From Pseudomonas aeruginosa (lineage in GTDB: Bacteria; Pseudomonadota; Gammaproteobacteria; Pseudomonadales; Pseudomonadaceae), in the NCBI RefSeq assembly GCF_001457615.1, contig NZ_LN831024.1, positions 6,120,001-6,152,000 on the forward strand: 32,000 nucleotides of DNA. The letters are read 5' to 3'. The position numbers and the translations under genes are program-made. The first letter of the stretch is position 1; every line of letters begins with the position of its first letter. Positions 1 to 32,000 of the stretch are shown here, in pieces. The notes beneath the pieces are model-generated. The model searched no databases, was not told the origin of the DNA, and saw only the letters and a program-made list of their open reading frames with translations.

Positions 1-607
1 GCATCTGCGGCTTGTAGGCGAGCCACAGTCGCTCGAGCTGGCCGATGGGGTCGTGCTCGGCCCAGTCGACGCGCAGGTCGACCACCGGCCAGAGCAGGTC
101 GCCGACCACCGACAGCGCCGCCGAATGCACCGGCCCGGCTTCGCCACCAGCGGCCAGCGCGGCACGCATCGCCGCCAGCAGGCGCTCGGCGAGCAGGCCT
201 TCGGCGTTCTCGAAGGCATCCACCATCGCCTCGATCACTTCCGGCGCGGCCAGCAGGTTGCCGGCCGCCACGCATTGTTCGCCGGCCCGCGCATGGTGGA
301 CGCCGAGCGCCTCGCGGCCGGTGAACAACGCGGTGCGGCCGTGCTGGTCGATCACCGTGACCTGGCGATACTGGCCATAGCCGTTGCTGCTCAGCGCCTG
401 GTCCAGCGCTTCGCCAGGGGCCAGGCCCTGGTCGAGGCGGTCGAGGATCTGCGGGCCGAGCGCCGGCAGGGTGATGTTCTGCGTAGCCACCGCGCCGGTG
501 CCGGCGCGCAGCCAGGGACAACGGGCGCCGACGGCGATGCTCGACGAGCTGATGGCGATGCCCAGCTGGCCGGTTTCGGCGCAGCGGCCGACGATGGAAA
601 AGGTCAT
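1..607 (-). CDS. DUF1028-family (Ntn-hydrolase-like) protein; N-terminal part only, the 3' end runs off the window start
   Basis: Reverse-strand ATG at 607-605 translates to MTFSIVGRCAETGQLGIAISSSSIAVGARCPWLRAGTGAVATQNITLPALGPQ..., the characteristic MTFSIV start of DUF1028. The frame stays open to position 1 with strong GC3 bias. It is absent from the ORF track because no stop lies in the window. The start is 14 nt downstream of the preceding RidA-like stop. Confidence 0.75.
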   Translation of the reverse strand, partial: MTFSIVGRCAETGQLGIAISSSSIAVGARCPWLRAGTGAVATQNITLPALGPQILDRLDQGLAPGEALDQALSSNGYGQYRQVTVIDQHGRTALFTGREALGVHHARAGEQCVAAGNLLAAPEVIEAMVDAFENAEGLLAERLLAAMRAALAAGGEAGPVHSAALSVVGDLLWPVVDLRVDWAEHDPIGQLERLWLAYKPQM

Positions 608-620
608 GGCGCGCGCCTCC

Positions 621-1043
621 TCATTGCTGCCAGTCGCCGGGAATCACCGCGATCACGTCGATCTCCATCAGCCACTGCGGCTGGCCGAGGGCCGAGACCA
701 CCAGTCCGGTGGAGATCGGGAACACCCCTTTGAGCCACTTGCCGACTTCGCGATAGACCGGCTCGCGGTAGCGCGGATCGATCAGGTAGGTGGTGGTCTT
801 GACGATGTGCGAGAGGTCGCTGCCGGCTTCCTCAAGCAGTTGCTTGACGTTCTTCATCGCCTGCTCGGCCTGGGCGCGCGGGTCGCCGAGGCCGACCAGG
901 TTGCCGTCGAAGTCGGTGCCGACCTGGCCGCGCACGTACACCGTGTTGCCGGCGCGCACGGCCTGGCAGAGATCGTTGTCCAGGGACTGGTTGGGGTAGG
1001 TGTCCTTGGTGTTGAACATGCGAATGCGGGTATGGGTAGGCAT
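621..1043 (-). CDS. RidA/YjgF/TdcF-family reactive-intermediate (enamine/imine) deaminase, 140 aa
   Basis: Internal ATG (1043-1041) of track ORF 621..1400 gives MPTHTRIRMFNTKDTYPNQS...VYVRGQVGTDFDGNLVGLGDPRAQAEQAMKNVKQLLEEAGSDLSHIVKTTTYLID, a typical YjgF/RidA pattern. The start overlaps the upstream gene's stop (TGATG, 1-nt overlap). Confidence 0.88.
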   Translation of the reverse strand: MPTHTRIRMFNTKDTYPNQSLDNDLCQAVRAGNTVYVRGQVGTDFDGNLVGLGDPRAQAEQAMKNVKQLLEEAGSDLSHIVKTTTYLIDPRYREPVYREVGKWLKGVFPISTGLVVSALGQPQWLMEIDVIAVIPGDWQQ

Positions 1044-2395
1044 CAGCTGACTTCCTGGAGGCTGGTTTGCGGAGCTTGCGAGGCGCGGTCCTGTTCCTGG
1101 CGCTGGGCGGCGTCGCGGTATGCGAGGTACTTGCGCTGGATGGCGATGTGGTCGGCGACATGGCGCGCGTCGTGCCAGACGCCCCAGATGAACGAGGAGC
1201 CGCGCCGCGACAGCCAGGGCAGGCCGATGAAATACACGCCGGGTTCGCTGGACACGCCACGCTGGTGGCGCGGCTTGCCGTCGCGGTCGAAGGCATCGAC
1301 CTGCAGCCAGCCGAAGTCGACGGCATAGCCGGTGGCCCAGATGATGCTGCCCACCCCGGCCTCGGCCAGGTCCAGTTCGAGGATCGGATCGGTCACGCAC
1401 TGCGGGTCCGGCAGCCGGCGGCGCGCCTCGGGCTCTTCCGGCAGGTCAAGGCCGTTGCGGGCGATATAGGCGTCGGCGGCGTCGAGCAACGCCAGGTAGT
1501 TCTCGTCGCCGCGCGCCAGGTTCTCCGCCAGGTCCGGCCGGAAGGTCGCGACGCCGTCGACGAAGGATTCGGTCAGTCCGACCAGGGTCACGCCCTGATG
1601 CGCCAGGGCGCGGAAGTCCACGGTATGTCCGCCGCGGGCACCGCTCACGGCGATGGTCACATGCTCGCGCCCGGGCTTGGCGACTTCCGCATCCCATTCG
1701 CCGAGCACGCCCAGCCACCAGCAGAAGTCGCGGTTGCGGTAGGAACGCGGCGGACGGTCATGAGCGCCCACCGAGAGGTAGACCTGGCGCCCGGCACGTT
1801 GCAGCTCGTCGGCGATCTGTACCCCCGACGAACCGGCGCCGACCACCAGTACCGCACCTTCGGGCAGCTGCTGCGGGTTGTAGTAGTGGGCCGAGTGGAT
1901 CTGCCGGATACGCTCGTCGCGCGGCGCGATCGGCGGGATCACCGGACGCTGGAACGGGCCAGTGGCGGCGACCACGCGGTTGGCCTCGATGGTCCCTGCG
2001 GAGGTGTCCACGGTGAAGCCGGGGCGGCCGACATTGCGCACCACCTTCCTCACCTCGACGCCGGTACGGATCGGCGCGTCGAATTTCTTCGCGTAGGCCT
2101 CGAAATAGGCCGCCACCTGGTCCTTGCCGGGGAAACCGTCGGGATCGATGTCGAATTCCATTCCCGGGAAGCGGTCGTGCCAGGCCGGGCCGTTGGCCAC
2201 CAGCGAATCCCAGCGTCCGCTGCGCCAGGCCTCGGCGATGCGGTTGCGCTCCAGGACCAGGTGCGGCACGCCGAGCCGGCTCAGGTGCTCGCTCATCGCC
2301 ACGCCGGCCTGGCCGGCGCCGACGACGAGGGTGTCGGTCTTTTCCACGGTCCCGTCCGTGCGCGAGGGCAAGGCGGTGCGATTCAGGTCGGTCAT
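1043..2395 (-). CDS. FAD/NAD(P)-binding flavoprotein monooxygenase (class B FMO / CzcO-like, COG2072), 450 aa
   Basis: Two dinucleotide-binding motifs are present (VVGAGQAGVAMSEHL and VVGAGSSGVQIADEL). GAGGA lies 8 nt before the ATG at 2395. The 3' end is coupled to the RidA-like gene. Confidence 0.88.
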   Translation of the reverse strand: MTDLNRTALPSRTDGTVEKTDTLVVGAGQAGVAMSEHLSRLGVPHLVLERNRIAEAWRSGRWDSLVANGPAWHDRFPGMEFDIDPDGFPGKDQVAAYFEAYAKKFDAPIRTGVEVRKVVRNVGRPGFTVDTSAGTIEANRVVAATGPFQRPVIPPIAPRDERIRQIHSAHYYNPQQLPEGAVLVVGAGSSGVQIADELQRAGRQVYLSVGAHDRPPRSYRNRDFCWWLGVLGEWDAEVAKPGREHVTIAVSGARGGHTVDFRALAHQGVTLVGLTESFVDGVATFRPDLAENLARGDENYLALLDAADAYIARNGLDLPEEPEARRRLPDPQCVTDPILELDLAEAGVGSIIWATGYAVDFGWLQVDAFDRDGKPRHQRGVSSEPGVYFIGLPWLSRRGSSFIWGVWHDARHVADHIAIQRKYLAYRDAAQRQEQDRASQAPQTSLQEVS

Positions 2396-2591
2396 GGCTC
2401 GGTTCCTCGGACTCTGGTCGTTCTTGTTCTGCGGTTGCGTGATGGCCGCATTCTGTTCAGAGCCGGGGAATAGCGAAATTATGATTTTTGTAGTCGCTGG
2501 CTAGGGAAAAGCTGCACGCCCGCGCGGTCGGCGGGCGGCAGAGGCGTCGCTCAGGACCTGCCGACGATCTGGCGAGCTGGAGAAACCGGGC

Positions 2592-2619
2592 GAAAACGGA
2601 CGGGGAAGCGGAGTCCCCG
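2592..2619 (-). terminator. Candidate intrinsic terminator downstream of cls
   Basis: On the minus strand, stem CGGGGA / TCCCCG (2601-2606 / 2614-2619) has a 7-nt loop and is followed by TCCGTTTTCG. The stem is short and the T-run weak. Confidence 0.3.
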
Positions 2620-2688
2620 AACGGCAACCGAGCTTTCCGAAGCCGTTTCCAACGCGGTTTTGCCGACGTACAGAGTTCGCGAAGGTTT

Positions 2689-4122
2689 TCAGAGGATCGG
2701 CGAGACCAGCCGCGCCACGCGCATCCCCAGTTGCTGCAGGCGGCGCACGCTGCGGCGGTCTTCCGGAGTGAATTCGAGCGACTCGGCGAAGTCCGCCTCG
2801 AGCATCGCCTCCACCTCGCCGGCGAAGCCCTCGTCGACGGTCACCACCATCACCTCGAAATTCAGCCGGAACGAACGGTTGTCCAGGTTGGCGCTGCCGA
2901 CGGCGGCGGTGTCGCGGTCCACCAGCACCACCTTCTGGTGGAGGAAGCCGGGCTGGTAGCGGAACACCTTGACCCCGGCACGGATCGCCTCCAGCGCGTA
3001 GAGGCTGGACGCGGCATACACCGTGCGGTGGTCCGGGCGCGAGGGTATCAGCAGGCGCACGTCGACGCCGCGCAGCACCGCCAGGCGCAGGGCGGCCATC
3101 ACCGCTTCGTCGGGAACGAAATACGGCGAGGTGATCCAGACCCGCTCGTGGGCGGCGTTGATCATCTCGACGAAGAACAGCGAGCAGGTTTCCTGGGCAT
3201 CCGCCGGACCGCTGGCGACTACCTGGCAGAGCGCGCCCTCGCTGTCGTACTGCGGCGGCAGGATCAGCGGCGGCAGGCTGTGGGTCGCCCAGTACCAGTC
3301 CTCGGCGAAGCTTTCCTGCAGGCACGCCACCGCCGGCCCGCGCAGTTCCATGTGGGTGTCGCGCCAGGGCGCCAGCGGCGGCTTCTCGCCGAGGTACTCG
3401 ACGCCGACGTTGTGCCCGCCGACGAAACCGCACTCGCCATCCACCACCACGACCTTGCGGTGGTTGCGGAAATTCACCTGGAAGCGGTTGAGCATGCCGC
3501 TGCCGGTGCTGAAGCCATGCATCTGCACGCCGCCCTGGCGCATCCGCTCGACATAGCGGTGCGGCAGCGCGTGGCTGCCGATGGCGTCATAGAGGAAGAA
3601 CACCTCGACGCCGTTGGCCGCACGTTCCAGCAGCAGTTGCTGGAGGCGCTGGCCAAGGGCGTCGTCGCGGACGATGAAGAACTGCACCAGGATCACCTGG
3701 CGGGCGGCGGAAATCGCCTTGAACATCGCCTCGAAGCTGGCCTCGCCGTTGACCAGCAGGCGCACCCGGTTGTTCGCCAGGGTCGGCGTGCGGGTCATCC
3801 GCACCAGCGCCTTGAGCCCCTTGTAGCCGCTGACCTGGCGGGCCGCCAGGGCCTCCTCGACCCAGGGACGCCAGTCCAGCTCGGCGGCCGCCAGGTGCAT
3901 CTCGCGGTTGGCCTGGCGCCGCGCCTCGATGTAGGCGTCGAAACGGCTGCGACCGAACACCAGGTACGGCAGCAGGGTCAGGTACGGCATGAATACCAAC
4001 GAGGTGGCCCAGGCGATCGCGCCCTGGGCGGTGCGCACGGTGAGCACGGCATGGATGGCGGCGACGAAGCCGAGTACCTGGATACCGACCAGCAGCAGGC
4101 CGAGGTAGGTGGTGGAGGTCAT
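2689..4122 (-). CDS. cls: Cardiolipin synthase (phospholipase D superfamily, two HKD motifs)
   Basis: Sequence begins [27 protein letters not shown], the N-terminal TM pair. HKD motifs are [19 protein letters not shown] and [23 protein letters not shown], and the protein ends VARLVSPIL like ClsA. The track ORF extends to 4350. I chose the ATG at 4122; in-frame ATGs at 4164 and 4161 are alternatives. Confidence 0.9.
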
Positions 4123-4315
4123 TGCGCGAGGTCGATCCTTGTCCACTCCGGTGGCGGCCATCATAGCCCTCTCCGGGGTAGGTCTGGCCAGCCTGGCAAA
4201 CAGCCAGGGGGGCGAGGCGGGATTGGCAGGATCCGTGGGATCGACGTCATTCGGCCGCGCTCGCCCTGCCCTACGCTGTTCCCATCGAAAACCACCGCAG
4301 ACCGAGGAGCCCGCC

Positions 4316-4786
4316 ATGAGCGACGTCCGTCCCCCGCTTCCCCCCTTCACCGCCGAAACCGCCGCGCAGAAGGTCCGCGCCGCCGAGGACGGCTGGAACA
4401 GCCGCGACCCGCAGCGCGTCTCGCTGGCCTACAGTCCCGACAGCGTCTGGCGCAATCGCTCGACCTTCGTCCGCGGCCGCGAGCGGATCGTCGAATTCCT
4501 CAGCGGCAAGTGGCAGCGCGAGCAGGAGTACCGGCTGATCAAGGAACTCTGGGCGTTTACCGGCAACCGCATCGCCGTGCGCTTCGCCTATGAATGGCAC
4601 GACGACTCGGGCAACTGGTTCCGCTCCTACGGCAACGAGAACTGGGCGTTCGACGAGCAGGGATTGATGTACGAACGTCACGCCAGCATCAACGACCTGC
4701 CGATCCGCGAGGACCAGCGGCTGTTCCGCTGGCCGCTGGGGCGCCGGCCGGACAACCATCCGTCGCTCGGCGAACTCGGCCTCTGA
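4316..4786 (+). CDS. DUF1348 / NTF2-like (SnoaL-like) conserved protein, 156 aa
   Basis: Internal ATG at 4316 follows GAGGAG (4303-4308). Sequence is [81 protein letters not shown]. The 69 codons upstream in the track ORF overlap the cls start region. Confidence 0.82.
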
Positions 4787-5007
4787 ACCCGCGCCGGCAG
4801 GGGCGCGCGCACTCCCCGTTGCCGGCCCCGGGCGGCCAGCGCCTGTTCCATCCGCGACATTGCCCTCCGTCGTTGCGGTCGCACGCTTGACGCTTTCGGC
4901 ACGACCCTGGTCGTTTTCGGGCCGGGTCGCGCCGGGCCCCGACGATATGCTGCCCCCAAAGCGTCGGCACAAGTCCCGGCGCGCCCAGCCTGAAAGGGGT
5001 ATGCCAG
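4787..5007 (+). promoter_or_regulatory. Upstream region of the dgc operon (promoter expected; no specific site called)
   Basis: A 221-bp non-coding gap precedes six co-oriented, tightly spaced genes. Glycine-betaine/dimethylglycine-responsive control via the AraC-family regulator GbdR is established for this locus, but I cannot place the site from sequence alone. Confidence 0.4.
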
Positions 5008-5985
5008 ATGAGCCCAGCCGAATTGCACGCCGACAGCATCGTCATCGACGGTCTGATCATCGCCAAGTGGAACCGCGAACTGTTCGAGGACATGCGCAAG
5101 GGCGGCCTGACCGCCGCCAATTGCACCGTATCGGTATGGGAAGGCTTCCAGGCGACGGTGAACAATATCGTCGCCAGCAACAAGCTGATCCGCGACAACA
5201 GCGACCTGGTGATCCCGGTGCGCAGCACCGCGGACATCCGCAAGGCCAAGGAGCAGGGCAAGACCGGCATCCTCTACGGTTTCCAGAATGCCCACGCATT
5301 CGAGGACCAGATCGGCTACGTCGAGGTGTTCAAGCAGCTCGGCGTGGGCATCGTGCAGATGTGCTACAACACCCAGAACCTGGTCGGCACCGGCTGCTAC
5401 GAGCGTGACGGCGGGCTCTCCGGCTTCGGTCGGGAGATCGTCGCGGAGATGAACCGGGTCGGCATCATGTGCGACCTCTCCCACGTCGGCAGCAAGACTT
5501 CCGAAGAGGTCATCCTCGAATCGAAGAAGCCGGTCTGCTACTCCCACTGCCTGCCGTCCGGCCTCAAGGAACACCCGCGCAACAAGTCCGACGAGGAGCT
5601 GAAGTTCATCGCCGATCATGGCGGCTTCGTCGGTGTGACCATGTTCGCGCCGTTCCTCAAGAAAGGCATCGACTCGACCATCGACGACTACGCCGAGGCC
5701 ATCGAGTACGTGATGAACATCGTCGGCGAGGACGCCATCGGCATCGGCACCGATTTCACCCAGGGCCACGGCCACGACTTCTTCGAGTGGCTGACCCACG
5801 ACAAGGGCTACGCCCGGCGCCTGACCAACTTCGGCAAGATCGTCAACCCGCTGGGCATCCGCACCGTCGGCGAATTCCCCAACCTCACCGAGACCCTGCT
5901 CGAGCGCGGCATGCCCGAGCGCGTGGTGCGCAAGGTGATGGGCGAGAACTGGGTAAGGGTCCTGCGCGACGTCTGGGGCGAGTAA
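5008..5985 (+). CDS. Membrane (renal) dipeptidase family M19-like protein, 325 aa, first gene of the dgc operon
   Basis: M19-like blocks are DLSHVGSKTSEEV, PVCYSHCLPSGLKEHPRNKSDEELKFIADHGGFVGV and IGIGTDF. The N-terminal HxD metal motif appears replaced (VIDGLIIAKWN). Confidence 0.85.
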   Translation: MSPAELHADSIVIDGLIIAKWNRELFEDMRKGGLTAANCTVSVWEGFQATVNNIVASNKLIRDNSDLVIPVRSTADIRKAKEQGKTGILYGFQNAHAFEDQIGYVEVFKQLGVGIVQMCYNTQNLVGTGCYERDGGLSGFGREIVAEMNRVGIMCDLSHVGSKTSEEVILESKKPVCYSHCLPSGLKEHPRNKSDEELKFIADHGGFVGVTMFAPFLKKGIDSTIDDYAEAIEYVMNIVGEDAIGIGTDFTQGHGHDFFEWLTHDKGYARRLTNFGKIVNPLGIRTVGEFPNLTETLLERGMPERVVRKVMGENWVRVLRDVWGE

Positions 5986-6009
5986 CTCCCGGCCCACTCC
6001 CGACTCGTC

Positions 6010-6031
6010 GCCTCTTCCTCAAGGGAGCGGC
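6010..6031. repeat. Degenerate CT/GA intercistronic hairpin (family copy 1)
   Basis: GCCTCTTCC-tcaa-GGGAGCGGC: nine paired positions including one mismatch and one G-U pair. It lies between the M19-like gene and the next gene. Confidence 0.4.
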
Positions 6032-6061
6032 ATTGCATCGCACCCATCTTCCCTCTCCCCG

Positions 6062-6085
6062 CCTCTCTCCCTGAAGGGAGAGAGG
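6062..6085. repeat. CT/GA intercistronic hairpin (family copy 2)
   Basis: CCTCTCTCCC (6062-6071) - tgaa - GGGAGAGAGG (6076-6085), a perfect 10-bp stem, 27 nt before the ATG at 6112. Confidence 0.7.
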
Positions 6086-6111
6086 GAGTCAAAAGAATCG
6101 GAGCTTACACC

Positions 6112-6642
6112 ATGGCCAAACATGCCCCCCAACTGCCCATCGAGGTCGACAGCGAGACCGGCGTCTGGACCACTGACGCCCTGCCGATGCTCTACGTACC
6201 GCGACATTTCTTCGTCAACAACCACATGGGCATCGAGGAAGTGCTGGGCGCCGACGCCTACGCCGAGATCCTCTACAAGGCCGGCTACAAGTCCGCCTGG
6301 CACTGGTGCGAGAAGGAAGCCGAATGTCACGGCCTGGAGGGCGTGGCGGTGTTCGAGCACTACATGAAGCGCCTGTCCCAGCGCGGCTGGGGCCTGTTCG
6401 AGATCGAGCGGATCAACCTCGAGGAAGGCACCGCCGAGGTCCGCCTGCGGCACTCCGCCTTCGTCTACGTCTACGGCAAGGTCAATCGCAAGGTCGATTA
6501 CATGTTCACCGGCTGGTTCGCCGGCGCCATGGACCAGATCCTCGCCGCCCGTGGCAGCAGCCTGCGCACCGTGGCCGAACAGGTCTACAGCGGCGCCGAG
6601 GACGGTCACGAAGACGGCCTGTTCGTCGTCAAACCCCTGTAA
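6112..6642 (+). CDS. Conserved protein of unknown function in the dgc operon (possible V4R-like ligand-binding fold), 176 aa
   Basis: GGAG lies 9 nt upstream and GC3 is high. The C-terminal half (GWGLFEIERINLEEGTAEVRLRHSAFVYVYGKVNRKVDYMFTGWFAGAMDQIL) resembles 4-vinyl-reductase (V4R) domains. That family assignment is from memory and is tentative. Confidence 0.75.
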   Translation: MAKHAPQLPIEVDSETGVWTTDALPMLYVPRHFFVNNHMGIEEVLGADAYAEILYKAGYKSAWHWCEKEAECHGLEGVAVFEHYMKRLSQRGWGLFEIERINLEEGTAEVRLRHSAFVYVYGKVNRKVDYMFTGWFAGAMDQILAARGSSLRTVAEQVYSGAEDGHEDGLFVVKPL

Positions 6643-6657
6643 GCCGAGGAAAGGGTC

Positions 6658-8718
6658 ATGGCCTTCGAAGCAATGTTCCAGCCGATCCAGATCGGCAAGC
6701 TGACCATCCGCAACCGCGTGCTCTCCACCGCCCACGCCGAGGTCTACGCCACCGACGGCGGGATGACCACCGAGCGCTACGTGAAGTACTACGAGGAAAA
6801 GGCCAAGGGCGGCATCGGCCTGGCCATCTGTGGCGGCTCCTCGGTGGTCGCCATCGACAGCCCGCAGCAGTGGTGGAGTTCGGTGAACCTGTCCACCGAC
6901 CGGATCATCCCGCACTTCCAGAACCTGGCGGACGCCATGCACAAGCACGGCGCCAAGATCATGATCCAGATTACCCACATGGGGCGCCGTTCGCGCTGGG
7001 ACGGCTACCACTGGCCGACCCTGATGTCGCCGTCGGGTATCCGCGAGCCGGTGCACCGCGCCACCTGCAAGACCATCGAGGTGGAGGAGATCTGGCGGGT
7101 CATCGGCAACTACGCGCAGGCCGCCCGCCGCGCCAAGGAAGGCGGCCTGGACGGCGTCGAGCTGTCCGCCGTGCACCAGCACATGATCGACCAGTTCTGG
7201 AGCCCACGGGTCAACAAGCGCACCGACGAATGGGGCGGTAGCTTCGAGGGGCGCATGAAGTTCGGCCTCGAGGTGCTCAAGGCGGTGCGCGCCGAGGTCG
7301 GCGAGGACTTCTGCGTCGGCATGCGCATCTGCGGCGACGAGTTCCACCCGGACGGCCTGTCCCACGAGGACATGAAGCAGATCGCCAAGTACTACAGCGA
7401 TACCGGCATGCTCGACTTCATCGGCGTGGTCGGCTCCGGCTGCGACACCCACAATACCCTGGCCAACGTCATCCCCAACATGACCTTCCCGCCGGAGCCG
7501 TTCCTGCACCTGGCGGCCGGCATCAAGGAAGTGGTCGACGTGCCGGTGCTACACGCGCAGAACATCAAGGACCCGAACCAGGCCACGCGCATCCTCGAAG
7601 GCGGCTACGTGGACATGGTCGGCATGACTCGCGCGCACATCGCCGACCCGCACCTGATCGCCAAGATCAAGATGGGCCAGGTCGACCAGATCAAGCAGTG
7701 CGTCGGCGCCAACTACTGCATCGACCGCCAGTACCAGGGCCTGGACGTGCTGTGCATCCAGAACGCCGCGACCTCCCGCGAATACATGGGCGTGCCGCAC
7801 ATCATCGAGAAGTCCGCCGGACCGAAGCGCAAGGTGGTGGTGGTCGGCGGCGGGCCGGCCGGGATGGAAGCGGCCCGCGTGGCGGCCGAGCGTGGCCACG
7901 ACGTGACCCTGTTCGAGAAGAAGGAGCAGCTCGGCGGCCAGATCACCACCGCCGCCAAGGCGCCGCAACGCGACCAGATCGCCGGCATCACCCGTTGGTA
8001 CCAGCTGGAGCTGGCGCGCCTGGGCATCGACCTGCGCCTGGGCACCGCGGCCGACCCCGAGACCATCCTCGACCTGCGCCCGGACGTGGTGGTGCTGGCC
8101 AACGGCGGACATCCGTTCCTCGAGCAGAACGAACACTGGGGCGCCGCCGAAGGCCTCGTGGTGAGCAGCTGGGACGTGCTCGACGGCACGGTCGAGCCAG
8201 GCAAGAACGTGCTGGTCTACGACACCATCTGCGAGTTCAGCGGCATGTCGGTGGCGGACTTCCTCGCCGACAAGGGCGCCCAGGTGGAGATCGTCACCGA
8301 CGACATCAAGCCGGGCGTGGCCATCGGCGGCACCACCTTCCCCACCTACTACCGCAGCATGTATCCCAAGGAAGTGATCATGACCGGCGACCTCATGCTG
8401 GAGAAGGTCTACCGCGAGGGCGACAAGCTGGTGGCGGTGCTGGAGAACGAATACACCGGCGCGCGGGAAGAGCGGGTGGTCGACCAGGTGGTGGTGGAAA
8501 ACGGCGTGCGCCCCGACGAGAGCCTCTACTACGCGCTCAAGCAGGGCTCGCGGAACAAGGGCCAGATCGACGTCGAGGCGCTGTTCGCGATCCAGCCGCA
8601 GCCCTGCCTCAGCCAGTCCGGAGAAGGCTACCTGCTGTTCCGCATCGGCGACTGCGTGGCCCAGCGCAACACCCATGCGGCGATCTATGACGCGCTGCGC
8701 TTGTGCAAGGATTTCTAA
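6658..8718 (+). CDS. dgcA: Dimethylglycine demethylation protein DgcA: OYE-like FMN TIM-barrel fused to an FAD/NAD(P)-binding domain, 686 aa
   Basis: The N-terminus is typical of the NADH:flavin oxidoreductase / 2,4-dienoyl-CoA reductase family (MFQPIQIGKLTIRNRVLSTAHAE). A Rossmann motif VVVVGGGPAGMEAARVAAERGHDVTLFEKK is present. Synteny with dgcB and ETF-like genes supports the call. Confidence 0.9.
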   Translation: MAFEAMFQPIQIGKLTIRNRVLSTAHAEVYATDGGMTTERYVKYYEEKAKGGIGLAICGGSSVVAIDSPQQWWSSVNLSTDRIIPHFQNLADAMHKHGAKIMIQITHMGRRSRWDGYHWPTLMSPSGIREPVHRATCKTIEVEEIWRVIGNYAQAARRAKEGGLDGVELSAVHQHMIDQFWSPRVNKRTDEWGGSFEGRMKFGLEVLKAVRAEVGEDFCVGMRICGDEFHPDGLSHEDMKQIAKYYSDTGMLDFIGVVGSGCDTHNTLANVIPNMTFPPEPFLHLAAGIKEVVDVPVLHAQNIKDPNQATRILEGGYVDMVGMTRAHIADPHLIAKIKMGQVDQIKQCVGANYCIDRQYQGLDVLCIQNAATSREYMGVPHIIEKSAGPKRKVVVVGGGPAGMEAARVAAERGHDVTLFEKKEQLGGQITTAAKAPQRDQIAGITRWYQLELARLGIDLRLGTAADPETILDLRPDVVVLANGGHPFLEQNEHWGAAEGLVVSSWDVLDGTVEPGKNVLVYDTICEFSGMSVADFLADKGAQVEIVTDDIKPGVAIGGTTFPTYYRSMYPKEVIMTGDLMLEKVYREGDKLVAVLENEYTGAREERVVDQVVVENGVRPDESLYYALKQGSRNKGQIDVEALFAIQPQPCLSQSGEGYLLFRIGDCVAQRNTHAAIYDALRLCKDF

Positions 8719-8756
8719 GACACGCCTCGTGGCATCCGACCGGCACGGCCGGCCCC

Positions 8757-8778
8757 CCTCTCCCGCAAGCGGGAGAGG
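8757..8778. repeat. CT/GA intercistronic hairpin (family copy 3)
   Basis: CCTCTCCCG (8757-8765) - caag - CGGGAGAGG (8770-8778), a 9-bp stem between dgcA and dgcB. Confidence 0.7.
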
Positions 8779-8821
8779 AGGCCGATCCAGCGCCGCCTGA
8801 CGTCCCGCAGGGAGACCAGAA

Positions 8822-10783
8822 ATGCTCGACACCCTCCTCCCCGTCCTGCTCTTCGCCGCCCTGGCACTTGCCGTGCTCGGCGCCGCGAAGCGCTTCCTCA
8901 TGTGGCGCCGCGGCCGACCCGCCAAGGTCGACTGGATCGGCGGCCTCATGCAGATGCCGCGTCGCTACCTGGTGGACCTGCACCATGTGGTAGAGCGCGA
9001 CAGGTACATGTCCAGGACCCACGTCGCCACCGCCGGCGGCTTCGTCCTGGCGGCGCTGCTGGCGATCCTGGTACACGGTTTCGGGCTGCACGGCCGGATC
9101 CTCGGCTTCGCCCTGCTGGCGGCCACGGCGCTGATGTTCGTCGGCGCGCTGTTCGTCGCCCGCCGCCGCCTCGACCCACCGTCGCGGCTGTCGAAGGGCC
9201 CCTGGATGCGCCTGCCGAAGAGCCTGCTGGCGTTCGCCGCGAGCTTCTTCCTCGCCACCCTGCCGGTGGCCGGGATCCTGCCGGAAGGCTTCGGCGGCTG
9301 GTTCCTCGCCGGCCTCCTCGCCATTGGCGTGGCCTGGGGCGTGTCCGAGCTGTTCCTCGGCATGACCTGGGGCGGGCCGATGAAGCACGCCTTCGCCGGT
9401 GCCCTGCACCTGGCCTGGCACCGCCGCGCCGAACGCTTCGGCGGCGGCCGCTCCACCGGCCTCAAGGCGCTCGACCTGGCCGATCCGCAGGCGCCGCTGG
9501 GCGTGGAAAAGCCCAGCGACTTCACCTGGAACCAGTTGCTCGGGTTCGACGCCTGCGTGCAGTGCGGCAAGTGCGAGGCGATGTGCCCGGCGTTCGCCGC
9601 CGGCCAGCCGCTGAACCCGAAGAAGCTGATCCAGGACATGGTCATCGGCCTGGCCGGAGGCAACGACGCGAAGTTCGCCGGCAGCCCCTATCCAGGCAAA
9701 CCGCTGGGCGAGCACGGCGGCGGCCCGCACCAGCCGATCGTCGCGCTGGATGGCAAGGCCCTGGTCGACGCCGACACCCTGTGGTCCTGCACCACCTGCC
9801 GGGCCTGCGTCGAGGAGTGCCCGATGATGATCGAGCACGTCGACGCCATCGTCGACATGCGCCGCCACCTGACCCTGGAGAAAGGCGCCACGCCGAACAA
9901 GGGCGCCGAGGTGCTGGACAACCTGATCGCCACCGACAACCCCGGCGGCTTCGCCCCCGGCGGCCGGTTGAACTGGGCGGCCGACCTGAACCTGCCGCTG
10001 ATGAGCGAGAAGAAGAGCGCCGACGTGCTGTTCTGGGTCGGCGATGGCGCCTTCGACATGCGCAACCAGCGCACCCTGCGCGCCTTCGTGAAGATCCTCA
10101 AGGCAGCCGCGGTGGACTTCGCCGTGCTCGGCCTGGAGGAGCGCGACAGCGGCGACGTGGCGCGCCGGCTGGGCGACGAGGCGACCTTCCAGAACCTGGC
10201 CAGGCGCAATATCGCGACCCTGGCGAAATACCGCTTCACCCGCATCGTCAGCTGCGACCCGCACAGCTTCCATGTGCTGAAGAACGAATACGGCGCCCTC
10301 GGCGGCGACTACCAGGTACTGCACCACAGCACCTTCATCGACGAACTGCTGCGCGCCGGCACGCTGCAACCGGGCCGCAGCAAGGCCGGCAGCGTCACCT
10401 ACCACGACCCCTGCTACCTGGGCCGCTACAACGGCGAGTACGAGGCGCCGCGCAACGTGCTGCGCGCACTCGGCATCGAGGTCAAGGAAATGCAACGCTC
10501 CGGCTTCCGCTCGCGCTGTTGCGGCGGCGGTGGCGGCGCGCCGATCACCGACATCCCCGGCAAGCAACGGATTCCCGACATGCGCATGGCCGACATCCGC
10601 GAGACCGGCGCCGAGCTGGTGGCCGTCGGCTGCCCGCAGTGCACCGCGATGCTCGAAGGCGTAGTGGCGCCGCGGCCGGAGATCAAGGACATCGCCGAGC
10701 TGGTAGCGGAAGCGCTGATAGAACAGGCGGAAGCGCCGGCAAAAAAGCCGTTGCGGCGTGAAGCCGTGGCGGAGGTGCATTGA
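8822..10783 (+). CDS. dgcB: Dimethylglycine demethylation protein DgcB: N-terminal polytopic membrane domain + 2x[4Fe-4S] ferredoxin + HdrD-like CCG domains, 653 aa
   Basis: About five hydrophobic helices occupy the first ~200 aa. Ferredoxin motifs are CVQCGKCEAMCP and CTTCRACVEECP. The C-terminal CCG domain is intact (PCYLGRY...CCGGGGG...CPQC). GGGAGA precedes the ATG. Confidence 0.9.
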   Translation: MLDTLLPVLLFAALALAVLGAAKRFLMWRRGRPAKVDWIGGLMQMPRRYLVDLHHVVERDRYMSRTHVATAGGFVLAALLAILVHGFGLHGRILGFALLAATALMFVGALFVARRRLDPPSRLSKGPWMRLPKSLLAFAASFFLATLPVAGILPEGFGGWFLAGLLAIGVAWGVSELFLGMTWGGPMKHAFAGALHLAWHRRAERFGGGRSTGLKALDLADPQAPLGVEKPSDFTWNQLLGFDACVQCGKCEAMCPAFAAGQPLNPKKLIQDMVIGLAGGNDAKFAGSPYPGKPLGEHGGGPHQPIVALDGKALVDADTLWSCTTCRACVEECPMMIEHVDAIVDMRRHLTLEKGATPNKGAEVLDNLIATDNPGGFAPGGRLNWAADLNLPLMSEKKSADVLFWVGDGAFDMRNQRTLRAFVKILKAAAVDFAVLGLEERDSGDVARRLGDEATFQNLARRNIATLAKYRFTRIVSCDPHSFHVLKNEYGALGGDYQVLHHSTFIDELLRAGTLQPGRSKAGSVTYHDPCYLGRYNGEYEAPRNVLRALGIEVKEMQRSGFRSRCCGGGGGAPITDIPGKQRIPDMRMADIRETGAELVAVGCPQCTAMLEGVVAPRPEIKDIAELVAEALIEQAEAPAKKPLRREAVAEVH

Positions 10784-10836
10784 TGAGAGTGTCGAGCTTC
10801 ACATCGAACCCGCTGCTAACCGGGGCAGCACGGATA

Positions 10837-10865
10837 GCGGCCTCTCCCTCCAGGGAGGGGGCCGC
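10837..10865. repeat. CT/GA intercistronic hairpin (family copy 4)
   Basis: GCGGCCTCTCCC-tcca-GGGAGGGGGCCGC: about 12 pairs with one G-U pair and one bulged G. It lies between dgcB and the ETF alpha-like gene. Confidence 0.6.
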
Positions 10866-10901
10866 AGGATCGGGTAGCCGCAGCCACAGGAAGCATTCCG
10901 C

Positions 10902-12134
10902 ATGAACGATATCGTCCGTCGCGATCCACGCGCCGAATGGATCGCCCGCAACCGCCTGCATCCGCTGCATGCGGCCATGCAGTCCGCCCAAGGCGGCGAG
11001 GTGCGCTGGATGGGCCCCCACGGCGTGATCCGCAAGAACCCGCACGCCGTCGGCTTCCTCGGCCCCAACGGCATCCGCCGCATCGATCGCTCCGGCGGCC
11101 AGCAGGGCAGCGGCGCGCGCCGCGCCAGCGTAGCGCAGGAAGCGCAGTTGCCGCTGCATGTGGTCGAGCAACCGGCATTCCTCGTCGCGGTGGTCCCGGA
11201 CATGGTCGGCGGCCGTCTCTCCAGCCACGACAAGGACCTCCTCGGACTGGCCCGCAAGCTCGCCGGCAACGACGGCGCGGTGCTCGCCGTGGTGTTCGGC
11301 GAACACAAGGAAAGCGCCTTCGACAGCGCCGGCGTCGACCGCCTGCTGCACCTCGCCGGCGGCGAGTACGACGGCTACGCGCCCGAGCAGCGAATACTCG
11401 CCCTGCGCAACCTGGAGAACCAGCTCGCCCCGCGCCACTGGCTGTTCCCGGACAGTCGCAACGGCGGCGGCGAACTGGGCCGGCGCCTGGCCGCCGCGCT
11501 CGGCGAGCGGCCGGCCGGTCGCGTCTGGCAGGTCGAGGACGGCCGCTGCATCGGCCGCGCCGGCGCCGGCCGCGAGGACATCCAGCGCGCCCTGCCGCGC
11601 CTGCTGCTGGCCGCGGCGGAATGCGCCGAGCCGGTCAGCGAGACCCGCCATGAGGTTCGCGAACTGCACATGGCCGAGCAGGTGGCGCGCAACCTGCCAC
11701 GCATCGAGGACCTCGGCCCGGTGGCCGTGGACCCGGCGCGGATTCCCATGGCCGAGGCCGAATTCATTCTCTCCGGCGGCAACGGCGTGCAGGACTGGAC
11801 GCTGTTCCACCAGGCCGCCGCCGTCCTCGGCGCCACCGAGGGCGCCTCGCGGGTGGCGGTGGACGACGGGCACATGCCGCGCAACCGCCAGGTCGGCGCC
11901 ACCGGTACCTGGGTCACCGCGCGGGTCTACCTGGCGGTGGGCATCTCCGGGGCGATCCAGCACCTGCAGGGCATAGGCGCCTGCGACAAGGTGGTGGCGG
12001 TGAACCGCGACGCCGGCTGCGACATGATCAAGCGCGCCGATCTCTCGGTGATCGGCGACTCGACGGAAATCCTCCGCGCGCTGATCCGCCTGGCCGAGGC
12101 ACACCGCAACGGCGCCGCCCGCGATGCGGCCTGA
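10902..12134 (+). CDS. Electron transfer flavoprotein alpha-subunit-like protein with ~95-aa N-terminal extension, 410 aa
   Basis: The C-terminal FAD-binding region is typical of EtfA (RVAVDDGHMPRNRQVGATGTWVTARVYLAVGISGAIQHLQGIGACDKVVAVNRD). AGGAAG lies 8 nt before the ATG, and GC3 is high throughout the extension. Confidence 0.85.
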   Translation: MNDIVRRDPRAEWIARNRLHPLHAAMQSAQGGEVRWMGPHGVIRKNPHAVGFLGPNGIRRIDRSGGQQGSGARRASVAQEAQLPLHVVEQPAFLVAVVPDMVGGRLSSHDKDLLGLARKLAGNDGAVLAVVFGEHKESAFDSAGVDRLLHLAGGEYDGYAPEQRILALRNLENQLAPRHWLFPDSRNGGGELGRRLAAALGERPAGRVWQVEDGRCIGRAGAGREDIQRALPRLLLAAAECAEPVSETRHEVRELHMAEQVARNLPRIEDLGPVAVDPARIPMAEAEFILSGGNGVQDWTLFHQAAAVLGATEGASRVAVDDGHMPRNRQVGATGTWVTARVYLAVGISGAIQHLQGIGACDKVVAVNRDAGCDMIKRADLSVIGDSTEILRALIRLAEAHRNGAARDAA

Positions 12135-12169
12135 ACCCGCTTCCACGTACCTTTCATCGGTATCGAACC

Positions 12170-12943
12170 ATGACTGAGCTGAACATCGTCGCGCTGGTCT
12201 CCATCGGCGCCCATCCCGCCTCCGGACGCCCGCGCCGTGCCGAACAGGACGCCCGCGCGGTGGAACTCGGCCTGCGCCTGAGCGGCCCACGCCTACAGGT
12301 GCTGCACGCCGGCGACCCGCACGCCGAGGCGCTGCGCGGCTATCTCGGCATGGGCCTGGAACGCTTGTCCGTGCTGGAACAGCCGGCCGGCGCCGACGCC
12401 CTGCCCGCACTGGCCGAGCACCTGCGCGACTCCCGCGCGCAACTGGTGCTCACCGGCAGCCAGGCGGAAACCGGGGAAGGCTCCGGGATGCTGCCCTTCC
12501 TCCTCGCCGAGCGCCTGGGCTGGCCACTGGTGGTCGGCCTGGCCGAGGTCGAGAAGGTCGAAGACGGCAGCGCTCAGGTCCTCCAGGCTCTGCCTCGCGG
12601 CCAGCGACGCCGACTGCGGGTACGCCTGCCGTTCGTCGCCAGCGTCGACAATGCCGCGCCGGTGGCCCGGCAGAGCGCCTTCGGCCCGGCTAGGCGTGGC
12701 GAGATCGAGGCCCATGAGGTGGAGGTGGTCGACGACCCGCTGCTCGCCGAAGACAGCCTGCAACCGGCCCGGCCGCGACCGAAGCGGCTCAAGGTAATCA
12801 AGGCGAAGACCGGCGCCGAGCGAATGAAAGCCGCCACCGCCAAGGCCTCCGGCGGTACCGGGCAGGTACTCAAGGATCTTTCGGCGGAAGCCGGCGCCGA
12901 AGCCATCTTCAAGCTCCTGCGCGAGGAAGGCGTGATCCGCTGA
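12170..12943 (+). CDS. Electron transfer flavoprotein beta-subunit-like protein, 257 aa
   Basis: Sequence is MTELNIVALVSIGAHPASGRPRRAEQDARAVELGLRL, with an EtfB-like layout and a C-terminal arm (KVIKAKTGAERMKAATAKASG). It follows the alpha-like gene after 35 nt. Confidence 0.82.
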   Translation: MTELNIVALVSIGAHPASGRPRRAEQDARAVELGLRLSGPRLQVLHAGDPHAEALRGYLGMGLERLSVLEQPAGADALPALAEHLRDSRAQLVLTGSQAETGEGSGMLPFLLAERLGWPLVVGLAEVEKVEDGSAQVLQALPRGQRRRLRVRLPFVASVDNAAPVARQSAFGPARRGEIEAHEVEVVDDPLLAEDSLQPARPRPKRLKVIKAKTGAERMKAATAKASGGTGQVLKDLSAEAGAEAIFKLLREEGVIR

Positions 12944-12991
12944 AGCGGGTCAGAACGCACTGTGCGCCAGATCACAAGTTATGACGTGGTG

Positions 12992-13022
12992 ACGATAAAT
13001 TATTGTATTACGATAATTTATT
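12992..13022. promoter_or_regulatory. AT-rich promoter/operator candidate with two 13-nt direct repeats
   Basis: ACGATAAATTATT (12992-13004) and ACGATAATTTATT (13010-13022) are spaced 18 bp start to start. Each contains a near-palindromic ATAAATTAT / ATAATTTAT core. They lie 46-76 nt upstream of the DUF2975-HTH gene pair in an otherwise GC-rich genome. Confidence 0.4.
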
Positions 13023-13067
13023 CCCTAGTTTCGCCATCCAGACGCGAAACACACAGGGGAACCCGGC

Positions 13068-13637
13068 ATGGCGCTGTCCACGCATCTCAGCAACCACAAG
13101 CTCTATCTGCTCGGCATGCTCTGCGCCATCCTGGCCTGGGGCATGGCCTGCATCGAACTCGGAGCGAACACCCACCTCTGGTTCTCCGGCCTCAGCGAGC
13201 AGGGCTACCTGCAGGCCTGGAGCGATGAAATGCCGCGCCTGGCCAGCGACGGCTTCGTCCTGTCCTGGAGCAGCCGGGCGCTGCTGATGCTGCTGGACTA
13301 CCTGCCGACCCTGCTTTCCGCGTTCGGCCTGGCGCTCACCGGCCTGTTCTTCCGCCGCCTGGCCAAGGGCGAACGCTGGTCGCAGCGCAACGCCAGGACC
13401 CTGGTGCACATCGGCCTGCTGTCCTTCCTGGCACTCTTGCTCCAGCCATTTATCAATACGCTGCAAGGTCTTGTACTATCTCTCGACCTGCCCGACGGCG
13501 AGCGTGTCCTGAGCGTTTCGATAGGACTCACTTCCGAAGCGGCCTACGAGTTTCTCAAGGCGATCTTTCTCTGCTCGTTCGGCCTGATGATGAGCGAAGC
13601 CAGGAAACTGGACGAAGAAGTAAGAGCCTTCATATGA
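13068..13637 (+). CDS. DUF2975-like polytopic membrane protein, 189 aa
   Basis: About four hydrophobic helices are present. The gene sits immediately upstream of a YozG-type HTH gene, a widely conserved DUF2975-HTH pairing. AGGGGA lies 7 nt before the ATG. Confidence 0.72.
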   Translation: MALSTHLSNHKLYLLGMLCAILAWGMACIELGANTHLWFSGLSEQGYLQAWSDEMPRLASDGFVLSWSSRALLMLLDYLPTLLSAFGLALTGLFFRRLAKGERWSQRNARTLVHIGLLSFLALLLQPFINTLQGLVLSLDLPDGERVLSVSIGLTSEAAYEFLKAIFLCSFGLMMSEARKLDEEVRAFI

Positions 13638-13644
13638 CGACCTC

Positions 13645-13851
13645 ATGATCATCATCCGACTAGACGTCATCCTGGCGAAGAACAAGGTCCGCTCCAAGGA
13701 GCTGGCGGAAGCCATCGGTATCACCGAACAGAACCTGTCCCTGCTGAAGAACGGCAAGGTCAAGGGCATCCGCCTCGACACCCTGGAGAAGATCTGCGCC
13801 TTCCTGGACTGCCAGCCGGGCGACATCCTGGAATACGTCGCGGACGACTGA
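13645..13851 (+). CDS. Small XRE/Cro-type HTH transcriptional regulator (YozG family, COG3655), 68 aa
   Basis: MIIIRLDVILAKNKVRSKELAEAIGITEQNLSLLKNGKVKGIRLDTLEKICAFLDCQPGDILEYV is an almost textbook YozG-family sequence. Confidence 0.88.
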   Translation: MIIIRLDVILAKNKVRSKELAEAIGITEQNLSLLKNGKVKGIRLDTLEKICAFLDCQPGDILEYVADD

Positions 13852-13882
13852 TCCCCGCTCCACCCTTTCCCAACCAGAAACC

Positions 13883-14287
13883 ATGAACAGACACCTGAAC
13901 CTCTCGGGCGTTGCGCTCGCGCTCGCCCTGATCTCGGGCTGCGGCCCCTCCGTCCGCTACCAGTACGTGATGCCGCCGAGCGAAGCGGGACGCACCTGCG
14001 TCGCCCAGTGCCGCACGCAACAGAGCCAGTGCGAAAGCCTCGCGCGCCTGGAATGGCAGAACGAAAACCGCCTGCGCGAAGCGGAACGGCGCAGCTACCA
14101 CTATTGCAGCCAGGGCAAGAGCAAGAAGCAGGCGCGCAAGGAATGCCTGGCACCAGGCTATTCCTCCTCGTTCGGCTACAACGGCTTCGGCGGCTCCGGC
14201 AACTTCAACTGCAGTTCCGACTACGACCGCTGCTTCACCGACATCTGCGGCGGCACCATCCGCCGCATCGTCGAGCAACTTCAATGA
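13883..14287 (+). CDS. Cysteine-rich putative lipoprotein, 134 aa
   Basis: Signal peptide with lipobox (ALALISGC). Ten further Cys residues. No recognisable domain and a weak SD. Confidence 0.65.
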   Translation: MNRHLNLSGVALALALISGCGPSVRYQYVMPPSEAGRTCVAQCRTQQSQCESLARLEWQNENRLREAERRSYHYCSQGKSKKQARKECLAPGYSSSFGYNGFGGSGNFNCSSDYDRCFTDICGGTIRRIVEQLQ

Positions 14288-14300
14288 TCGGAGTATCCCC

Positions 14301-14534
14301 ATGAGCCGACGCCTCTTCCCTCTCCTGCCGTTCCTGTTCCTGGTCGGCTGCGCCCAGGGCTATCCCTCCTTCTCCGGCATCCTTCCGGACGTCCGCGTCA
14401 GCGGCGACGAACGCAGCTACGCCGAGCGCGCCGAAGACTGCCTGAAACGGCGCAACTGCCCGCCGGCCACCGATCGCGATCCCTTCGTCGCCGACCCCGG
14501 GCACTACTCGCTGGGCGGCAGCTTTCACTGGTGA
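14301..14534 (+). CDS. Small putative lipoprotein, 77 aa
   Basis: MSRRLFPLLPFLFLVGCAQG carries a lipobox (LVGC). GGAG lies 7 nt before the ATG. Confidence 0.62.
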   Translation: MSRRLFPLLPFLFLVGCAQGYPSFSGILPDVRVSGDERSYAERAEDCLKRRNCPPATDRDPFVADPGHYSLGGSFHW

Positions 14535-14542
14535 AGCCGGGT

Positions 14543-14594
14543 GCCGAAGCCTGGCAACCGACCACGGACCTGGCTTCGGCAGGCGCTTTTCTTT
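14543..14594 (+). terminator. Hairpin plus T-rich tract between the lipoprotein genes and the coiled-coil/ZapA-like pair (possible terminator or attenuator)
   Basis: GCCGAAGCC (14543-14551) pairs with GGCTTCGGC (14572-14580) around a 20-nt loop. It is followed after 6 nt by TTTTCTTT (14587-14594). The T-run is not adjacent to the stem, so this is non-canonical. Confidence 0.3.
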
Positions 14595-14629
14595 ATCCTG
14601 CGCGCCCTTTGAACGACTGGGACGAGATC

Positions 14630-14863
14630 ATGCTGGAGAACACCCTGGAACGCCTGGAAACCCTGGTAGCCGAGCTGCTGCAACAGAACCAGGCCCTGCG
14701 CGACAGCCACGACCAGCTTCAGCAGCAGCTGTGCCAGGCCACCGAGGAAAACGAAACCCTGCAACTCTCCATGCTCGAGCAGGAAGAAAAGCAGAGCGGC
14801 ACCCAGGCCCGCCTGGAAGCCCTGGTCGAGCGCCTCAGCGCGCAGCAACCGGTTAGCGCATGA
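14630..14863 (+). CDS. Coiled-coil protein, TIGR02449/ZapB-like, 77 aa
   Basis: The internal ATG at 14630 gives MLENTLERLETLVAELLQQNQALRDSHDQLQQQLCQATEENETLQLSMLEQEEKQSGTQARLEALVERL, with heptad character throughout. The stop overlaps the next start (ATGA). This is the same gene order as the coiled-coil gene preceding zapA in pseudomonads. The track ORF start at 14531 overlaps the previous gene's end and is less likely. Confidence 0.6.
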   Translation: MLENTLERLETLVAELLQQNQALRDSHDQLQQQLCQATEENETLQLSMLEQEEKQSGTQARLEALVERLSAQQPVSA

Positions 14864-15150
14864 GCCGCGACGGCGTCCAGGTCCTGTCGATCCTCGGCCG
14901 GGACTATTCGATCCGCGTGCCGGCCGGCGAGGAGAGGGCCCTAGCGGACGCCGCCGCGTTGCTGCAAGCGGAAGTGGACGCCAACAAGCGCAAGTTTCCC
15001 TACGTCACCAGCAACGAGCTGGTGGTGCTCTCCGCGCTCAATCTCTGCGCCCGCCAGCTCGGCGCGAACGACGGCGAGTCGCCGCGCCTGCGAGCGGTGG
15101 AGCAGCGCCTGGAAGCGCTGGTCGAGCGGATCGCCGGGGCATCCGGCTAG
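14860..15150 (+). CDS. ZapA-family (cell division Z-ring associated) protein paralogue, 96 aa
   Basis: VQVLSILGRDYSIRVPAGEERALADAAALLQAEVDANKRKFPYVTSNELVVLSALNLCARQL fits the ZapA pattern (I-G-x-Y-x-I, E-x-x-L-x-x-AA-x-x-L, ALN). The gene is translationally coupled to the coiled-coil gene. Confidence 0.7.
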   Translation: MSRDGVQVLSILGRDYSIRVPAGEERALADAAALLQAEVDANKRKFPYVTSNELVVLSALNLCARQLGANDGESPRLRAVEQRLEALVERIAGASG

Positions 15151-15323
15151 TCGCGCGCCTGCGGACTCGCCCAATACAGCTGCCGATGCCCGCGCGCCTG
15201 GTAGTCCTTGACCAGCGCGCAGGCCTCGTCGCGCGTCAGGTCGCGGCGCATGACGAAGGCATTGCCGTTGTCGTCCTGGCGCCACAGGCACCAGCGCGTT
15301 TCCTCCGCCGGCTTCGCCGCCAC
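15147..15323 (-). CDS. Small hypothetical protein, 58 aa, GTG start (below the ORF-track size cutoff)
   Basis: The reverse strand reads GTG GCG GCG AAG ..., giving VAAKPAEETRWCLWRQDDNGNAFVMRRDLTRDEACALVKDYQARGHRQLYWASPQARD*. Nearly all codons end in G/C. GAAGG lies 8 nt upstream, and the start is 4 nt after the HdeD-like stop. The family is not recognised. Confidence 0.5.
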   Translation of the reverse strand: MAAKPAEETRWCLWRQDDNGNAFVMRRDLTRDEACALVKDYQARGHRQLYWASPQARD

Positions 15324-15327
15324 CGCG

Positions 15328-15888
15328 TCAGGCCTTCAGGGTCGAAGTCTTGCGCAAGCGCAGCGCGAGCATGACCAGCAACACGCCGAAGAACACCGCG
15401 TAGGCGCCGATCACCCAGACCACCGCCAGCGCCCCGGCGCCGGGGTTGGCGATCATCAGCACGCCGAACAGCACCGAGATGGCACCAGAGAGGATCATCC
15501 ACCATTCGTTCTGGATCGACTTGCGCAGGCGGATCGCCGCGACGATCTGGAAGATGCCCATCGCCAGCGCCCAGCCGGCGATGATCAGGAGTAGGCCGAT
15601 GGCGGTCAGTTGCGGCCAGAAGAACGCAACCAGGCCGGCCGCCACGCCGATCACCCCGGCCAGCGCCAGCGGCCAGTTGAACTGCCCATCGCTGCGCATG
15701 TTGAACGCGGCGATCAGGGCGAACGCTCCGTCCACCAGCGCGTAGGCGCCCCAGAACAGCACCAGCACGGTCAGCGCCAGGGCCGGCGAGAGCAGGGTCA
15801 GGACGCCGAACACCAGCGCCGCCACGCCGCGCAGGGCCACCAGTTTCCAGTGCTTGCCCAGTTCGGCCCACAGGGGATTGTTTTCCAC
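15328..15888 (-). CDS. HdeD/DUF308-family membrane protein, 186 aa
   Basis: Six hydrophobic helices with the repeated DUF308 pattern (GVLTLLSPALALTVLVLFWGAYALVDGAFALIAAF...). GTG start at 15888 is preceded by GGAGG at 5 nt. Confidence 0.85.
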   Translation of the reverse strand: MENNPLWAELGKHWKLVALRGVAALVFGVLTLLSPALALTVLVLFWGAYALVDGAFALIAAFNMRSDGQFNWPLALAGVIGVAAGLVAFFWPQLTAIGLLLIIAGWALAMGIFQIVAAIRLRKSIQNEWWMILSGAISVLFGVLMIANPGAGALAVVWVIGAYAVFFGVLLVMLALRLRKTSTLKA

Positions 15889-16004
15889 GCTTGCCTCCAG
15901 AGGCCGCCCTTGAGCGGCCCGTTCAGGTTGAGTCCTCCCACCTTAGTCCTTTTGCCGGGAGGCTGTCAGGGGGCGGAGGCGGGAGGCAAGGCGTGCGCGC
16001 GGGC

Positions 16005-16115
16005 TCAGGGCCGGGACTTCTCCGGCGGCCGCTGGCGGCGCCAGCAGGCGAACAGGTTCCAGGCCAGCAGCAGGCTGACGAAAGCGGAACTGACGTAGAA
16101 CAGCAGGTTGTCCAT
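16005..16115 (-). CDS. Candidate small membrane protein, 36 aa, downstream of gbcA
   Basis: MDNLLFYVSSAFVSLLLAWNLFACWRRQRPPEKSRP* has one hydrophobic helix and a basic tail. 33 of 36 sense codons end in G/C. GGAGG lies 7 nt before the ATG (16115-16113). The ORF starts 47 nt after the gbcA stop and is too short for the ORF track. Confidence 0.38.
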   Translation of the reverse strand: MDNLLFYVSSAFVSLLLAWNLFACWRRQRPPEKSRP

Positions 16116-16132
16116 GACCTTTCCTCCGCAGC

Positions 16133-16153
16133 GGCGCCCCGCCAGGGGGCGCC
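16133..16153 (-). other. GC-rich hairpin between gbcA and the 36-aa ORF
   Basis: GGCGCCCC (16133-16140) and GGGGCGCC (16146-16153) form an 8-bp stem with a 5-nt loop. No T-run follows, so this is not a canonical terminator. Confidence 0.5.
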
Positions 16154-16162
16154 TCGTCCGGC

Positions 16163-17452
16163 TCAGCTGCCGGCCACCTTGCGCACGTGGGCGGACTCCT
16201 CGCCGAGGTTGTTCAGCATGCGCTCGCTGTACCAGTCGAGGAAATTGATCACACCGAACTCGTAGGTCTTCGAGTATGGACCAGGCTGGTAGGCGTCGGA
16301 GTTGATCCCGCGCTGGTTCTCCTCGGCCAGCCGACGATCCTGGTCGTTGGTCGCGTCCCATACCTCGCGCAGGCGCGCCACGTCGTAGTCGACGCCTTCC
16401 ACCGCGTCCTTGTGCACCAGCCATTTGGTGGTGACCAGGGTTTCCTGGGCGCTGATCGGCCACACGGTGAAGACGATCAGGTGGTCGCCCATGCAGTGGT
16501 TCCAGGAGTGCGGCAGGTGCAGGATGCGCATCGAGCCGAGGTCGGGATTCTTGATCCGGCCCATGAGCTTCTTGCTGCCCTGCTTGCCGTCCATGGTCAT
16601 CGACACCGTGCCGTCCAGCAGCGGCATGCGCACGATGCGATTGCGCAGGCCGAAGCTGGCATGGGCGTACGGGATCTTCTCGGCGTCCCAGGCGCTGGTG
16701 CAGGCCGCCACCTGGTCCTTGAACGCCTGGCTGGCGCGCGGGTCGGTGACGTCGTCCCACTCCAGCAGGGTCTTCAGCAGTTCCGGGTGGGAGCCGTTGC
16801 AGTGGTAGCACTCGCGGTTGTTCTCGATCACCAGCTTCCAGTTGGCGGCTTCGCGGATGGTGGTCTGCACCGCCACCTTGGCGTTCTCCATGTCGTACGG
16901 CTCCATGTAGTGCTCGAGCGTCGCCAGGAAGTCGTCGATGGCCGGCGGGTTCTCCGCCAGGCTGATGAAGATGTAGCCGCCGGCGGTCTTCACCTGGATC
17001 GGCTTCAGGCCGTACTCCTTCATGTCGAAGTCGGCGCCCATCTCGGTGCCGGCGAACAGCAGGCGGCCATCCAGCTCGTAGGTCCACTGGTGGTAGGGGC
17101 AGACCAGCTTGGCCACCTTGCCTTTCTCGCTCACGCACAGGCGCGAGCCGCGGTGCCGGCAGACATTGTGGAAGGCATGCACCTGGCCTTCGGCGCCACG
17201 GATCACCAGGACCGGGTTCTTGCCGATCTGCAGGGTGAGGAAATTGCCCTTGGCGGGAATCTCGCAGGTCATGCCGGCGATCAGCCATTCCTTGTGGAAG
17301 ATCTCCTGCATGTCGATCTCGAACAGGCGCTGGTCGCAGTAGAAGGGCTGCGGCAGCGAGAAGCTGTGGTCGCGGCTGCGCAGCATGTCGGCGGTGGCCT
17401 TGCGGGCCGGTTCCAGGGGATCGCCGAGACTCAGGGTGGAAGTGACGTCCAT
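16163..17452 (-). CDS. gbcA: Glycine betaine monooxygenase (demethylase) oxygenase component, Rieske [2Fe-2S] non-heme iron oxygenase, 429 aa
   Basis: Rieske motif CRHRGSRLC...CPYHQWTY plus a mononuclear-iron region (NNRECYHCNGSHPEL). GAGGAG lies 6 nt before the ATG. The gene is divergent from the reductase gene. Confidence 0.92.
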   Translation of the reverse strand: MDVTSTLSLGDPLEPARKATADMLRSRDHSFSLPQPFYCDQRLFEIDMQEIFHKEWLIAGMTCEIPAKGNFLTLQIGKNPVLVIRGAEGQVHAFHNVCRHRGSRLCVSEKGKVAKLVCPYHQWTYELDGRLLFAGTEMGADFDMKEYGLKPIQVKTAGGYIFISLAENPPAIDDFLATLEHYMEPYDMENAKVAVQTTIREAANWKLVIENNRECYHCNGSHPELLKTLLEWDDVTDPRASQAFKDQVAACTSAWDAEKIPYAHASFGLRNRIVRMPLLDGTVSMTMDGKQGSKKLMGRIKNPDLGSMRILHLPHSWNHCMGDHLIVFTVWPISAQETLVTTKWLVHKDAVEGVDYDVARLREVWDATNDQDRRLAEENQRGINSDAYQPGPYSKTYEFGVINFLDWYSERMLNNLGEESAHVRKVAGS

Positions 17453-17876
17453 CGGTAACTCCTCATGCCGCCCCCGCGCGGGTGGCGGCGGAAAAAGTGG
17501 CTGATACGGTTGCTACGCAAGGTGGCGTTCACAGCCTTCCTCATCCCGGCGCGGCGTCCGGAATCCCGCCCTGCCGATGGACGGGCCCCGCCGTGGCGGG
17601 AATGAAGGTCAGTCGCTCTACACGTCCGGGCTCTACCCTCCCGGGGTTCATGCAAACCCTCGTCTCGGCTGGTCTGGAGTGTGGGCCCGCGCCCGCCGCC
17701 GACCTTATCCATGGGCGACATGACCGCATCCGTTTCCGACGCTCCGGGCCGCGCCCCAGCAGGCAGGTCGCGATAAGCATGTAAATGTCGCTGGCAGGTA
17801 AATGAGCGGCCACGGCGATGCGCACAATCCGCCCCATCAGGCCATCGTTCGGCCCCGTGCGCACGGAGAGATCATC
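17453..17876. promoter_or_regulatory. Divergent gbcA/gbcB control region (424 bp)
   Basis: A long non-coding gap separates divergent genes known to be induced by glycine betaine through GbdR. It contains an inverted repeat TCCCGCC (17564-17570) / GGCGGGA (17595-17601), and GTAAATG occurs twice (17781-17787, 17798-17804). No binding site can be assigned from sequence alone. Confidence 0.5.
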
Positions 17877-18977
17877 ATGTCGAGCAACTTCCTCAATCCG
17901 GTCACCACCCAGACCTGGGCCAACGGCCGGCACCTCGTGCGCTGCGTCAAGGTCATCCAGGAAACCTGGGACGTGCGCACCTTCTGCTTCATGGCCGACC
18001 AGCCGATCCTGTTCTTCTTCAAGCCGGGCCAGTTCGTCACCCTGGAGCTGGAGATCGACGGCGAGCCGGTGATGCGCTCCTACACCATCTCCAGCTCGCC
18101 CTCGGTGCCCTACAGCTTCTCCATCACCATCAAGCGGGTGCCGGGCGGGCGGGTTTCCAACTGGCTGCACGACAACCTCAAGGAAGGCCAGGAGCTACCG
18201 GTGCACGGTCCGGTCGGCCTGTTCAACGCCATCGACTTCCCGGCCGACAAGGTGCTGTTCCTCTCCGGCGGGGTCGGCATCACCCCGGTGATGTCCATGG
18301 CGCGCTGGTTCTTCGACACCAACGCCAACGTCGACATGGTCTTCGTCCACAGCGCCCGTTCGCCGAAGGACATCATCTACCACCGCGAGCTGGAGCACAT
18401 GGCCTCGCGGATCGACAACTTCAGCCTGCACATCATCTGCGAGCGCCACGGCCTCGGCGAAGCCTGGGCCGGCTACCGTGGCTACCTGAACCTGCGCATG
18501 CTGGAACTGATCGCCCCGGACTTCCTCGAGCGGGAAATCTTCTGCTGCGGCCCGACGCCCTATATGAGCGCGGTGAAGCACCTGCTGCAGGGCCACGGCT
18601 ACGACATGAGCCGCTACCACGAGGAAGCCTTCGGGCCGACTCCGCCGGAGGTCCGCGCCGACGTCAGGGAACTGGCCGCGGAAGCCGCCGAGGCGCCGGA
18701 GGTACCGGTCGCCGACCAGCACCAGGTGGAATTCACCGCCACCGGCAAGAGCATCCGCGTCAGCCCCGGGGAAACCGTGCACGCCGCCGCCGCCAAGCTC
18801 GGCCTGCACATTCCGAAGGCCTGCGGGATGGGCATATGCGGCACCTGCAAGGTAATGAAGACCGCCGGCGAGGTGGAGATGGAGCACAACGGCGGGATCA
18901 CCGACGAGGATGTCGCCGAAGGCTACATCCTCTCCTGCTGCAGCGTGCCCAAGGGCGACGTGGTCATCGACTACTGA
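17877..18977 (+). CDS. gbcB: Glycine betaine monooxygenase reductase component (FNR-like FAD/NAD-binding domains + C-terminal plant-type [2Fe-2S] ferredoxin), 366 aa
   Basis: ATG at 17877 follows GGAGAG. RSYTISS is the flavin-binding motif, GGVGITPVMSM the NAD motif, and CGMGICGTCKV...LSCC the 2Fe-2S ligands. The track ORF start at 17802 adds 25 unsupported residues. Confidence 0.9.
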   Translation: MSSNFLNPVTTQTWANGRHLVRCVKVIQETWDVRTFCFMADQPILFFFKPGQFVTLELEIDGEPVMRSYTISSSPSVPYSFSITIKRVPGGRVSNWLHDNLKEGQELPVHGPVGLFNAIDFPADKVLFLSGGVGITPVMSMARWFFDTNANVDMVFVHSARSPKDIIYHRELEHMASRIDNFSLHIICERHGLGEAWAGYRGYLNLRMLELIAPDFLEREIFCCGPTPYMSAVKHLLQGHGYDMSRYHEEAFGPTPPEVRADVRELAAEAAEAPEVPVADQHQVEFTATGKSIRVSPGETVHAAAAKLGLHIPKACGMGICGTCKVMKTAGEVEMEHNGGITDEDVAEGYILSCCSVPKGDVVIDY

Positions 18978-21412
18978 GGGCGCGAGGGAAACGCCAGGCG
19001 CTCCCAGTAGCGCCGCCGCGGCAGTTCCTCGGCCGGCAGCCAGCGTCCGGCGCAGGCCTGCAGCGGCTCGGCGGGAGCCTTCAGCAGCGAGTCCAGGGCC
19101 AGCACGTAGCGCCCCGTCCCCGCGCAGCGGAAACACAGGTCGTCGTCGAAGCTGTCGAAGCACGGGTACTCGCCGAGGTCGTCGCGGTAGCGACGCAACG
19201 TCCGCTCTTGCACGTCGAGCAGCAGCAGGCGCCACTGGTCCCGTTCCAGGTCGCTTTCCTCGTAGCGCTGGACGTGCCGGGTCAGCGCCAGGTAGCGACC
19301 GTCCGCCGACCAGATCATTGGCGCCGCCAGGTTGCCCAAGCCGATGCCCGACGCGGTCAGCAGGTAGCCGTCGCGGCTGAACCCGGCGCGCACGTCCTCG
19401 TCGCGGTGCATGCCCTCGTAGTGGAAACCGAAGCCCCAGGCGGCGTCTTCCGCGCCCACCGACGGCAAGACGAAGTCGCCGTCGCTCCAGGGCCGCGGCG
19501 CTGCGTCCAGCCAGCGCGACGTGGGGCACAGCCGCCAGGCCGTGCCATCGAACGCCACCCGCGCCTGCTCGTAGTAATGCCGCCAGTCGTCGTGGAAGCG
19601 GCCGAATGCGTGCCAGGCGCCGGGCTCGGGCAAGCCTTCGTCGAAGCGGCGCAACAGGCCGGGGTCGCCTTCGCCCGGCCCGCCCGGCGGCTGGTAGGCG
19701 TTGCGGCCGAGCAGGTGGAGCAAATGCACCTGGCCATCGATGAAACCTTGCAGGTGTAGATCGGCCAGCGGCTCGGCGAGCCACTCCAGGCGCCGCTCCC
19801 GGCTATCGAGTATGGCCAGGCGCTGCGGCAGGGTCGGCGCCTCGGCGAAGGCCACCACGGCCAGGTAGCGACCGCAATCGGACACGCGGTGGTCGAGCGT
19901 CCACTCGCCATCCAGGCGCCAGTCGCCCAGGCGCAAGGCATAGGCGCCGCGCTCCGCCTCCTGATCGTCGCGCAACCACTCCCAGACGGCCCGGCTGCCA
20001 TCGGCCAGCGGTGCGCTCTGCAACAGGCATCCCGGCCTGCCGGCCGCGCCATCCAGCGGCAGCAACAGGTCCAGGCGCGGCATGTCGGCCTCGCGCCAGC
20101 GCGGCCGGTCGTCCGCATCGCGAGCGTGCAGAAGGTAGAGGCTGGAATGGCTGTACGAACCCAGCGTGCCGTAGCGTTCGTAGGTCAGGCAGGGTTGCGC
20201 CAGGTCCAGGCCGAAACGCAGCCAGCCATCCTCCAGCCCGAGCAGTTCGGGCCCGCCGGCATGGGGCTCGGCGGGCAACGCCGACCACGGCGCGCCCAGC
20301 GCACGCAGGCCGCCGTCCTCTCGCCAAAGCCAGTAGGTATCCTGCCCCAGCGGCTCGCCTGCTGCCTGCAGCGCCAGCGCCCGGCCGTCATCGTTCCAAG
20401 CCAATGGCGGCGCTTCACGGGACAGGTAGAGGCCGCTGGCCTCGCCGTTTATCCACAGCTCGCCGCGGTTGGCGCGCAGCGGCGCGAAAGGATCGTCCAG
20501 GGCCAGCAGGCTGTCCGGCAGCCAGGGGCGGATTTCCAGCGCGGGCCCGCCAAGCGGGGACGGTAGCGGTTGCGCGCGCAGATCCCCGCTCCAGCGCTGC
20601 CATTCGCTTTCGGGCAGCCAGAGGTCACCGATGGCAACGAAGGCCTCGGCCTCGCTGCCGGCCTTGAGCGCCTGCAGCTCGAGGCGCTGCGGTGCGTTGG
20701 ACGTCAGCGGGCTGTGCCGGCCGATCACCTCGCGCTCGGTGACGCTGTCCAGCTCCCAGAAGTTGTCCACGGCACAGCGGTAAAGCAACCGCTCCTGCCG
20801 GTCGAAGATCGCCAGGCCCCACGCGCCTCGGCTCGGTATCGGCGAAACGAAGTGGCGGCCATCGCTGGAAAAGCGTGCCGAAGGATTGCAGTCGGGGATG
20901 AAGCAACCGTCGGGCATCAGGTAGTGGCATACCAGCGGGCCGCCCATGGCGATCTCGCCGCCGTCGAACAGGCGGATCGGCTCGCCCTCGGGGGTTCGCT
21001 CGGGCGCTTCGCCGCCCCATGCGCTACCTCCGGCCGGCAGGGGTGCGTCCAGCGCTTGCGGAGCCTGGCGCTCCAGGCGCAGGCCGCGCTCGAAGCGGAT
21101 CTGCAACAGCACGCCGCCGATCACCGCCAGCAAGCCACCGCCCAGTCCCAGCCAGAAGCCCGGCAGTGCCTGGCCCAGGGCGATGCCGCCACCCAGAACC
21201 CAGAAGAACAGCGCCTGTTGCAGGCGATACGGCACCTTGCCGCGCCAACGATCCGTGGCCCACTCGGCGCCCAGCAGCAGCACCCAACCCAGCGCTACCA
21301 GCGGCAACGGAAGGAGGACGCCAAGGGCCACCAGCACGGCGATCCAGGCGATCTCGCCGAGGCCTTCGAGCAACAAGCGGCCGAGCGGCTTGTCTGACAT
21401 CCGATCATCCAT
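18971..21412 (-). CDS. Large membrane-anchored hypothetical protein (about four N-terminal TM helices + ~690-aa Trp/Asp/Arg-rich domain with PD40/TolB-like DGR repeats)
   Basis: Continuous 823-codon ORF with high GC3. TM segments include IAWIAVLVALGVLLPLPLVALGWVLLLG and FFWVLGGGIALGQALPGFWLGLGGGLLAVIGGVLL. Recurrent motifs are SSDGRHFVSP, WNDDGRALAL, VSDCGRYLAVV and WSADGRYLALT. The start is uncertain: TTG 21442, ATG 21412 (chosen) or ATG 21400. Confidence 0.72.
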   Translation of the reverse strand: MDDRMSDKPLGRLLLEGLGEIAWIAVLVALGVLLPLPLVALGWVLLLGAEWATDRWRGKVPYRLQQALFFWVLGGGIALGQALPGFWLGLGGGLLAVIGGVLLQIRFERGLRLERQAPQALDAPLPAGGSAWGGEAPERTPEGEPIRLFDGGEIAMGGPLVCHYLMPDGCFIPDCNPSARFSSDGRHFVSPIPSRGAWGLAIFDRQERLLYRCAVDNFWELDSVTEREVIGRHSPLTSNAPQRLELQALKAGSEAEAFVAIGDLWLPESEWQRWSGDLRAQPLPSPLGGPALEIRPWLPDSLLALDDPFAPLRANRGELWINGEASGLYLSREAPPLAWNDDGRALALQAAGEPLGQDTYWLWREDGGLRALGAPWSALPAEPHAGGPELLGLEDGWLRFGLDLAQPCLTYERYGTLGSYSHSSLYLLHARDADDRPRWREADMPRLDLLLPLDGAAGRPGCLLQSAPLADGSRAVWEWLRDDQEAERGAYALRLGDWRLDGEWTLDHRVSDCGRYLAVVAFAEAPTLPQRLAILDSRERRLEWLAEPLADLHLQGFIDGQVHLLHLLGRNAYQPPGGPGEGDPGLLRRFDEGLPEPGAWHAFGRFHDDWRHYYEQARVAFDGTAWRLCPTSRWLDAAPRPWSDGDFVLPSVGAEDAAWGFGFHYEGMHRDEDVRAGFSRDGYLLTASGIGLGNLAAPMIWSADGRYLALTRHVQRYEESDLERDQWRLLLLDVQERTLRRYRDDLGEYPCFDSFDDDLCFRCAGTGRYVLALDSLLKAPAEPLQACAGRWLPAEELPRRRYWERLAFPSRPQ

Positions 21413-21522
21413 GATCCATCCCACTTTCCTGGCAAAAGCCAAGGGTAATCAAGGCTCCGACCAACCACCAGAGCCACGGCGAAGCTGACCTTCTCATACT
21501 GGAAAACACCAGGGCGCCAAGG

Positions 21523-21531
21523 TTGTCCACA
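21523..21531 (+). promoter_or_regulatory. DnaA-box-like 9-mer TTGTCCACA (1 mismatch)
   Basis: Direct read; followed by TTCGGAC, as for the box at 22592. Confidence 0.45.
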
Positions 21532-21596
21532 TTCGGACTGGAATTCCATACAGGTGTTCCTTCGCCGCCTGAATGTCCGCCATGTGTTCACTCAAG

Positions 21597-21640
21597 CATT
21601 TGAAATAAAAGATAAATTCTACAAATTCAAGTGCATTTCA
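21597..21640. other. AT-rich tract (possible DNA-unwinding element)
   Basis: CATTTGAAATAAAAGATAAATTCTACAAATTCAAGTGCATTTCA. 21601-21640 has 9 G/C in 40 nt. It is bracketed by direct repeats GCATTTGA (21596-21603) and GCATTTCA (21633-21640), with an internal AAATTC repeat. Confidence 0.4.
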
Positions 21641-21704
21641 GGGCCGGCTACTCAGCCCGTCCCTGCCTCCGGGAAGCCCTTTCCAGGCTAGGTTGATCAC
21701 AGAC

Positions 21705-21713
21705 TTATCCACA
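21705..21713 (+). promoter_or_regulatory. Perfect DnaA box TTATCCACA
   Basis: Direct read, 65 nt from the AT-rich tract. Confidence 0.6.
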
Positions 21714-21933
21714 AGTTGTGCAATCCATCGCCTCCTCTATGTCCTGCGGGTCCAGAAACAACATACCGACAATGCCTCCTCCGTGGCGCGAGGGCTCCGC
21801 AAGCCCATCCGGCTTTCCTTCCGGGTAAATCGCACTTCGCCGCACGCTCGGCCTGGCCGCACTCTCCTGCTCATTTAACGATCAATCCGCCAGAGACCCC
21901 GCCGTCCGGCCGCCCCAAGCGTGAGCGAACAAT

Positions 21934-21942
21934 TTTTCCACA
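21934..21942 (+). promoter_or_regulatory. DnaA-box-like 9-mer TTTTCCACA (1 mismatch; fits relaxed TTWTNCACA)
   Basis: Direct read; followed by GG. Confidence 0.45.
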
Positions 21943-21976
21943 GGGCTTTACACTCCCCTTGGGGAAAACCAGAAAA

Positions 21977-21985
21977 ATATTCACA
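21977..21985 (+). promoter_or_regulatory. DnaA-box-like 9-mer ATATTCACA (2 mismatches to TTATCCACA, 1 to TTATNCACA)
   Basis: Direct read; followed by GG. Confidence 0.35.
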
Positions 21986-22091
21986 GGATGAAGAAAAAAC
22001 CTGGCCTATTCTGGCTCTTCATCCCTTCCCGCCCGGCCTGACCATTTATTGACCAACTCCATGCAGGCCTTACCTTATAAGGCTTACAGAA

Positions 22092-22100
22092 CTATCCATA
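22092..22100 (+). promoter_or_regulatory. DnaA-box-like 9-mer CTATCCATA (2 mismatches)
   Basis: Direct read, 4 nt upstream of the next box. Confidence 0.3.
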
Positions 22101-22104
22101 CAGG

Positions 22105-22113
22105 TTGTCCACA
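22105..22113 (+). promoter_or_regulatory. DnaA-box-like 9-mer TTGTCCACA (1 mismatch)
   Basis: Direct read; identical to the box at 21523. Confidence 0.45.
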
Positions 22114-22423
22114 AGGCTTTCCAGGCCTTTTGTGAGCAACCCTGCGTTTGTGCACATGCCCCCTAAAGCAAGCCGGCAGCCTGTTGACAGAAAATCCGCT
22201 CAATTCTTGACCAATAGCCTGGAAGGCGCGGGCCCTCTGGCTCCCAGCATTCTATAAACAGGCTCTGCACACTGACCTCAACAGGAATTGGGGGAAATTC
22301 CCGGCGGCGGCCGCAACCGCTGTTCCAGCGCCATCGGAGCGGGAGAATTTTGTCTTTTTCCTCAAGCCGTTACGTCCGCGCAGGGGGTTTGCGGCATTTG
22401 CCCCCACTTCGCTCCTTGCTTTT

Positions 22424-22432
22424 CTATCCACA
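22424..22432 (+). promoter_or_regulatory. DnaA-box-like 9-mer CTATCCACA (1 mismatch)
   Basis: Direct read; followed by GG. Confidence 0.45.
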
Positions 22433-22591
22433 GGCCTGTCTGGGTCCCGCAGGGACAATGCCCGTCACCGTTTCGTCAGCGCTTTTCACCTGAACCTTCA
22501 TCGTCCTTTCACAAACGGCTGTTTTCGCTCAAAAACCGACCAACCTCCGAAGAGCCCGGCAGGGCGCCGCGCGGAAGCGACTGCGAACACG

Positions 22592-22600
22592 TTATTCACA
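22592..22600 (+). promoter_or_regulatory. DnaA-box-like 9-mer TTATTCACA (perfect to TTATNCACA)
   Basis: Direct read; followed by TTCGAC. Confidence 0.5.
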
Positions 22601-22617
22601 TTCGACTCCACAGTGTT

Positions 22618-22626
22618 TGTGGATTG
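22618..22626 (-). promoter_or_regulatory. DnaA-box-like 9-mer, reverse orientation (TGTGGATTG = CAATCCACA, 2 mismatches)
   Basis: Direct read. Confidence 0.3.
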
Positions 22627-22657
22627 GCCAGGTTCTCCTGGCATGGGAGTGGAACCG

Positions 22658-22666
22658 CGTGGATAA
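22658..22666 (-). promoter_or_regulatory. DnaA-box-like 9-mer, reverse orientation (CGTGGATAA = TTATCCACG, 1 mismatch)
   Basis: Direct read. Confidence 0.45.
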
Positions 22667-22749
22667 AGGCTTTCAACACCCCCGGCGGAGATAGGGAGGG
22701 TGTTGCCGGGGGCACTTTTGCATAGCTCCCGAACAGTTAGCCCACAGAG

Positions 22750-22758
22750 TTACCCACA
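22750..22758 (+). promoter_or_regulatory. DnaA-box-like 9-mer TTACCCACA (1 mismatch)
   Basis: Direct read; followed by GG. Confidence 0.45.
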
Positions 22759-22764
22759 GGATTT

Positions 22765-22798
22765 GGGGAAAGAGCGGCCGCCCCGCGCCATGGGGGCG
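22765..22798 (-). terminator. Candidate terminator downstream of ltaA
   Basis: On the minus strand, stem CGCCCC/GGGGCG (22779-22784 / 22793-22798) has an 8-nt loop and is followed by GCCGCTCTTTCC. The T-run is weak. Confidence 0.3.
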
Positions 22799-22811
22799 AC
22801 CGAGAGCGGAC

Positions 22812-23852
22812 TCAGGCGCCCATCACCAGGCGGATGTCCCGCGCCAGTTCGCGGACCCGCTCGATATCGGTATCCCAGGAACACATGAAACGCGCGCCAC
22901 CTTCACCGATGAAGGTGTAGAAGCGCCAGCCGCGCGCGCGCAAGGCTTCGATCGCCGGCTCGGAAAGCTGTAGGAACACGCCGTTGGCTTCTACCGGGAA
23001 CATCAGGCTGACGCCGGGAACGTCGGCCACCAGCTCGGCCAGCAGGCGCGCGCAGCGGTTGGCGTGATCGGCGTAGCGCAGCCAGGCATCGTCCTGCAGT
23101 ACGCCGACCCAGGGCGCGGCGAGGAAGCGCATCTTCGAGGCCAGTTGGCCGGCCTGCTTGCAGCGGTAGTCGAAGTCCTCGGCCAGGTCGCGGTTGAAAA
23201 ACAGGATCGCCTCGCCCACCGCCATGCCGTTCTTGGTGCCGCCGAAGCAGAGCACGTCGACCCCGGCCTTCCAGCTCAGCTCCGCCGGCGAGCAGCCGAG
23301 GAAGGCGCAGGCGTTGGAGAAGCGCGCGCCGTCCATGTGCAGGTGCAGGCCGAGCTCCTTGCAGGTGGCGCTGATCGCCTTCAGCTCGTCCGGGCGGTAC
23401 ACCGTGCCGACCTCGGTGGCCTGGGTGAGAGTCACCACGCGCGGCTTCGGATAGTGGATATCCTGGCGCTTGAGAGCGATGTCGCGGATCGACGCCGGGG
23501 TCAGCTTGCCGACCTCGGTCTGCGCCAGCAGCAGCTTGGAGCCATTGGAGAAGAACTCCGGCGCGCCGCACTCGTCGGTCTCGACGTGGGCGGTCTCCGA
23601 GCAGATCACGCTGTGGTAGCTCTGGCACAGCGCAGCCAGGGCCAGGGAGTTGGCGGCGGTGCCGTTGAAGGCGAAGAACACTTCGCAATCGGTCTCGAAC
23701 AACTGGCGGAAGTAGTCCGAAGCACGCGCGGTCCACTGGTCGTCGCCATAGGCGCGTTCGTGGCCGCGGTTGGCTTCGGCCATCGCCGCCCAGGCTTCGG
23801 GGCAGATGCCGGAATAGTTGTCGCTGGCGAACTGTTGGGTGTGATCGGTCAT
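22812..23852 (-). CDS. ltaA: Low-specificity L-threonine aldolase (PLP-dependent), 346 aa
   Basis: MTDHTQQFASDNYSGICPEAWAAMAEAN...FNGTAANSLALA...HMDGARF...CFGGTKNG are conserved threonine aldolase blocks, including the PLP lysine in GGTKNG. ATG at 23852 has GAGG 5 nt upstream. The track start at 23894 adds 14 residues. Confidence 0.9.
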   Translation of the reverse strand: MTDHTQQFASDNYSGICPEAWAAMAEANRGHERAYGDDQWTARASDYFRQLFETDCEVFFAFNGTAANSLALAALCQSYHSVICSETAHVETDECGAPEFFSNGSKLLLAQTEVGKLTPASIRDIALKRQDIHYPKPRVVTLTQATEVGTVYRPDELKAISATCKELGLHLHMDGARFSNACAFLGCSPAELSWKAGVDVLCFGGTKNGMAVGEAILFFNRDLAEDFDYRCKQAGQLASKMRFLAAPWVGVLQDDAWLRYADHANRCARLLAELVADVPGVSLMFPVEANGVFLQLSEPAIEALRARGWRFYTFIGEGGARFMCSWDTDIERVRELARDIRLVMGA

Positions 23853-23932
23853 GTGGGCCTCTGGAACGGTTGCCGAGCCCTTGTGGGGCTCCATGCGGTC
23901 GTGCCGGCACGGGTACGTGCCGGCACAGTCTG

Positions 23933-24574
23933 TCAGGGTAGCTTGGTCAGCTTCATCTGCTCGACGAACGGCACCAGCACCTGGCGCATCGCCGTGGCGC
24001 TGCCGCCATTGGGCGTGTCGCGGGTGCTGAGGGTCAGTACGTAGCGGTTCTTGATCACTCCGCTGAGGGTCGAGACGCCCTCCTCGCCCTTGGCCGGGAC
24101 CATCACTCCCAGCGGGTCGCCCATCCGCGTGGTATCGATCAGCGGCAGGTAGTCCTCGCCGCCGAAGCGCTCGGCGGTGCCGTTCTTAAGGGCGGTCTCG
24201 CGGGTCTTGTGGAGCAGGGTCAGGTTGGTCTGGGTCATCTCGCGCAGCTTGTCCTGCGCCGCCCGATAGGCCACCGCGTCGCCCTCGGTCGGCGGCGCCG
24301 GCAGGCCGGTGTCGGTGAGGACGATCTCCAGGCGCTTGCTGCCGTCGGCAGCGCCGAAGACCACGGTGGCGTCGTTGTAGCCGCACTGGCGGGAGAGGAA
24401 GTCGTAGCCGAACAGTGGCTTGCCGGCCGGCGGCAAGGCCACTTCGAGTTCATGGCCGGTGCAGGAATCGGCCGGCAGCGCAGGCGCGGCGGCCTGCTTT
24501 TCATCGCCGCCCCCGCACCCTTGCAGGGATGCGCCGAGCAGCACGGCGGAAAGGAAGATCAGCGGGCGTTTCAT
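23933..24574 (-). CDS. Putative lipoprotein of unknown function, 213 aa
   Basis: [23 protein letters not shown] carries a lipobox (LQGC). GC3 is high. The gene is upstream of, and co-oriented with, ltaA. Confidence 0.75.
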
Positions 24575-24789
24575 GGTGTTCTCGCAGGACGAAGAGCACG
24601 CAGTTTAGCGCCAGCCCGGGGCGTTCCGCATCGGTTGCCGATTCCCACCGCCATGTCGCAAACGCACCTCCCCGTGGCGTGCATAGGCATCTGGGCCGGC
24701 AGGGCCGGTCATACCATCGCTGGCAAAGGGACCGCGTGTCCCGTTGCAGCCATTCCGGCGCGGTTCCGGCGCCGCAGGGAGACCCAGCG
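24575..24789. promoter_or_regulatory. Divergent control region upstream of glyA1-sox operon
   Basis: A 215-bp gap separates divergent genes. It contains the tandem direct repeat TTCCGGCGC (24753-24761, 24764-24772) and the hairpin GGGAC-cgcgt-GTCCC (24728-24742). Sarcosine-responsive regulation of this operon by an AraC-family activator (SouR) is established knowledge, but the site is not assigned here. Confidence 0.45.
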
Positions 24790-26043
24790 ATGTTCAGCAA
24801 GCATGACCAGATCCGCGGCTACGACGACGAACTGCTCGCCGCGATGGACGCCGAAGAGGCCCGCCAGGAAGACCATCTCGAACTGATCGCCTCGGAGAAC
24901 TACACCAGCAAGCGGGTCATGCAGGCGCAGGGCAGCGGCCTGACCAACAAGTATGCCGAGGGCTATCCGGGCAAGCGCTACTACGGCGGCTGCGAACACG
25001 TCGACAAGGTCGAGCAGTTGGCCATCGACCGCGCCAGGCAGCTGTTCGGCGCCGACTACGCCAACGTCCAGCCGCATTCCGGTTCCTCGGCCAACGCCGC
25101 GGTGTACCTGGCGCTGCTCAACGCCGGCGACACCATCCTCGGCATGAGCCTGGCCCACGGCGGCCATCTCACCCACGGCGCCAAGGTGTCCTCCTCCGGC
25201 AAGCTGTACAACGCCGTGCAGTACGGCCTGGACACCGCTACCGGGCTGATCGACTACGACGAAGTCGAGCGCCTGGCCGTGGAGCATAAGCCGAAGATGA
25301 TCGTCGCCGGCTTCTCCGCCTACTCCAAGACCCTCGACTTCCCGCGCTTCCGCGCCATCGCCGACAAGGTCGGCGCGCTGCTGTTCGTCGACATGGCCCA
25401 CGTCGCCGGGCTGGTCGCCGCCGGCCTCTACCCGAACCCGATCCCCTTCGCCGACGTGGTCACCACCACCACCCACAAGACCCTGCGCGGCCCGCGCGGC
25501 GGCCTGATCCTGGCGCGCGCCAACGAGGAGATCGAGAAGAAGCTCAATTCCGCGGTATTCCCCGGCGCCCAGGGCGGCCCGCTGATGCACGTGATCGCGG
25601 CCAAGGCGGTGTGCTTCAAGGAAGCGCTGGAGCCGGGCTTCAAGGACTACCAGGCGCAGGTGATCCGCAACGCCAAGGCGATGGCCGAGGTGTTCATCGG
25701 GCGCGGCTACGACGTGGTTTCCGGTGGCACCGACAACCACCTGATGCTGATCAGCCTGGTGCGCCAGGGCCTGACCGGCAAGGAAGCCGACGCCGCCCTC
25801 GGCCGGGTCGGCATCACGGTGAACAAGAACGCCGTGCCGAACGATCCGCAGAGCCCGTTCGTCACCTCCGGCATCCGCATCGGCACCCCGGCCATCACCA
25901 CCCGCGGGCTGCAGGAAGCGCAGAGCCGCGAACTGGCCGGCTGGATCTGCGACATCCTCGACCACCTCGGCGATGCCGACGTGGAAGCCAAGGTCGCCAC
26001 CCAGGTCGCCGGTCTCTGCGCGGACTTCCCGGTCTATCGCTGA
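24790..26043 (+). CDS. glyA: Serine hydroxymethyltransferase, 417 aa
   Basis: [72 protein letters not shown] and the PLP-lysine block [14 protein letters not shown] are unmistakable SHMT sequence. GGGAGA precedes the ATG at 24790. The track ORF start at 24415 is a spurious extension. Confidence 0.96.
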
Positions 26044-26086
26044 GCCCCCCGAAGACGGTCGGGGAGCCCGACGCGCCCCGGCCCAA

Positions 26087-26105
26087 CCCTCTCCGCGGGA
26101 GAGGG
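26087..26105. repeat. CT/GA intercistronic hairpin (family copy 5)
   Basis: CCCTCTCC (26087-26094) - gcg - GGAGAGGG (26098-26105), between glyA and soxB. Confidence 0.65.
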
Positions 26106-26128
26106 AGCAACAGTTCAGGAGCATCCAC

Positions 26129-27379
26129 ATGCAACGCTACTCCGGCTTCGGCCTGTTAAAGCATTCACTGAGCCATCACGAGAACTGGCAACGCATGTGG
26201 CGCACGCCCACGCCGAAGCCGGTCTACGACGTGGTCATCGTCGGCGGCGGCGGGCACGGCCTGGCCACCGCCTACTACCTGGCCAAGGAACACGGCATCA
26301 GCAACGTGGCGGTAGTCGAGAAAGGTTGGCTGGGCGGCGGCAACACCGCGCGCAACACCACCATCGTGCGCTCCAACTACCTGTGGGACGAGTCCGCGCT
26401 GCTCTACGAACACGCGATGAAGCTGTGGGAGGGCCTGTCCCAGGACCTCAACTACAACGTGATGTTCTCCCAGCGCGGGGTCTACAACCTCTGCCACACC
26501 CTCCAGGACATGCGCGACGGCGAGCGCCGGGTCAGCGCCAACCGCCTCAACGGCGTCGACGGCGAATTGTTGAACGCGCAGCAGGTGGCGGAGGAGATTC
26601 CCTACCTGGACTGCAGCAAGAACACCCGCTACCCGATCATGGGCGCGACCATCCAGCGTCGCGGCGGCGTCGCCCGCCATGACGCGGTGGCCTGGGGCTT
26701 CGCCCGTGCCGCCGATGCCCTCGGCGTGGACCTGATCCAGCAGACCGAAGTCACCGGCTTCCGCAAGCAGGACGGCGCGGTGATCGGCGTCGAGACCAAC
26801 CGCGGCTTCATCGGCGCGCGCCGTGTCGGAGTGGTCACCGCCGGCAACTCCGGGCACATGGCCAGGCTCGCCGGCTTCCGCCTGCCGCTGGAGTCGCACC
26901 CGTTGCAGGCGCTGGTCTCCGAGCCGCTGAAGCCGATCATCGACAGCGTGATCATGTCCAACGCCGTGCATGGCTACATCAGCCAGTCGGACAAGGGCGA
27001 CCTGGTCATCGGCGCCGGCATCGACGGCTACAACGGCTACGGCCAGCGCGGCTCTTACCCGGTGATCGAGCACACCCTGCAAGCCATCGTCGAGATGTTC
27101 CCGGTGCTCTCGCGGGTACGCATGAACCGCCAGTGGGGCGGCATCGTCGACACCACCCCGGACGCCTGCCCGATCATCGGCAAGACTCCGGTGCAGAACC
27201 TATTCTTCAACTGCGGCTGGGGCACCGGCGGCTTCAAGGCCACTCCCGGCTCCGGAAACGTCTTCGCCGCCACCCTGGCCAAGGGCGAACCGCATCCGCT
27301 GGCCGCGCCCTTCTCCATCGAACGCTTCCACAGCGGTGCGCTGATCGACGAGCACGGCGCGGCGGCAGTGGCGCACTGA
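26129..27379 (+). CDS. soxB: Heterotetrameric sarcosine oxidase beta subunit, 416 aa
   Basis: [89 protein letters not shown] precedes the ATG at 26129. Confidence 0.95.
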
Positions 27380-27410
27380 CAAAAGCCGCCCGAAGGGCGA
27401 AATCCGCTGC

Positions 27411-27432
27411 CCCTCGCCCTTCAGGGAGAGGG
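27411..27432. repeat. CT/GA intercistronic hairpin (family copy 6)
   Basis: CCCTCGCCC (27411-27419) - ttca - GGGAGAGGG (27424-27432) with one mismatch, between soxB and soxD. Confidence 0.6.
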
Positions 27433-27472
27433 TGCCGGTCAACCGGCAAGAACAGTTTCCGGAGGCTACAAA

Positions 27473-27793
27473 ATGCTGAATATCTTCTGCCCCCACTGCG
27501 GCGAACTGCGTTCCGAAGAGGAATTCCACGCCAAGGGTCAGGCCCACATCCCGCGCCCGCTCGACCCGAACGCCTGCAGCGACGAGGAATGGGGCGACTA
27601 CATGTTCTTCCGCGACAACCCGCGCGGCCTCCATCACGAGCTGTGGGTGCACGCCGCCGGCTGCCGCAAGTACTTCAACGTCACCCGCCATACGGTGACC
27701 TACGAGATCCTCGAGACCTACCTGATCGGCGAGCAGCCCAGCGTCGTCGCCGACGGTGAGAAGAAACCCGCCGTACAAGGGGAACCGGCATGA
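27473..27793 (+). CDS. soxD: Sarcosine oxidase delta subunit, 106 aa
   Basis: MLNIFCPHCGELRSEEEFHAKGQAHIPRP...HAAGCRKYFN carries the Zn-ribbon Cys/His pattern of SoxD. GGAGG is upstream. The stop overlaps the soxA start (ATGA). Confidence 0.92.
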   Translation: MLNIFCPHCGELRSEEEFHAKGQAHIPRPLDPNACSDEEWGDYMFFRDNPRGLHHELWVHAAGCRKYFNVTRHTVTYEILETYLIGEQPSVVADGEKKPAVQGEPA

Positions 27794-30700
27794 GCCAGAT
27801 CAATCGCCTGTCCAGCGGCGGCCGCATCGACCGCAACCGCCCGCTGACCTTCAGCTTCAACGGCCAGCACTACCAGGGCTATGCCGGCGACACCCTGGCC
27901 GCCGCGCTGCTGGCCAACGGCGTCGACATCGTCGGCCGCAGCTTCAAGTACTCGCGGGCGCGCGGCATCGTCGCCGCCGGCGCCGAGGAGCCCAACGCGA
28001 TCCTGCAGATCGGCTCCCGCGAAGCCACCCAGATCCCCAACGTACGCGCCACCCAGCAGGCTCTCTACGGCGGCCTGGTGGCCACCAGTACCAACGGCTG
28101 GCCGAACGTGCAGAACGACCTGATGGGAATCTTCGGCAAGGTCGGCGGCAAGCTGATGCCGCCTGGTTTCTACTACAAGACCTTCATGTACCCGCAGTCG
28201 ATGTGGATGACCTACGAGAAGTACATCCGCAAGGCCGCCGGCCTGGGCCGCGCGCCGACCGAGGTCGATCCGGACAGCTACGACTGGATGAACCACCACT
28301 GCGACGTGCTGGTGGTCGGCGGCGGCCCGGCCGGCCTGGCCGCCGCCCTCGCCGCCGCTCGCAGCGGCGCGCGGGTGATTCTCGCCGACGAGCAGGAAGA
28401 GTTCGGCGGCAGCCTGCTGGACACCCGCGAGACCCTCGACGGCAAGCCCGCCGCCGAGTGGGTCGCGGACGCCGTGGCCGAGCTGCAAGGCCTGCCGGAA
28501 GTCATCCTGCTACCGCGCTCCACGGTCAACGGCTACCACGACCACAACTTCCTCACCATCCACGAGCGGCGCACCGACCACCTCGGCGAGGTCGCCCCGC
28601 TCGGCCAGGTCCGCCAGCGCGTGCACCGCGTACGCGCCAAGCGCGTGGTACTGGCCGCCGGCGCCCATGAGCGTCCGCTGGTCTACGGCAACAACGACCT
28701 GCCCGGCAACATGCTCGCCGGCGCGGTTTCCACCTATGTACGGCGCTACGGCGTGGCACCGGGCAAGAAACTGGTGCTGGCCACCAACAACGACTACGCC
28801 TACCGCGTCGCCCTCGACTGGCAGGAAGCCGGCCTGCAAGTGGTGGCCATCGCCGACGCCCGGGCCAATCCGCGCGGCGAGTGGGTCGAGGAAGCACGCC
28901 AACGCGGTATGCGGGTGATCACTGGCAGTTCGGTGATCGAGGCTCGCGGCGGCAAGCGGGTCAGCGGCGCCAAGGTCGCCCGGATCGACCTGCAGGCCAT
29001 GCGCGCCAGCGGCGGCGAATGGCTGGACTGCGACCTGATCGCCAGCTCCGGCGGCTACAGCCCGGTCGTGCACCTGGCCTCGCACCTGGGCGGCAAGCCG
29101 GAGTGGCGCGAGGAAATCCTCGCCTTCGTACCCGGCGAAGGCCTGCAGAAGCGCATCTGCGCCGGCGCCGTGAACGGCGTGTTCGGGCTCGCCGAGGTGC
29201 TCGCCGACGGCTACCAGGCCGGGAGTCGCGCCGCCCTCGACGCCGGCTACAAGACCGCCGCCGGCAGCCTGCCGAAGGTCCAGCCGCGCCGCGAGGAAGC
29301 GTCCGTCGCGCTGTTCCAGGTGCCCCACGAGAAGCCCACGGCACGCGCACCGAAGCAGTTCGTCGATCCGCAGAACGACGTCACCGCCGCCGCCATCGAA
29401 CTGGCCTGCCGCGAGGGCTTCGAGTCCATCGAGCACGTCAAGCGCTACACCGCGCTGGGCTTCGGCACCGACCAGGGCAAGCTGGGCAACATCAACGGCC
29501 TGGCGATCGCCGCGCGGGCCCAGGGCAAGAGCATCGCCGACACCGGCACCACCATGTTCCGTCCGAACTACACCCCGGTGACCTTCGGCGCCGTCGCCGG
29601 CCGCCACTGCGGGCACCTGTTCGAACCGGTGCGCTTCACCGCCCTGCACGCCTGGCACGTGAAGAACGGCGCCGAGTTCGAAGACGTCGGCCAGTGGAAG
29701 CGGCCGTGGTACTTCCCGCGCCGCGGCGAGGACATGCACGCCGCCGTGGCCCGCGAATGCCGCGCGGTGCGCGAGGCGGTCGGCCTGCTCGACGCCTCGA
29801 CCCTGGGCAAGATCGACATCCAGGGCCCGGACGCGCGGGAGTTCCTCAACCGGGTCTACACCAACGCCTGGACCAAGCTCGACGTCGGCAAGGCGCGCTA
29901 CGGCCTGATGTGCAAGGAAGACGGGATGGTCTTCGACGACGGCGTGACCGCCTGCCTGGCCGACAACCACTTCGTCATGACCACCACCACCGGCGGCGCC
30001 GCCCGCGTACTGGAGTGGCTGGAGCTGTACCACCAGACCGAATGGCCGGAGCTGAAGGTGTACTTCACCTCGGTCACCGACCACTACGCGACCCTCACCC
30101 TGTCCGGCCCGAACAGCCGCAAGCTGCTCGCCGAAGTCACCGACATCGACCTGGACAAGGATGCCTTCCCCTTCATGACCTGGAAGGAAGGCAAGGTCGC
30201 CGGGGTGCCGGCGCGGGTGTTCCGCATCTCCTTCACCGGCGAGCTGAGCTACGAGGTGAACGTCCAGGCCGACTACGCCATGGGCGTGCTCGAAGCGCTC
30301 GCCGAGCACGGCGCGAAGTACGGCCTGACGCCCTACGGCACCGAGACCATGCACGTCCTGCGCGCCGAGAAGGGCTTCATCATCGTCGGCCAGGACACCG
30401 ATGCCTCGGTCACCCCGGACGATCTCAACATGGGCTGGGCGGTGGGCCGCAGCAAGCCGTTCTCCTGGATCGGCTGGCGCGGCATGAACCGCGCCGACTG
30501 CCTGCGCGAGGATCGCAAGCAACTGGTCGGACTCAGGCCGAGCAACCCGCAGGAGGTACTGCCCGAAGGCGCGCAACTGGTGTTCGACACCCAGCAGGCG
30601 ATCCCGATGAAGATGGTCGGCCACGTCACCTCCAGCTACATGAGCGCCAGCCTCGGCCACGGCTTCGCCCTGGCGGTGGTGAAAGGCGGCCTCAAGCGCA

Positions 30701-30807
30701 TGGGCCAGAAGGTCTACGCGCCGCTGGCGGACGGCCGCTTCATCGAGGCGGAGATCTGCTCCTCGGTGTTCTACGACCCGAAAGGGGAACGGCAGAACGT
30801 GGATTGA
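27790..30807 (+). CDS. soxA: Sarcosine oxidase alpha subunit, 1005 aa
   Basis: Rossmann motif VLVVGGGPAGLAAALAAARSGARVILADE. The C-terminal aminomethyltransferase (GcvT-like) folate-binding domain includes LLDASTLGKIDIQGPDAREFLNRVYTN. Confidence 0.95.
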   Translation: MSQINRLSSGGRIDRNRPLTFSFNGQHYQGYAGDTLAAALLANGVDIVGRSFKYSRARGIVAAGAEEPNAILQIGSREATQIPNVRATQQALYGGLVATSTNGWPNVQNDLMGIFGKVGGKLMPPGFYYKTFMYPQSMWMTYEKYIRKAAGLGRAPTEVDPDSYDWMNHHCDVLVVGGGPAGLAAALAAARSGARVILADEQEEFGGSLLDTRETLDGKPAAEWVADAVAELQGLPEVILLPRSTVNGYHDHNFLTIHERRTDHLGEVAPLGQVRQRVHRVRAKRVVLAAGAHERPLVYGNNDLPGNMLAGAVSTYVRRYGVAPGKKLVLATNNDYAYRVALDWQEAGLQVVAIADARANPRGEWVEEARQRGMRVITGSSVIEARGGKRVSGAKVARIDLQAMRASGGEWLDCDLIASSGGYSPVVHLASHLGGKPEWREEILAFVPGEGLQKRICAGAVNGVFGLAEVLADGYQAGSRAALDAGYKTAAGSLPKVQPRREEASVALFQVPHEKPTARAPKQFVDPQNDVTAAAIELACREGFESIEHVKRYTALGFGTDQGKLGNINGLAIAARAQGKSIADTGTTMFRPNYTPVTFGAVAGRHCGHLFEPVRFTALHAWHVKNGAEFEDVGQWKRPWYFPRRGEDMHAAVARECRAVREAVGLLDASTLGKIDIQGPDAREFLNRVYTNAWTKLDVGKARYGLMCKEDGMVFDDGVTACLADNHFVMTTTTGGAARVLEWLELYHQTEWPELKVYFTSVTDHYATLTLSGPNSRKLLAEVTDIDLDKDAFPFMTWKEGKVAGVPARVFRISFTGELSYEVNVQADYAMGVLEALAEHGAKYGLTPYGTETMHVLRAEKGFIIVGQDTDASVTPDDLNMGWAVGRSKPFSWIGWRGMNRADCLREDRKQLVGLRPSNPQEVLPEGAQLVFDTQQAIPMKMVGHVTSSYMSASLGHGFALAVVKGGLKRMGQKVYAPLADGRFIEAEICSSVFYDPKGERQNVD

Positions 30808-30809
30808 CC

Positions 30810-30831
30810 GGAGAGGGGCTCGCCCCTCTCC
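30810..30831. repeat. CT/GA hairpin in inverted orientation (family copy 7)
   Basis: GGAGAGGGG (30810-30818) - ctcg - CCCCTCTCC (30823-30831), a perfect 9-bp stem starting 3 nt after the soxA stop. Confidence 0.7.
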
Positions 30832-30835
30832 CCGG

Positions 30836-30857
30836 CCCTCTCCCCGAAGGGAGAAGG
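30836..30857. repeat. CT/GA intercistronic hairpin (family copy 8)
   Basis: CCCTCTCCC (30836-30844) - cgaa - GGGAGAAGG (30849-30857) with one mismatch, in tandem with copy 7. Confidence 0.6.
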
Positions 30858-30900
30858 CAGACAGGCTACCAGGGCGCGCGGCGCCCCAAGGTGAAAACGA

Positions 30901-31536
30901 ATGAGCAAGGCAAACGTCTACCAGCAACGCCCCGAACCCGGCGTCCACGCCGAATCGCCGCTGCACCATGCCGAGCTGCACAAGCTCGCCGGCAAGACCG
31001 CCGCGAAGGCCGGTATCGTCCTGCGCGAGAAGAAGCTGCTCGGCCACCTGGTGCTGCGCGGCGATGCCGCCGACCCGGCCTTCGCCGCCGCCGTGCACCA
31101 GGCCCTCGGCCTGGAACTGCCGGTGGCCCTGACCCTGGTCGCCAGCGGCGAGACCTCGCTGCAATGGCTGGCCCCGGACGAATGGTTGCTGATCGTCCCC
31201 GGCGGCGAGGAATACGCCGTCGAACAGCGCCTGCGCCAGGCCCTGGGCGAGGAGCTGCACTACGCGGTGGTCAACGTCAGCGGCGGGCAGACGCTGCTCG
31301 AACTGAGCGGAGCGAACGTCCGCGAACTGCTGATGAAATCCACCAGCTACGACGTGCATCCGAGCAACTTCCCGGTGGGCAAGGCGGTCGGCAGCATCTT
31401 CGCCAAGTCGCAATGCGTGATCCGCCATACCGGCGAGGACACCTGGGAGCTGGTCGTGCGCCGCAGCTTCGCCGACTACTTCTGGCTCTGGTTGCAGGAC
31501 GCCAGCGCCGAATACGGCCTGCAGGTAGCGGCATGA
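30901..31536 (+). CDS. soxG: Sarcosine oxidase gamma subunit, 211 aa
   Basis: Position after soxA, size, and SoxG-like sequence (LRGDAADPAFAAAVHQALGLELPVALTLVASGETSLQWLAPDEWLLIV). Confidence 0.9.
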   Translation: MSKANVYQQRPEPGVHAESPLHHAELHKLAGKTAAKAGIVLREKKLLGHLVLRGDAADPAFAAAVHQALGLELPVALTLVASGETSLQWLAPDEWLLIVPGGEEYAVEQRLRQALGEELHYAVVNVSGGQTLLELSGANVRELLMKSTSYDVHPSNFPVGKAVGSIFAKSQCVIRHTGEDTWELVVRRSFADYFWLWLQDASAEYGLQVAA

Positions 31537-31543
31537 GCAGCCT

Positions 31544-31564
31544 TCCCCTCTCCCCGAGAGGGGA
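31544..31564. repeat. CT/GA intercistronic hairpin (family copy 9)
   Basis: TCCCCTCTC (31544-31552) - ccc - GAGAGGGGA (31556-31564), a 9-bp stem between soxG and purU. Confidence 0.65.
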
Positions 31565-31585
31565 TACCGGACCCGGAGCCTCGCG

Positions 31586-32000
31586 ATGAGCCGTACCCCC
31601 GACACCTGGATCCTCACCGCCGACAGTCCCAGCCTGCTGGGCACCGTCGACGTGGTGACGCGCTACCTCTTCGAGCAGCGCTGCTACGTCACCGAGCACC
31701 ACTCGTTCGACGACCGCCTGGCGCAACGCTTCTTCATCCGCGTGGAGTTCCGCGCCGGCGACGGCTTCGACGAAGCCTCCTTCCGCGCCGGACTGGCCGA
31801 ACGGGTGGCACCGTTCGGCATGCGTACCGAGCTGACCGCGCCGGGCTACCGCAGCCAGGTGGCGATCATGGTTTCCAAGGCCGACCACTGCCTGAACGAC
31901 CTGCTCTACCGCCAGCGCATCGGCCAGTTGCCGATGGACGTGGTGGCGGTGATTTCCAATCACCCGGACCTGGAGCCGCTGGCGCGCTGGCACGGCATTC
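31586..32000 (+). CDS. purU: Formyltetrahydrofolate deformylase, N-terminal part (truncated by window end)
   Basis: ATG at 31586 follows GGAG. MSRTPDTWILTADSPSLLGTVDVVTRYLFEQRCYVTEHHSFDDRLAQRFFIRVEF is the ACT domain, followed by VAIMVSKADHCLNDLLYRQRIGQLPMDVVAVISNHPD, typical of PurU. The frame is open to the window end, so it is not in the ORF track. Confidence 0.9.
   Translation, partial: MSRTPDTWILTADSPSLLGTVDVVTRYLFEQRCYVTEHHSFDDRLAQRFFIRVEFRAGDGFDEASFRAGLAERVAPFGMRTELTAPGYRSQVAIMVSKADHCLNDLLYRQRIGQLPMDVVAVISNHPDLEPLARWHGI

Follow-up and report, generated by a model that had tools for sequence, protein, structure and literature searches.

The systems closest to the locus analysed here are DARS1, DARS2 and datA of Escherichia coli. 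A DARS makes ADP-DnaA release its ADP and, in vivo, stimulates initiation. The core of a DARS consists of three DnaA boxes, with boxes I and II opposed across a 5-bp spacer and box III co-oriented with box II at a 3-bp spacer (PMC6868365). In DARS1, located in the bioD-uvrB intergenic region, this core reads TTATCCACT-5-TGTGGATAA-3-TGTGTATTA. In DARS2, a mid-replichore locus at ygpD/rppH-mutH, it reads TTATTCACC-5-TGTGGATAG-3-TGTGAAGAA, with a middle box that equals the consensus. Fis is required for the activity of DARS2, and its consensus is quoted as G-N2-Y-R-W5-Y-R-N2-C (PMC4245941). datA, ~1 kb of non-coding DNA close to oriC with clustered high-affinity boxes, is non-essential; it modulates initiation, stimulating hydrolysis of DnaA-bound ATP and repressing untimely rounds. 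Its essential boxes (7, 2 and 3) are co-oriented around a single IHF site (IBS, in the order 7, 2, IBS, 3; PMC5742627). According to PMC13438810 and PMC5742627, intergenic box clusters of Bacillus subtilis (six clusters) and Streptomyces coelicolor, mostly near the origin, restrain initiation. As in the locus described below, these clusters comprise intergenic consensus DnaA boxes outside oriC. We know of no periodic unit, DARS-type trio or Fis-like partner site described for them, and both B. subtilis and S. coelicolor lack Fis. To our knowledge, datA and DARS are regarded as enterobacterial, only the origins have been studied in Pseudomonas, and very little is known about ATP-/ADP-DnaA cycling beyond E. 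coli and its close relatives.

Here, we analysed a 32-kb stretch of P. aeruginosa DNA (the window, to which all coordinates refer unless stated otherwise). A preliminary description of its sequence had noted that the intergenic region (IGR) between PA5412 and ltaA has the architecture of a replication origin, a datA or a DARS, and had concluded that it would be a secondary DnaA-binding locus. The comparative evidence below supports this conclusion and gives no support to an origin. We consider it quite probable, judging from sequence comparison, that the IGR binds DnaA as a conserved and functional locus other than an origin. The best reading is that of a DnaA-regulating locus built of DARS-type cores, which would act through either reactivation of DnaA, as DARS does, or its sequestration or inactivation, as datA does. 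We found no description of the array in the literature, and a search aimed at the PA5412-ltaA locus agreed with the earlier statement that no function had been described for it.

Anatomy of the PA5412-ltaA intergenic region

The IGR (21413/21443-22811, ~1.37 kb) is non-coding and is adjoined by gbcB, PA5412 and ltaA. Its initial characterization as a gene-free island of ~56% GC was borne out. The GC content of 21443-22811 is 0.562, compared to 0.706 in the 823-codon ORF, 0.667 in ltaA and 0.672 in the whole window. The codon-position GC signal, with a GC3 of 0.8-0.9 in both flanking genes, ends at ~21400, is absent from every frame of the gap and restarts at ~22850, and the three longest ORFs of the gap had no match in Pfam. 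In close relatives, the syntenic gap is occupied by ybjQ and an EF-G paralogue. A decayed gene was nevertheless rejected as the source of the unusual composition, as tblastn with these two proteins against the window returned nothing below E=0.6 and no GC3 phase was left.

Every coordinate and strand of the 11 DnaA boxes listed earlier was confirmed, and three further boxes with two mismatches were found at 21960(-), 22148(+) and 22356(+). Eight boxes have at most one mismatch, as had been claimed (21523, 21705, which is perfect, 21934, 22105, 22424, 22592, 22658(-) and 22750). Their enrichment also withstood comparison with composition-matched shuffles: dinucleotide-preserving shuffles of the IGR contained 0.18 such boxes on average and 2 at most, and eight were reached in 0 of 2000. 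The whole window holds 11 boxes of this quality against 1.41 expected, 8 of which fall inside the IGR. Seven of the eight are on the + strand, as are 11 of the 14 with up to two mismatches. The motif TTWTNCACA is represented by 129 boxes in the whole genome of PAO1161 (PMC13438810), and 3 of these map to the IGR. The P. aeruginosa array has one perfect box only, and several of its boxes (TTGTCCACA, CTATCCACA, TTACCCACA) lie outside TTWTNCACA.

The boxes are periodic rather than scattered. Counting a degenerate box at 22263, their spacings are 182, 229, 171, 158, 161, 168 and 158 bp, that is ~160-230 bp overall. The IGR thus consists of about eight modules of ~170 bp in tandem, which have diverged from one another and are each arranged around a predicted DnaA box. 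A complete unit consists of a Fis-consensus-like palindrome, followed ~50 bp downstream by three DnaA-box-like 9-mers in the order box, 3 bp, same-orientation box, 5 bp, inverted box. In a position matrix of 140 units, the strong box occupies columns 72-80 and is followed by 3 bp, nnnYCMACA, 5 bp and TGKGGRYAA. This combination of spacers (3,5) was the optimum among all trio spacings tested. Trio matches numbered 117 in the 22 kb of units (144 units), compared to 3 in 1.58 Mb elsewhere, and all four matches in the window lie within the IGR. The outer box (position III) departs from the consensus by 0.43 mismatches on average, the middle box (II) by 3.96 and the inverted box (I) by 2.32; the inverted box ranks among the best-conserved columns of the unit matrix. 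The best box is in the middle in the trio at 22738-22772 and in two modules of a divergent P. aeruginosa lineage (L089), both with mismatches (3,0,3).

In the palindrome, G7 and C21 are invariant, 14 bp apart, and enclose Y-R/W5/Y-R symmetry. By sequence match, GNNYRNNNNNYRNNC describes 128 of 134 units and the stricter GnnYAnnnnnTRnnC describes 62; the loose Fis pattern is frequent, with 80 matches in the window. Consensus scans for IHF sites (WATCAANNNNTTR or TAANNNNTTGATW) gave no match inside modules. The sole matches, with one mismatch each, were two overlapping ones at 21590-21605 and one overlapping the box at 21706.

Five units of the window were recognised by the unit profile; each lies on the + strand within the IGR. 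Closest to the PA5412 start, module 1 (21523-21531, +) comprises the one-mismatch box TTGTCCACA, which is the same in L089 despite lying in a patch of only ~77% identity. Between modules 1 and 2 lies an AT-rich tract of ~40 bp (21591-21632), the site of the two overlapping IHF matches, which is mostly kept in L089 inside the divergent patch and may be part of the PA5412 promoter. Module 2 (21693-21713, +) reads TTGATCACA gac TTATCCACA, with the perfect box at 21705-21713 and a three-mismatch box 3 bp before it. L089 shares the island 21689-21713 without any change; in that lineage the flanks on both sides differ and the module is one of the two full (3,0,3) trios. Module 3 (21865-21976, +; nhmmer score 46) has a Fis-consensus-like palindrome at 21869-21883 (GCTCATTTAACGATC) and a trio at 21934-21968 (TTTTCCACA ggg CTTTACACT cccct TGGGGAAAA). 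In module 4 (22036-22146, +; score 54), the palindrome at 22040-22054 (GACCATTTATTGACC) matches the Fis consensus exactly and the trio at 22105-22139 reads TTGTCCACA agg CTTTCCAGG ccttt TGTGAGCAA.

Module 5 (22193-22301, +; score 51) keeps a Fis-like palindrome (22198-22212); its box is decayed and its trio degenerate (22263-22297, CTCTGCACA ctg ACCTCAACA ggaat TGGGGGAAA). Module 6 is represented by the one-mismatch box CTATCCACA (22424-22432, +), the remainder of the unit being too decayed for the profile. This box still fits the period, 161 bp past 22263 and 168 bp ahead of 22592. Module 7 (22519-22638, +; score 44) combines a Fis-like palindrome (22527-22541, GCTCAAAAACCGACC) with the best trio of the window (22592-22626, TTATTCACA ttc GACTCCACA gtgtt TGTGGATTG; mismatches (1,3,2)). 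An isolated inverted box with one mismatch, TTATCCACG on the minus strand, follows at 22658-22666. Finally, the partial unit of module 8 (22727-22772, +) carries the trio TAGCCCACA gag TTACCCACA ggatt TGGGGAAAG at 22738-22772. Its middle box is the strongest of the three, as in E. coli DARS, and a C-to-T change at 22753 turns this box into a perfect TTATCCACA in L089.

Unrelated genomes, spanning 32-70% GC, also showed trio geometry with near-perfect boxes, one example being the region upstream of priA.

Conservation across Pseudomonas

Comparison of the orthologous regions across strains and pseudomonads, one of the checks proposed at the outset, revealed that the box array is conserved. A genome scan anchored on ltaA gave ~40 Pseudomonas loci with box densities of 4-10 per kb, compared to 0.33 per kb in the background, and the unit profile identified 144 units in 37 loci near ltaA/gbcAB. 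In many species, the box cluster keeps its chromosomal neighbourhood and the surrounding sequence is unalignable by blastn. In most species the invariant core is identical to the universal DnaA box TTATCCACA, which each array carries in 4-5 perfect copies. Four units are present in the P. fluorescens group; across 17 of its species, with a mean IGR identity of 59%, their TTATCCACA boxes do not vary and form the best-conserved columns of the IGR. The boxes are likewise the best-conserved positions in 5 relatives of the aeruginosa group. Between two lineages of P. aeruginosa, they persist unaltered within the patch of only ~77% identity. As the array is conserved genus-wide in Pseudomonas, it is a strong, undescribed candidate for the control of DnaA activity away from the origin.

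The genes around the array vary between lineages. In other species it lies beside ybjQ and an EF-G paralogue or beside pilin-like genes, in some it is interrupted by inserted genes, and in some no array was found within 10 kb of ltaA. A single-module locus beside a histone-deacetylase-family gene was observed on metagenomic Pseudomonas-like contigs. It was not found at this gene in Ectopseudomonas khazarica or Azotobacter salinestris, and the matches listed for the gene included no P. aeruginosa orthologue.

The same comparison bears on whether the motifs might serve a factor other than DnaA, for instance one of the nucleoid or of segregation acting on TCCACAG-type repeats plus the palindrome, or might be a tandem repeat maintained neutrally. 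The conserved core is longer than a 9-mer, with CGAACA ahead of it and G behind, many aeruginosa-group boxes depart from TTWTNCACA, and inserted genes interrupt the array in some species. However, the core itself is the universal DnaA box in most species, the three sites are arranged as in a DnaA complex that has been defined by experiment, and invariance of the boxes at 59% background identity is incompatible with neutral decay. We therefore regard such an explanation as improbable.

Alternatively, the boxes might provide DnaA-dependent transcriptional control of their neighbours (PA5412 and, elsewhere, ybjQ, the EF-G paralogue or the pilin-like genes). DnaA regulates the gidA promoter of P. 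aeruginosa via a box cluster (PMC13438810), and the divergent promoter region between ybjQ and the EF-G paralogue is taken up by the array in two relatives (L001 and L002). Yet the array stays when its neighbours change, eight periodic modules over 1.2 kb far exceed the needs of a promoter, and no sigma-70 promoter consensus was present in the two arrays scanned. DnaA-dependent control of the neighbours' transcription hence appears distinctly unlikely.

Tandem units in which an AT-rich element precedes inverted repeats could, in addition, be small RNA genes in series or a long structured RNA, and strong hairpins are possible in some units (22103-22141, -18 kcal/mol). A structured RNA had been named, next to a decayed gene, as a possible cause of the composition, and neither was found. 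Rfam searches of the window and four other arrays gave no match at gathering and relaxed thresholds, terminator-like matches were absent inside the two arrays scanned (a single one in L039, at 15532-15549 of that locus, lies just beyond the array), and RNAalifold returned no consensus structure for 140 units. Folding z-scores of -0.8 and -1.4 hardly went beyond the -0.6 of a control segment; the value of -1.4 is accounted for by the inverted boxes. A palindrome-box hairpin with apparent covariation was rejected as well (z -0.81 vs control -0.59). Together with the negative promoter scan, these results led us to reject an RNA element, which we hold to be very improbable.

Relation to replication origins

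The island had been noted as lying far from any dnaA gene, and this proved correct. tblastn detected no DnaA homologue in the window. Mapping of published primers equates window position 22279/22280 with PAO1 coordinate 6,091,513, which places the array ~173 kb from dnaA/oriC in PAO1, a genome whose length we take to be 6.26 Mb. In relatives (three complete genomes), the array is ~180-240 kb from the end of the record. With regard to orientation relative to replication, GC skew of the 20-kb flanks gave a mixed picture, being negative in 25 cases and positive in 11.

We compared the array with the oriC1/oriC2 locus of the same strain in P. khorasanensis SWRI153. The density of consensus boxes is comparable, with 5-6 per ~600 bp in oriC1/oriC2 and 7 per 565 bp in the array. 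However, oriC1 (rpmH-dnaA) and oriC2 (upstream of gidA) are autonomously replicating and adjoin dnaA and gidA, and their GC content is lower (0.45-0.49 vs 0.56 in the array). Moreover, neither the unit profile nor the trio scan had a match in the SWRI153 oriC1/oriC2 locus, and the array was rejected as a copy of oriC on this basis. A plasmid or mobile origin was also rejected, since blastn of the IGR and of a fluorescens-type array found no match in 72,556 plasmids.

The box density on par with oriC1 and oriC2, a GC content below that of the flanks and the AT-rich tract at 21591-21632 are the features that could suggest a third origin, or a sequence that replicates autonomously. Against this, the tract, the sole strongly AT-rich one of the IGR, lies outside the conserved unit, linkage to dnaA, rpmH or gidA is absent, and bioRxiv 10.1101/2025.08.05.668638 reports that screens for autonomously replicating fragments of P. 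aeruginosa yielded oriC1 and oriC2 only. With the negative profile and plasmid searches, a third origin is highly unlikely.

Comparison with DARS and datA

The trio of the Pseudomonas array has the 9-5-9-3-9 layout of DARS1 and DARS2 with identical orientations. When the unit profile was run against DARS1, DARS2 and datA, the best match was the DARS1 core, in register, at E 0.0018; in both the array unit and DARS1, AACT follows the inverted box. DARS2 resembles the array in being non-coding chromosomal DNA with Fis-consensus sites, a likeness that rests on sequence match, and no homology to it beyond the core was detected with the unit profile. The single-core DARS1 differs from the array in having no defined Fis or IHF requirement and in the relative strengths of its boxes. 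DARS2, also with one core, contrasts with the 4-8 tandem modules of the arrays and needs IHF sites, whereas the array has no IHF consensus between core and Fis-like site. It is mid-replichore, the array origin-proximal.

That DnaA and Fis bind the array, and in which direction this would shift initiation, we infer from these comparisons. DnaA would nucleate at the strong box of a module and spread cooperatively to the two weaker sites, where it might form a head-to-tail plus head-to-head trimer as E. coli DnaA does on DARS cores. Such a trimer would alter the cellular DnaA pool, most likely through release of ADP and rebinding of ATP, i.e., DARS-type reactivation, with Fis or another palindrome binder as a possible growth-phase gate. 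Each module would also hold several DnaA molecules near oriC.

Reactivation by a DARS-type mechanism is a tentative proposal that we rate at somewhat below even chances. The middle box, the counterpart of box II, which in DARS is an essential consensus box and nucleation site, is weak in most units (3.96/9 mismatches), so that boxes I and II are not both near consensus and the head-to-head pair would consist of two imperfect sites; in the array it is the outer box that is strong. The multiplicity of cores and the lack of IHF consensus likewise speak against it, as do the single perfect box of the P. aeruginosa array and the species with no array near ltaA, and a distance of ~173 kb from oriC is closer to the situation of datA than to that of DARS1 or DARS2.

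This position is among the points that fit a datA-like sink or inactivator, by which the array would lower free or ATP-bound DnaA, through titration or ATP hydrolysis, and prevent re-initiation. Because the array is replicated minutes after initiation, DnaA would be lowered at that time. Strong boxes (their affinity being predicted) are clustered over ~1.2 kb of non-coding DNA, similar to the original 1-kb datA; the head-to-tail order of boxes 0, A and B in each module, separated by 2-3 bp, would suit ATP-DnaA oligomers; and the analogous clusters of B. subtilis and Streptomyces repress initiation, according to PMC5742627. However, the co-oriented essential boxes of datA need an IHF site between them (PMC5742627), and in the modules an inverted box is conserved and matches to the IHF consensus are absent. 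E. coli datA, in turn, lacks both trio geometry and repeat-unit structure: no trio match was found in it, and its matches to the unit profile were confined to single boxes. We consider a datA-like function rather unlikely.

Returning to reactivation, its fullest form would be an origin-near, Fis-gated tandem battery of DARS cores that sets the balance of ATP- and ADP-DnaA, with the trio as a widespread bacterial DnaA-remodelling element. We hold this doubtful; if true, DARS-like control would be general and no enterobacterial speciality. The array in any case offers a concrete, easily deletable target for the study of replication timing in a pathogen and a large environmental genus, and allows one to ask if regulation through the head-to-head DnaA complex is general.

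The PA5412-PA5413 gap has served one laboratory as a 'neutral' site for cassette integration, at PAO1 6091513, and the resulting strains are used as wild-type-like backgrounds (PMC5521831). Primer mapping locates the integration point at 22279|22280, inside module 5. The use of strains with an insertion in mid-array as such backgrounds indicates that the intact array is dispensable for viability, as datA and DARS are in E. coli. As the insertion splits the array, such strains may not be neutral for replication control. The same site has also been used in studies of chromosome segregation proteins.

A gene-free gap holding an ordered series of DnaA boxes

The intergenic region between the 823-codon PA5412 ORF (18971-21442, minus strand, GC3 0.8-0.9) and the ltaA-type aldolase gene (22812-23894, minus strand) has a GC content of 0.562, compared to 0.67-0.71 in its flanks, and the codon-phase GC signal vanishes between the two genes. 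With up to one mismatch to the DnaA box TTATCCACA, we found 8 boxes in this region, while 0.18 were expected from 2000 dinucleotide-preserving shuffles (0/2000 reached 8). The entire 32-kb window contains 11 such boxes, 8 of which fall inside the gap. The preliminary description had portrayed a box-rich, low-GC and gene-free gap far from any dnaA gene. The enrichment over shuffles, the GC content and the missing codon-phase signal bear this out; all 11 boxes that it listed were recovered in the gap, and no DnaA homologue is encoded within the window.

The boxes form an ordered series rather than a scatter. On the plus strand they start at 21523, 21705, 21934, 22105, 22263 (decayed), 22424, 22592 and 22750, with 158-229 bp between successive starts. 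Several are embedded in the same surroundings, with CGAACA on the 5' side, a G directly 3', CACAG roughly 12 nt downstream of the box, and TTGTGG or TTGGGG beyond that. Three of the 129 TTWTNCACA boxes reported for the whole PAO1161 genome (2026 paper, PMC13438810) lie inside this 1.37-kb region. A further perfect TTATCCACA is located within the PA5412 coding sequence at 20449.

Next to PA5412 lies gbcB (17802-18977, NCBIfam equivalog). The PA5412 product itself contains no Pfam or NCBIfam domain, and homologues of this 823-aa protein are confined to relatives of P. aeruginosa. NCBI records call the protein (813-823 aa) a 'ferredoxin', and in a divergent P. aeruginosa lineage (L089) it is divided between a 536-aa and a 255-aa ORF. 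Between the first two modules of the array, counted from the PA5412 side, and outside the conserved unit, there is an AT-rich tract of about 40 bp (21591-21632) with two overlapping matches to the IHF consensus, each with one mismatch (21590-21605). The tract could be a promoter/UP region of PA5412 or a bending site.

Conservation of the array within Pseudomonas

We scanned 80 loci anchored on ltaA, one genome per species. Against a background of 0.33 boxes per kb in these loci, about 40 Pseudomonas loci had a 1-kb stretch with 4-10 boxes, many of which were perfect, at a distance of 0.1-9 kb from ltaA. No such clusters were observed in the non-Pseudomonas loci of the scan. A profile HMM of the repeat unit retrieved 144 copies in 37 loci. 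Genomes of the P. fluorescens group always carry four tandem units downstream of gbcA, putida-like genomes two or three, and the aeruginosa group four to ten, sometimes interrupted by inserted genes. All five matches in the 32-kb window lie in the gap on the plus strand (21865-21976, 22036-22146, 22193-22301, 22519-22638 and a partial one at 22727-22771). In some species, about 2.5 kb beyond gbcA is devoid of high-GC3 ORFs (L048 16565-19115, L034 18482-19059), and such regions hold 4-6 further boxes, grouped about 1.3 kb past the four-unit array.

Alignment of the orthologous region across species had been proposed in the preliminary description, and the boxes were indeed kept, both in 17 fluorescens-group species and in five relatives from the aeruginosa group. 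In the former, the four TTATCCACA boxes were invariant in 17/17 species across a whole-region alignment with a mean pairwise identity of 59%, and the runner-up columns directly flank the boxes. The five aeruginosa-group relatives (73-86% identity) showed the same pattern. The L089 lineage is 99.8% identical to the window over 21910-22750 and about 77% identical over 21460-21910. The two boxes within this divergent patch, 21523 and 21705, are unchanged, with substitutions setting in immediately beyond them. L089 also has a T in place of C at 22753, which converts TTACCCACA into the perfect consensus. The patch spans about 450 bp (L089 3600-4000) between flanking genes that are 96-100% identical, and still has both boxes and the AT-rich tract; judging from these alignments, this segment seems to have been replaced or to have undergone recombination.

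Two additional genes, ybjQ and one for an EF-G paralogue, separate ltaA from the PA5412 homologue in Pseudomonas sp. W03, P. nicosulfuronedens and Pseudomonas sp. SCB32. Almost nothing aligned by blastn between their intergenic pieces and the gap in the window, but these pieces contain DnaA-box clusters too, in an orientation to the flanking genes identical to that in the window. We considered that the gap might be a remnant of the ybjQ/EF-G pair; neither gene leaves a trace in the window. Copies of ybjQ plus a 682-aa EF-G paralogue sit between array modules in L001 (2330-5623), L002 (2379-5666) and L090 (3314-6606), and also in L022 and L038, and in L005 the units occupy four separate sites within 7 kb. 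Genes inserted between units seem to be tolerated by the array, or drawn to it.

A decayed gene or a structured RNA had initially been named as alternatives. Neither was found: traces of ybjQ and EF-G are absent, no Rfam family was detected in the window or in four other arrays, and the units share no consensus RNA fold, with weak folding z-scores. Two arrays scanned for a sigma-70 promoter consensus had none, and a single terminator-like match, in the L039 scan, lay just beyond the array. Among 72,556 plasmids, no match to the array was found.

Anatomy of the unit and comparison with DARS, datA and the origins

Two parts of the unit stood out as conserved in the position matrix of 140 units. 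One, a 15-bp palindrome with the pattern G-N-T-Y-R-W5-Y-R-A-N-C, has its outer G in 134/134 units and its outer C in 137/137. At the sequence level, it agrees with the Fis consensus given in PMC4245941, GnnYAnnnnnTRnnC. The pattern GNNYRNNNNNYRNNC is fitted by 128/134 units, although this loose pattern is common, with 80 matches in the window. The Fis-like palindromes of the array are located at 21869, 22040 (exact), 22198 and 22527. About 50 bp downstream follows the second part, a trio comprising a strong box TTATCCACA, 3 bp, a weak co-oriented box nnnYCMACA, 5 bp and an inverted box TGKGGRYAA. An IHF consensus was not present inside the modules.

At a threshold of ≤8/27 mismatches, the trio matched 117 times in 22 kb of units versus 3 times in the remaining 1.58 Mb of fetched sequence, and the (3,5) spacing was the best among all spacer combinations tried. 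The matches in the window (21934, 22105, 22592 and 22738) are all in the gap and all on the plus strand. Per Pseudomonas unit, mean mismatches were 0.43 for the outer box (position III), 3.96 for the middle box and 2.32 for the inverted box; the middle box is strongest only in exceptions (window 22738-22772 and two L089 modules). The three-site geometry is under selection.

The same geometry occurs in E. coli. Read directly, the DARS1 core is TTATCCACT-5-TGTGGATAA-3-TGTGTATTA and the DARS2 core TTATTCACC-5-TGTGGATAG-3-TGTGAAGAA, consistent with the description of DARS boxes I and II as opposed and 5 bp apart (PMC6868365). The 9-5-9-3-9 layout and the box orientations are identical to those of the Pseudomonas unit. 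When the unit profile was compared with DARS1, DARS2 and datA, its top match was the DARS1 core, in register (E 0.0018), and DARS2 also aligned in register; datA had no trio match. The main difference from the E. coli DARS is that in Pseudomonas the outer box (III) is consensus and the middle box is weak.

P. aeruginosa has two known origins, oriC1 (rpmH-dnaA) and oriC2 (upstream of gidA). We ranked the array against both in one strain, P. khorasanensis SWRI153, where it has 7 boxes (4 perfect) in 565 bp, compared to 5 (4 perfect) in the 622-bp rpmH-dnaA region of oriC1 and 6 (1 perfect) in the 552-bp gidA-mnmE region of oriC2. The 21.5-kb oriC1/oriC2 locus contained no trio match. This parB-gyrB segment (L091 1-21524) holds 39 boxes with ≤1 mismatch, i.e., 1.8 per kb with coding sequence included, versus 0.33 per kb in the ltaA loci.

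Taken together, the array is probably a conserved, functional, non-origin DnaA-binding locus. From these patterns we infer DnaA binding, Fis binding and whether initiation would be promoted or restrained. Because the selected three-site geometry is identical to that of an experimentally defined DnaA complex and is joined by a Fis-like partner site, we tentatively favor a DARS-type nucleotide-exchange module as the likeliest mechanism. Less likely, but still a serious rival, is a datA-like sink or inactivator, since the array lies near the origin, its strong boxes are many, the middle box is weak and the modules lack an IHF site.

Trios in other genomes and a cassette site within the array

When metagenomes were scanned with the core pattern, more than 120 loci were obtained, which form three groups. 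The first comprises further gbcA-linked arrays. The second consists of single complete modules on Pseudomonas-like contigs, between histone-deacetylase-family and HI0933-like flavoprotein genes. These modules (L151 2184-2290, L169, L115, L126, L096 and about 10 other metagenome loci; contig GC 0.60-0.63) are made up of the palindrome and TTATCCACA ggc CGTTCCACA ggcat TGTGGGTAA; the equivalent gaps of Ectopseudomonas khazarica (L212) and Azotobacter salinestris (L213) have none. The third group comes from unrelated genomes (GC 32-70%), in which three near-perfect boxes are arranged in trio geometry; one such trio, TTATCCACA gaa TTATCCACA gaatc TGTGGATAA, lies upstream of a priA-like gene. Given the occurrence of this geometry in metagenome loci including such unrelated genomes, the scan suggests that the trio may be a widespread DnaA-binding device. 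Intergenic 9-3-9-5-9 trios of near-perfect boxes in unrelated genomes were seen in L125 (5211-5245), L143 (5105-5139), L154 (8055-8089), L107, L150, L099 and L114; judged by eye, the adjoining gene resembles priA in L125 and L143, and mfd in L154.

In the literature searched (DnaA boxes, titration, datA/DARS, PA5412/PA5413), we found no description of the PA5412-PA5413 box cluster. The gap has been used as a chromosomal integration site at PAO1 6,091,513 (PMC5521831), where araBADp and lacZ cassettes have been placed in PAO1161 as at a 'neutral' site. Mapping with the published primers puts the cassette junction at 22279|22280, which places the gap at about 6,090,650-6,092,050 in PAO1 coordinates. 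This junction is within the decayed trio of module 5 (22263-22297), and the cassettes therefore cut the DnaA-box array in two. As such cassettes are in use, a split array is compatible with viability.
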